64,000 bases of DNA, from NCBI GenBank assembly GCA_964016885.1, contig OZ024742.1, positions 194,742,001 through 194,806,000 on the forward strand. Reading direction: 5' to 3'. The stretch is from Eledone cirrhosa. Lineage: Eukaryota. A program made the translations under genes and the position numbers. This document shows positions 1 through 64,000 of the stretch, in pieces. The notes beneath the pieces are model-generated. The model ran no database searches and was not told the origin of the DNA. It saw only the letters and a program-made list of their open reading frames with translations. Each line of letters begins with the position of its first letter. Positions within the stretch are counted from its first letter, which is position 1.

Positions 1-54
<54 letters not shown>

Positions 55-315
55 AAATTATAATCTGGTATCCCGCCATGTCGCATTCATATTCACCAAG
101 CTCCTCCGTTTCCTGGATATAGAATGATGTAATTTAATATGCACACAATCTGACTGAAATAGACAATAAAGACTGTGATGAGTTATGTATAGCTTTATTA
201 CAGACAACTGCCAAATTCATCTACACACCTACATACACAATTCTACACATACTCAAACACATACATATAATTATATGAGCGTATATGTGTGTGTGTATGT
301 ATATATATATATATA

Positions 316-648
316 ATATATAAGATCAAAAGATGGTTAATAGAGTTCAATGTATTTTATTATGCGCATTTCAAAACCAAATATCATCATGCAATAACAT
401 TTGTGTTTTCATCAGATAAAATAGGAAGACATGATATGAAGGTTAAAAAACACTTGTGAATAGTGCTGTTTTAAATCAACATATTACTATTCACTGCACT
501 ATTCACAAGTGTTTTTTAACCTTCATATCATGTCTTCTTATTTTATCTGATGAAAACACAAATGTTATTGCATGATGATATTTGTTTTTGAAATGCGCAT
601 AATAAAATACATAGAACTCTTTTAACCATCTTTTGATCTTATATATTA
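316..648. repeat. Fold-back element (~150-bp inverted arms, 316-466 / 496-648), probable Penelope-like pLTR relic
   Basis: Arms are near-perfect reverse complements (tataagatcaaaagatgg...gtgaatagtgc / gcactattcac...ttttgatcttata), flanked by TA repeats; each arm holds a hammerhead motif. Confidence 0.85.
539..609 (+). ncRNA. Type I hammerhead ribozyme motif (mirror copy on - at ~353-423)
   Basis: tattttat-CTGATGA-stem II (aaacacaaatgttat...gatatttgttttt)-GAAA-tgcgca-TA-ataaaata; stem I pairs, stem III palindrome ATGCGCAT. Confidence 0.8.
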
Positions 649-1135
649 TGTATACTCCAGTCCTATAAACTGTAGAGTGCTTCTTATCCGATATCTGCAT
701 TGCTTTATTGTACTACAATAAAACTCCCCTCCTACATATATATATATATATATATATTAATATACATATATATATATATTATAAAGCTGACGGCCGTATG
801 TATGTAACAAACTTTTCGCCAAACGGCTAGACCAAACAGCACCACATTTGCACCATAGATGTATATTTTTCCAAGTAAGTGAGGGTATTTTTGTCTACTA
901 AATTTGGTTAAAAGATTAAAGATATTTTATTGTTTATTTAAATATTCACTTCTTTAAAATTTTCAAATATCAGCACTTCCGGTTAGCGATCTCTCTCTTT
1001 CTTAGTCTGTCTTTTTAGATACATACATAGCTATAACCACGCGCCCTTATAATATATGTCTGTATGTCTGCCTGTCTGAATTACGAAAACCATTCTGTAC
1101 ATTGACTTCGTTATCTCTGTGTGTGTGTATGTATA

Positions 1136-1206
<71 letters not shown>

Positions 1207-1531
1207 TTAGTATCATACTTAAGATTACATCTTATTACAGCATTCCTTTATACGTATATATATACATACATAAACATGTTATTTACAGTTGTATAAAAAG
1301 GAAGTATAATTACTTCTACATTTGGAACAAGGCCAGCAATTATTCCAGTACATTAGTGGTACTTTATTATATATAATATATATAATACGACATTCCTCTC
1401 TCTTTCTTACTCTGTCTTTTTAGATAGATACATAGCTATAATGTCGCACGCTTATAATATCTGTCTGTATGTCTGCCTGTCTGCAGTGACTTCGCTTCTA
1501 ACGAACTTTTAATTCATTATATATATATAAG

Positions 1532-1722
1532 AGGGCGGTGGATTGGCAGTATCGGTGGAGGGTCGGAGGCCATGCTTTGCAGCACAGTTACGTCCCTTTA
1601 CGGACTGAGTTCAAATCCAGCCAAGGTTAACTTTGCCTTTCATCCTTACGGGGTCGATAAAATAAAGTACCAGTAATACACTGGGATAATTGCTGGCCTT
1701 GTGCCAAAAGTGGAACCAATTA
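1532..1722 (+). mobile_element. tRNA-derived SINE, family A (full length)
   Basis: A-box-like TGGCAGTATCGG, B-box GAGTTCAAATCC, conserved core ctttgcctttcatccttacggggtcgataaaataaagtaccag, AATTAT tail; about 10 copies in the window. Confidence 0.85.
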
Positions 1723-1749
1723 TATATATATAATTATATATTCGTGTTT

Positions 1750-2240
1750 ATATTTTCAACAGTAATACTATACTATACTATATATGTTCAACAGTAATAC
1801 TGTACTATACTATATATTTTCAACAGTAATACTCTACTATACTATATATTTTCAACAGTAATACTATACTATACTATATATGTTCAACAGTAATACTGTA
1901 CTATACTATATATTTTCAACGGTAATACTGTACTATATATTTTCAACAGTAATACTGTACTATATATTTTCACCAGTAATACTATACTATATATTTTCAA
2001 CAGTAATACTGTACTATATATTTTCAACAGTAATACTATACCATATATGTTCAACAATTATAGTATACTGTATATTTTCAACAGTAATATTATACTATAT
2101 ATTTTCAATAGTAATACTATACTATACATTTTCAACAGTAATACTATACTATACTATATATTTTCAACAGTAATACTGTTCTGTACTATATATTTTCAAC
2201 AGTGATACTATACTATATATTTTCAACAGTAATACTATAC
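1750..2240. repeat. Minisatellite, 26-31-bp unit (tatattttcaacagtaatactatac(tatac))
   Basis: Roughly 17 tandem units visible. Confidence 0.95.
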
Positions 2241-2415
2241 CACACAGACGGCTTATCGTCTGTTTATCCAAGCGAAGCTAGGTACGTCAGCTATATATAT
2301 ATATATAGAGAGAGAGAGAGATTTTGAGTTTATGTTGGTTGTATACCACACCTCAGTATGCAGGCTGGAGCACTCGACGAAGTGCGCAGGTTGGTTTGGT
2401 TACTCCGGAGTAGTG

Positions 2416-2593
2416 TAAAATAAAGTTAAATAAAAGTCAAAGGATTAAAATTTAGCTTCGTTTATTACTGCTATATATATTTCAGTGACAGCCATCTTTG
2501 GCTGTGACCTCTTCAGGCAAAGATGGCTGTCACTAAAATATATATAGCAGTAATAAACGAAGCTAAATTTTAATCATTTGACTTTTATTTAAC

Positions 2594-2603
<10 letters not shown>
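2416..2603. repeat. Fold-back element (arms ~2416-2499 / 2518-2603) with hammerhead on - strand (2467-2520)
   Basis: Reverse strand reads tgc-CTGAAGA-ggtcacagccaaagatggctgtcact-GAAA-tatata-TA-gca; inserted between (GA)n/(TA)n. Confidence 0.8.
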
Positions 2604-2659
<56 letters not shown>

Positions 2660-2837
2660 ATGCCGTAGAACACGTCAATAGTAGCCAGGCGCCAGTCGGA
2701 CGGGCCAGTTAGTAAGATTATAAGTTTGAAGAAAAGGCAGATAAAATTTACCTAATTTTTCTTCTTAGTCCGGAAAAATTAACTAAATAAATAATCAATT
2801 AAATGGAGCTAAGTTTAAAATGTAAGTTTGAATAAAT

Positions 2838-3025
2838 AATTGTTTCTACTTTTGGCACAAGGCCATCAATTACCCAGTGCATTACTGGTACTTTATTTTA
2901 TCGACCCCGTAAGGATGAAAGGCAAAGTTAACCTCGGTGGGATTTGAACTCAGACCGCAAAGGGACGTAACTATGCCGGAAAGCATGGCGTCCGACCCTC
3001 TACCGATACTGCCAAGCCACCACCC
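2838..3025 (-). mobile_element. SINE family A with 19-bp TSD
   Basis: Reverse complement of the 1532-1722 family; gtaagtttgaataaataat duplicated at 2822-2840 and 3026-3044. Confidence 0.9.
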
Positions 3026-3462
3026 GTAAGTTTGAATAAATAATATATACATTTTTTACCGATATTGCTCTAGCCCCGACAGCCGGCAGTTTCGCTGGTG
3101 CTATGTGGAAATGCAAGATCGCTGCACATGCACATTATCCATAAGGCATTAAGATTATCAAGAGATTTCCTCAATTAAGACCAATTTTTCTCTAAAGCGA
3201 TCGCCATACAAAGGACTAGTGCCTGAAACGTTAAGACAATATTAATAATATATTTCTTCGTTGTACTGTTTATAACATGATCAAGTATATATATAGAGAG
3301 AGAATGATAAGGCAGTTGATGTATCTGAATGCAGCAGGACTTTATTTTAAAGGATGTCATATATGAAGCAACACGAGTTCATTACATACATTCATGCATA
3401 CATACATATCACATATAGACACAAATATATATATATACATATATGTATTCATTTTATGGTTG

Positions 3463-3501
<39 letters not shown>

Positions 3502-3549
3502 ATGTGTGCGCGCGCATGCGTGTATATATATATATATATATATATATAA

Positions 3550-4466
<917 letters not shown>

Positions 4467-4769
4467 TTCTCCGACATTATTGGCTCATTGTCTTATATAT
4501 AATGGGTCTTTACGCCCTTTCTGTCTGCAATACCGAATTCCACTTAGAAAAGTGTTAATGTTATACATAAGCATATTGTGTCAACTATATTTTACAGACA
4601 TAAGTTACATATTAAAAACAAAGATTTAAACAAAATTGAGTAATGGAAAATGGGGGAAGTGGTAACGAAGGACAGATCTGGTTGTATAGGAAAGGAAAGG
4701 AAAAGACTATAAATGCTATAAATAAGAAGAAAACGAGGGAAAGAGCAATGACTAATAGGCAACGGAAGA

Positions 4770-5102
4770 AAGAGAGGGGGAAGGGATAGGGTGCAGACGC
4801 TTCGGCTGTAACCCCAAGGAAAACACTGCAAAGTCCTTTACGTGGATGATGGCCAGCGACACTGATTGCGACAACTACCCCTTCTCGAGGGCCTCCTTCC
4901 TCAGACGGGCTGCTGAACATCAAGATGGGGTAGAAAGTATTTACCCAAGGTTCCATGCAGTAAGATCGCACACAACCATGAATACACGTTTGACGTCTCT
5001 GCCCCCACGACCCTCACAAGAAGAAGAAGAAGAAGAAGAAGAAGAAGAAGAAGAAGAAGAAGAAGAAGAAGAAGAAGAAGAAGAAGAAGAAGAAGAAGAA
5101 GA
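4770..5102 (+). mobile_element. Probable short retroposon with (GAA)n tail (5018-5102)
   Basis: GC-richer island ending gcccccacgaccctcac followed directly by a pure (GAA)n run; family not identified. Confidence 0.4.
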
Positions 5103-6119
5103 TTTCTTTTCGGTCATAACAATGTTTTCTTAAATACTATTTTTTATGTTTTTATTTCTTTTGTGAGATATGTATCTTATATGTGCATCAGATTCAGCAT
5201 ACTTATGTTTATCTTACGAGAAGACTCTTTCCAATACCAACCCCCGTGAAACTGCCTCAGGTTCTACGATGCAGACACGGTTTTTATTATGTTTCTATAT
5301 TTATCTAAAAATATTTTGTCATACGTTGATGTAGGAATGTTTTTTGATTTTTTTAAAAGTTACTAAACACCGACTTAATGAAATACATATATTATTAAAT
5401 CCTGGAATTTCTTTATTATTTTCATTAGAAATATAATGAATGTGTTTCCAACTTATAAATGCAAATATTGTTTAATGTTTTGTTTGTTTGATTGTTCATT
5501 TGTTTTAATTTTCATTTAAATTATTATTTTTAGAACATAGCATCAATTATATTATTAGATTGCAGACTAATGACTTTGGTTGATTTATATTAGAATGTCA
5601 GATTTTTTACGCAGTTCTGAGTTATATATTTGGTTTTCTACTTAAACTTGTGTATATTTTCTCGGTGGACTGAGAAGAATTCCCCGTTTATTTTGAGAAA
5701 GGATATTACCAACAACATGTTATGAATAAATCTTCAGATCAAACATTACCGAGGATTTAGAATATGGACTCTTCACCACTCACTCGCCCCTAGGATTATA
5801 CAAAATAAATCAATAAACAAATCAGTAAATAAATTAAAGAATAAATACATAGGAATAATTGAACAAGTTGCATTTTATTGTATTTTATTTAGTTTCATTT
5901 CTTATATAAAAGTCAGGTTTTGACACAAGAGTTCAATCTACACACTGTGTATTCGCATCAGCCCTACGTGTCGATATTGATCACGTTAGGGAGTCCATGA
6001 GTTAAACCATAAATATATCAGTTTTTCGTGAGTTTTTTAATATGAACCTTATGAATATATAAACATATTTTATGAAATTTCAAAGAAGCTAACAATCTAT
6101 TATTTGTTATATCTTTCAG

Positions 6120-6504
6120 ACAGTGTCAGTTGCAGTTTCGGTGTTAACACTTAGTGCCATATCTATTGAGCGCTGGTATGCCATTTGTCACCCACTTTCT
6201 TTCAAGAGTACCGCATCGCGGGCCCGTAACATCATTCTTACGATCTGGCTGTTGTCCGCGTGCGTGGCTTCTCCTGATCTGGTGACAGCACGAATCTACC
6301 GAAGCCTTCCAGCGAGATACAACCAGGTGAAATGGTTGGTATCCTGTCGACCAAGCTGGACCCAAAGATCCCAGTTCATATATCAGATGTTTTTATTCAA
6401 CGGACTCTACGTCCTACCGTTTTGTCTAATGGCTTTCACTTACACCCGAATCACTCTCGTTTTGTGGCGTGAAGATATACCCGGAGTCAATGAGACCGCT
6501 GGAG
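6120..6504 (+). CDS. Internal coding exon (TM3-ICL2-TM4-ECL2-TM5) of an orexin/allatotropin-receptor-like class A GPCR
   Basis: Acceptor ttatatctttcag|ACA at 6119/6120, donor GAG|gtgaga at 6504/6505; TVSVAVSVLTLSAISIERWYAICHPL matches the orexin/allatotropin receptor TM3 signature (xRWYAICHPL); ECL2 Cys (CRPSW); TM5 ...LYVLPFCLMAFTYTRITLVLW. Confidence 0.9.
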
Positions 6505-7097
6505 GTGAGACTAATATATTTATACTTCAAATTTCCTCTAATTAACGAAATCATTGTGATATTATTGATTAGGATAATGCTAAATAATTAATTGATTAAT
6601 TAATCTTCAAACGACACCTCTGGCTGAATCATATACTGTAAATATTAATTTGCATTCTTCAAGTGATCTATTATCTACATACTTTAAATGTAAAGTATGA
6701 CACATATATAGTAGGCGCCGTCATAGCCTATGGCTGTTCAAATGCTTTTAATCTTATTTTAAAATGAAATAATATTGTTGGTGAAATTTTCAGTGTGTGT
6801 TGGCATGAATAAATAACAAGGAGAGTGATAGGTATCGTTCTATTTTGGTATGTTTAAATGGAATTTGTACATAATTAGAAGCTTCTTGATATATGCTTTT
6901 AGACAGCTAATTGGGCATGCTACACTTCAAGTTCTGTGAATGAGATATTTTATTTACCAAAAAGAACTTTCACATGTATACATCGATAGATATATACATA
7001 CAGGCATACACACACGCATACACACACACATGCATATATATAATACGTATCTATGTATATATGAATGCATACAAGTATATGTATATATCTATATATT

Positions 7098-7146
<49 letters not shown>

Positions 7147-7861
7147 ATATATTATTAGGGTAAACATTGATGCAATTCAATTCAAGCACTCAACGTGCTT
7201 TTTCCACATAGGAGTGACGGAGTAAATATCGAATAAGGAAAAGCGAAGTAGTTTCAGATGTTCAAGTCCTTTAATAATAATGCTGTGATATATATTTCAA
7301 TGGCGACATTGGCCACACTGTTCTGTGTGCGCGTGTCGTGACATCATCAGACAGCTTGTTACATAATAAGGTTATGTTTTCGAGGCAATCCAAATTGAAT
7401 CGACGTGGGAACGGATGAAATGCGTGCTTTTGGGTTTCTCACCCGTTCCCCTGTGAGTACCAATTCACCCCCACCGGTCTGCGCATGCGCATGTCCGAAG
7501 GAAGTTGACCATTAGCTACCGCAGATTTCAACGAAAATCGCTTAGTCAGTTCACCCTCTCAGATTAATAGGTGAAATATATTTCTTACTTAAAGAAATAT
7601 ATACAAAGGAGATTAATCATTTTAACAGGTATCTATATTTGAAGTTCTAGTCCAACTTTAATTAGTTACCTACCTAGCTATGTGTGTCTACATTCTTTAC
7701 AAATTATTACCTGTGATTGTTTCATGTATTTTATATATATATATATGTCAATCTATTTCTAGTTGATATGCTCGGATCTAATCTTTGAGCTTATTCTACG
7801 GTGGATATGGTGCATGTCTCTCAGACATGAAAACCCTTAATTTTAATTTTGGATCAATCTT

Positions 7862-7915
<54 letters not shown>

Positions 7916-7919
<4 letters not shown>

Positions 7920-9117
7920 AAGATTGAAGAATAACATGGTCGGTTGTACAAAAAGGGTTTTATTTCAAGTATTAACAATTATTTCATTGATCAGGTGAGT
8001 CTAAAGGCCGCTAATCACTCGAAGTTGCGTCACTCGACCTTAAATACAGTGTTTACCTCTGATCAGATCATCGGAATACTGGAGATTTACATATGGCATT
8101 GGTAAATATAGAGATACAACGGAGAATCAAAACAATAACATCAATAATAAAAGATAATGATAAAGAGGTAAAGAAGATAGAATGAAGATGGTACAGATGT
8201 AAAAAATAAGTAAAAAAATAATAAGTACAGAATGTGATTGCTGATAATAGTGGTGGTAGTGAATAAGTGTATGTGTAAAGATAATACTAGTGGAGGCACG
8301 TGGCCTAGTGGTAAGTGTGTTGGACTTACGATCATAATGCCGTGGGTTCGATTCCTGGGTTGCTTGTTGTGTTCTTGAGCAAAACACTTCATTTCACGTT
8401 GCTCCTCTATACTCAGCTGAAAATGAGTACCAGCAATAGCTGGAGTTTAACCCTGCGATGTACTGGCGTCCTGTCCAGGGAGGAGTCTTTTTCTATCAGT
8501 CGCTTCACGCCATGAAATCCGTATAAGCACCGGCCAAATGAGCCTTCTGGCTTAAGACAGACTTTAGACTTTTAGAAAGATAATACTAACACGAAAAGCA
8601 ACATCAAATACATACATATATACGTGGTGGTCAAATCTCAGAGCGTTAGAGTAGAAAATAAAAAATAGTAACAAATGACAGATAAAATGATACAAAATGA
8701 GAGGGAATGAGATACGAGGATGAGCCATAATGGGTAAGGCTAAGGATGGAGAAGGAGTAGATAGGTAGATAGCGGTTAAGAATTGAGATGGAGAGTGTTG
8801 ATATATGTGTGTGTGGAAAATGTCCAGCAGGCTGATTGTCTTATCATAATGGGGTTGATGTGGCTTTAGGGAGAGAGACTGAAAGAGAGGTTAGGAGGTC
8901 TATGATGTTGGTCAGTTGACAGCTAATAACAGTGGGGTGGTATGTAGTTAGTACATTAAAATCCGGGTGGTTCAGTTCGAATTTTGAGATTGCTAGATCG
9001 AATCATATTGGTTTGAAATTTGCGAACTCGGTAGCTACTTTATGACTACAGAAAATAATACAGAGTACTCACAACTTCTAACTGGATTACCTATAACGAT
9101 AACTTGTTATCCAATAT
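7916..9117 (-). mobile_element. Penelope-like pLTR/3' region relic (same family as 23853-26338), degenerate hammerhead at 7969-8079
   Basis: Colinear similarity with 24005-24860; 9061-9113 is the reverse complement of 23853-23903; core CCGATGA...GAAATAATTGTT. Confidence 0.7.
8292..8575 (+). mobile_element. tRNA-derived SINE, family B, 13-bp TSD
   Basis: A box TGGCCTAGTGG, B box GGTTCGATTCC, CORE-like tgtgttcttgagcaaaacactt, (AGACTTT) tail; aaagataatacta at 8277-8289 and 8576-8588. Confidence 0.85.
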
Positions 9118-9126
9118 ATATTTATA

Positions 9127-9176
<50 letters not shown>

Positions 9177-9177
<1 letters not shown>

Positions 9178-9368
9178 GAGGGCAATCCCAAAAGTAAGGT
9201 CTCCTTTCGATATTGCAACCTCCGATATTGCAACTTTTTCCGTTAAAATCCTGTGGATGGTGCTTCGGGAAACCTCAGGAACCAAAATACAGAGAGCATC
9301 CAGAGTGATAGGCCGATCTTTACGTATGTTTTCCTCGGAAAGAGACCTTTCTTTTGGGATTGCCCTCG
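9177..9368 (-). mobile_element. Mariner-type internally deleted element (MITE)
   Basis: TIRs cgagggcaatcccaaaag(t)aaggtctc, TA flanks; internal remnant IRKDRPITLDALCILVPEVSRSTIHRILTE resembles the mariner transposase HTH. Confidence 0.85.
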
Positions 9369-9474
9369 TATATAATAACTGCGCGAAATTCGCATATGCC
9401 GAATAAGTTACGAAGATAAACCTGCGACTTTGTGTAAAATGTCGACCATACTTAAATATGGAATGATACTCGAT

Positions 9475-9570
9475 GACCCCCCGCCCCCCAGCCTCGTCTG
9501 ACATAATGGAGAAGGCGTTTCCTCGGAGGATGGCAAGGGAGACGCGCTGGAAAAGCCACTCCAACTCACT
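9475..9570 (-). mobile_element. 3' fragment of CRE-clade-like non-LTR retrotransposon
   Basis: EWLFQRVSLAILRGNAFSI, homologous to 28660-28715. Confidence 0.7.
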
Positions 9571-9694
9571 TCAATCCCCTATAATTTAATGAGCTCAAGG
9601 ATTAGATTCCGGGCTCTTTATAAGACAGTTTATACAGAAAAATACACAAAGAGGTATGTGTTCAATTATACATCTTTTTCTATATATACTACCT

Positions 9695-9738
<44 letters not shown>

Positions 9739-9861
9739 CATGTATATATGTGTGTGTGTGTTTGCATAAATACATGTGTGTATATGTATGTGTGTATATG
9801 TATGTGTGTATATGTATGTGTGTATATGTTTGTGTCATTAAGAGAGAGCGGGGGGACAGAG

Positions 9862-9901
<40 letters not shown>

Positions 9902-10219
9902 GATGGCGAGAGACGTTAATCTACTGTATTAGACACTTATAACAATGATCTTCTATAACAGAATCACAAAACAAAAGAAATATCAAGGACGCAGCTGATA
10001 TATAGTCTACATGTGCCTTGTTTAGTTTTCCACAATTAGAAATAATTTACTTATAATGCTTCCAGTACATTCAAAATATAATACATTCTTACGTTAAATG
10101 AATAGATCTAGCAATTAAGTCTGTAGTTGTCTTTTGATTGAAATGTCATCTCCAAATCATGAAAATATTTCCTCGTTTTATATGTGCGTCTTTGAATGCG
10201 CGTGACTTAATAGTTAGAG

Positions 10220-10382
10220 CAGGCATGAGCAAATTTTTTGAGCAGTGAGCCGCATAGGATGTGGCTCATCATAAGGCGGGCCGCACTTCTAATTAATAAA
10301 CGGCAATTTCGAAGTTAACCGTGCCATTCGGAAAGCTAAACGGACCGCATGTGTCTGGCGGACTGCAGTGTGCCCATGGTTG
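10220..10382. mobile_element. hAT (Charlie-like) MITE inserted in a degenerate SINE B (~10197-10610)
   Basis: Ends caggcatgagcaaa / tgcccatggttg; 8-bp TSD agttagag/agttagtg; related in inverted orientation to 27677-27965. Confidence 0.75.
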
Positions 10383-10966
10383 AGTTAGTGTGTTTACTTC
10401 ACGATGTTAATGTTGTTGAGTTAGATTACAAGAGTGGCGTAGTGCCCTGGTGCAAGATACTTTATTTCACAATGTTTCAGTTTCCTCCGCTGGCAAAAAT
10501 GATTTGAAACTATAATTCAAAATCTTGGCAGACTTGTCATATTGAAACTATCTGAGATCTACGCCAGGAGTACATGTTTATGATGAATATTCAACCACTT
10601 GCACTTTAGCTTACCGAGAAATCTGTTCTGTTGTTCGAACAATTGGGATCTTTGACGCTGAAAGCAGTGGTCTGTTGGCTTTTACATCCCTGTCTGTGTG
10701 TATTGCCATATCCAAAAAGAATGGTTACTTTGGCATTCACAGATACCTTTTCTGGTGTGTGTCTGTACCATTTTTTCTTTTGGTATTTCATTTCATAATG
10801 TTGGTATACATTCCAGTGTATGTGGGTCCATACTCTCTCATTTATGTGGATGTATTTCTTTTTGGCTATGACGGCAGCCAGAGATAAGGTGGCTAATTGT
10901 TTCTTCCCCACCTCCTCATAATCTGCAGTTACTTACTATGTTCGGCTACATTATGTATTTCTGTTG

Positions 10967-11072
10967 AAATCCCGCCGAGGTTAACTTTGCCTTTCATCCT
11001 TACGGCGTCGATAAAATAAAGTACCAGTAATGTACTGGGTAATTGCTGGCCTTGTGCCTAAAGTAGAAACAA
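10967..11072 (+). mobile_element. 5'-truncated SINE A with 18-bp TSD
   Basis: attatgtatttctgttga at ~10950 and ~11072. Confidence 0.85.
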
Positions 11073-11778
11073 TTATGTATTTCTGTTGATTTCTGGTCAA
11101 GAGGCTTTGGTATCGTGTTGCAATTAGAAATCCTCCCGTCTCAGTTTTTAGTCCAGCATCTTCTGTGTTTTAGTAGGGTTTCTCCACGAGTGACACTCGA
11201 AATATTCCTTTCTATTGGGGAATTTGTGTTTTCTTTAATTTATACATTTTTGCTATTACACTTTTTACGTGCAGAAAAGCCCACATTCAATCATCCTGTA
11301 ACATCCTTAATGTTTCCTTGATACGAGTACTATGTGGCTAATAAAGAAACAATTATTATTATTTGTAGTGATAATGGTATCAATGGTTGAAGGTATAAGT
11401 AGTTCAATGAAATAGCATTTAGTATTGAATATGAATAAAGCGAATAATTGTATTAACTCGTCTATAATCTCCTGTTATAAATAGCAATGAAGGAAATTGA
11501 AGAAGGGGAGGGGAAGGAAAATTAGATTATATTGATTAATACTTCATATAGCTTTTGAAGTTTTCTCCTGTAATTTACGATGGCAAGTTCTTATATATGC
11601 ATATATATATATATATTTATATATAGACGCGCGCACGCACACATACACACACGCATATATGTATACATATATCTATATATAAATATATATATATATGTAT
11701 ACATATATGAGTATGTGTATGTATATATATATATATATATATATGGGTATGTGTGTGTATATACACATATATAGGTAA

Positions 11779-11814
<36 letters not shown>

Positions 11815-11815
11815 G

Positions 11816-11894
<79 letters not shown>

Positions 11895-12167
11895 CGGCGA
11901 TGAATTAGTTTTGCGAAATATACCACCACTGACGCTGTTGCAGATGTGCAACAAAAGATTTATGATAAACTGTATATATGTGTTTGTGTCTATATTGTAT
12001 CTGTATTATTTTTGACCGTCGGTCAGTCAATGGCAACATTGAGGACCGAGTAAGTTAGATTACCGATATAAAAAACACAGAAGCGAAAAGCGGAAACCAC
12101 CCAAACAGTGAGTGTGTTCTGTTATTAATTCTGGCAATATTACACAAATATGACCCTCCCCAAGTAT

Positions 12168-12215
<48 letters not shown>

Positions 12216-12222
12216 CACACAT

Positions 12223-12264
<42 letters not shown>

Positions 12265-12538
12265 TACACAATTATCGAAGTTATGTTCAAATCATTCAAT
12301 CGCTGACAATCGTTTCTTCAAAACTTTCCTTTGCGGTTATCGGAGCATTATCAATGTTTGTACATATAATTTACCTCCTATTCAACTGAACAATCATATA
12401 GATACATATATATTGAGGTATTTCTCTTACTGGTAATAAGGTAGTAGGAAATTACTGATCTTTCCTGTTTATAGTTGTTTATAGTATATACATAACTATA
12501 AATATAGTATCATTATTATTATTATTGTATATACACAT

Positions 12539-12570
<32 letters not shown>

Positions 12571-12623
12571 ATTATCAGTGCACATTGAAAGTTTAAGCAG
12601 CTGTAACTCAGGATTTTGTTTTT

Positions 12624-12834
<211 letters not shown>

Positions 12835-12844
12835 AAGAAAAGTT

Positions 12845-13235
12845 TCGCTCTACATGGCTGAATACAATAAGTGTAATCTGAGTTTTTCGAATATTAATAA
12901 TAACATTGGATTCCTCTGCAATTATGCAAACAACCTTCAATGTTATATTCATGTCAGTAGGATGAGCACTTCATTCTTGCTCCTGTGTGGGCATTTGAAC
13001 AGAACTGCAGTTCTGTTCATTCGTCTGACATGGCTATAAAATTGAGGCTTTTTTTGCACAATTGCAGCCGAATCGAAACGTCCCTTTACGATCTGAGTTC
13101 AAATCCCGCCGAGGTTGACTTTGCCTTTCATCCTTACGGGGTCGATAAAATAAAGTACCAGTAATGCACTGGGTAATTGCTGGCCTTGTGCCTAAAGTAG
13201 AAACAAATTATTAATATTCGAAAAACTCAGATTAC

Positions 13236-13236
<1 letters not shown>
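12845..13236. mobile_element. Fold-back repeat with SINE A (~13078-13207, +) in the right arm
   Basis: tgtaatctgagtttttcgaatattaataa (12872) versus its reverse complement at 13208-13236; sister copy at 16905-17253. Confidence 0.75.
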
Positions 13237-13279
<43 letters not shown>

Positions 13280-13296
13280 ACATGTGCATATACATG

Positions 13297-13420
<124 letters not shown>

Positions 13421-13579
13421 TGTATATGCACATGTACACATATATACATAGACACACATATATACATATGTACGTATGGGTTTGTTCGATCCGTTTGTAA
13501 TAAACGGCCTGATTTGCAGCCGTGCCGTGCCGGCGACCGATCGGCACCTGTTTTCAACCGTTCACCAGACTGGTAGAGG

Positions 13580-13628
13580 TATACAGTCCTGATGAAGGGT
13601 AATAACCCAGAAACATGTTGCTTGTATA
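13580..13628 (+). ncRNA. Minimal type I hammerhead ribozyme motif
   Basis: tatacagtc-CTGATGA-agggtaataaccca-GAAA-catg-TT-gcttgtata; stem III palindrome ACATGT; stem I imperfect. Confidence 0.7.
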
Positions 13629-13672
13629 TATGTGTGTGCATGTATATATATATATATGTTTATATATATATG

Positions 13673-13703
<31 letters not shown>

Positions 13704-13725
13704 ATGTGTGCGTGTGTGCGCGCGC

Positions 13726-13816
<91 letters not shown>

Positions 13817-14225
13817 TGCGTGTGTACGTGTGCATACTCACATTTATGTATCAGCTGTGCTACAGCGAGAAATAAAATTTTAAATTTATTTATATATATA
13901 TGAATATATATGAATGTGTGTGAATATGAGTGTTTGTCTGAATATCTGTATATATATAAAGATGAAGTTTTCTCTGTGTGTGTGTATATGTGTGTGGACA
14001 ATTTTTAATGAGGGCTCATATATTCTAAACCATTCATGCGATTTCTTTGAAATTTTTTACAGAGCCTCTCCTTGCACAAAACCTGTACATGATCTACAAA
14101 GGCTTCAAAAATCGATATTGGGACCTTTGGAGACATTAAAAAAGTTTCGGTTATTTGTGTCAATTTTCCTGATTAAGTAAGACAAGAGTTATCTTTCGTC
14201 AATACAATAGGAACTCATTTTTGAT

Positions 14226-14710
14226 GACGTTGGCTGTTCTCGAGTTGGTAATCCTGACAACCTATTTATTTATGCTCCTGACGGGAAAACCAAAAATGTT
14301 GTGTATAAATCTGCTCTTCAATAATCCCAAAGACAATGAGTGCTCCCACCCAACATCCACCTCTTTTTATAACGATTTGCTCATCCATCAGTTCCCCCTG
14401 TTATGTCCAATCTGTATTGTTATTTCAACCTATGTATATAATAGTGTATATTATTAACTTCACTTCTCTATTTCATGATGCGCTTTTACTGTTGTCAAAA
14501 AAATGTATACCTAGACTGGATTTCTGTTGTTACATGGGATAAAAGAGGACACCGAGCTCACATATTAATTATTTCGCTGGAATAGTGCCTAAGGTTTTCA
14601 TGTTTACATAAAGTACGCTTTTCTTCTATGTATTCAAATTTACTTTGTTTAGTTTAATGAGCTACATCGAAAGCTACTTGAACCGTCCAAAGGATGGGTA
14701 CTTTAGCTAG
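14226..14710 (+). mobile_element. Helitron 3' end: RepHel helicase C-terminus, subterminal hairpin and CTAG
   Basis: 14226-14324 reads DVGCSRVGNPDNLFIYAPDGKTKNVVYKSALQ* (Pif1-type YVxxSRV...TKNVVY end); hairpin ccgtcc-aaa-ggatgg then ctag at 14707-14710. Confidence 0.8.
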
Positions 14711-15158
14711 TATATCGATATATATATATATGTGTGTGTGTGTTTGTATGTTTGTGTGTGTGTGTATGTGTGTGTGTATGTGTCTATATGTGTATTTACG
14801 ACTGTGTATGTGTGTATGTGTATGTTTCTGTATGGTTTGAGTATGTGTGTGCAAATTAGTGACACTGAATTTATAAGCATCGAACATTATAGTCGGCCAA
14901 GTGTTAGATTCAATTAGACAATATTACCTATAAGTAAACTATTTCAATAGATATATTAAGGTCTGTGATTGTATTGTCACCGCTAATCGATAATTGGAAA
15001 TTAACATAGATAGACGTACACACATAGACGTACACACTCACAATTACACTTCCACATATATTTTGAACCACTCCCACAGAGTCAAATAGCTATCTCTCCT
15101 ATTGTCTTTTTCTCTCTCACACTCTTTCTTACATACACTCTCTCTCTCCCTACCTGCA

Positions 15159-15204
<46 letters not shown>

Positions 15205-15207
<3 letters not shown>

Positions 15208-15567
15208 CCAAAGATTAATATGGTTCATTGATTACTCAATGATTATAGTTTTACAATAGATTAAAATCACTCTACAGAAAGATTTCTGGAGTTATTAATA
15301 TTATTCAAAATATTAATAAATGAAGACGTTCACGTAATCAAAATATATGTTTTATTATATATATTTCGGAGGTACTGTGCTGTTTTTTCAGTACGTCCTC
15401 ATCAGATAAAATATATGAATTGATGTATGACATACCTCAACTGTCTTGATGGTTCAATTCCAGTATTGGCAATACTACTGAAAAAACAGCACAGTACCTC
15501 CGAAATATATATAATAAAACATATATTTTGATTACGTGAACGTCTTCATTTATTAATATTTTGAATA

Positions 15568-15570
<3 letters not shown>
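15205..15570 (-). mobile_element. Fold-back pLTR-like element with canonical hammerhead on - strand (15344-15416)
   Basis: Reverse strand atattttat-CTGATGA-ggacgtactg...cagtacctcc-GAAA-tatata-TA-ataaaacat; arms ~15298-15393 / 15476-15570; flanked by (TA)n. Confidence 0.85.
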
Positions 15571-15642
<72 letters not shown>

Positions 15643-15823
15643 TTAGAGCAAACATCACGGACGCTCTATCTCAAAATTATTTTTGAAAAGCATTAGAAAT
15701 GCGCAACCGGTAAAACTTAAAATCAAAACTGAAGACTAACCAATACTATTACTAATTCTCACTTATTTCTAATTAAACTATTTTTCACTGTGAACAATTT
15801 GTCACCATTTTCTTTTCCGTTTA

Positions 15824-15859
<36 letters not shown>

Positions 15860-15875
15860 TACATATATACATTTT

Positions 15876-15949
<74 letters not shown>

Positions 15950-16096
15950 AATATACATATATACATATATATGTGTGTGTGTGTGTATATATATATATAA
16001 TTATATATATACATATACATATATAAATATATATTTAAAGAGAGTGGATGAGGGAGATAGGTTTGTGACACAAAGAAAGCTACAAATAGGTATATC

Positions 16097-16159
<63 letters not shown>

Positions 16160-16789
16160 CCATCTACCATGAAACGGAATGAAGGAAAACAAGAGAGAGT
16201 GTGAAAGATAGAAAGAGGGGAAGCAGAGGAAGAAACGGAATTTTTTCTCTCAATAGTTTCTGTGAAATATTAAAATATTCATCTCATCGGATTCTTCAAG
16301 CCACGACATAGAAAAGAAAGTGAGAAATGAGAGGAAATAAAAATCAAAGGAGGAAAGACCGAACGAGCGACTTTTGTTCTGATTTAATGAGTAATTTGGT
16401 GTTTGTGTCAACCTGGTGATGATTGAAATAGGCTGACGCTAGTACCACGTTCCTCATTAGGATAACAAAGCATTCCAAACGCTTTTGAAGAACGTCTGAT
16501 GTGTTATATAGAGCGACAATGACGGACACGGCGTGTGCAATATCATTATTCATAATTTCCATATGTGTTAAAAATTTATTCATTGTTTTCACCTTCGTAT
16601 GAAATAGATTAATAAATATTTCTGGTCGGACGCAAGCGTTGCGGTGTGGTTAAGTTCGCTTCACATTCACTTACACTTGAGTTCCCTTCCATTGCATAAA
16701 ACATTGTGCTAGAGTATTTCTATTGTAGCCATTGTTTGACTAATGCCTTGTGTGTGAAATTTGGTATACGGAAATTATGTGAAAGCCCG

Positions 16790-17253
<464 letters not shown>

Positions 17254-17261
17254 TATATATG

Positions 17262-17351
<90 letters not shown>

Positions 17352-18659
17352 TGCAATTATGCATATATATTAGAAAGTGAGGTTTTTCTACAAAATGAAA
17401 ATAACCGAGGTATCCTATGCGTGTGAAAGTATAAGGAAAAAAAAGATGAAATCGAAAATGCAACTGGAGTCTTTTTTTTTTTTAAATATATTTATTTACT
17501 TCCTTTACCGGTTTCGCAGTTCTTGTGCTTTTCAAAAGTAGAATTGAGATGGAGGGTTTGTGGTTTTTCTCACATCTGGTTGATGTTCGAATGTTACTTC
17601 TGTTTTATATGGAAAAATATGGCTCGAAATGCTAGGTTCTTAGAGAAGTAATTTGGTTGGTTGATGACTGTCATTTGAATAAGTATAATAAATTTCGCGC
17701 TAGTTCGCGTTACAAAGTACTTATTAGTTTGCTTCAAAAAAAAAAGGGGGGGGGGGCTCAGATTGTTTTTTTCATATATGAGTGAAGTTTGGTTGGTTGA
17801 TGCAGTCACGTGAATATGCACATCAGCTTTCGCGCCAGTTTGTGTTTGAATTTCTTTTCACTTTTAAAAAAATGGCTCACGAAAGCTTTTTTATAAATGT
17901 AATTTGATTGGTTATAAATGAAATTATGACTGTCACGTGAACAAGTACATTAAATTCGCGCCCGTATTTTGGAATTTCTTTTTTTTTTTTTTTTTTTTTG
18001 TAGCCATTTAGAGAATTTGGTGCCAAACAAAAGATAATGGTCAAGACAAACGGGATGGGGAGAATTGTTCTGGTTCAGTGAGTATGGCTGGTGTGCTGGG
18101 GTGTCAAAATTCAGAATTTCTATTGAAACAAAGAAAGTAGAGATGTTTATTTTGTGCTGGTGCGTGTGTGTAGGAAGATGATTCTATAAGTAGAAATGGG
18201 GGGGATGTGTGTGTGTATGGGGCGGGGGGTTATATCTGTGAGTGGGAGTATGCTTAGCATGGAGAGAATATACATATTTTTTGTGTGCGTGTGTGTGTAG
18301 AAAAATGATTCCGTTAGTAGAAATGGCGGAGGGAGTTATGTGTGTGTGGGGCGTGTGGTTAGCATGTTAAGGTGTTAGAGTATTAACGTATGTTAAGGTT
18401 TATTTAGCTCTGGTTTTTATTTTCGGAAATAGAAGGTGTTATGTGTGTGCAATTGTATGTGTCTGTATGTATGTGTCGGTGTGTGTATGTATGTGTCTGT
18501 TTAAAGCATGTTATGATGTTGACATAATGTATATTAAACTATATTTAATGCTGGTCTATTATTTGAATAAACATATTTTCCTTATTTATTCGTATTTATT
18601 ATGTTGTATGGTTAGCGCAAAGATAAAATGGGAAGGCATGGAATTTGGCTGTCTTATTA

Positions 18660-19545
18660 CATGCGCATATGTCTAGATGTGCACTGAGTGGTATCTGTCT
18701 TGTGTTAGGGTCTCGTAATTGTTGGCGATGAATTGTCATTCTGTTTCTTAGTGTGAGTTTAGTTTGTCCTATATAATCATCATTGGATCCTTTACATTTA
18801 ATGGCATGAAACAGATTTTTTGATGAGCAAGTGAAGTGATTTTTACAGCAAAATTTTGTCCTGATTGAAATGTATACATGTTGCCTTCAATGAGGTGAGT
18901 GCAGGTTCCACAATTGGAGCGACCACATTTTATGACAGTTGGTTGTGGGTTTGTGGTAGGTAATTTGGCATTGGTGAGTAATGTTTTTAGTGATTTCGGT
19001 TGTCTTTTGCTTTTGATTATTTTTTTGTGTTTCAAGGGCTTTTTTCATTCTTGGGTCTTGTTTCAACAGTGGGATGTTCTTGTGAATAATGTTGTAAGCT
19101 CCCGAATTTCTTGGGTTGGGTGTTAAGATATATGATACAATATTGGACATACCTTGAATTTGTTTCTGTTTTCGTACTTCATCAATGCCAATTGTTTAGC
19201 CCTTTCTATTCCATTATTTATTTGTAATGGTGGGTACTGTCTTTCGAGCTGAATTTCCTTTAATTCCTGAAGTCTTTTATTTCGCGTTTCATAATTGGAG
19301 ACAATTGTTGCAAATTGTCCTTGCTAGGTTAAAAGGGATGTTCGTCTTCGTGTGTTTTGGATGGTTGGAGGTGAATAGCAGGTATTGTTTGGAATCTGTT
19401 GATTTGTAGTTTATGTCAGTTTCAATATGTGTGTCTTTTTATTATTATATGTCCAGAAATGGGAGTTGATCATGGTTGTATTCCATTGTGAATTGGATGT
19501 GGTTATTGATGCCGTTAATTAAATTTTTGAAATCATTTAGTTAGT
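18660..19545 (-). pseudogene. Penelope-like element ORF relic (RT C-terminus/thumb, Cys linker, GIY-YIG start), frameshifted
   Basis: HIQFTMEYNHDQLPFLDI, YKSTDSKQYLLFTSNHPKHTKTNIPFNLARTICTIVS, KCGRSNCGTC, QTKLTLRNRMTIHRQQ. Confidence 0.85.
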
Positions 19546-19578
19546 CGAGTGTGTGAGACCAAAGAAATAGACAATCAT

Positions 19579-19688
<110 letters not shown>

Positions 19689-20256
19689 ACACTTTTGGAG
19701 GGTCATGCGGCTAATAAAAACACACACACCTGTTGGTTTTCACTTCAATTTGTTATGAATTTCCGGTTCGTTGGTTGGTTCGATAACCGGAATGTTGTTT
19801 ATAACATTGTCAAAGGTCTTTCGTCACTCATTCTGTGTTCTCCTCAGTGATTAGGATTTTTATTTTGTGTCTCTCCTTTTCTCTGTCCGGAAATTTATAA
19901 TAAGTCTACCATTTTCTGTGTATCTGTGTATTCTGTGTATAACCAGTTGGCCACTACACCAGTGACCCGATCCTGATGAAACTTTACATACATATTAAGC
20001 TAATATTCAGAAACAGGACTGGCTCATTGTATTTCAATAGCAATTGATTTTAGAGGAACCCCTGGGGACATCTTTACAATGGAGGAAAAAGATAAGACGT
20101 TTCAGTGAGAGAGGGGGAAGAAGAGATACTACTACTCTATGATAAACCCTCCCTCCCACTACTCCCCTTCCTCCACCCACAATTCAGTCATCAAAAACGC
20201 GACAACAACTTATTAGAAATATACATAAAGCAATTTCAAGCAAAACAGACCAGATG

Positions 20257-20300
<44 letters not shown>

Positions 20301-20335
20301 AAGTATGACTCCGACGGCAGAGCTCAAGCCGTTTC

Positions 20336-20376
<41 letters not shown>

Positions 20377-20470
20377 AAGCATGGTGAGTACGGCTAAACC
20401 CATGATATAACTAAAACGAAAACAGAAAGCACAAGTCAACATTTATTTACATCATTTATTCATTATTTAA

Positions 20471-20533
20471 TAGCTGTTATATATATTTCAATGATAACTG
20501 TTATACAACAGTTATGACCTCATCAAACAGCTA
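20471..20533 (-). ncRNA. Hammerhead ribozyme motif (UUGAUGA core variant)
   Basis: tagctgt-TTGATGA-ggtcataactgttgtataacagttatcatt-GAAA-tatata-TA-acagcta; perfect 7-bp stem I. Confidence 0.7.
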
Positions 20534-21141
20534 CTATTTGAACAGGAAATACATGAAGAAGAAATGAAAATTATTCACGATGTTTCAATTCATTGATATG
20601 ACCCAGTATGATCATTGGCTTGGCTTTCTCTTGAGAAAAATGCATGTGTGTGAGTGTGGAATAGAATGACATGTGATAACGAGGGATCTTTCAATGACAA
20701 GTTGAATACAACCACCGGGCTTCCACAGAAGTTAAGTCTACCCAAAATTTTCACGAGGATTGTGTCATCTGAGTTAATGGTAAAGATATTACCTCAATAT
20801 TCGGCTATACCAACTTTCACATTTAACAAAAAAAATGATATAGATGTTTTATTCTTATAATTTAGACAGCAGTCATGCTGGAGTCATGCTGGGGTCATGT
20901 TGGGGCCATGCTTGGGCCATGTTGTGGCCATGGTGCATCACCGTGAAGGGACATAGTAGATCATATCGACTCAGATCTGCTATAAACATAGTTATATATC
21001 CCTAGGTATACACACACACACACATACACACACACATATATATACACACACATAAGTATATAGATGATCGACACTGAAACATGTGTAATTAAATATGTAT
21101 ATGATGCAACACTGATTCTTTGTTCCCTTATATATTAATAC

Positions 21142-21172
<31 letters not shown>

Positions 21173-21189
21173 GGAGAGAGAGAGAGAGA

Positions 21190-21220
<31 letters not shown>

Positions 21221-21502
21221 GGGGAAGAGAATGTCTGAGAGAGAGAGAGATAAATGTATACATATATTTTAAGTTGTGATTGTCACAGGTATTTCAGTGG
21301 TTGTATGAGAAAATCCGGCACAAGATTCTGGATTTTTTCCGTCATCGGACACTGTGACGTATATATACTTACATGTTTTCCTTCGGTTGCAACGCTTTTC
21401 GAAATATTTATTTCTGCGTTCACAGATTGATTTGTTTAGTTTCAGAAGATCCCGTTATGGGTGAAAGCAGCGATTCTTTGCTTAAACTTTAATCTGTTAT
21501 TT

Positions 21503-21540
<38 letters not shown>

Positions 21541-21542
<2 letters not shown>

Positions 21543-21766
21543 CGTTTCTGAATTTGTTTAGCAAGATTCTTTATCTGAAATCGTGTGTTGAAACCGATAT
21601 TGTTATACTTTGGGAGGGTCATGTTGCCAATAAGAAACACACGCACCAGTTGCTTTCACTTCAATTTATTATAATAAATTTATAAATTTATTATAATAAA
21701 TTGAAGTGAAAGTAACTGGTGCATGTGTTTCTTATTGGCAACATGACCCTCCCAAAGTATAACAAT
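21541..21766. repeat. Repeat module with internal palindrome (~21599-21766), shared with 39337-39507; fragments at ~12150, 19685, 32570
   Basis: ttcgtttctgaatttg...tgttatactttgggagggtcatgttgccaataagaaacacacgca matches at both sites. Confidence 0.8.
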
Positions 21767-22332
21767 GTATATATATATATATATATATGGGGAGTCTTGT
21801 GTGTGTACGGTTCTGAGTGTACGTTTCTGTGTATATATATATACCACCCAGATCGGACACTATACGTTAATTAGAAGACAAACGGATGAAGGTAAGTACA
21901 ATTAATAGACACGAACTGTACAGTTTCCTTGCCACGTCCTGTGCACAACAGTTGTATCAGCAAAGGAAGTGTTACCCACATAATTCATGCAATATTTCCA
22001 AATGTTACAAATATTCCATAAGCAGGACTGATTCAACATTTTATCAACGGGAGCTGGGTCCTAATCCAAATGTGGAATTTTTATCGGAGAGACTGCCAGA
22101 GTCGAACTGACACATCACAGTGACACTGTGAGCAGTTTCATACTATGGCAGCGTTACATGACCTCCTAAATAGGAGGTTAGTTGATATCAGCCGTTATGA
22201 GGAAAAATACTTTTGGCTGTAAAATTCATATAAGTGAATAAGTACCGGTGCTCTCAAGCCGGTTAGTTATATGAATAGAAGACAAGAATTCAAAATATGT
22301 ACAAATCCAACTAATATAATGGTTTATGATAT

Positions 22333-22484
22333 AGGCACAATGCTGGTACTTTATTTCATCGACCCCGTAGGATGAAAGGCAAATTTAACCTCGGTGGGAT
22401 TTGAACTCAGATCATACACCCCCGTAACTCTATACTGTAAAGCATGGTGCCCGACCCTCTACCGATACTGCCAATCCACCGCCC
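22333..22484 (-). mobile_element. SINE family A
   Basis: Reverse complement of the family consensus. Confidence 0.8.
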
Positions 22485-22906
22485 TATAATCGAACTGATA
22501 TAATAAAAAAGTTAGTGTTCAACTTACGATTAAAAGCAGGTTTGTCACCTGGGTGATTATATAACGTTTAACGAAGCTATCCGTATACAATCGGTCTAGC
22601 ACCGGGACCCTGTCTATCCACTCGATGAATTTACAAAATCGTATGCTGCAAATGAATATTTGGAGCCCATAGTGGAGACTATGCGTTAATTAGTAGATAG
22701 ACAGCTATATATGCATATATTCCGTCAACAGAATTCTGCTCTTATTGTATTAGTCAATCTGATGCTATAATAGAAGACACTACGCCGCGGGAATAAACAA
22801 AGAACCACGTTCTTGCGAAGCGAAATCTTTAACCACACAGTCATGCTGGTACCTTTATATGAACATATAAATATGTTTTAAATATAGATACCTTCTAAAG
22901 AGTTAA

Positions 22907-23195
22907 GGCACATGGCTTAGTGGTTAGAGCGTTGGGCTTGCAATTTAGAGGTTGTAAGTTCGATTCTCGAACCGGGTGATGCGTTGTGTCATTGAGCAAG
23001 ACACTTTATTTTACGTTGTTTTAGTTTATTCTGCTGTGGAAATGAGTTACGACGTCACTGGTGCTAAGCTGTATCGGTCATTTCCTTTCCCTTGGACAAC
23101 ATCAGTGGTGTGGAGAGGGGAGACCGTCTTGCATGGGAGATTGTTGGTCTTTCATAAACAAACTTTGCTCAGTCTTGTGCCACGGAGGAAATGTT
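22907..23195 (+). mobile_element. tRNA-derived SINE (family B-like head and CORE-like part)
   Basis: TGGCTTAGTGG A box, AGTTCGATTC B box, tgtgtcattgagcaagacactt. Confidence 0.75.
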
Positions 23196-23812
23196 CTAAG
23201 TGTAAAATCATGGTCATTAGTGGAAAGAATATTGGGATCGATCTCGGATTTGACTGTCTTCACTAAATGACTATTTCAAGTGCCAGATTGATCCAATTCC
23301 AATTACGAGTTCGTTGATTATTCATAGTTTGTTTTCATGATATCGATATATGTATTTAGATAAGATAAACAGAAGGAAATAAAAGACGAAAAAAGAGTAA
23401 AAGTAATGAATGAAAGAAAGAACGAAAAATAGAAAATAGGAATGAAAGCAAGATGATGGGATGATCAATAATCGATTGACTTACAGTTGATTTGTTCCAT
23501 GAGGGATAGATATTTATTATCATGAGAACCAACGGCATAAGTAAGGTTGCAAGGACAGTACATTTCTATAAACGGATCACACATTCGCCCGATGTACAAA
23601 CACATAGAAATATACACAAACAGACTAAATCACACAGTCACACAGTGACAATATATCACAGAACTAATTACTTCTAATCTGCCATGAAGCACGAAATATA
23701 TTTGCAACGACAATACATATAATAAGTAGAATACGTTATGTATCTCGATATGTTTGCGTAAATATATGTGTGTATATATGTGTGTGTATGCGTATGTGTG
23801 TGTGTGTGTGAG

Positions 23813-23848
<36 letters not shown>

Positions 23849-23852
23849 TGGG

Positions 23853-26338
23853 GTAACAAGTTATCGTTATAGGTAATCCAGTTAGAGGTTGTGAGTACTC
23901 TGCATCGTTGATAGTTTCAACGTACGGCTTTGTTTAACTCAACAAGATGTTTCCATAGTTAGGCAGCGAGTTTACGGTAATTCCTATTACTTGGAGTAAT
24001 AATAGAGAATGAATGAAGAGTAACATGGTTGGCTGTACAAGAGGCTTTATTTCAGGTATTGACAATTGTTTCATTGATCAGGTGGGTCTAGAGGTTGCTA
24101 ATTGCTCGAAGTTGCGTCACTCAATCTCCATTACATTATTTACATCTGACCAACTCATCAGAATACAAAAATAATTCGCTCGAGGCAGGATATATATAGA
24201 GAAATAGCGTATAATCAAAACAATAACATCAATAATAAAATATATAAAATAGAGAAGTTACAATAATAGAATATATAGATAGAGAAGTTACAGATGTAAA
24301 AAGTAAAAAGTAAAAAGTAAAAGATAAGAAAAAATACATTAAAAAAGTAAGAAAAGGAAAAATATAAAGAAAGAAATAAGGATAAGTGAGAGCATGTAAG
24401 TACAGAGTATGCTAGTGGTGGTGGTGAGTAAGTGTCCGAATAAGGATTCTGTGGTGGGTTTAGTGCTAACATGAAACGTCATATTCGAAACATACATAGA
24501 TACGTGCAGAGAGTCTGATGTAGTGTCAGATAAAAGAAAAAGCAATAAATTAGAGATTAATTGTGAGATACTAGTATGAGATTTAAGGGCTAAGGATGGA
24601 TGGTGAAGGGAGGTTTGACAAATGTGTGTGGTAAATGTTTTGCTGATTGTCTTGTCTTAATGGGGTTGATGCTGTTTCAGGGAGAGAGGGTGAAAGAGAT
24701 GTTAAGAGATTTATGATCTAATGACCAGTAATAGCGGTGTGATGATGTGTATTCCATACGCTAAAATCCAGGTGTTTCTGTTCTAATTTTGGAATTGCTG
24801 GCTCGAATCACGGTGGTTTGAAATTTGTGAACTTGGTAGCTATTTTATGCCTACAGAAAATTTATCCTTTTTTTTTACTGTTAAGCAGCATATTATCGTA
24901 CCTTAAAATATGGAATAGCTCCATATTACAAAGTCCGCACTGAGACATCCCATTGTTGTAGGCCTTTGCTACGCATAATTTTGACCAGCTAATCCTATAT
25001 TCCTGGTTTGTGTTTTTAAGCTGCCAGATTTTATTGGCGAGCGTCGTAGAGTTCTCCAATCTACGGTTCTTCATGGAGTGTCTGTGGACGTACCACCTTT
25101 TCTTGAACTCTCCAGCCGTGGAACCAATGTAGTGTCAAGTAGTGTTGTCTGAATTTACAGTACACAGGTACACCATATTCGAATCCCGGCATCTATTTTG
25201 CAGTGGGCACTTATCCGGTAGGTGGCGATTACAGTTGGAGGCTTTTCTGTGTGCAGGTTCTCCGTTGCGGTTTTGTATGTTGTTGTGGGTGCTTTGAGAT
25301 TTAGGCCTATTAGTGTTTTGTTGTGATGCGCTCTGATGTGTTTGTGATTCTGTTGTTATGTGTTTGCGTTTTTTATTCGGTGCTATGGTGCATGTTGGTA
25401 GGTTATTTTATTTGGAGATATTTTTGTGGTTGATTTTACGTATGTGTGATTCTATGTTGGCTGCAGTAGAGTAAGATAGTTTTATAGTTTTTTTGTATTA
25501 CAGATTCTATGGTATTTGTGTAGTTTAGGGAAGTGTTTGTCTATTAGCTTAAATAATCTAGAAGGTAGTTTGGTTTTTATAGAGGAGTTGAATATTGGAT
25601 TGAACTATGTATTTTCTATCTCTGGATCTTCTATAGTTCTTTGGAGACCCTATATTAGTGTTCGGTTCAGTTATTTTTGGTGCTCGTTGTCTAATTCTAT
25701 GCTTAGTCCTATGCTTGTTATTTCTATAGGTGTGGTTAGTGTAGTTGTCGTTAGGTTTGTTGCTGCTGTCTCTATCTGGCATGTATTCCAGCCCATCTTT
25801 ATGTACTGCCTTATTTAAAGCTATGTTATAATAGTTTGTGTGTTCGTTAAAAATCTCTAGGTTAGAAGTTAGGCGGGATATTCTGAGGGATATACTATGT
25901 GCTATGGAGTTAATTATGGATCGGGAGGTGGTTTCAGTTATAACTAATGTAGGCTAGATTCTGGTTATTTTATGGAAGGGCTCTATTAATCCTGTGTTTA
26001 GATTCAGTGTTACATCTAAGAAGTTTGCTTTTTTACAGTTAAGTTAGAAAGTGATACCTAGGCCTAGTTTGTTCGTAATTTTTCCATATTTTGATTATTT
26101 AAGTTTTGGGCTAAAAGGAGTGTCTCGTCTCTATAAATTCCTCCCTGGAGGTAATTGAATTCCTTGTGTAAGTTGTGCGCTATATATATTCCCACCAAGT
26201 CCGTTACCTGCGCTGAGTCGTTAGATCCGGTTGTGATATCGAAGCTATAGACTCACCTGATCAATGAAACAATTGTCAATACCTGATATAAAGCCCCTTG
26301 TTCTACAACCAAACATGTTACTCTTCATTCTTTCACTA
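23853..26338 (-). mobile_element. 5'-truncated Penelope-like element: RT and GIY-YIG relic, 3' pLTR and inverted partial pLTR at the 5' junction
   Basis: FDITTGSNDSAQVTDLVGIYI (RT); CPLQNRCRDSNMVYLC...YIGSTAGEFKKRWYVHRHS...STTLANKIWQLK (GIY-YIG); 26252-26338 is the reverse complement of ~24005-24085. Confidence 0.85.
24056..24166 (-). ncRNA. Type I hammerhead ribozyme with enlarged stem II
   Basis: gtatt-CTGATGA-gttggtcag...ctgatcaat-GAAA-caattg-TC-aatac; GUC cleavage triplet; stem III palindrome ACAATTGT. Confidence 0.8.
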
Positions 26339-26344
26339 TATATA

Positions 26345-26779
26345 TATATATAATAATAATCTAAACGATAATAAAGGGAGGAGTGCGGGACAGCGTCCAG
26401 AATTTTTTTTTTTATCCCGTTTGTAAAATAAGTTGGATTACATTGAATAAATAATGAATGAATATTACATAATTTATCTACTAAATTTCGTTATTTTCAT
26501 TATATATAAATAATTTTGTCGCTCAATTTAAGATTCACTTCTTTAAAATGTTCAAATGTCAACACTTCCGGTTAGCGATCGCTTAAATAAACAGTCATAT
26601 ATTTCCGTCAATGGATTACGTTACTGATTACATGAGACAGTGTAACGCAGTCTTCGTTCATTTTCTGTGTATATTGTCAATTATGATTTTGCGTATTGAT
26701 ATTATACTTGCGTATAATATCAATATGCACACTACACAGGCTAGCAGAAAAACCACCCGAAGGGTGGTTTTTCTACTAG
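26345..26779 (+). mobile_element. Non-autonomous Helitron
   Basis: 3' hairpin aaaaccaccc-gaa-gggtggtttt followed by ctactag|t; internal segment shared with 945-990. Confidence 0.7.
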
Positions 26780-26984
26780 TAATAATAATATCAATAATAA
26801 TAGTAATACAAGGACGATTTGTTAAGCCTTCATTACGTTTATTGATTGGTGACGCACATTTCCCTATTGATCAGCTCAAGGTTCGATTTTATCGATCTGG
26901 CCCGAATCTGGAATCGAAAGCTCGTCGGACCCCTGTTGTAGTAATGACAGATTCAGAACTGTGTCAATAGCCATGTGGCAGTGT

Positions 26985-27370
26985 GACAGTGGAACTGTGT
27001 TAGTGATCGTGTCAGTGAATCACTAGAACTGTGTTAGTGACCGTGCCACTGAGTCACTAGAACTGTTTCAATAACCATGTCAGAGTGTGACACTGGAACT
27101 GTGTCAGTGACAATGTCACAGTGTGATAGGAACTGTGTCAGTGACCATGTCACAGTGTGTTACTAGAACTGTGCCAGTGACCATGTCACAGTGTGACACT
27201 GGAACTGTGTGACACTGGAATGGTGTGATACTGGAACTGTTCCAGTGACCATGTCACAGTGTGACCATGGAACTCTGTGTCAGTGACTATGTCACACTGT
27301 GTCACTAGAACGGTGCCAGTGACTATGTCACACTGTGTCACTAGAACGGTGCCAGTGACCAAGTCACAAA
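26985..27370. repeat. Minisatellite, ~33-bp unit (gtgacactggaactgtgtcagtgaccatgtcaca-like)
   Basis: About 11 degenerate tandem units. Confidence 0.9.
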
Positions 27371-27676
27371 CTGAAACCAAACTGTTAACACCAAGAAATA
27401 AATGTTAAATTTAAAATGGAGTTATCTATGTATTAAATAGTTTAAATGACTCTTCTGTGATTTCATTGCTCTGGCTTTAACAGATCAAGTCACTCACTTG
27501 TTAAACAGTTACCACTCCGAAATGTATTATAATTGCTTCTAAATAATTCTGGTTTCTACTTTTGACAAATTACTATCAATTTAATGGGAGTGGAAAGTCA
27601 ATTTAATCGACCCAATTCTGGATTGGTATTTTATTGTATTGGGGAAGGTAGGATGATAGGCAACGTTGGTCTAGAA

Positions 27677-27965
27677 CAGTCATGGGCAACCGGCGGCCTG
27701 CGGGCTGCATGTGGCCCGCGAAGCTTTCACCTTAGTGAAATCTTTCTGATTTTTTTACCCCAACTTTTCAGTCATAATTTATCTTTCTATCATTTTTACG
27801 ATCCAGGAAAACAACGTGTGCCAATTCTGTAGAAACAAATAAAAAAAACCTGAGTTACCACCCTTTTTTTAATGTGGGCACGAATATAAATTAGCGCTTG
27901 CGGCCCGCCTGATGATGAGCCATATCTCATGCAGTCCACCTCTTGAAAAATGTTGCCCATGCCTT
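27677..27965. mobile_element. hAT-Charlie-like MITE
   Basis: TIRs cagtcatgggcaac / gttgcccatgcctt, subterminal gcggcccgcg-type motifs, 8-bp NTCTAGAA TSD (27669-27676, 27966-27973). Confidence 0.85.
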
Positions 27966-28619
27966 CTCTAGAATGTTGAGAGTCGCAACAAATACAGAAA
28001 TGTATTATCGCCCCGATGTTCTAAAGTTTCTGCCGATCAATTGACTCTATTCTTTGTAATTCTATTTGAACTCATTCGGTTTCAACGATGCCTGTTCCAA
28101 TTGTTCCATGAAGCTGAACTAACTGTTCATGAAATTAAGCTATAAATGGTTAAACATTCCACAATATACCTTTAGTGGTATTCTCAAGTAGATTCAGTGT
28201 ATGTGATAATGTTGGCATTTTGAATTACAAGTACAATGCATCTGATGGGCTTTCAATTAGTTTCCGTCAACACAACGACCCCCGCAAGCCAAGGATAGAT
28301 CCAAGGCTATGGCAAAAACTCTAGCTCAAGATGCTACACAGTGAGATCAAACCCGGGACCTAATGATGGCGGTGGTGATAGTGTTGGTGGTGGTGTTGGT
28401 TGGTGTGGAAGTAGAGGGGATATTATGGTAGAGTTGGTGGTTTTAGTGGTAGCGGTGGCTGTGATGGTGGTGGAGGAGGTGGTTTTCGTGGTAGAGGTGG
28501 CTGTGATGAGGATAGAGATGTTATCATTAGAGGTGGTGGCTGTGTTGATGAACGATGTAGTTGTTCAGTATTAGGACAATGGGATTGATGAATTAATATC
28601 TGTATACAACAACTACAAC

Positions 28620-29010
28620 AGTACGCGATGGGGTCCACCCACAGCTCCGGTGGACAGAATGGAGAAGGCGTTTCACCGGAGGACGGCAAGGGAGACGCGC
28701 TGGAAAAGCAACTCGAACTCGCGGGGCTCACAGCTGCGGCTGGCCAGCTCTGCGCCTATGGTGGTGAGTAAGGAGGTAGCCCTGGGGCCGAGGACACCAG
28801 AAGTCTCCACTGCCAGGGGTACGACCGCAAACCTGTCGGAGATCGACCAGTATATGAGGAGTTTGGCCTCCTCAGCCCGGCGTGCAGCAGAACCTGGGTC
28901 AGTCGCAGACTGCACCAGGTTGCGGCTGCAGAAAGTGTCGGTGCAAGTGGCATCCCAGCCGAGGGGTTTACCACCGCGGAACGGGAAGTTGGTCATGCCA
29001 TTACGATGCA
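28620..29010 (-). mobile_element. 5'-truncated CRE-clade-like non-LTR retrotransposon (RLE domain and 3' end)
   Basis: GMTNFPFRGGKPLGWDATCTDTF...AARRAEEAK...VPLAVETSGVLG...EPREFELLFQRVSLAVLR; GC-rich island. Confidence 0.8.
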
Positions 29011-30924
29011 AACTTCTTAACTATTCGACCATGCTGCATTCACAAAAATATTATTACAAATTTAATTTTGGTAACTATCAATAGGACATTTTTCTAACTT
29101 CATGGTGACATTCAGATATATATTGAATCTCATAAATAGTATTATCGATATAAATATTTATCAACACGAATTTATATTATCACAATGTTTTCCACTTTTT
29201 ACCAAGGAGCACTTTCTACTGTATGTATTTCAATAACAACTTACAATGGCCATGAAACTTAAATATACTCCTTTATTTACAAACATTCCAAGATAAATAT
29301 GTTCGTTTTAGGGTTAGGTAGGGAAGGATTGATTGGGTTGATATGATTTATATTTCATAAAATCTTCTGATTTCGGCTAAAACTAAAAATAAGCAAAAGA
29401 AAATGTTATTGAGATTTAGAGCTAAGAATTACAGCTGCGTTTTCTTTAGAAGATTTATGGTGTCCTTTATAATTGGATACTACATGTAAAGGTTGCACAC
29501 AATCGAGCTGAATAATCGAATTGGGATTATTTATGCATTCCCAAATCAATATGAAATATATACGTTTTGGGCCGTGATATTATATCTAATATGGTAAATG
29601 TAAGCAAACTTTCAAACGATGTTGGTGTCAATGCAATGATTAACTGTCTCTAGTTGATATTTTTTATATAAATTAATATTTGCATGTCATGATTTTCTGA
29701 CATACAAAATACATGCTCGTTTTTGACCATGTTATTCCGTTTGACATGGGTAATTTAAGTAAAATTTCAAATCAGTTTTGTGTTAATCCAATAATTAACT
29801 GTGACCAGGCAATAGCATATAAATAAATCCTGCTTTCAATATTATATATAACCTGCCAAGCTAATAACAAGTATTTGGTGTTAACGTGAGACAATATTTC
29901 ATATATTTTAAGGTTGAGAATAAGTTTACTATGAGAATAAATGGCTGCAGGGTTGATAAATCTTATTCACTATTATGAACAATTACAATTATTTCAGAAA
30001 CTTTCAAGAAGAATTATCATTCAGTCATTGGAATTTAAGCTATCCCTGTTCAGGCTTCAAAGTCCATTATTTATCAACGCTGTACATTGTTCTGCGTTAT
30101 AGTAGAATATTCATAGGAATAATATATACATTTTGACAATTTCCTCCAGTTCCTCTGTGTGGGGAAGTTATATGTCTTAGTGCCTGTCACATACTCAGCT
30201 ACTTGGACGTTAATTTCATGAGCATGATGTTCTGTGTTCGAACAACTGAAACACTCATCGTCGGAACCGATAGAACTTCCAGACATTTAGTCCTGCATCA
30301 ATAGACTTGCTTTAAGAATTCAATTCAAGTTTAAGAATTATTCACACTTGAAAACATTAATTCCAGCTGAAGGCCTTCCTTCGTTTCCTTATATATTGAC
30401 GACTGAACATCAATTTACTTAGATCACTAACAGCCAAAATGGAGAAGGCATGTATTGTGAATGTGAATAGCGACATAATCGCTAATTCATTTTACACAAA
30501 ACCTTACATGGAAATGAGTTGACAGGTATTTCGGTGCCTGCATAAAGGTGTCCCTTTCAAGTTGTTACCTATTACGAACAGATGTCCAAACTAAAATTAA
30601 TTTCTAATTGTGAATATTAATTAACATGTCAAACACCTTTCCATTCCTCACCTTCATTTGAAATAATATTTCAAAGTAAATCATGGGCTAAGTATACGTA
30701 AATACACATATATACATACATATATGTGCGATTAATGTATGTATGTATATGTATACAGTGTGCATGAAAATATAATCTGATTTATAGAATCCGATTTATA
30801 TATATATATATGTATGTATATATATATATGTATATATATATATGTGTAGGTATATATGTAAATCGCATGATTCTCTTTCATTCACTATGTGTATATATTC
30901 ATATATATATAGATGTATATATAT

Positions 30925-31690
30925 GAAAGACGTAAAATAAGAAAATTTTAAAAATTAAAAATCAACTTACTTACTAAAATTTTCACTCCAACTAATTAGT
31001 TTCTGTAAGGGGATAAATATAGTTACGTAATATAACTATAGAGAATTCCTTACGTCATCAGGGAGTTTATTCTCAGCTAAGTTCCCAGGCGATGCGCGGA
31101 CACTAGGAACCCATATAAAAATAATAATTCAGTGGATGGAATAAAGCTAGCGAGGACTAAATTCCAGAGCACTGAAAAAATTCACTGCCTCTGGTCAGTG
31201 GCAGATTCTAAAGAATCAATCACGTGACACTGAGGTTAATCAGTTAGGAGCGGGGTGGTATTATGACAAGAGCCTACTACTACCATGAATCAGCAGTAAA
31301 TTTTGGCAAGTTTTGCTCAACAAATAATTTGGAGATAAATATAAAGAATTAGTACATCTACCAACATATGTGTACAGATGTACACCCATGCTAGCAAATA
31401 TACATGTTATGTCTTAGTACCTTTGTGGTTCTATGCAGGGGGATGCAGAACAATTATATGAAAGTTATAGTTATATTACGTAACTATATTTATCCCCTTA
31501 CAGAAACTAATTAGTTGGAGTGAACATTTTAGTAAGTAAGTTGATTTTTAATTTTTAAAATTTTCTTATTTTACGTCTTTCATATAATTGTTCTGCATCC
31601 TCCTGCATAGAACCACAAAGGTATTAAGACATAACATGTATATTTGCTAGCATGGGTGTACATCTGTACACATATGTTGGTAGATGTACT
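30925..31690 (-). mobile_element. Rearranged pLTR-like element with two inverted segments and a hammerhead on - (30985-31066)
   Basis: actcc-CTGATGA-cgtaagg...ccttaca-GAAA-ctaattag-TT-ggagt; 30921-31040 inverted at 31466-31585 and 31350-31458 inverted at 31581-31690. Confidence 0.8.
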
Positions 31691-31774
31691 AATTCTCTAT
31701 ATATGTATATATATATATATATTTATATATATATACATACATATATACATATATATATATATACCCTGTACATA

Positions 31775-31832
<58 letters not shown>

Positions 31833-32636
31833 TAGGTGTGTGTGTATGTATTTACATACACACATCGAAAGATACACACACACAAATGCACACAAGGTGA
31901 GTCGTAACAAACTTACTAGCTTACTATTAACATATGTGAATAAAACTTAAAACCTGGCAACATTAAACTTGATTCCAAATGTGATACTTAAGAAGACTTA
32001 TATAAGTTATATATAGATACTTCAAAGTTCAAAAATCTGGCAATTTCTAAACAGTCCATTGCTGGAAAGATCGCTGAAGCAGCGGAAAAAGTTTTAATTC
32101 CGGCGTGGTAAATTTTCCTTTCATTAGTTCAACATGCATACACTCTACATATGTATATATATATATATATATAAGTATATATATATATATATATATTTAT
32201 GCATATTCTTAAATATGCATATACATATATATCTATGTATATGCATATATATATATACATATATACAAATAAAGATTCAACGAGTATCGCATTTCGGTGG
32301 GCACGAAAAGCGAAGCGAAACGCAAAATTCAGAAGTGATACTGGCATACATATATATATATATACATTTATAAACAAGATGGCGTAGGACAGAACAAAGG
32401 AGAGGCATAAAACAAAGAAAAGAATCCTCTGTCACTGAAGAGGTCACAGAATGTGTGATGAGAGAAATTTGACAATATATGAACAACCGTCCGGTTGTGG
32501 CACCAACCAACCAACCGGAAATCTATAAATTTTTGAAAAAAAAATATTTTTTTTATTTTTTTTTAATTTATAATAAATTGGAGTGAAAGCACTGGTGCGT
32601 GTGTTTCTTATTTGCAACATGACCCTCCCAAAGTAA

Positions 32637-32716
<80 letters not shown>

Positions 32717-33263
32717 AGGTGGTACTGCAGCCTCACTGTAATCCATTGACTGACACCACTAAAAGAATAGGGAATATATCAACAAAAGATGTTGCTTGTC
32801 CAAACATCAACTCCGGCTTGTTCGACCGTTAACCGACACTGAAAACGATTCTGAAATACATATATATATATATATAGTCTCTACTTTTCTACTTCTGAGA
32901 TCTTACACTGTGCCTCCAGCTTCTAACTGTAAAGAATTAGCATCAACTAAAGTTTTTGTTTTGTCAAACTTGAGAAACAGTTTGAGCGTTAACCAACGCA
33001 AAACAGTGTCCGGTTTACCGATTCTGTGATGCATATGTTCTATGGCTAAATATTTTGAATAAAACCTTTCTTTACATGCATTATGTGGGCTTTTAGTCCT
33101 TTAATGTTCTAGTAAACACACACACACACATACATACACAGACGCAGACATACACACAAACACACACACACACATATATATGTACAGAGTGTATATATAT
33201 ATATAGGGAATAGCGAGGGCCTATGCCTCCGTTAATTTATCGTGATATATATATATATATATG

Positions 33264-33294
<31 letters not shown>

Positions 33295-33340
33295 ATATTT
33301 ATACATACATATATATACAATATATATATATATATTTATA

Positions 33341-33376
<36 letters not shown>

Positions 33377-33445
33377 TATATACATAGATACGTATATAAA
33401 TATGCATATATATATGCATATATATATATATATATATATATGATA

Positions 33446-33534
<89 letters not shown>

Positions 33535-33750
33535 AATCTATTGTCATCTTGCCTGACGGTTTGAACTTTACAACACCACCTGCCTCTTTGAAGTCAAATA
33601 CCAATCCTACAAGCATCTATAAACTGACCAATGATAATTAAGATTATTCCTGCTGACAACATTAAATTATCCCTAACAAGCTCATATGTCCCAAGGCTCT
33701 GATACCATCAACACTATAAACACAGAGCTGGCATATCTAAGAAATGACTA

Positions 33751-33806
33751 ACTGCGTGATGAGGTCATAGCCATTCAATGGCTATCATCGAAATATATAT
33801 AACAGT
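33751..33806 (+). ncRNA. Degenerate hammerhead motif (same family as 20471-20533)
   Basis: actgc-GTGATGA-ggtcatagccattcaatggctatcatc-GAAA-tatata-TA-acagt. Confidence 0.55.
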
Positions 33807-33847
33807 AAATAAAGGATTATGAGTTCATGAAATTGACTTATGTTTCG

Positions 33848-33910
<63 letters not shown>

Positions 33911-33969
33911 TTATACATATATACTTATATATATATATATATATGATATATGACATATATATTTATATA

Positions 33970-34027
<58 letters not shown>

Positions 34028-34308
34028 TCCAATACAAAGGTCTGACGACATGGTGTGTTTGCTTACAGTGTACCTTCGGTTTATGATAATATTTTTATAT
34101 TATTCAAATAGCGAGGTATAGGTAACCCATACACTATAGAAACAATTGTTACCTAATAAATTCTGTATACCCGCATTTCCATTTCATAAACTTCTTCTCC
34201 ATATTTTCTCCGGATTTTAAAACACACTTTATTATACGTTGAGCAATCTCTGACGTTGGTTGACTCCATCCAATGCAACTACTTAGTAACATTGGAATAC
34301 AAATTTAC

Positions 34309-34340
<32 letters not shown>

Positions 34341-34807
34341 ATCATCATGTAAGTCATCTTTAATCCTCCAGTTAGTGATAATGTTATTATTATTACTATT
34401 ATGTATATGATATTATATATATATATATATATATATATGTGGGGGGGGGGGGAGGTAAATAGATTTTACTGTATGTCTCTTCTAAACGTTCAATACTTTA
34501 AAATAGCAATAAAATATTGTAATCTATATATATACATGCAACATTATACATGTAAAATACGCCAGGGAGAAGAACTATTTGTATTAAAATAAATATTACT
34601 GTTCCCCAGATAGTGTTCAACATTTCAATTGTTTTCTCAATCACTGCAATGACGACAGCTAATACAAAACTAATTCCTTCTTTTAATAGATTGAAAGAAC
34701 AATAAAAAGAAAGTGCTGTTTCTGGATGGCGGGGAGATGTATACATACGTCATTATTAATATAATGTTGGCCTTGTGCCTGAATCTGAAGCTTTATTAAT
34801 ATAATCT

Positions 34808-34990
34808 TGGGCGGTGGATTGACAGTATCGATAGAACGTCAGACACCATGCTTTTGCAGCATAGAGTTACGGCCCTTTATGATCTGAGTTCAAATCCCGC
34901 CGAGGTTAACTTTGCCTTTCATCCTTATGGGGTCGATAAAATAAAGTACCAGTAATGCACTGAGATAATTGCTGGCCTTGTAGAATCAAT
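34808..34990 (+). mobile_element. SINE family A with 15-bp TSD
   Basis: ttattaatataatct on both sides. Confidence 0.85.
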
Positions 34991-35424
34991 TATTAATATA
35001 ATCTATTACTGCTCATTTCCTATTTTTTCGTCTCATCTTCGTCACATCTTCTCATTCGTCTTAAACTACTCCTTCTTTGTCTTCTCCCCCATTTTATATT
35101 TCCTCTCCTTCATCAACTTGATCCACTTTCCTCCTGTGCTCTTCCTCTTTCTCAAAAATTTCTTCTCCTTCGTCCTCTTTCATTTCTGCTTTCTCCTTCT
35201 CCTTCTAATTTTTTTTCTCTCTCTTCCTATTTGTATGTCAGTTATGATCTTTTATTTCTAGGATAAAACTGAATAAAACTAATAATAGAGAATTTAATAT
35301 TTAGTCAAGCATAAAGAAAAAGAAAGTAGAGTTGCAAAAGACTATAAATGAGAGGAAAATGAGGGAAAAGACAAGGATTCTTAAGCAATGAAAGATTAAA
35401 ATGAAGTAGAGGGTAACATACTCT

Positions 35425-36175
35425 ACACCTAAGTGGGAGTGGTGTTTCAGCTGCGCCTTGCGGACGAAATGGCAAAGGCATTGCCGAGAACAATGGCCAG
35501 CAACACCCGCTGCAACAGCCACCCCCACCTCGCGGTGCTTATGCCGCAGACGGGCTGCAGTCATTCCAATTTTCCTGAGGAGATCAGCTGTAAGAGGTAC
35601 GAGGACGCCTAAGATATTGACAGAAACCAATACAAAGAGGAAGCGGCTGGACATGCCACGGGATTTGCATATCTTCCTGTCCTCTACATTGCTAGCCGCG
35701 GTACCGGGGATTGTGACCGATGCGACTAAGTTAGAGGCGAAGAACGTGTTATAGGATAGGATAAGGGATTTACCTCCCTCAAATAGGAAGAGGTTAATTC
35801 CGTAATGGCGCTTCCTGTGTCTACGGTCAAGACCAGGTAGCTCCAGTTGTGACAGGAAGCCAGCTGCGTCTAGGCTCCTTCTCCTTATGTCATTCAAACC
35901 GACATATCGGGGAAACCGATTTGCGCTCTTGTGGCATGATAGTGGGTGCAGGCTGAACTTGCCAGCGAAAGGTCCTCAATGGCATTTGTGTGGCTCACAC
36001 AAGCGGAGGCCGAGGCATTGTGCCATCTCGATGCGAGTGCTCTCGTGATCAAGAAGGGTACAGGTTAGTGAAGAGGGCACCGAATTGAGCCACGCGTTGC
36101 TGTTTGGTTACGATGCGGAACGGAGGCAGGCGATGTGGTGTAGGTCCAAGCCAGACTCGATTCGTCTGCACTTGA
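35425..36175 (-). mobile_element. Decayed CRE-clade-like non-LTR fragment (Zn knuckle and RLE)
   Basis: AWLNSVPSSLT, HPLSCHKS, NDIRRRSL..., GGKSL, AASNVEDRKICK, homologous to 28620-29010. Confidence 0.75.
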
Positions 36176-37311
36176 TATTATAAGTGATCAGCAGTGGTGT
36201 TAAAGCACTGAATGTCAACGTTATTATTATTGTTGTTGATGTTCTTCTTCTTCTTCTTCTTCTTCTTCTTCTTCTTCTTTTTCTTCTTCTTCTTTGCCAT
36301 CCTTGTTTTCTAATTCTGAGTGCTGTTGGTGTTTAGAATGTCATGTAGGTGTACTTTGACGGAGATTTAGTTGTTATGTCTGGAAATTGGCCATATTTGG
36401 TACTTTTTGGAACCAAAGATGATAAATCGTAGAGGAGCTCTCATTAATACCCATATGCTGCGGCTGTAAATGTTTTGGGTGTTGTTAATGGTGTTGTTTT
36501 TATTAGAGCTCACACCTATGTAGATTTAGACGGCCTCTTACTAGGTTTTACATGATAGTAAACTTTTTGTGTGTTTTGATGATAGGGGTGCAGTCTCTTT
36601 ATATTGTTACAGTTACCACTTATAAACAGGTTAGCCGACCTCCTACGCGGTTGTATCTCATATGACGTTTCTTCGATGATAGAGACCCCTGTTTAATCAT
36701 ATCATCATTTTTCCTGTGACAGAAGGCAGGCGGCAGGACACAATACAGGATTTTGGATCAGAATGCACAGAGCCATCGAAGGAGTTTCGGCATGCTATTC
36801 CGTCTGACATTTAAACAATTCTGTTAATCCATGCTTTTAACTGGTACTTTATTTATGGTCTTCAAAATAATGAAATACATTTGAACTTAGAGAGCAGAGA
36901 GGCGGAATAAGTAGAGCAGAATATGTAATCCCATAATACATCGGCCAATTCGACGCCATTTTAATTGTCGGCGCTGTCTACCCATTGTAAATAAAAGGTG
37001 ATAAAAAAACAATAACATTTTAGCAATTAGAGGACACAATTAATCGCCTTTGTAAATATAATTCAATTCCTTCCTCTCCACTTGACTCTATCACGCTACG
37101 TTACCTCATTGTCCAATCAACTGAATCAGCGTTTGAAAAGTGCAGTGTAAAATACGAAAATTTGAATAATGACTAGAAACGCTGAATTATTTTTGAATCA
37201 GTAAGTTACGGTGCATAAAGGAACTAACCATAAACAGAACGTTTTTTATAAATAAAAAAAACACACGTTTACACACATATAAGCATGTGTTTGTGCGCAT
37301 ATTCACACACA

Positions 37312-37346
<35 letters not shown>

Positions 37347-37596
37347 GGGGGGTGTAGGTGTGTGGATCCCAATATAAACAGTGGGCAACCACTGTAAATT
37401 AGGTACTCAATACAATTTTATACATATATACATATATATGACAAAGAAAATGTGGTAAGAAACCTGCTGGACCATAACGCACAAGAGTGCTCGATACTTT
37501 TGGTAGTAGAGTGGGTAATAGGAGAAGAGTCAGGACCTCGTTCGGATCTAGCTGTCGAAACGGCCGGACCTCAGCCGTCGGGGTCCTGACTCTTTT

Positions 37597-37643
<47 letters not shown>

Positions 37644-37885
37644 CACGGTGCACACATGTACCTATGATATTTCATTTGCAACAAATTGTTTCTTGGGTTA
37701 ACAAACACTACAAAACTGCAAGCTCTATGTTCATTAGCCATATAATTTATTTTTATTTTCTATTAAGTTTTGTTAGTTCATGAAACCATTATGAATCGTT
37801 ATGAACAAATGTCGGTTTATTTGTATATATATATATATATAGTGCTTTTACTTCCTGCAAATATTTTCGCTACAGACACACATAC

Positions 37886-38464
<579 letters not shown>

Positions 38465-38779
38465 ATATGTATAATGGATATCCGGATAATCTTTTGTATA
38501 TTAGTTCATATTATAAAGCACTTGCCCAAGGTTTAATACAGTAAAATCGAATAGAAATCCACAGTTAAATATTAAACTTGTTAACTAGAGTGCTAAGCCT
38601 TAACGCATTTGACCTCATGCTTGTGTTTGGCTTTCAGTGCTTCAACATACACGAAATACTCCCATGTAAGCAAACTATAAATATATAAAGATTTACTTCA
38701 GAATATTGAGTATATCCTTCATGAGCATTATCAATGATTTTCGAGTAAGCTTACCTACGCATAATAATCCTAAAGTATG

Positions 38780-39000
38780 TCACAAGCCAGAAGGCTCGTT
38801 AGGCTTACCCCGGTTTCGTGGCGTGAAGCGGCTCAGTGTACAAGATTCACTCCTGGACAGAATCCCAGTCTACCGCAGACTTAAATCATTAGCTATGGTT
38901 GGTTCTCATTTTCAGAAGAATATAGAACAACACGGAATCCTGCCCGAGATCGAACCTACAACATTATGATGGCAAATCGAACACACTTACCACTAGTCTT
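38780..39000 (-). mobile_element. Degenerate SINE family B
   Basis: Reverse complement similarity to 8300-8555 (gccagaaggctc, ggcgtgaagcg, ctcctggacag, gatcgaacc). Confidence 0.65.
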
Positions 39001-39287
39001 CTAGTCCACTTAATTATCCACATCTATATATTCTGTATAAACTCGTTTGCTATATTCAAAAGATATTAACCTATCCTCTGGAACTAATTATGCTATAAAG
39101 CATAAATATTTCCGAGTTAGTGAACGAAGTTCATGGCTGACGATTGGAATCGTACTGAAGTCAGTAATCGTATCAAAGAATATACTAAAACAAAATATAC
39201 ACTATCAAATACAAGATGTTTTTTTTTGTATATATGTGTGTGTAGAAGTGTTAAAGTATATCATTTATTAATTTCCCATATATTATT

Positions 39288-39336
<49 letters not shown>

Positions 39337-39338
<2 letters not shown>

Positions 39339-41207
39339 CGTTTCTGAATTTGTTTAGCAAGATTCTTTATCTGAAATCGTGTGTTGAAACCGATATTGTT
39401 ATACTTTGGGAGGGTCATGTTGCCAATAAGAAACACACGCAATTGAAGTGAAACAACTGGTGCGTGTGTTTCTTATTGGCAACATGACCCTCCCAAAGTA
39501 TAACAATATATATATATATATATATATAGTAATAATAATAAATTTGAAGACTATAATCCAAAGTGGGCTCGTAAAGGATAAATATATATCAAATATATAA
39601 AAACCGTAGAGCAAATATTTATTAAAATAACAGATTAAAGTTTAAGCAAAGAATCGCTGCTTTCACCATTAACGGGATCTTCTGAATCTAACAAAGTCAA
39701 TATGTGAACGCAGAAGTGAATATTTCAAAAAATGTTGCAACCGGAGGAAGACAGGAAGACGATACTTTAGTTCGTGGAAACGTTCCCTGGCAAAAAACTG
39801 TAAAAAACGAATATAATACGTCATTAATAGGAGCGGTGAAAAACAATTACACGAAAGACAAAACCACGTTTATGGTATAAAAGAAGTCGTAGACTAATAT
39901 TCTCTTAGGTGGTTCATAGAGACGTTCTCTGGCAATGAACGGAAAAAAAGAAGATAATACGTCATATGTGGAGCGGGGAGAACAATTGCACGTAAAGACA
40001 AAACCATGTAAGTGGTATAACTGAAGTCGTAGACTAAAATTCTAACTAGGAAACCGAATGATTCTCGGCTTCAGAGTTAAGAATAAAGTAAATAAAATAC
40101 AGAGATTATTGAAATTAAATAAATACATACACGGATCCATATACGTACATACACAAGCATACGCGAAAACGCTCGCCATACGTATACAAATACACGCACG
40201 TACACGAAAAAAAAAAGAAAACCCGCACGCACATTCAGAACCCACGCAACGCCTGTACCCGCACGCCTACGAATATCTACACCAAATACACATAAAAATA
40301 TATATTAAATATATATATGTGTGTGTGTATGCGTGAATACATATAATTAAATAAACGTATATAAATAAATAAATAAATACGTATATAACAAGCGCATACA
40401 TATACCTACATGTAAATACACATATGTTCGGAGACGAACGTCAACCAAAACACAAAGTACACATAAACACACATCCTACATACGTACGAACCCGCATACT
40501 CACACAGACGCAAAACTCACGTATACACATAACCAAAATCATATGTAGCAGAATATATAATATATACGCCATAACAAATACAATCAAATATACGTACGAG
40601 AAAGTATAAGTACCTTCACAAAACATACAGGTAATATATACTTACCTATACAAATAAGTAATGGTATAAACATAACATATACTTAGTTACCACATCAAGA
40701 CGTAAAATATCCGCGTATAGATCGTACTATCCGTTAGGGTATAATGTGGGGCTGTAATACAGGAAAGTTTTGTGCAATTTATGTTTACAAGCCGAAATTG
40801 CCTCAGATTTTTTGTTTAAGATGTGGTCTTTGGCGTAGAGTATTTCCAGGGTCTCAGCGGCGCAGAGGTCACATGGTCTTTTATTTCCGTTATACGATCT
40901 AGCCCTAGCTAGGATCTCCCAGTCTAACTTATATTGGGTGTGGTTGTCTTTTAGACACCAGATATAAGCTGAAAGTGACGTCATATTCCTTCTTAAAGGG
41001 TAACGAAAAGAATGGGTATGCATGTAAGGACGCTGCTTGAATCTATTGGCAGTTAACTCTATGTAAGCCCTACGGGACGTGGGTGTTTCAACCTTACATT
41101 TGTAGACAATGTTACTAGAGAGACATTTCCCGGATAGGGGGCAGTCATCCCGATTCGTACAATTAAATTCGTACAATTAAATTCGTACAATTTAATCTGT
41201 TATTTTA

Positions 41208-41212
<5 letters not shown>
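39337..41212 (-). mobile_element. 5'-truncated Penelope-like element with nearly intact GIY-YIG domain (40727-41165)
   Basis: CPLSGKCLSSNIVYKCKV...AYIELTANRFKQRPYMHTHSF...TSLSAYIWCLK...CDLCAAETLEIL...LNKKSEAISACKH; short inverted pLTR piece 41190-41212 versus 39617-39640. Confidence 0.85.
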
Positions 41213-41264
<52 letters not shown>

Positions 41265-41493
41265 AGTAGGTAATATCTATGGAATTGATTTACCCTGTTA
41301 TATATTTATAACAGAATCACTAACTTACCAAAGGAGAACTGCATAAATCAACATGCCAGTCAATATAAGTTTTATTAATAATTAATATGCATAATGTGTA
41401 TTTAAGTACATTTAACCCTATATGATTTTTGTAGCCGGTTGAATAAAAAGATTTGATATGTTCATGCACTTAAACTTTCTTATCCTAAATAAT

Positions 41494-41681
41494 AATTGTT
41501 TCTACTTTAGGCACAAGGCCAGCAATTACCCAGTGCATTACTGGTACGTTATTTTATCGACCTCGTAAGGATGAAAGGCAAATAAACCTCGGCGGGATTT
41601 GAACTCAGAATGGCAAGGGCCGTAACTCTATGCATCAAAGCATGGCGTCTGACTCTTTACCGATACTGCCAATCCACCGCC
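41494..41681 (-). mobile_element. SINE family A with TSD ttatcctaaataataat
   Basis: Family consensus; duplicated flank at ~41480 and ~41687. Confidence 0.85.
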
Positions 41682-42095
41682 ATTGTTTATCCTAAATAAT
41701 AATATTTATAAACGTCTATAGCAAAAGAAATTGAATATTATATAGCTATAACGGAAATGTTAGCTTTATATCAGTTATCGTACTTACCAAGCTCTACCAG
41801 TGTCTTAATGGCCACGAGTTTTACACGTAATGTACTTAGCCAGGAAAGTTATGCTTAATACTTTTCATTCGTGTTTGAAGCGTTCAGTAACTACGAAAAT
41901 CCTGGCTCTTGAGTCTGGTATAGTATTGCCAATTTAATAAAAGAAATTATACATCACTCTTACTCTTTGTTGAGGTTTTCTTCTCTTTTTCAAAGTCAGA
42001 CATAGAAATTTTACTTTATAAACATTTAATTGATCCTGGAAATACACTGCTTTTCAAAAGTGTTGAGAAAACACGAGTTGGAATATTATACATAA

Positions 42096-42350
42096 TACCG
42101 GCAACCCCACCAAGCTTGCTTGGTGAGGATGGTGATATTTGGACACCCTGTGCGATAAAATACAAGACCCGACAAAGGGCAGAGGTACTCCGGAGTGTCA
42201 ATAGGTAGTCCTTTCGATTCTCAGAGAGTGGGATTGGTCGAGTGCAAGGTCTTTACCCGCTTAAAATACCTTCAAAGCACAGGCATTGCTTGTTCGATAA
42301 TCTGACAAGTGATTGTAATACTCTTAGCATAGTTTGTAGCCATCATATAC
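42096..42350 (+). mobile_element. Old, diverged copy of the RTE-derived bipartite element
   Basis: ccggcaacccccaccaagcttgcttggtgaggatggtga...ggacaccctg...caaagggcagagg matches the - strand of 50920-51026; ends gtagccatcat. Confidence 0.6.
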
Positions 42351-42461
42351 ATACATAGATCCCGCTAATGTTAACTTTGCCTTTCATCCTTACGGGGTCG
42401 ATAAAATAAAGTACCAATAATGTACTGGCTAGTTACTAGCATTGTGCCAAAAGTAGAAACA

Positions 42462-42778
42462 ATTAATATATAAGGGAACAAAGAATCAGTGTTGCATCAT
42501 ATACATATTTAATGACATATTACATATGTTTCACTAGGGATCAGCTCGAGGAACGATCTATTAATGATTGAACCGGATTCTGGAATTGGAAGCTCCTCAG
42601 ATATGATTTAACATGTAGATTCGTCATGTTAAAACATATCTGAGGAGCTTCCGATTCCAGAGTCAGATTCGATCATTAATAGATGGTTCCTCGAGTTGAT
42701 CGACAGTGAAACATATGTAATATGTAATTAAATATGCATATGATACAAAACTGATTCTTTGCTCCCTTATATATTAAT
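42462..42778. repeat. Near-perfect palindrome (~150-bp arms, ~9-bp spacer) with a hammerhead in each arm (+ 42634-42725; - ~42516-42605)
   Basis: acatat-CTGAGGA-...-GAAA-catatg-TA-atatgt; a partial arm also occurs at 21065-21140. Confidence 0.85.
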
Positions 42779-42872
42779 GTTATTGATACTCTGCTCCCCA
42801 AGACCATTGAGTGCTCATTCGGCATACCGCATGAGAACGCAATTGACTTGCACTTTAATACCTATATACATC

Positions 42873-42916
<44 letters not shown>

Positions 42917-42939
42917 GATATATATATATATATATATAC

Positions 42940-43026
<87 letters not shown>

Positions 43027-43077
43027 CATACATACATACATATATATGTATATATATATATATATATATATACATAC

Positions 43078-43130
<53 letters not shown>

Positions 43131-43157
43131 CATACATACATATATATATATATGTAC

Positions 43158-43270
<113 letters not shown>

Positions 43271-43275
43271 CATAT

Positions 43276-43361
<86 letters not shown>

Positions 43362-43369
43362 ATATATAT

Positions 43370-43780
43370 ATGGTGGCTGCCAACTCGTTTTCGAGTACGG
43401 CCACTACTTTATATCCATGTAGGAGAACCCCTACCGATGCGCTGAACGAATGTGACTTTAGTCCAGCCAGCGACTTGAAAACTCTGGTACAAAGACTACA
43501 CTTGTGACCATTATTGACACATAGTGCAGGGCCCATGGTACCATGTGATGACAAGTGCAGAGAGATCTCCAGATATAAAGCAATGCCTGTGCTGTGAAGC
43601 TTTTATAGTGAGCAAAGGCACTGCACAAAGCCAGTCCCACTCTCTTAACCAAGATGATATTTACCAAAAAGAAGAACAGGTCAACATCATTGGATACCAT
43701 CAGGGTTGCAGGTGTTATATCAGAGTTTTCCTTCTCCTAGAATTCTGCCTTGACAAAGGCTAAGGGGTCATCTCTCCCGG
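43370..43780 (-). mobile_element. RTE-derived non-autonomous element, 5'-truncated copy
   Basis: Near-identical to 50494-50906; flanked by TA/CATA repeats. Confidence 0.85.
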
Positions 43781-44361
43781 TATATACATGTATATATACA
43801 TACACGTATATATACATATATATATACATACATGTATATATACATATATATACATACATACATATATACATACATACATACATACATATACATACATACA
43901 CATATATATACATACATACACACATACATACATACATACATATATACATACATACATATATACATATACATACATACATATACATACATATATACATATA
44001 CATACATATATATACATACATATACATATACATACATACACATATACATACATATACACATACATACATATACACATACATACATATACACATACATACA
44101 TATATATATACATACATATACACATACATACATACACATACATACATACATATACATACATACATACATACATACACATACATACACATACATATATACA
44201 TATACATACACATACATACATACATACATATACATACATACATATACATACACATATACATACATACATACATACATATACATACATATATACACATACA
44301 TACATATATACATATACATACATATACACATACATACATATATACATATACATACATATAC

Positions 44362-44392
<31 letters not shown>

Positions 44393-44715
44393 CATACATA
44401 CATACATATACATACATATACATACATACACACATATACATACATATACATACATACATACACATACATACACATACATACATACACATACATACATACA
44501 TATATACACATATACATACATACATATACATACATACACATATATATATACACATACATACACATACATACATACATACATATACACATACATACATACA
44601 TATATACATATACATACACACATATATATACACACATACATACATATACATACATACACATACACAGATACATATATATATGTATACATACATACATATA
44701 TATACATACATACAT
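43781..44715. repeat. Degenerate (CATA)n/(CA,TA) microsatellite, ~930 bp
   Basis: Direct inspection. Confidence 0.95.
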
Positions 44716-44928
44716 ATGGTGGCTGCCAACTCGTTTTCGAGTACGGCCACTACTTTATATCCATGTAGGAGAACCCCTACCGATGCGCTGAACGAGTGTG
44801 ACTTTTTAGTCCAGCCAGCGACTTGAAAACTCTGGTACAAACACTACACTTGTGACAATTACTGACACATAGTGCTGGGCCCATGGTACCATGTGAGGAC
44901 AAGTGCAGAGAGATCTCCAGATATAAAG

Positions 44929-44932
<4 letters not shown>
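44716..44932 (-). mobile_element. RTE-derived non-autonomous element, short 3' copy
   Basis: Encodes [25 protein letters not shown] (RTE-type terminal C2H2-like motif) followed by ...ggcagccaccat-(TATG)n. Confidence 0.85.
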
Positions 44933-44967
<35 letters not shown>

Positions 44968-44968
44968 C

Positions 44969-45093
<125 letters not shown>

Positions 45094-45095
45094 TA

Positions 45096-45771
45096 TACAA
45101 ATAGTTAAAACAATGAAATTAAACAAAAAACGGTTAATTCATAGTAAAACTCATTATTTTACGATCGTTTCTGTGGGGTAGTTCCCCGTGTGTCCATTCT
45201 ATTATTGATGTAAAATATATTACAAAATATCATAGTAAGAAAATATACATACGTCTTCACTACCCGCCGTCCTCAGAAATAATGGGTTTTGTTTATTGAA
45301 GAATACAAAAAAACACATATGTGAATAAGTAACGTTTTATAAACTAGGTTGAAGTTGACCAATAGTAAGAATAGGAAGGGGCAATATAGATCCTTAAGTT
45401 GGTAGTAGTAGATGAATAAATAAGCAGTCAGGGGATGAGGTATCAAATGACTTTTAAGAAACGAAAGGAAGAATTTAGACATATTGTATATAAAAGTGTT
45501 GATGGTCAAAGAAGATTACAGTTGGAGGAAAAAGGAGTGCAGAAACGAGTGTGTTACAACAAGTAGAATAGTATAGAACAATCCTAAATATTTGTTATTT
45601 CTTTGTTGAGGGGAATAAATCGTTCTAAAAAAATATTGTTCTAAAAGAATAGAATAAGTAGAGGAATATAAATGGAACCAAAGGGAAGTAAAATTTAGAT
45701 GAAAAATAGATAAAATACTATATAGGTAAGAGAATCCTAAAGCTTGCGTAAGTATTTTATTGCACACACAC

Positions 45772-45828
<57 letters not shown>

Positions 45829-48515
45829 TACATACACGTACATACACACACACATATTATCTACACACACACACATATACATACACACATGTATATATAG
45901 AAGCACACACTTATGTATACACATACATATATATATATACATATACACCCACACACCCACACACACATTTTCTCCTATATCATTTTCTATGTTTGTTTAG
46001 TTGTATTTATAATATTTGAATGTCCTTCTAATTTTATGGTTACATGCTATAATTAATTCTTGTCTTTTATTTAATAGAGTGTCCTTCGATTTAGTAATTT
46101 AAAAAATTTCTTGGGAACATAGTACACATCCCTTCTATTGCCCTGATAAGAAAAGGCTCTCTTGAGAATCTTCCAAGTTAGGTTATAATTAATATTCTTC
46201 TTTTTACAATCATTAACAGCTTCTGCTAAAGAAGTGGTCTTAGCTAATTTTGTGTTTCGGAAACTGTGGGCGTGTGCATAAAATCTCGATTTAAATGGAT
46301 TAGAAGTGGATCCAATATAAGATTGATTAGTGGTGATTATACATTTATATACTATACTATTAATAAAGCAATTTCCATTTAAGGGGCAATTATCTTTTAC
46401 TCTACAATTACATGTACTATCCATATTCCCAATAATAGTGCTAGTATTTGTATTTACCTTTTTATATGGGAGAGAAGGGTTTACGGTTTGGTGATCACGG
46501 CCCGAAGGGTTGTTAGTTGGTGAAATTATACTGGATATAACGTTTATAGAATCATGGTTGTTTTGGAAGTTATTGGTTAGATTGGGTATGTAATTCTTAG
46601 TCCCTATTAAGGATGAGGAAGATGGTAGTTGGTTGTAGGCTGATGTATTGTGTTGGTGAGGTGAGTGGATGTAACTGGGGGATAGGTAATAATATTCTGG
46701 TTATGGCTGTAGTATTATTATAGTTAGTTTGTGTGTAGTGTGCTAGGGGTATACATGGAGATTTTTTACATTATAGATGTTACATGCACTTATTTTTTGT
46801 TGTATATTGCTCAATGTGGAGTAAGAAAATGTTACTGTATATCTGTTTAAGATTTGATGGTATTTATTTATGGTTAGGTGGGAAATTGTTATCAAAAATT
46901 GTAAAAAATGTTTAGGGATTTGGCCCATAGTTTGCAAGTTAAATGGAGCGTTATACCATGTTACGTTTCTTTTATGGTTTCTTAATAAAGAAAGCATTAT
47001 ATTGGGTATGTATAGAAGTATGAGGGTAGATTTTGTTATCAGATGATACTATAATATTGTTATTGTTATTAAGGGTGTGAACTAATTGTCTAGTAGAATT
47101 TTGAATTGTATTAGTTTTTAATTTATTGCTTTTTGTTTGATTTATAGAGGATATTGTGAGTTTCATTAATGGAGCCTAATTGATAGGACCTGGAATGTTG
47201 GTACTATTCTTGTTATTTACAGTAGTTCGGATATGTTTCTCTGATTTTTTGGATTGTAAGGATGCAGTTTGGTTAGGTTGAGGGATCAATGAAATAGGTA
47301 ATATATCATTAGGTTTGTTGTCAGAATTAAGATATAAGATGTTATTATTAACTGCTTTTTAAGATTAGTGGAGTTAGGTGTTTTCGTATGGTGAGTAGTA
47401 ATATTATTAGGTAGGTTATAGAAATATTCAGAAGCGTTAGGTTTGATGATTTTTAGAGAGTTTGTGTCATTCGTGTTAATGCGGGTATTAGGAGTTATGG
47501 TAGGATCCAGGTTTTTCGGTGCTTCATTGGTGGCACTAACTCTTTGGTGTTTTTTATGGTGTTTGTTAATTATGCTTGATTGTATGCTGGAGGTCATCAT
47601 CGTATTAGGCATGTAAAATATTTTAACCTTGTAGCCACTTCTAGGTAAAGCCTCATTAAAATAAGGTTCATTTTTATAGAATATTTCTTCATTAGATGAT
47701 AATTTAGATAATCTGAGTGAGATATTGTACACTAGTTTTTTAGTATGGAACTATATAGTATTTTATCTCTTTTTCATCTAAATTTTACTTCCCTTTGGTT
47801 CCATTTATATTCCTCTACTTATTCTATTTTTTTAGAACAATATTTTTTTTTAGAACAATTTATTCCCCTCAACAAAGAAATAACAAATATTTAGGATTGT
47901 TCTATATTATTCTACTTGTTGTAACACACTCGTTTCTGCACCCCTTTTCCTCCAACTGTAATCTTCTTTGACCATCAACACTTTTATATACAATATGTCT
48001 AAATTCTTCCTTTCGTTTCTTAAAAGTCATTTGATACCTCATCCCCTAACTGCTTATTTATTCACCTACTACTACCAACTTAAGGATCTATATTGCCCCT
48101 TCCTATTCTTACTATTGGTGAACTTCAACCTGGTTTATAAAACGTTACTTATTCATATATGTGGTTTTTTTGTATTCTTCAATAAACAAAACTCATTATT
48201 TCTGAAGACGGCGGGTAGTGAAGACGTATGTATATTTTCTTACTATGATATTTAGTAATATATTTTACATAGATCAATAATAGAATGGACATACGGGGAA
48301 CTACCCCCCAGAAACGATCGTAAAATAATGAGTTTTACTGAGAATTAACCGTTTTTTGTTTAATTTCATTGTTTTCAGTATTTGTAGTTTTGACTCTGTA
48401 TCCAATGAATTATATCGTTGAAAATTTTGTATTTTAAACTTTGCTTCACGACATCTTCTACATACGGATTACATTGAGTTATTCATACGGCTTAGACCCG
48501 AATTGGTAGATTTAA

Positions 48516-48520
<5 letters not shown>
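45096..48520 (-). mobile_element. Penelope-like element relic bounded by ~630-bp inverted pLTRs (45096-45725 / 47751-48386)
   Basis: NISLRLSKLSSNEEIF...FNEAL.RSGY (RT thumb), VTWYNAPFN, CNCRVKDNCPLNGNC...IVYKC...YIGSTSNPFKSRFYAHAHSF (GIY-YIG, 46071-46424). Confidence 0.9.
48189..48335 (+). ncRNA. Type I hammerhead with 13-bp stem I and large stem II (mirror copy on - at 45149-45284)
   Basis: aaactcattattt-CTGAAGA-cggcgggtagt...actacccccca-GAAA-cgatcg-TA-aaataatgagttt; stem III palindrome ACGATCGT. Confidence 0.85.
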
Positions 48521-48605
<85 letters not shown>

Positions 48606-48789
48606 ATATTTATATATATACATATGAACACATATATATATATATACACACACAGAAACAGTTATATATAATAATCATACATGATATATATATATATGAT
48701 CAAAAAACGTTTCGTTAACATGTCTTTATGTTTTTATTGTGACCAAATTGAATTTTATTATATATATATCTATATATATATATATATTT

Positions 48790-49595
48790 ATAATATTATA
48801 TTATATTCAGAGTTATAAACTCAAACAGTCCTTTACAATTAATTAGCTCAAAGAAAGAAGCATTTCTGAGCCGAGAAATACAAGTTAATATAAATTAATA
48901 TATGATAAACACGAAAGTGTTTGTATTGCAAAAGACGAAGTTAGCTAGAATGAATTAAACTAATTCAAATAAAATATGTTATTTCAATTAGTTTATTTCA
49001 TTCTAGCTAACTTCGTCTTTTGCAATACAAACACTTTCGTGTTTATCATATATTAATTTATATTAACTTGTATTTCTCGGCTCAGAAATGCTTCTTTCTT
49101 TGAGCTAATTAATTGTAAAGGACTGTTTGAGTTTATAACTCTGAATATAATATAATATTACGGCTCCTTTCTGTTGAGCTAATTTTTCAATCCCATATAA
49201 ACGGCTGTTATTTCTAGCGCCATAAATATGAGATAGCTAGTGAGCTGGAAAACCTCGTGCGTTTGCGCTAGTGAACCAGACCTTCTAAATTATTTAGAGG
49301 TGAAACATCCTAATTTTTCTGGATACCTGTTGAGAAGCACAGAAAATTGGAATATTTCACTTGTTATACTATCATTGCGAAACTTATTTAGATTTTGAAA
49401 TTCAAATGTATCTGCGGAACAGGTTTGGATTTTGAAATTTAAATTTGTCCAGGCATCATGGCTATTTGCCAATATGGGTTTGTTTTTATTGATTTAATAT
49501 TTTATTTGAATTAGTTTATTTCATTCTAGCTAACTTCGTCTTTTGCAATACAAACACTTTCGTGTTTATCATATATTAATTTATATTAACTTGTA
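48790..49595. repeat. Near-perfect palindrome (48790-48968 / 48985-49160) plus a third partial copy (49496-49595)
   Basis: Arms are nearly identical reverse complements; flanked by (TA)n. Confidence 0.85.
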
Positions 49596-49609
49596 TATAT
49601 ATTTATATA

Positions 49610-49681
<72 letters not shown>

Positions 49682-50017
49682 GATAAAAACGCTCAAACGT
49701 TTTGATTTATACTTCATACATGAAATACTGTGATCGATTCATTCATTTTGTTTTTTCAGACATTTATATTTAAACGGTCCCGTAATTTCCTATTTATTCG
49801 TATGAATATATTTGTTACGCTTTTTCAACTAAGATACTAATATGAACTAAAATATATACGCAACGTTTTTATATCGAGAAAATATCAATTTGTGTCGATA
49901 TGTATATCCAAATCAAAGAGTGAAACAGTGCATTGTATAAATATATTTTACATTCATATGTACAAAGCAAAAAGATATAAACAAGGCCATTAATTTTCAA
50001 CAATAGTTATGTAGAAA

Positions 50018-50092
<75 letters not shown>

Positions 50093-50094
50093 TG

Positions 50095-50143
<49 letters not shown>

Positions 50144-50493
50144 TATTATATGTATGTATATATATATGTATATGTATATTTATGTATATATATGTATATA
50201 TATGTATATGTATATTTATGTATATGTATGTCTCTCTCTATATATATATGTATATCTATATAAGTATATATTTGTATATATATATATATGTGTATGTGTG
50301 TGTGTGTGTGTCAGTGTGTTATAATTGGGGAATATTTGGGGGTTAAAATCTCATAGTACTTAATAGATTTAAATATTAAATGAAAGAACCCTCAATACAT
50401 GTCTGTAAAGTGTATATTTATAAGTGCCACTGACTTCATACATACATACATACATGCATACATACATGCATGCATGCATGCATGCATGCATAC

Positions 50494-51103
50494 ATGGTGG
50501 CTGCCAACTCGTTTTCGAGTACGGCCACTACTTTATATCCATGTAGGAGGACCCCTACCGATGCGCTGAACGAGTGTGACTTTTCAGTCCGGCCAGCGAC
50601 TTGAAAACCCCGGTACAAACACTACACATGTGACCATTATTGACACATAGTGCTGGGCCCATGGTACCATGTGAGGACAAGTGCAGAGAGATCTCCAGAT
50701 ATAAAGCAATGCCTGTGCCGTGAAGTTTTTATAGTGAGCAAAGGCACTGCACAAAGCCAGTCCCACTCTCTTAACCAAGATGATATTTACCAAAAAGAAG
50801 AACAAGTCAACATCATTGGATATCATCAGGGTTGCAGGTGTGATATCAGAGTTTTCCTTCTCCTAGAATTCTGCCTTGACAAAGGCTAAGGGGTCATCTT
50901 TCCCGGTGATTTTGGATGGCCATTGACTCTTAAGAGCTCCTTTGCCCTTTGACAGGTTTTGTTTTTAGTCCTGCAGGATGTCCAAAGTCACCCTCCTCAC
51001 CAAGAAACCTTGGTGGGGTTGCCAGTTTAGTCGCCAACGTCCCGACCATGGGACAGGTTGTACTGGGATACATGTTACCAGTAGCACCAACTGGTGACCT
51101 GAC
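50494..51103 (-). mobile_element. Full-length (~610 bp) bipartite RTE-derived non-autonomous retroposon
   Basis: 5' part carries the RTE 5'UTR-type motif CTAGGAGAAGGAAAACTCTGA (50846-50866, -); 3' part carries the RTE C-terminal CxxC...SLAG..SH remnant and a (TATG)n tail; no RT. Confidence 0.8.
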
Positions 51104-51232
51104 ATAATATACATACATACATATATACATACATACACATATATATACATACATACATACACATATACATACATACATATACCCATACATACATACATAC
51201 ATATATACATACATACACATACACATACATAC

Positions 51233-52076
51233 AAAGTTGTGCATGGATACTTGAGGCGTAAAACACAGACCATAGAGGGGATAAACCACTCAAAAAGCCT
51301 GGCATGGAGTTCCGACAAGTTTATGACATCACACCTTGAGGGATATCTCTATGCAATACAGGAACAAGAACTCCCTACCAAATATCTGCTGCACGAAAGA
51401 GGAGGGCCAGCAGCTGACAATAAATGTAGGCTATGTAAAACAAAGTCGAGGATGTAAGCCACATTGTTGCCAGCTGCGAAAGAATGTCATCTCGCTACTA
51501 CCTCCCCATGAGACACGATGGGATAGCTAGAACCATCTGGAACGCACTTCGGAAAACAAAATCAACAACAAACGAGGAAGAATATATTGAGACAGATGGC
51601 ACTAAGGAATACTGGTGGAACCTGAAAATAAAAACTGCCACCAAATTAAAGCACAACCGGCCTGATATTGTAGTTTGGGACCACACATTGAAAACGTGTT
51701 CTGTTGTGGAGATCAGCTGCCCACTTGATGTAAACGTTGTCAGAAAAATACAGGAGAAGGAGGACATCTACGGACCATTGATGAGGAGTTTACAAATCCA
51801 GTATCCAAGATACACCTTTAGCTTCATACCCATCATTATTGGTGCTACGGGTTATATACCAACCCGCTTGGACCAAAGTATGACTGAACTTGGATTTGCT
51901 GACAAAAAGCGCAGCTCCCTAATTCATAGTCTACAAATGGCTGCGATAGCTGGCACCTTCAAAATTTGCAAAACATTCTTGCGATTCAAGGGATGACAAT
52001 TTCTTTTCTTTTACAACCTTGCCACCAGGAAGGTGGCCGGTCAAAAAATATACTCAAAATTAAGAGAAAGAGAAAA
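51233..52076 (+). mobile_element. 5'-truncated R4/Dong-like copy (CCHC, RLE, 3'UTR), 1-bp deletion near 51445
   Basis: Near-identical to 55888-56733; both ends in (CATA)n. Confidence 0.95.
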
Positions 52077-52099
52077 CACATATACATACATATACATAC

Positions 52100-52132
<33 letters not shown>

Positions 52133-52467
52133 CACACACATACATACATACATATATATACATACATACATATACATATACATACATACACACATACATA
52201 CATACATATACATAACATACATATACATACATATACATACATACATACATACATATACATACATGCATACATATATATACATACATATATATATACACAC
52301 ACATACATACATACATATATATACATACATACATATACATATACATACATACACACATACATACATACATATACATAACATACATATATACATACATATA
52401 CATACATACATACATACATATATACATACACACACATACACATACATACACATATACATACATATAC

Positions 52468-52500
<33 letters not shown>

Positions 52501-52580
52501 CACACACATACATACATACATATATATACATACATACATATACATATACATACATACACACATACATACATACATACATA

Positions 52581-52679
52581 AAATGGGAAGGTGGCAAGGT
52601 TGTAAAAGAAAAGAAATTGTCATCCCTTGAATCGCAAGAATGTTTTGCAAATTTTGAAGGTGCCAGCTATCGCAGCCAT
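52581..52679 (-). mobile_element. Inverted fragment of the R4-like element 3' end
   Basis: Reverse complement of ~56593-56682. Confidence 0.9.
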
Positions 52680-52712
52680 ACATACATACACACATACATA
52701 CATACATACATA

Positions 52713-55700
52713 AAATGGCGACCGTTGTGGTCAGTGTCCGATAATCGGACGTGTGTAATTACGGCTTACATGAAGGCAACATACCATATATTGGAAAAAG
52801 TTGAGCTACATTACGCGGTAAGATTACATACAATAATTCTACATAAATGTTTGAACTGTGTGTTGTAAAACACCTATTTATATGAACGATACATACACTT
52901 ATGATATATGAACGATACATACACTTTAACATATAAATGCAACGTTGTTATATTACATTTATAAAGAAATATTACATTTATATAAAACACAGTTGTAGAA
53001 TTAAAAACTAACTGAAAAGAAATATTACTCAAGCTGTGAATAACTTTAAATTTGATTCTGACAGAACTTTGTCGTAACTTTTAAAGATCATCGACTATTT
53101 TAAAAAATAAATACGAAATATTAGTGAATAGACGAACTCATCATGGCAAAAAGTACAAGTCTCCTTCGACCAAATCGCAATTACAACCGTTGTACACAGT
53201 GGACCTACGAGCTTAACAAAGTATTATATGAAGCATACAAACAATCTGAACCCCAAAAGTTCGGTTTTATGCAAAGGCTAAAAACTTTATGGAACTCCAA
53301 ACACCCAGAATTAGACTTTTCTCCAAAGCATTTAAATGAACAGGCAAAACGTATCATTAGATGTAAATTGATACATCTAACGGAATCGAGTGATACTACA
53401 AATACAGCCCTTGTAGACAACCACCCCACCTCCACTGACAGACAAAGAGAATGTCCAGCTAAATCTAACAGTGAACAGCTCACCAACAATTTTGCTGAAA
53501 TTCATCCCACTTCCACTGAAGAACAGCGAGAAAGGTCAGCTGACTCTAGTAGTAATTGTCACCACATCAACAACGAGGCTGAAATTCATGACTCTACTGA
53601 ACAAACAGAGCACCAAAAACTTGTGGGCTCCCTACAAGTGATATGGAATGATATGTTTCAAGAGATACACAGCCTTAATGTGAGTGACAGACCATACAAC
53701 ACTAGAGTCAGTAAAGAACCCACTAAATTGGAATTGGAAGCGGTGAACGAAATAGCTGGCAATTATCTGAAGGCTATACGATCTAAAGGTGTAGAAACGA
53801 CATTTGAAACGCTTAATGTTTTGTTATATGTTTCAGCTGTCACATTGCTAGCATATAACACACATCCAAAACCACGCAATCAAGATACAAACAGAAAGCC
53901 TGAACCAGCGTGGATGCGAAATTTAAAAACCAAAATTTTGTCCCTGAGACGAAGTATCTCACACATCGCAGTCGTTATGAAATGCAACATAGAGAGCAAC
54001 TTCACACAACACCAGGAAGACCTAAAGAAAAAGTTAGAGAGAAGATTTGGAGATACAAAATTTAAAACTTTGAACTCCAAATTACACCAGTTGAAACAAC
54101 AACTCACAGCTACAACAGAAAGACTAAAATATAAGTCAACAGCACATAAACGACAAGTGCTAAATAGATTGTTTGCCAGAGATCCTAAATCAGTTTATCG
54201 CAGCTTCGGTGGCAAAAGCTCAATCTCTGTAAATGACACCCCTTCAAAAGAACAGGTTGAGAGCTACTGGAGATCTGTATGGGAAACGGATGACGGATTC
54301 AACAGACAAGCTAATTGGCTAAAAGAACTGGAACAGGACTACTGCCAACATGTTCAGACAAAACAATATGACATAGATGGGTCAATACTGGAAACAGCTC
54401 TACAGAAAATGTCGAATAGGAAATCACCAGGCCCAGACCTCATTACAGGATACTGGTTGAAGAATTTCACTTTCTATCGGCAAGATCTCATACGGCTGTT
54501 TACAGAAACCATTAAGGGCACACAAGAACTGCCCAGATGGTTATCAACTGCCTCTACTCTCCTCATTCCCAAAAATAGCCAAACCACCCTTGCTAAAAAT
54601 TACCGCCCAATTGCCTGCCAAAACATCATGTATAAATTATATACTGGGTGCCTTAACCTGTTCTTACAGGATCACTGTGCTACCAACAACATCATAACAC
54701 CTGAGCAAGCTGGTGGAAAGAGGGAGGTGTGGGGTTGCATAGATCACCTACTAACTAACAAAATGATTCAGGAAAAAACAACAAAGAATCGCAGAAACAT
54801 GACTGTCGTGTGGCTGGACTATCAAAAAGCATTTGATAGTGTACCTCATGGGTGGATTGTTAAGGCTTTACAGTTAGCTAAAGTCCCACAACCATTGGTA
54901 GCTGCTGTTGAACGCCTGACCAAGAACTGGTACACCAGTTTGATCCTTAGAGGTGAGAGGGAGCAGGTTAGGACTGATAAGATACATTACCAGAAGGGCA
55001 TCTTTCAGGGTGATAGCTTGTCGGTGCTACTCTTCGTTCTCTCACTGAATCCACTATCTTACTTACTCAGGAAACAAGGTCGACAAAGAAGTGGGACCAG
55101 AAGTATCTCCCATCTTTTCTTTGTTGATGACCTGAAGTTGTATGGGCCAAATATCAATGACATCAAGAAACAATTGGACCTCATTACACAATTTTCAACC
55201 GACATCAAAATGAAATTTGGTGAGTCCAAGTGTGCATATTTGGCAGTAAAACGTGGAAGAGCTGTGCCCTCCTCTAGAAATCTAGAGATGAACGGCCTGA
55301 CAATACAACCTCTGCAGTCAGGTGACAACTACAGATATCTTGGACAGGATGAGAATGTCAGATATGATGGACCCATAAATAAGGAAAAAACCAGAACTGA
55401 ATACCTCAGAAGAGTAAAGAAAATATGGTCATCAGAACTGTCAGCATACAACAAATACATTGCCCACAATACTTATGCTGTGCCAATTCTAACGCCAACA
55501 TTTGGCCTACTGAACTGGTCATTGCAAGAACTAAGTGAGATGGATGTTAGAACTCGAAAACTTCTCAGTGTTACTGGGAACTTTAACATCAATGGTGATG
55601 TGGATAGGCTATACTTCTCACGCAAGGAAGGTGGCCGGGGTCTAAAATCAATATTAACAACATATGAGACCCGGATAGTGACACTGAAGCAACACCTTCA

Positions 55701-56733
55701 ACAGAGGAAAAAGGTTGGCAACCATCTTGCCCAGGTTTATGACCATGAAAAAAGAAATATCATTAGAATAGCGACTGATCTGGAGGAGAGATATGGAATA
55801 AAGCCCGATATAAATCTCTCACCCAGAGAAATCGGAAGATCCTATTCAATGTTCAAACAAGAAAAAAAAATTGACCAATTTACAGAAAAAGTTGCGCATG
55901 GATACTTGAGGCGTAAAACACAGACCATAGAGGGGATAAACCACTCAAAAAGCCTGGCATGGAGTTCCGACAAGTTTATGACATCACACCTTGAGGGATA
56001 TCTCTATGCAATACAGGAACAAGAACTCCCTACCAAATATCTGCTGCACAAAAGAGGAGAGCCAGCAGCTGACAATAAATGTAGGCTATGTAAAACAAAG
56101 ATCGAGGATGTAAGCCACATTGTTGCCAGCTGCGAAAGAATGTCATCTCGCTACTACCTCCCCATGAGACACGATGGGATAGCTAGAACCATCTGGAACG
56201 CACTTCGGAAAACAAAATTAACAACAAACGAGGAAGAATATATTGAGACAGATGGCACTAAGGAATACTGGTGGAACCTGAAAATAAAAACTGCCACCAG
56301 ATTAAAGCACAACCGGCCTGATATTGTAGTTTGGGACCACACATTGAAAACGTGTTCTGTTGTGGAGATCAGCTGCCCACTTGATGTAAACGTTGTCAGA
56401 AAAATACAGGAGAAGGAGGACATCTACGGACCATTGATGAGGAGTTTACAAATCCAGTATCCAAGATACACCTTTAGCTTCATACCCATCATTATTGGTG
56501 CTACGGGTTATATACCAACCCGCTTGGACCAAAGTATGACTGAACTTGGATTTGCGGACAAAAAGCGCAGCTCCCTAATTCATAGTCTACAAATGGCTGC
56601 GATAGCTGGCACCTTCAAAATTTGCAAAACATTCTTGCGATTCAAGGGATGACAATTTCTTTTCTTTTACAACCTTGCCACCAGGAAGGTGGCCGGTCAA
56701 AAAAATATACTCAAAATTAAGAGAAAGAGAAAA
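52713..56733 (+). mobile_element. Full-length R4/Dong-clade site-specific non-LTR retrotransposon inserted in (CATA)n
   Basis: 5' junction (CATA)n|aaatggcgacc, 430-bp 5'UTR, single ORF, ~80-bp 3'UTR ending aagagaaagagaaaa|cata. Confidence 0.9.
53143..56652 (+). CDS. RT plus restriction-like endonuclease polyprotein (1169 aa), R4/Dong clade
   Basis: N-terminal QWTYELN...W...HP...LNEQAKRI domain; KSPGPD, YRPIACQNIMYK, EQAGG, WLDYQKAFDSVPH, GIFQGDSLS, HLFFVDDLKLY, KFGESKC, YRYLG, GGRGL; CRLC..IEDVSHIVASC knuckle; RHD; RPDIVVWD...VVEISCP...KEDIY RLE; no stops. Confidence 0.95.
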   Translation: MAKSTSLLRPNRNYNRCTQWTYELNKVLYEAYKQSEPQKFGFMQRLKTLWNSKHPELDFSPKHLNEQAKRIIRCKLIHLTESSDTTNTALVDNHPTSTDRQRECPAKSNSEQLTNNFAEIHPTSTEEQRERSADSSSNCHHINNEAEIHDSTEQTEHQKLVGSLQVIWNDMFQEIHSLNVSDRPYNTRVSKEPTKLELEAVNEIAGNYLKAIRSKGVETTFETLNVLLYVSAVTLLAYNTHPKPRNQDTNRKPEPAWMRNLKTKILSLRRSISHIAVVMKCNIESNFTQHQEDLKKKLERRFGDTKFKTLNSKLHQLKQQLTATTERLKYKSTAHKRQVLNRLFARDPKSVYRSFGGKSSISVNDTPSKEQVESYWRSVWETDDGFNRQANWLKELEQDYCQHVQTKQYDIDGSILETALQKMSNRKSPGPDLITGYWLKNFTFYRQDLIRLFTETIKGTQELPRWLSTASTLLIPKNSQTTLAKNYRPIACQNIMYKLYTGCLNLFLQDHCATNNIITPEQAGGKREVWGCIDHLLTNKMIQEKTTKNRRNMTVVWLDYQKAFDSVPHGWIVKALQLAKVPQPLVAAVERLTKNWYTSLILRGEREQVRTDKIHYQKGIFQGDSLSVLLFVLSLNPLSYLLRKQGRQRSGTRSISHLFFVDDLKLYGPNINDIKKQLDLITQFSTDIKMKFGESKCAYLAVKRGRAVPSSRNLEMNGLTIQPLQSGDNYRYLGQDENVRYDGPINKEKTRTEYLRRVKKIWSSELSAYNKYIAHNTYAVPILTPTFGLLNWSLQELSEMDVRTRKLLSVTGNFNINGDVDRLYFSRKEGGRGLKSILTTYETRIVTLKQHLQQRKKVGNHLAQVYDHEKRNIIRIATDLEERYGIKPDINLSPREIGRSYSMFKQEKKIDQFTEKVAHGYLRRKTQTIEGINHSKSLAWSSDKFMTSHLEGYLYAIQEQELPTKYLLHKRGEPAADNKCRLCKTKIEDVSHIVASCERMSSRYYLPMRHDGIARTIWNALRKTKLTTNEEEYIETDGTKEYWWNLKIKTATRLKHNRPDIVVWDHTLKTCSVVEISCPLDVNVVRKIQEKEDIYGPLMRSLQIQYPRYTFSFIPIIIGATGYIPTRLDQSMTELGFADKKRSSLIHSLQMAAIAGTFKICKTFLRFKG

Positions 56734-56832
56734 CATATACATAACATACATATATACATACATATACATACATACATACATACATATACATACATGCATA
56801 CATATATACATATATATACACATATACATACA

Positions 56833-56894
<62 letters not shown>

Positions 56895-56918
56895 CATACA
56901 TACACACATATACATACA

Positions 56919-56950
<32 letters not shown>

Positions 56951-57057
56951 CACACATACATACATACATATATACATACATACATACATACATATACACA
57001 CATACATACACATATACATACATACATACATACATACACACATACATACATACACAC

Positions 57058-57101
<44 letters not shown>

Positions 57102-57103
<2 letters not shown>

Positions 57104-57415
57104 GGTGGCTGCCAACTCGTTTTCGAGTACGGCCACTTCTTTATATCCATGTAGGAGAAGTGCTGAACGAGTGTGACTTTTTAGTCCAGCCAGTGACTTG
57201 AAAACTCTGGTACAAACACCACACTTGTGACAATTATTGACACATAGTGCTGGGCCCATGGTACCATGTGAGGACAAGTGCAGAGAGATCTCCAGATATA
57301 AAGCAATGCCTGTGCCGTGAAGCTTTTATAGTGAGCAAAGGCACTGCACAAAGCCAGTCCCACTCTCTTAACCAAGATGATATTTACCAAAAAGAAGAAC
57401 AAGTCAACATCATTG
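57102..57415 (-). mobile_element. RTE-derived non-autonomous element, 5'-truncated
   Basis: Matches 50494-50818 with a small deletion; CATA flanks. Confidence 0.85.
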
Positions 57416-57540
57416 CATACATACATACATACATACATACATACATACATACATACATACATACATAAATGCATGCATACATACATACATACATACATAC
57501 ATACATACATACATACATACATACATACATACATACATAC

Positions 57541-59221
57541 AGCAGATGAAAAAGTTCAGCAACTATCTTGCCCAGGTCTATGAGCATGAAGAAAATAATA
57601 TCATTAGGATAACCACTGATCTGGAGGAGAGAAATAGGATAAGGCCTCTCCCGCGGAAATTGGAAGATCCTATTCAATGTTGGAACAAGACAAAAAATTG
57701 TACATGGGTACCTGAGACGGAAAGCAGAGACCATAGTGGGAATAAATCATTTGATAGGCTGTTATATTGGTCATAAGTGTAACCAGTGATACTGATAATA
57801 ATGGTTGCCTGACTAATTATAAAAGTAATTATAACCGTTATAGTAATAATAATGATACTAAACATCCTGGTATTGATGGAAAAATATAATAATATAAGAA
57901 TATAGTAATATATAGTACATATAATATTGCATAATAATCCATATACATACATGCATACATATACGTGTGTATGTACTGACACAAGTGGATGGTTGCATAC
58001 AGAACAGGAACAGGCTGGGATGCGACCGGGAGATTAATACCGGGAGATTAAGTGTTTAAAAAATATATATAGCGGCACTGCCGTGAATATTTGAGTAAAA
58101 TTACAAATAGGTGTCTATAGATTATCTATAAAGGAAGAATTCTGTTGAGCTTTCCTAGTTGCGTAGTTTCGCTACTATGAGGTATATGAAATGCACAAAT
58201 AGTGATTTCAGCCTCCTTAGTGAGAGGGTACTGGGATAATTGCTGGCCTTGTGCCAACAGTAGAAACAATTATTTGATACATTTATACTCCGTCACTCAT
58301 TATCACCTACCTGGGATAAACTACTGACGTGTGGTGCTTTGAGTCGCTAGAAGCTGCTTATTCTCTGGAAGTTACGTCGTCACAACCAAGACAAACAACA
58401 CTCTTCTGCAATATATATATTATAAAAATAACAGGAGGCTGGCATGGAGTTCCGACAAGTTTATGACATCCCACCTTGAGGATATCTCTATACAATACAG
58501 GAACAAGAAACCCCTACTAAATATCTGCTACACGAAAGAGGAGACTCATCAGTCGATAATGAATGTAGGCTTTGTAAAACTAAGATCGAAGATGTTAGCC
58601 ATATCGTTGATAACTGCGAAAGTATGTCGTCACGTTACTATCTTCCTATGAGACACGATGTGATAGCTAGAACCATCAGGGTCGCACTTAAGAAAACAAC
58701 ATTTAAAAAAATGATGAGGAATATGTTGAGATAGATGGCACTAAAGAATACTGGTGGAACCTGAAAATAAAGACTGCCACCAAATTAAAACACAACAGGC
58801 CTGATATTGTTGTTTGGACCACACATTGAAAACGTACTCTGTTGTGGAGATCAGCTGCCCACTTCATGTCAACGTTGTAAGAAAAATACAAGAGAATGAG
58901 GACATCTACAGGCCATTGATGAAGAGTTTTCAGATCCAGTATCCAAGATACATTTTCGGCTTCATACCCATCATTATTGGAGCTATAGGTTATATACCAA
59001 CCCGTTTGGACCAAAATATAACTGTACTTGGATTTGTGGACAAAGAGCGCAGCTCCCTAATTCATAGACTACAAATCGCTGCGATAGCCTGGCACCTTCA
59101 AAATTTGCAAAACATACTTGAGATTCAAGGGATGACAATTTCTTTTCTTTTACAACCATGCCACCAGGAAGGTGGCCAGTCAAAAATGTATTCGATTAAG
59201 AGAAATTAAGAGAAAGAGAGA
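57541..59221 (+). mobile_element. Older, degenerate R4-like copy interrupted by a ~690-bp insertion (~57750-58436)
   Basis: 57541-57748 aligns to ~55700-55945 and 58437-59221 to ~55952-56733 with many substitutions and frameshifts. Confidence 0.85.
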
Positions 59222-59241
59222 CATTCATGCATACATACATG

Positions 59242-59862
59242 ATGATGGCTGTCCCCTCGTTATCGAGTATGGCCATTGCACGATATAACATTATTAATAA
59301 TTATTAATTAATTCTATCGTGCAATGCCTGTGTTTGAAGATAGTATTTAAAGTGAGGAAAGATTGTGCACTGAGCCAATCCCACTCTCTGAGCGACAGTA
59401 GCTATAACCCGAAAAGAAGAAAAGATCAACATCATCGGTAGCTACTGTGCCGCAGGTTTTATACCGGAGTTATCCCAGTTTCCTGAGTTGCATTCTCCTA
59501 GAAGAATGCCTTGACAAAGGTTAGGGTTCCTTCACTCCCAGTGGTTTAACCGCGCGATCGGGTGTCCAGCCCGACTATTTCTATGTCACCGCGCATATAC
59601 ATACACATGCACCCATGTATATACACATATACATACATATGTACATGTGTGTATACATATTTACACACTTTTGTATGGCCGTTGACTCTTAATGGTTTTT
59701 CCGCCATTTGTCAGGTTCTGATTTTTGTCCTGCGGGTTGTCCAGAATCACTCTCCTCACCAACTAAACTTGGTGGGGTTGCCGGTTTAGTCACCGACGAC
59801 CCGACCATGCGACAGGTTGTACTGGGTTACATGTTACAAGTAGCACTCAAGAGTGACCCGAC
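59242..59862 (-). mobile_element. Older full-length relative of the bipartite RTE-derived element
   Basis: Colinear with 50494-51103 (ctcctagaa, gccttgacaaagg, ggtggggttgcc, caggttgtactggg, gtgacccgac); internal CA/TA-rich insert at ~59545-59675. Confidence 0.8.
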
Positions 59863-59922
59863 ATACATACATACATACATACATACATACATACATACAT
59901 ACATACATACATACATACATAC

Positions 59923-60333
59923 ATGGTGGCTGCCAACTCGTTTTCGAGTACGGCCACTACTTTATATCCATGTAGGAGAACCCCTACCGATGCGCTGAAC
60001 GAGTGTGACTTTTTAGTCCAGCCAGCAACTGGTACAAACTCTGGTACAAACACTACACTTGTGACAATTATTGACACAGTGCTGGGCCCATGGTACCATG
60101 TGACGACAAGTGCAGAGAGATCTCCAGATATAAAGCAATGCCTGTGCCGTGAAGCTTTTATAGTGAGCAAAGGCACTGCACAAAACCAGTCCCACTCTCT
60201 TAACCAAGATGATATTTACCAAAAAGAAGAACAAGTCAACATCATTGGATACCATCAGGGCTGCAGGTGTTATATTAGAGTTTTCCTTCTCCTAGAATTC
60301 TGCCTTGACAAAGGCTAAGGGGTCATTTCTCCC
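59923..60333 (-). mobile_element. RTE-derived non-autonomous element, 5'-truncated
   Basis: Near-identical to 43370-43778; pure (CATA)n on both sides. Confidence 0.85.
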
Positions 60334-60410
60334 ATACATACATACATACATACATACATACATACATACATACATACATACATACATACATACATACATA
60401 CATACATACA

Positions 60411-62275
60411 TACAGTTAGCTAAAGTCCTACAACCATTAGTAGCTGCTGTTGAACGCCTGACCAAGAACTGGTACACCAATTTGATGCTTAGAGGTGAGA
60501 AGGAGCAGGTTAGGACTGATAGGATACACTACCAGAAGGGCATCTTTCAGGGTGATAGCTTGTCAGTACTACTCTTTGTTCTCTCACTGAATCCACTATC
60601 TTACCTACTCAGGAAACAAGGTGGACAAAGAAGTGGGCCCAGAAGTATCTCCCATCTTTTCTTTGTTGATGACCTGAAGTTGTATGGGCCAAATATCAAT
60701 GACATCAAGAAACAATTGGACCTCATTACACAATTTTCAACCGACATCAAAATGAAATTTGGTGTGTCCAAGTGTGCATATTTGGCAGAAAAACGTGGAA
60801 GAGCTGTGCCCTCCTCTAGAAATCTAGTGATGAACGGCCTGACAATACAACCTCTGCAGTCAGGTGACAACTACAGATATCTTGGACAGGATGAGCATGT
60901 CAGATATGATGGACCCATAAATAAGGAGAGAACCAGAACTGAATACCTCAGAAGAGTAAAAAAAATATGGTCATCAGAACTGTCAGCATACAACAAATAC
61001 ATTGCCCACAATACCTATGCTGTGCCAATTCTAACGCCAACATTTGGCCTACTGAACTGGTCATTGCAAGAACTAAGTGAGATGGATGCTAGAACTCGAA
61101 AACTTCTCAGTGTTACTGGGAACTTTAACATCAATGGTGATGTGGATAGGCTATACTTCTCACGCAAGGAAGGTGGCCGGGGTCTAAAATCAATATTAAC
61201 AACATATGAGACCCGGATAGTAACACTGAAGCAACACCTTCAACAGAGGAAAAAGGTTGGCGACCATCTTGCTCAGGTTTATGAGCATGAAAAAAGAAAT
61301 ATCATTAGAATAGCGACTGATCTGGAGGAGAGATATGGAATAAAGCCTGATATAAATCTCTCACCCAGAGAAATCGGAAGATCCTATTCAATGTTCAAAC
61401 AAGAAAAAAAAATTGACCAATTTACAGAGAAAGCTGTGCATGGATACTTGAGGCGTAAAACGCAGACCATAGAGGGGATAAACCACTCAAAAAGCCTGGC
61501 ATGGAGTTCCGACAAGTTTATGACATCACACCTTGAGGGATATCTCTATGCAATACAGGAACAAGAACTCCCTACCAAATATCTGCTGCACAAAAGAGGA
61601 GGGCCAGCAGCTGACAATAAATGTAGGCTATGTAAAACAAAGATCGAGGATGTAAGCCACATTGTTGCCAGCTGCGAAAGAATGTCATCTCGCTACTACC
61701 TCCCCATGAGACACGATGGGATAGCTAGAACTATCTGGAACGCACTTCGGAAAACAAAATTAACAACAAACGAGGAAGAATATATTGAGACAGATGGCAC
61801 TAAGGAATACTGGTGGAACCTGAAAATAAAAACTGCCACCAAATTAAAACACAACCGGCCTGATATTGTAGTTTGGGACCACACATTGAAAACGTGTTCT
61901 GTTGTGGAGATCAGCTGCCCACTTGATGTAAACGTTGTCAGAAAAATACAGGAGAAGGAGGACATCTACGGACTATTGATGAGGAGTTTACAAATCCAGT
62001 ATCCAAGATACACCTTTAGCTTCATACCCATCATTATTGGAGCTACGGGTTATATACCAACCCGCTTGGACCAAAGTATGACCGAACTTGGATTTGCGGA
62101 AAAAAAGCGCAGCTCCCTAATTCATAGTCTACAAATGGCTGCGATAGCTGGCACCTTCAAAATTTTCAAAACATTCTTGCGATTCAAGGGATGACAATTT
62201 CTTTTCTTTTACAACCTTGCTACCAGGAAGGTGGCCGGTCAAAAAAATATACTCGAAATTAAGAGAAAGAGAAAA
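60411..62275 (+). mobile_element. 5'-truncated R4-like copy, reading frame still open to the stop at 62194
   Basis: Aligns to 54869-56733 with few substitutions; (CATA)n both sides. Confidence 0.95.
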
Positions 62276-62292
62276 CATACATACATACATAC

Positions 62293-62787
62293 ATGATGAT
62301 GGGTGCAACTCGATTTCGGTTGATACTTAAGCATCACAGACGTGGCTTTTTAGTCTTGCTAGTGACTTGCCTATGACCAACAATACCATGCAACGCAATA
62401 ATGTCCTATCAAGCGATGACTGGGCTTGAATTTTATTGAAGTGAGGAAAGGCTTTGCACGGAGCCAATCCTACTCTCTTAACATCGAATTCATTTGCCCC
62501 AAACGAAATGGTCTACATCATAGGATGCAAACGCAGTCGCAGGTTTTATATCAGAGTTACTTTCTAGAGACATTCCTTAATGAAGACTAGGAATAACTCG
62601 CTCCTCAAAAAATCAAAACAACTTTATTGGATGGCCGTGGACTCTCCTTAGTTCCTCCGCCTTTTGACGGGTTTTGTTTTTCATCCAGCAGGATGTGCAA
62701 AATCACCCTCCTCACCAAGCAAGCTTTGTGGGGTTACCGGTTTAGACGCTGACGAACCGACCATGCACAGGTTGTACTGGATTACAT
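62293..62787 (-). mobile_element. Strongly diverged copy of the bipartite RTE-derived element
   Basis: gagccaatcctactctcttaac, caggatgtgcaaaatcaccctcctcaccaag, cgaccatgcacaggttgtactgg. Confidence 0.7.
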
Positions 62788-62837
62788 ACCTACCTGCCTA
62801 CACTCATACATACATGCATACATACATACATACATAG

Positions 62838-63520
62838 AAACGATAGCCCCGATAATAAACACATTAAAAGCTACAGCACAGTGGAAGACATAGATATACA
62901 TAATGTGAAAGAGTGCTGGTGGAATGTTCCAGTAAAAACCCCAATAAAATGCAGGCATAACAGACGAGATTTTATGATATGGGACGGGGAAAAGAAGGCA
63001 TGCACAGTAGTGGAAGTTAGCTGCCCAGCAGATGCCAATATAATATCAAAGATTAGCGAAAAGGAGGATATGTATGCAGAACTAATGAGAAATTTGCAGA
63101 TACTCCACCCTGATTATACCTTCAGATTTATGCCTGTGATTATTGGGGCACTGGGATATGTTAGTAACTGCCTCAAAATCTTGAGAAGCTTCACAGGAAC
63201 AGAAAGAACACAACTAGCTAGGAAATTACAAGTACAATTCATTAATGGAACAGTAAAAATATGTAAAACGTGCTAAACATTTTGCATCTAATAACTGCAT
63301 ATACACATGTACAGATACTAAGCATACACACATGCACACGTACAACTCAGAACATACACATCCGCACATACAATAACATCCATATCTACACATGCAGACA
63401 TGCATACATATCTACCTAGTTGATGTTGTGTAAATTCCAATGAGAGAGTCTTGTGTCTATGTTAGAAACCGACTCTCTCTCTATTGGTAAAACTTTGTGA
63501 AATTATAAAACCAGAAGAAC
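62838..63520 (+). mobile_element. 3' fragment of a second, divergent R4-clade family in (CATA)n
   Basis: WWNVPVKT...HNRRDFMIWD...TVVEVSCP...KEDMY...MRNLQI..P.YTF.F.P.IIGALGY...GTVKICKT; different 3'UTR ending accagaagaa|catacata. Confidence 0.85.
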
Positions 63521-63800
63521 ATACATACATACATACATAAATACACACACACATACATACATACACACACACATACATACATACATACACACACATACAT
63601 ACATACATACACACACACATACATATATACAGACAGACAGACATACAGACAGACATATTACATACATACTTACATACATGTATACATACATACTTACATA
63701 CACATGCATACATGCATACATACATACATGCATGCATACATACATACATACAGACAGACAGACAGACCCACAGGCCGACATGCATCCATACAGGCACGCC

Positions 63801-64000
63801 TAGATAGATAGATAGATTTCTTTATTTACCATAAAGGCATAAAAAGAAGGGACAAATACAAAGGGGGAGTTTACATATAATCGAGTAAAAAGGGTGTAAC
63901 ATGAAAATAATCGAAAATAACCTCAAAAGGGAGGGGACGTGATGGGGGTTGCACACACCCCCGAAAAAGTGTGCAATCCTTTGCCCGGGGAGCACATGGA
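63801..64000 (-). mobile_element. Probable 3' end of another LINE-like element (AATAAA plus (TCTA)n tail), cut by the window edge
   Basis: Reverse strand ends ggtaaataaagaaatctatctatctatct. Confidence 0.4.

Follow-up and report, generated by a model that had tools for sequence, protein, structure and literature searches.

Dong of Bombyx mori, DongAg, DongBg and the ostracod Dong1/2 are described as non-LTR retrotransposons with a (TAA)n target (PMC7998251; PMC3812793). These elements resemble the octopus element reported here (copy A2) in having a single ORF with a reverse transcriptase (RT) and a restriction-like endonuclease (RLE) as well as a microsatellite target, and their N-terminus is described as divergent, Myb/SANT-like and free of zinc fingers, a domain whose counterpart is predicted in A2 (PMC7998251; PMC3812793). 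Unlike Dong, A2 lies in CATA-type arrays, with an RT branch apart from that of TAA-flanked relatives. R4 shares its clade and domain plan with A2, but targets the large-subunit rDNA with a short duplication. A self-cleaving HDV-like ribozyme has been reported for both R4 and B. mori Dong (PMC3774820). The ACAY microsatellite targets of WaldoAg1, WaldoAg2 and WaldoFs1 include (CATA)n (PMC3812793); Waldo is, however, an APE-type element of the R1 clade, whereas A2 carries a C-terminal restriction-like nuclease and no APE domain, and a target common to the two would be convergent. The closest solved structures by both sequence and fold, and the model for the TPRT mechanism, are those of R2 (R2Bm, R2Tg), which differs from A2 in its N-terminal zinc fingers and 28S target and is only about 17% identical.

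Members of the same class are already published for Octopus, with which A2 is compared by description only. For O. bimaculoides, a Dong consensus is described that is full-length and retains every domain, and O. vulgaris is reported to hold five recently active Dong-R4 families with 1,129 near-full-length insertions of about 4.2 kb each, amounting to 4.73 Mb (PMC9115989; PMC13282606; PMC8967140); Petrosino 2022 gives no sign of recent activity for the Dong described there (PMC9115989). The available sections of these three papers give neither a target sequence nor junctions for the octopus elements, and no match to A2 was present in the searched supplementary files of PMC9115989. A2 is probably one of the published Octopus Dong-R4 families or a close orthologue, and since a full-length, recently active Dong-R4 has been published for Octopus, it is probably in a repeat library already. 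In the literature searched, a body of text that stops short of Repbase, Dfam and key papers, no R4/Dong element was encountered with CATA or CTTA as its target; only the target and lineage of A2 may be undescribed.

Copy A2 lies in a 64-kb window, the whole stretch of DNA analysed, together with four further insertions (Table 1). Its start may be 52712, as an A is common to element and repeat. The first-pass annotation had described an intact ORF with all RT motifs, a CCHC knuckle and the RLE motifs, and each of these was located: the frame is free of stops, WLDYQKAFD (residues 557-565), QGD (622-624) and FVDD (660-663) mark the RT, C980/C983/H992/C997 form the knuckle, and RHD (1009-1011), PD (1059-1060), E1075 and K1091 belong to the endonuclease. 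The only Pfam domains found were RVT_1 (E 1e-24) and zf-RVT; no APE domain was detected by Pfam in the 1,169-aa protein, which has C-terminal RLE motifs instead. Its AlphaFold2 model has a mean pLDDT of 89.4, and R2 proteins were the best whole-protein Foldseek matches (E 3e-34). No CxxC precedes the RT, and no N-terminal zinc finger is conserved in 23 relatives. Structure comparison of the N-terminal domain returned mostly Myb/SANT domains, headed by TRF1, Zeste, NgTRF, LUX and ISWI, with weak scores (Z 5.8 or less), and Foldseek with the three-helix domain gave no match at E 0.001. A stem-loop is predicted in the 3' UTR (z = -3.7), none of 200 shuffles being equally stable. The exact protein is absent from the protein cluster collection searched, and searches of viral contigs gave 0, 0 and 1 loci. 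No rRNA was found within the window, which places A2 outside a large-subunit rRNA gene.

Table 1. Coordinates of copy A2, its flanks and the other copies in the window.
Feature	Positions	Strand	Remarks
Inverted piece	52581..52679	.	First 7 element bases, then inverted 90-bp copy of 3' region; similar CATA arrays on either side
CATA array, 5' flank of A2	52680..52712	+	
5'-junction sequence AAAATGGCG	52712..52720	+	Position from sequence
Full-length element, copy A2	52713..56733	+	4,021 bp, non-LTR retrotransposon
5' UTR	52713..53142	+	430 nt, 7 upstream ATGs
DPE-like motif GGACGTGT	52747..52754	+	Sole RGACGTGY in A2; putative promoter function
Single ORF	53143..56652	+	1,169 aa, free of stops
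N-terminal three-helix domain, predicted Myb/SANT-like	53206..53364 (aa 22-74)	+	AlphaFold2 model
Reverse transcriptase core	54565..55320 (aa 475-726)	+	FVDD active site
CCHC zinc knuckle	56080..56133 (aa 980-997)	+	
Restriction-like endonuclease core	56167..56427	+	RHD, PD, E1075, K1091, Y1095
3' UTR	56653..56733	+	81 nt, ends GAGAAAA, without poly(A)
CATA-type array, 3' flank of A2	56734..57102	+	Ends at tail of RTE-like element
Sibling A1, 5'-truncated	51234..52076	+	98.8%, one frameshift; CATA-type flanks both sides
Sibling A3, old, 5'-truncated	57540..59219	+	77-88%, frameshifted; CATA array on 5' side
Sibling A4, 5'-truncated	60411..62275	+	97.7%, frame open; CATA both sides
A5, 5'-truncated copy, second family	62837..63519	+	CATA both sides

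All five insertions, four of the A2 family and one of a second family whose endonuclease is 48% identical (aa), share one orientation within CATA-type arrays. The four 5' truncation points are distinct and each adjoins the array, and because such differing points all do so, the array is target rather than tail. The 3' end gagaaaa followed directly by ca(t/c)a, without poly(A), had been claimed for every copy; it is present in the three young copies out of three, while the old copy A3 has a different 3' end and a degenerate 3' flank. Only 3.3% of window positions are preceded by at least three CATA within 20 nt, and CATA/TATG accounts for 25% of the counted microsatellite bases. Five of five greatly exceeds these shares (naive p 4e-8 and 9e-4), but both p values are underestimates, since the sites are clustered in a single region. 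The insertions are confined to one 21-kb stretch in which an unrelated RTE-like element co-locates likewise, and therefore are not independent sites. None of the five lies in (TAA)n. As several arrays, including those of A1 and A2, are mixed CATA/CA/TA runs, the strict (CATA)n target proposed by the first-pass annotation has to be relaxed: the arrays and fixed orientation stand, and the target is degenerate, CATA with CA/TA units and with (CA)n at one 5' junction.

The annotation's near-identical truncated siblings are A1 and A4; A3 is older and interrupted by about 680 bp at 57750-58427. The 5' junction of A4 shows a 4-nt microhomology. The inverted piece upstream of A2 is either an aborted 5' end with a template switch or an assembly artefact. 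Amino acid changes private to A2, relative to A4 and the reads, are R606, R647, K749, D867, A918, E973 and R1053, none of which hits a catalytic residue. Compared with A4 (p 0.0008) and with A3 (p 5e-6), A2 has a dN/dS of about 0.34; purifying selection acts between subfamilies. Three private changes in 847 nt count among the indirect signs of activity, and intactness, youth and purifying selection together suggest that A2 may be active, a reading qualified by its private amino acid changes.

Reads from 4 of 24 sequencing runs were used, the junctions coming from 24 of 1,201 loose-end rows. Within these rows, CATA loose ends were found at 55998 (445 reads, run X24) and at 56737 (run X3), and in two contigs of run X1 a repeat-flanked loose end falls at 52713, the repeat before this full-length 5' end finishing in (CA)n. 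Other-run reads in the same 24 rows join the 3' end to 55377 through CATAC; a non-repeat flank precedes 54815 in one X3 contig, and eight X1 contigs departing at 56730 have a mixed, CA-rich consensus with an agreement of 0.52. Summed depth in X1 is about 11,000 at the 5' end and climbs to 505,000 by the 3' end, a steep 5'-truncation gradient. The big loose-end piles of X24 (agreement near 0.35) coincide with RAD-library read-end piles and were set aside as probable library artefacts.

Relatives were typed by flank, serving as target-defined stand-ins for named references, and 42 RT regions entered the main RT tree. Two relatives from another source with 45-46% amino acid identity (L005, L006) are bordered on either side by nearly pure CATA. 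Seven others (L002, L003, L007, L008, L010, L011, L013) show a CTTA flank on at least one side, with four distinct 3' ends that all fall immediately before C. In L001 and L004, two long members of this tetranucleotide branch, the contig ends are free of arrays. L007 has (TAA)n at its 5' end, which was left out of the target typing, as it probably lies inside the ORF linker. TAA-flanked relatives are about 30% identical to A2. A further three relatives (L019, L020, L046) are inserted in 28S, at what we take to be the published R4 site of Burke 1995. A2, L005 and L006 form a clade (97/93) nested in a 100/100 branch that holds all seven CTTA rows, with five TAA rows and three 28S rows outside. 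Flank type follows the RT tree: the four target states need only three changes on the 42 regions, and the other RT trees give the same picture. In a separate tree, a 55-row clade is separated from APE-type outgroups with a support of 99. The RT trees contain no R2, NeSL, Hero or CRE row; in whole-protein bits against A2, TAA-flanked L016 scores 384, 28S-inserted L019 and L020 score 301 and 248, and R2 structures score 55-106. The label R4/Dong-like is supported by the RLE domain plan and by an RT closer to 28S-site and TAA-flanked elements than to R2; the target is neither TAA nor rDNA. In helix 3 of the N-terminal domain, the three CATA-flanked elements carry LNE(Q/R)AKR and the CTTA-flanked ones LRDQA or QRDKA, a correlation that amounts to a single event because the CATA clade is one lineage. 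No repeat-derived peptides betraying flanks were found in the stored proteins, where 246 yielded two chance matches. A2 likely belongs to a branch that shifted from TAA to four-letter repeats.

Taken together, A2 is an intact R4/Dong-type retrotransposon with copies in CATA-type microsatellites in one orientation. Its one protein is likely to recognise the repeat, to nick the TATG strand and to carry out TPRT of its own RNA. Briefly, transcription would initiate at the 5' end or slightly upstream of it, the promoter probably lacking a TATA box and using the DPE-like motif, and the structured 3' UTR of the RNA would be bound by the protein, the Myb-like N-terminus and endonuclease choosing repeat and polarity. 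As the junctions of the CTTA relatives fall unambiguously just before C, the nick would by analogy be placed after G in (TATG)n. Reverse transcription would begin at GAGAAAA, perhaps aided by read-through CATA pairing with the primer, and would often halt early, the cDNA being joined to the upstream array via 1-4 nt of microhomology, with any target duplication concealed within the repeat. RTE-like elements with ATGT tails may supply and share the arrays, and both element types would therefore pile up here.

Targeting might instead be a matter of RNA, a loosely specific endonuclease being guided by a read-through CATA tail that pairs with the nicked TATG strand, as in tailed RTE/CR1 elements. 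The direct run of all young 3' ends into the repeat without poly(A) and the likewise co-located RTE-like element with its ATGT tail would fit, and such a habit would be inherited along the tree just as a protein specificity would. We nevertheless judge it unlikely, given the fixed junction phase in the CTTA relatives, the conserved predicted Myb-like domain, the 28S-site relatives showing that the clade can be protein-directed, and the mostly sequence-specific behaviour of RLE elements (PMC4640811).

A looser purine-pyrimidine target, either ACAY or any CA/TA mix in which CATA dominates through RTE tails, could account for the mixed arrays at A1 and A2, the (CA)n right before the full-length 5' end in X1 and the CA-rich consensus at 56730. 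It appears still less probable, as none of the five insertions lies in the 57 (TA)n or 16 (CA/TG)n clusters of the window and almost pure CATA borders L005 and L006 on either side; the downstream flank of A1 starts CACA, which is compatible with ACAY though not with a general CA/TA target. Very little credence is given to arrays made by the element itself through tailing or slippage, or to the stack as an assembly artefact. The window does hold 16 CATA clusters on the + strand against one TATG run, 15 of them within 42.9-63.8 kb, and the odd inverted piece lies among them. A 3' tail cannot, however, explain arrays upstream of the four window truncation points and two more in other runs, and an artefact is countered by copies that differ by 1-12% with selection signatures and by junctions recurring in independent data.

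Aside from the choice of target, the 5' end of A2 was compared with the DPE consensus of PMC2377424. A motif similar to GGACGTGT lies no more than 46 nt from the 5' array in all five relatives with a visible 5' junction, and in all five the position 27 nt upstream of it holds an A preceded by a pyrimidine, within the repeat or within repeat-like sequence; A2 deviates, with a G inside the element. The junction sequence AAAATGGCG resembles what we take to be a YY1 site. An Rfam search of the A2 5' end gave no ribozyme, and a custom HDV-like descriptor matched none of six tetranucleotide-branch elements, although it recovers only two of three 28S controls, finding a clear fold at the start of L019 and L020 and missing L046; among five TAA-associated 5' regions there was one weak match. 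The 5' ends fold no better than shuffles in four of five elements. A joint reading is offered tentatively, as a possibility we consider doubtful: an animal R4/Dong branch moved from TAA to (CTTA)n to (CATA)n, the recognition helix of its Myb-like domain changing to match, and its ribozyme was replaced by a split promoter composed of the element's DPE and an initiator in the target repeat. If the split promoter is true, the target would be landing site and half of the promoter at once, and repeat bases at the start of the RNA would guide 5' joining. The octopus element A2 may use the YY1-like site instead of a split promoter.

To our knowledge, work on target change in RLE retrotransposons has been almost confined to R2. 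The three related groups compared here are separated by small target steps, TAA, CTTA and CATA, the latter two being one base apart and accompanied by a candidate recognition helix. With its intact 1,169-aa protein, 81-nt 3' UTR and defined ends, target choice by A2 is directly testable; A2 adds a compact non-rDNA candidate TPRT enzyme and, if the branch did shift its target, a naturally occurring model for landing-site choice in enzymes of this kind. The surprise is limited, since this class of behaviour and active Dong-R4 elements in Octopus were already known. The findings suggest that an abundant LINE family of octopus is guided to microsatellites, where its insertions would also be hidden from short-read polymorphism callers.

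The full-length element A2 encodes the intact ORF that the first-pass annotation had claimed. It carries every RT motif (FVDD at residues 660-663), the CCHC knuckle (980-997) and a restriction-like endonuclease marked by RHD, PD, E1075 and K1091. Its 81-nt 3′ UTR (predicted fold z -3.7) lacks poly(A), also as claimed. Among named proteins, the closest to the ORF comes from Argonauta hians (66% over the RT region); together with the receptor exon that matches Octopus bimaculoides at 95% identity, this places the host in Octopus or a near relative. The A2 family lacks about six RT-loop residues present in 22/22 aligned relatives. An AlphaFold2 model of the protein (93-row alignment, mean pLDDT 89.4), with R2 proteins as top fold matches, revealed a separate three-helix domain (22-74) and a disordered linker. 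Modelled by itself, the N-terminal domain gave a good model with mostly Myb/SANT structural neighbours, TRF1 first; these matches are weak (Z <= 5.8) and fit PMC7998251, which describes a divergent Myb/SANT domain in R4/Dong elements. Helix 3 differs in sequence between CATA-flanked and CTTA-flanked elements, which, as one evolutionary event, provides a lead only.

Features of the window and of three relative loci
Feature	Coordinates	Remarks
A2, element limits	52713-56733	bounded on both sides by CATA-type arrays
A2, single ORF	53143-56652	1,169 aa, stop-free
Repeated element, about 610 bp	43370-43781, 44716-44932, 50494-51105, 57102-57419, 59923-60333	minus strand
Older variants of the ~610-bp element	59239-59864, 62293-62787	
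Diverged piece of the ~610-bp element	42097-42291	opposite orientation
Orexin/allatotropin-type receptor exon	6093-6545	6108-6497 95% identical to Octopus bimaculoides orexin receptor
R4-type element in 28S rDNA	L019 101-177	HDV-like fold at 5′ end
R4-type element in 28S rDNA	L020 126-203	HDV-like fold at 5′ end; 14-bp duplication
R4-type element in 28S rDNA	L046 near 115	possible HDV-like fold at 5′ end, missed by the descriptor

Four copies of the family lie in the window, namely A2 and the truncated A1 (98.8%), A4 (97.7%) and A3 (77-88%, interrupted), together with one copy of a second family sharing 48% amino acid identity. An unrelated sequence of about 680 bp interrupts A3 at 57750-58427. 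The 3′ end gagaaaa/ca(t/c)a, proposed as universal, holds for the three young copies and fails for A3. Three private changes each in A2 and A1 across 847 nt put their separation at about 1 million years, using the rate of PMC13282606; as had been claimed, the family was recently mobile, and copy A2 itself may still be functional. Codon differences between A2 and A4 number 18 synonymous and 22 non-synonymous, for a dN/dS of 0.34 (p 0.0008); A2 and A3 likewise give 0.34, and between A2 and A1 a purifying-selection signal is absent (1 synonymous, 5 non-synonymous). At least seven changes are private to A2 relative to A4 and the reads, none at catalytic positions. At 52545-52720, a 33-bp CATA stretch with AAAATGG is present twice around an inverted 90-bp copy of the A2 3′ region, which changes strand at the 3′ UTR hairpin; this is either a misassembly or the product of a template switch at an aborted 5′ end.

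Relatives were searched for in sequence collections, yielding 36 metagenome loci, 27 in genome contigs and one in viral contigs. CATA flanks both ends of L005 and L006 (45-46% identity to A2), CTTA one or both ends of L002, L003, L007, L008, L010, L011 and L013, and TAA both ends of L016; among the genome- and viral-contig loci, TAA adjoins L039, L048, L057 and L064. The 28S site of L019, L020 (metagenome) and L046 (genome or viral contigs) is presumably the published R4 site. L001 and L004 display no array at their contig ends, and most other metagenome loci are short fragments. When 42 selected RT regions were placed in a tree, A2, the Argonauta protein, L005 and L006 form a 97/93 clade nested within a 100/100 branch containing all seven CTTA rows, with TAA and 28S rows outside; the four target states require three changes, and two other trees agree with this grouping. 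The proposed R4/Dong affinity agrees with A2 protein bit scores of 248-384 against TAA and 28S elements versus 55-106 against solved R2 proteins, the trees themselves containing no R2, NeSL, Hero or CRE rows. L042 carries a long (TTC)n run (3554-3823) about 680 bp 5′ of where its R4-like RT match lies, which may represent another type of target. Animal-type retrotransposons in L037-L063, within contigs filed as bacterial genomes, point to host contamination of those assemblies.

From the observed flanks, orientation, truncation and tree, we infer as the most likely reading, and a probable one, TPRT in which the protein would choose the repeat and its polarity, with putative nick site, domain roles and promoter. 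All 5/5 window insertions lie on the plus strand inside CATA-type arrays, CATA/TATG making up 25% of counted microsatellite bases, and none lies in the 57 (TA)n and 16 (CA/TG)n clusters. These sites are not independent, since 15 of the 16 CATA clusters crowd into 42.9-63.8 kb, where copies of an RTE-like element alternate with them, and the region looks like CATA arrays struck again and again by both element types. That the element made the arrays itself, or that they are artefactual, is very improbable: the four truncated insertions all start at different points with array on the 5′ side of each, which rules out a tail as the explanation. Microhomology at the 5′ junction is 1 nt at A1 and 4 nt at A4. 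In CTTA relatives the 3′ junction falls directly before C at four distinct ends, as would follow if the bottom strand were nicked after G; a loose nuclease directed by pairing of the RNA tail is an unlikely account of site choice.

We consider a looser CA/TA target less likely still. Among outside sequencing runs, six of the 24 listed, from two studies, contain at least half of the sampled words, and reads of four were analysed. In run X1, summed depth at the 3′ end is about 45 times that at the 5′ end, the gradient that a high-copy family with 5′ truncation should produce, and one X1 joint leads from the element 3′ end through CATAC into a copy truncated at 55377. Among the 24 loose ends listed of 1,201, where contigs leave the element, three have CATA-type flanks (55998 in X24, 56737 in X3, 52713 in X1), the last terminating in (CA)n; that at 56730 has a mixed, CA-rich consensus from eight contigs, the flank ahead of 54815 in an X3 contig is not a repeat, and the others resemble library ends or diverged relatives. 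The target claimed initially as (CATA)n is therefore best termed CATA-rich or ACAY-like.

R4 and Dong are reported to begin with HDV-like ribozymes (PMC3774820). A descriptor detected this fold in L019 and L020 and in 0/6 members of the CATA/CTTA branch, but it also failed to pick up one of the 28S controls and most of the TAA elements. All 6/6 branch members carry GGAYGYR <=46 nt from the 5′ array, the sole RGACGTGY in about 4 kb in 3/3 CATA elements. In Drosophila LINE promoters the DPE has the consensus RGACGTGY (PMC2377424), and a DPE usually lies at +28 to +32 (PMC4748587). No DPE-like motif occurs in the first 110 nt of five TAA-associated regions; L046 has a relaxed match. At 27 nt back from the motif, 5/5 relatives have A after a pyrimidine, in a repeat or repeat-like stretch, and A2 has G, within the element. 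A split promoter, with its initiator in the repeat, is a hypothesis, as this phase could arise by chance up to about 1 in 8 given shared ancestry. A stretch at the A2 5′ junction resembles a YY1 site.

The interleaved RTE-like element, the ~610-bp repeat of the table, bears an ATGT tail at its minus-strand 3′ end (seven ends). Its tail reads (ATGT)n/(ATG)n, its 5′ truncation varies and CATA frequently borders both sides; the C-terminal frame is short and contains a CxxC...H motif. It resembles a non-autonomous RTE derivative and probably seeds arrays used, on the opposite strand, by the R4/Dong element. A 637-bp inverted repeat (45096-45725 and 47751-48386, 95.8%) encloses broken frames that match GIY-YIG weakly (E 0.01); the whole is probably what remains of a Penelope-like element bearing inverted terminal repeats. 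By eye, a ~150-bp stretch at about 49010-49160 reappears, inverted and direct, at 48800-48960 and 49490-49590, in the manner of a MITE or a fold-back repeat. The receptor gene may contain or adjoin the element cluster.

A2 resembles Dong in mode of action but differs from it in lacking a TAA target, and from R4 in lacking an rDNA target. No CATA or CTTA target for the clade was found in the literature searched, though Repbase, Dfam or species repeat libraries could contain one. PMC9115989 describes a full-length Dong in Octopus bimaculoides, PMC13282606 five Dong-R4 families of O. vulgaris with recent activity, and PMC8967140 and PMC10294476 Dong-R4 abundance in coleoids; the sections consulted state no target sequence for cephalopod Dong-R4. 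Full-length and recently active Dong-R4 elements in Octopus are thus already in print, and the observation of a CATA-associated R4/Dong-type element is real.
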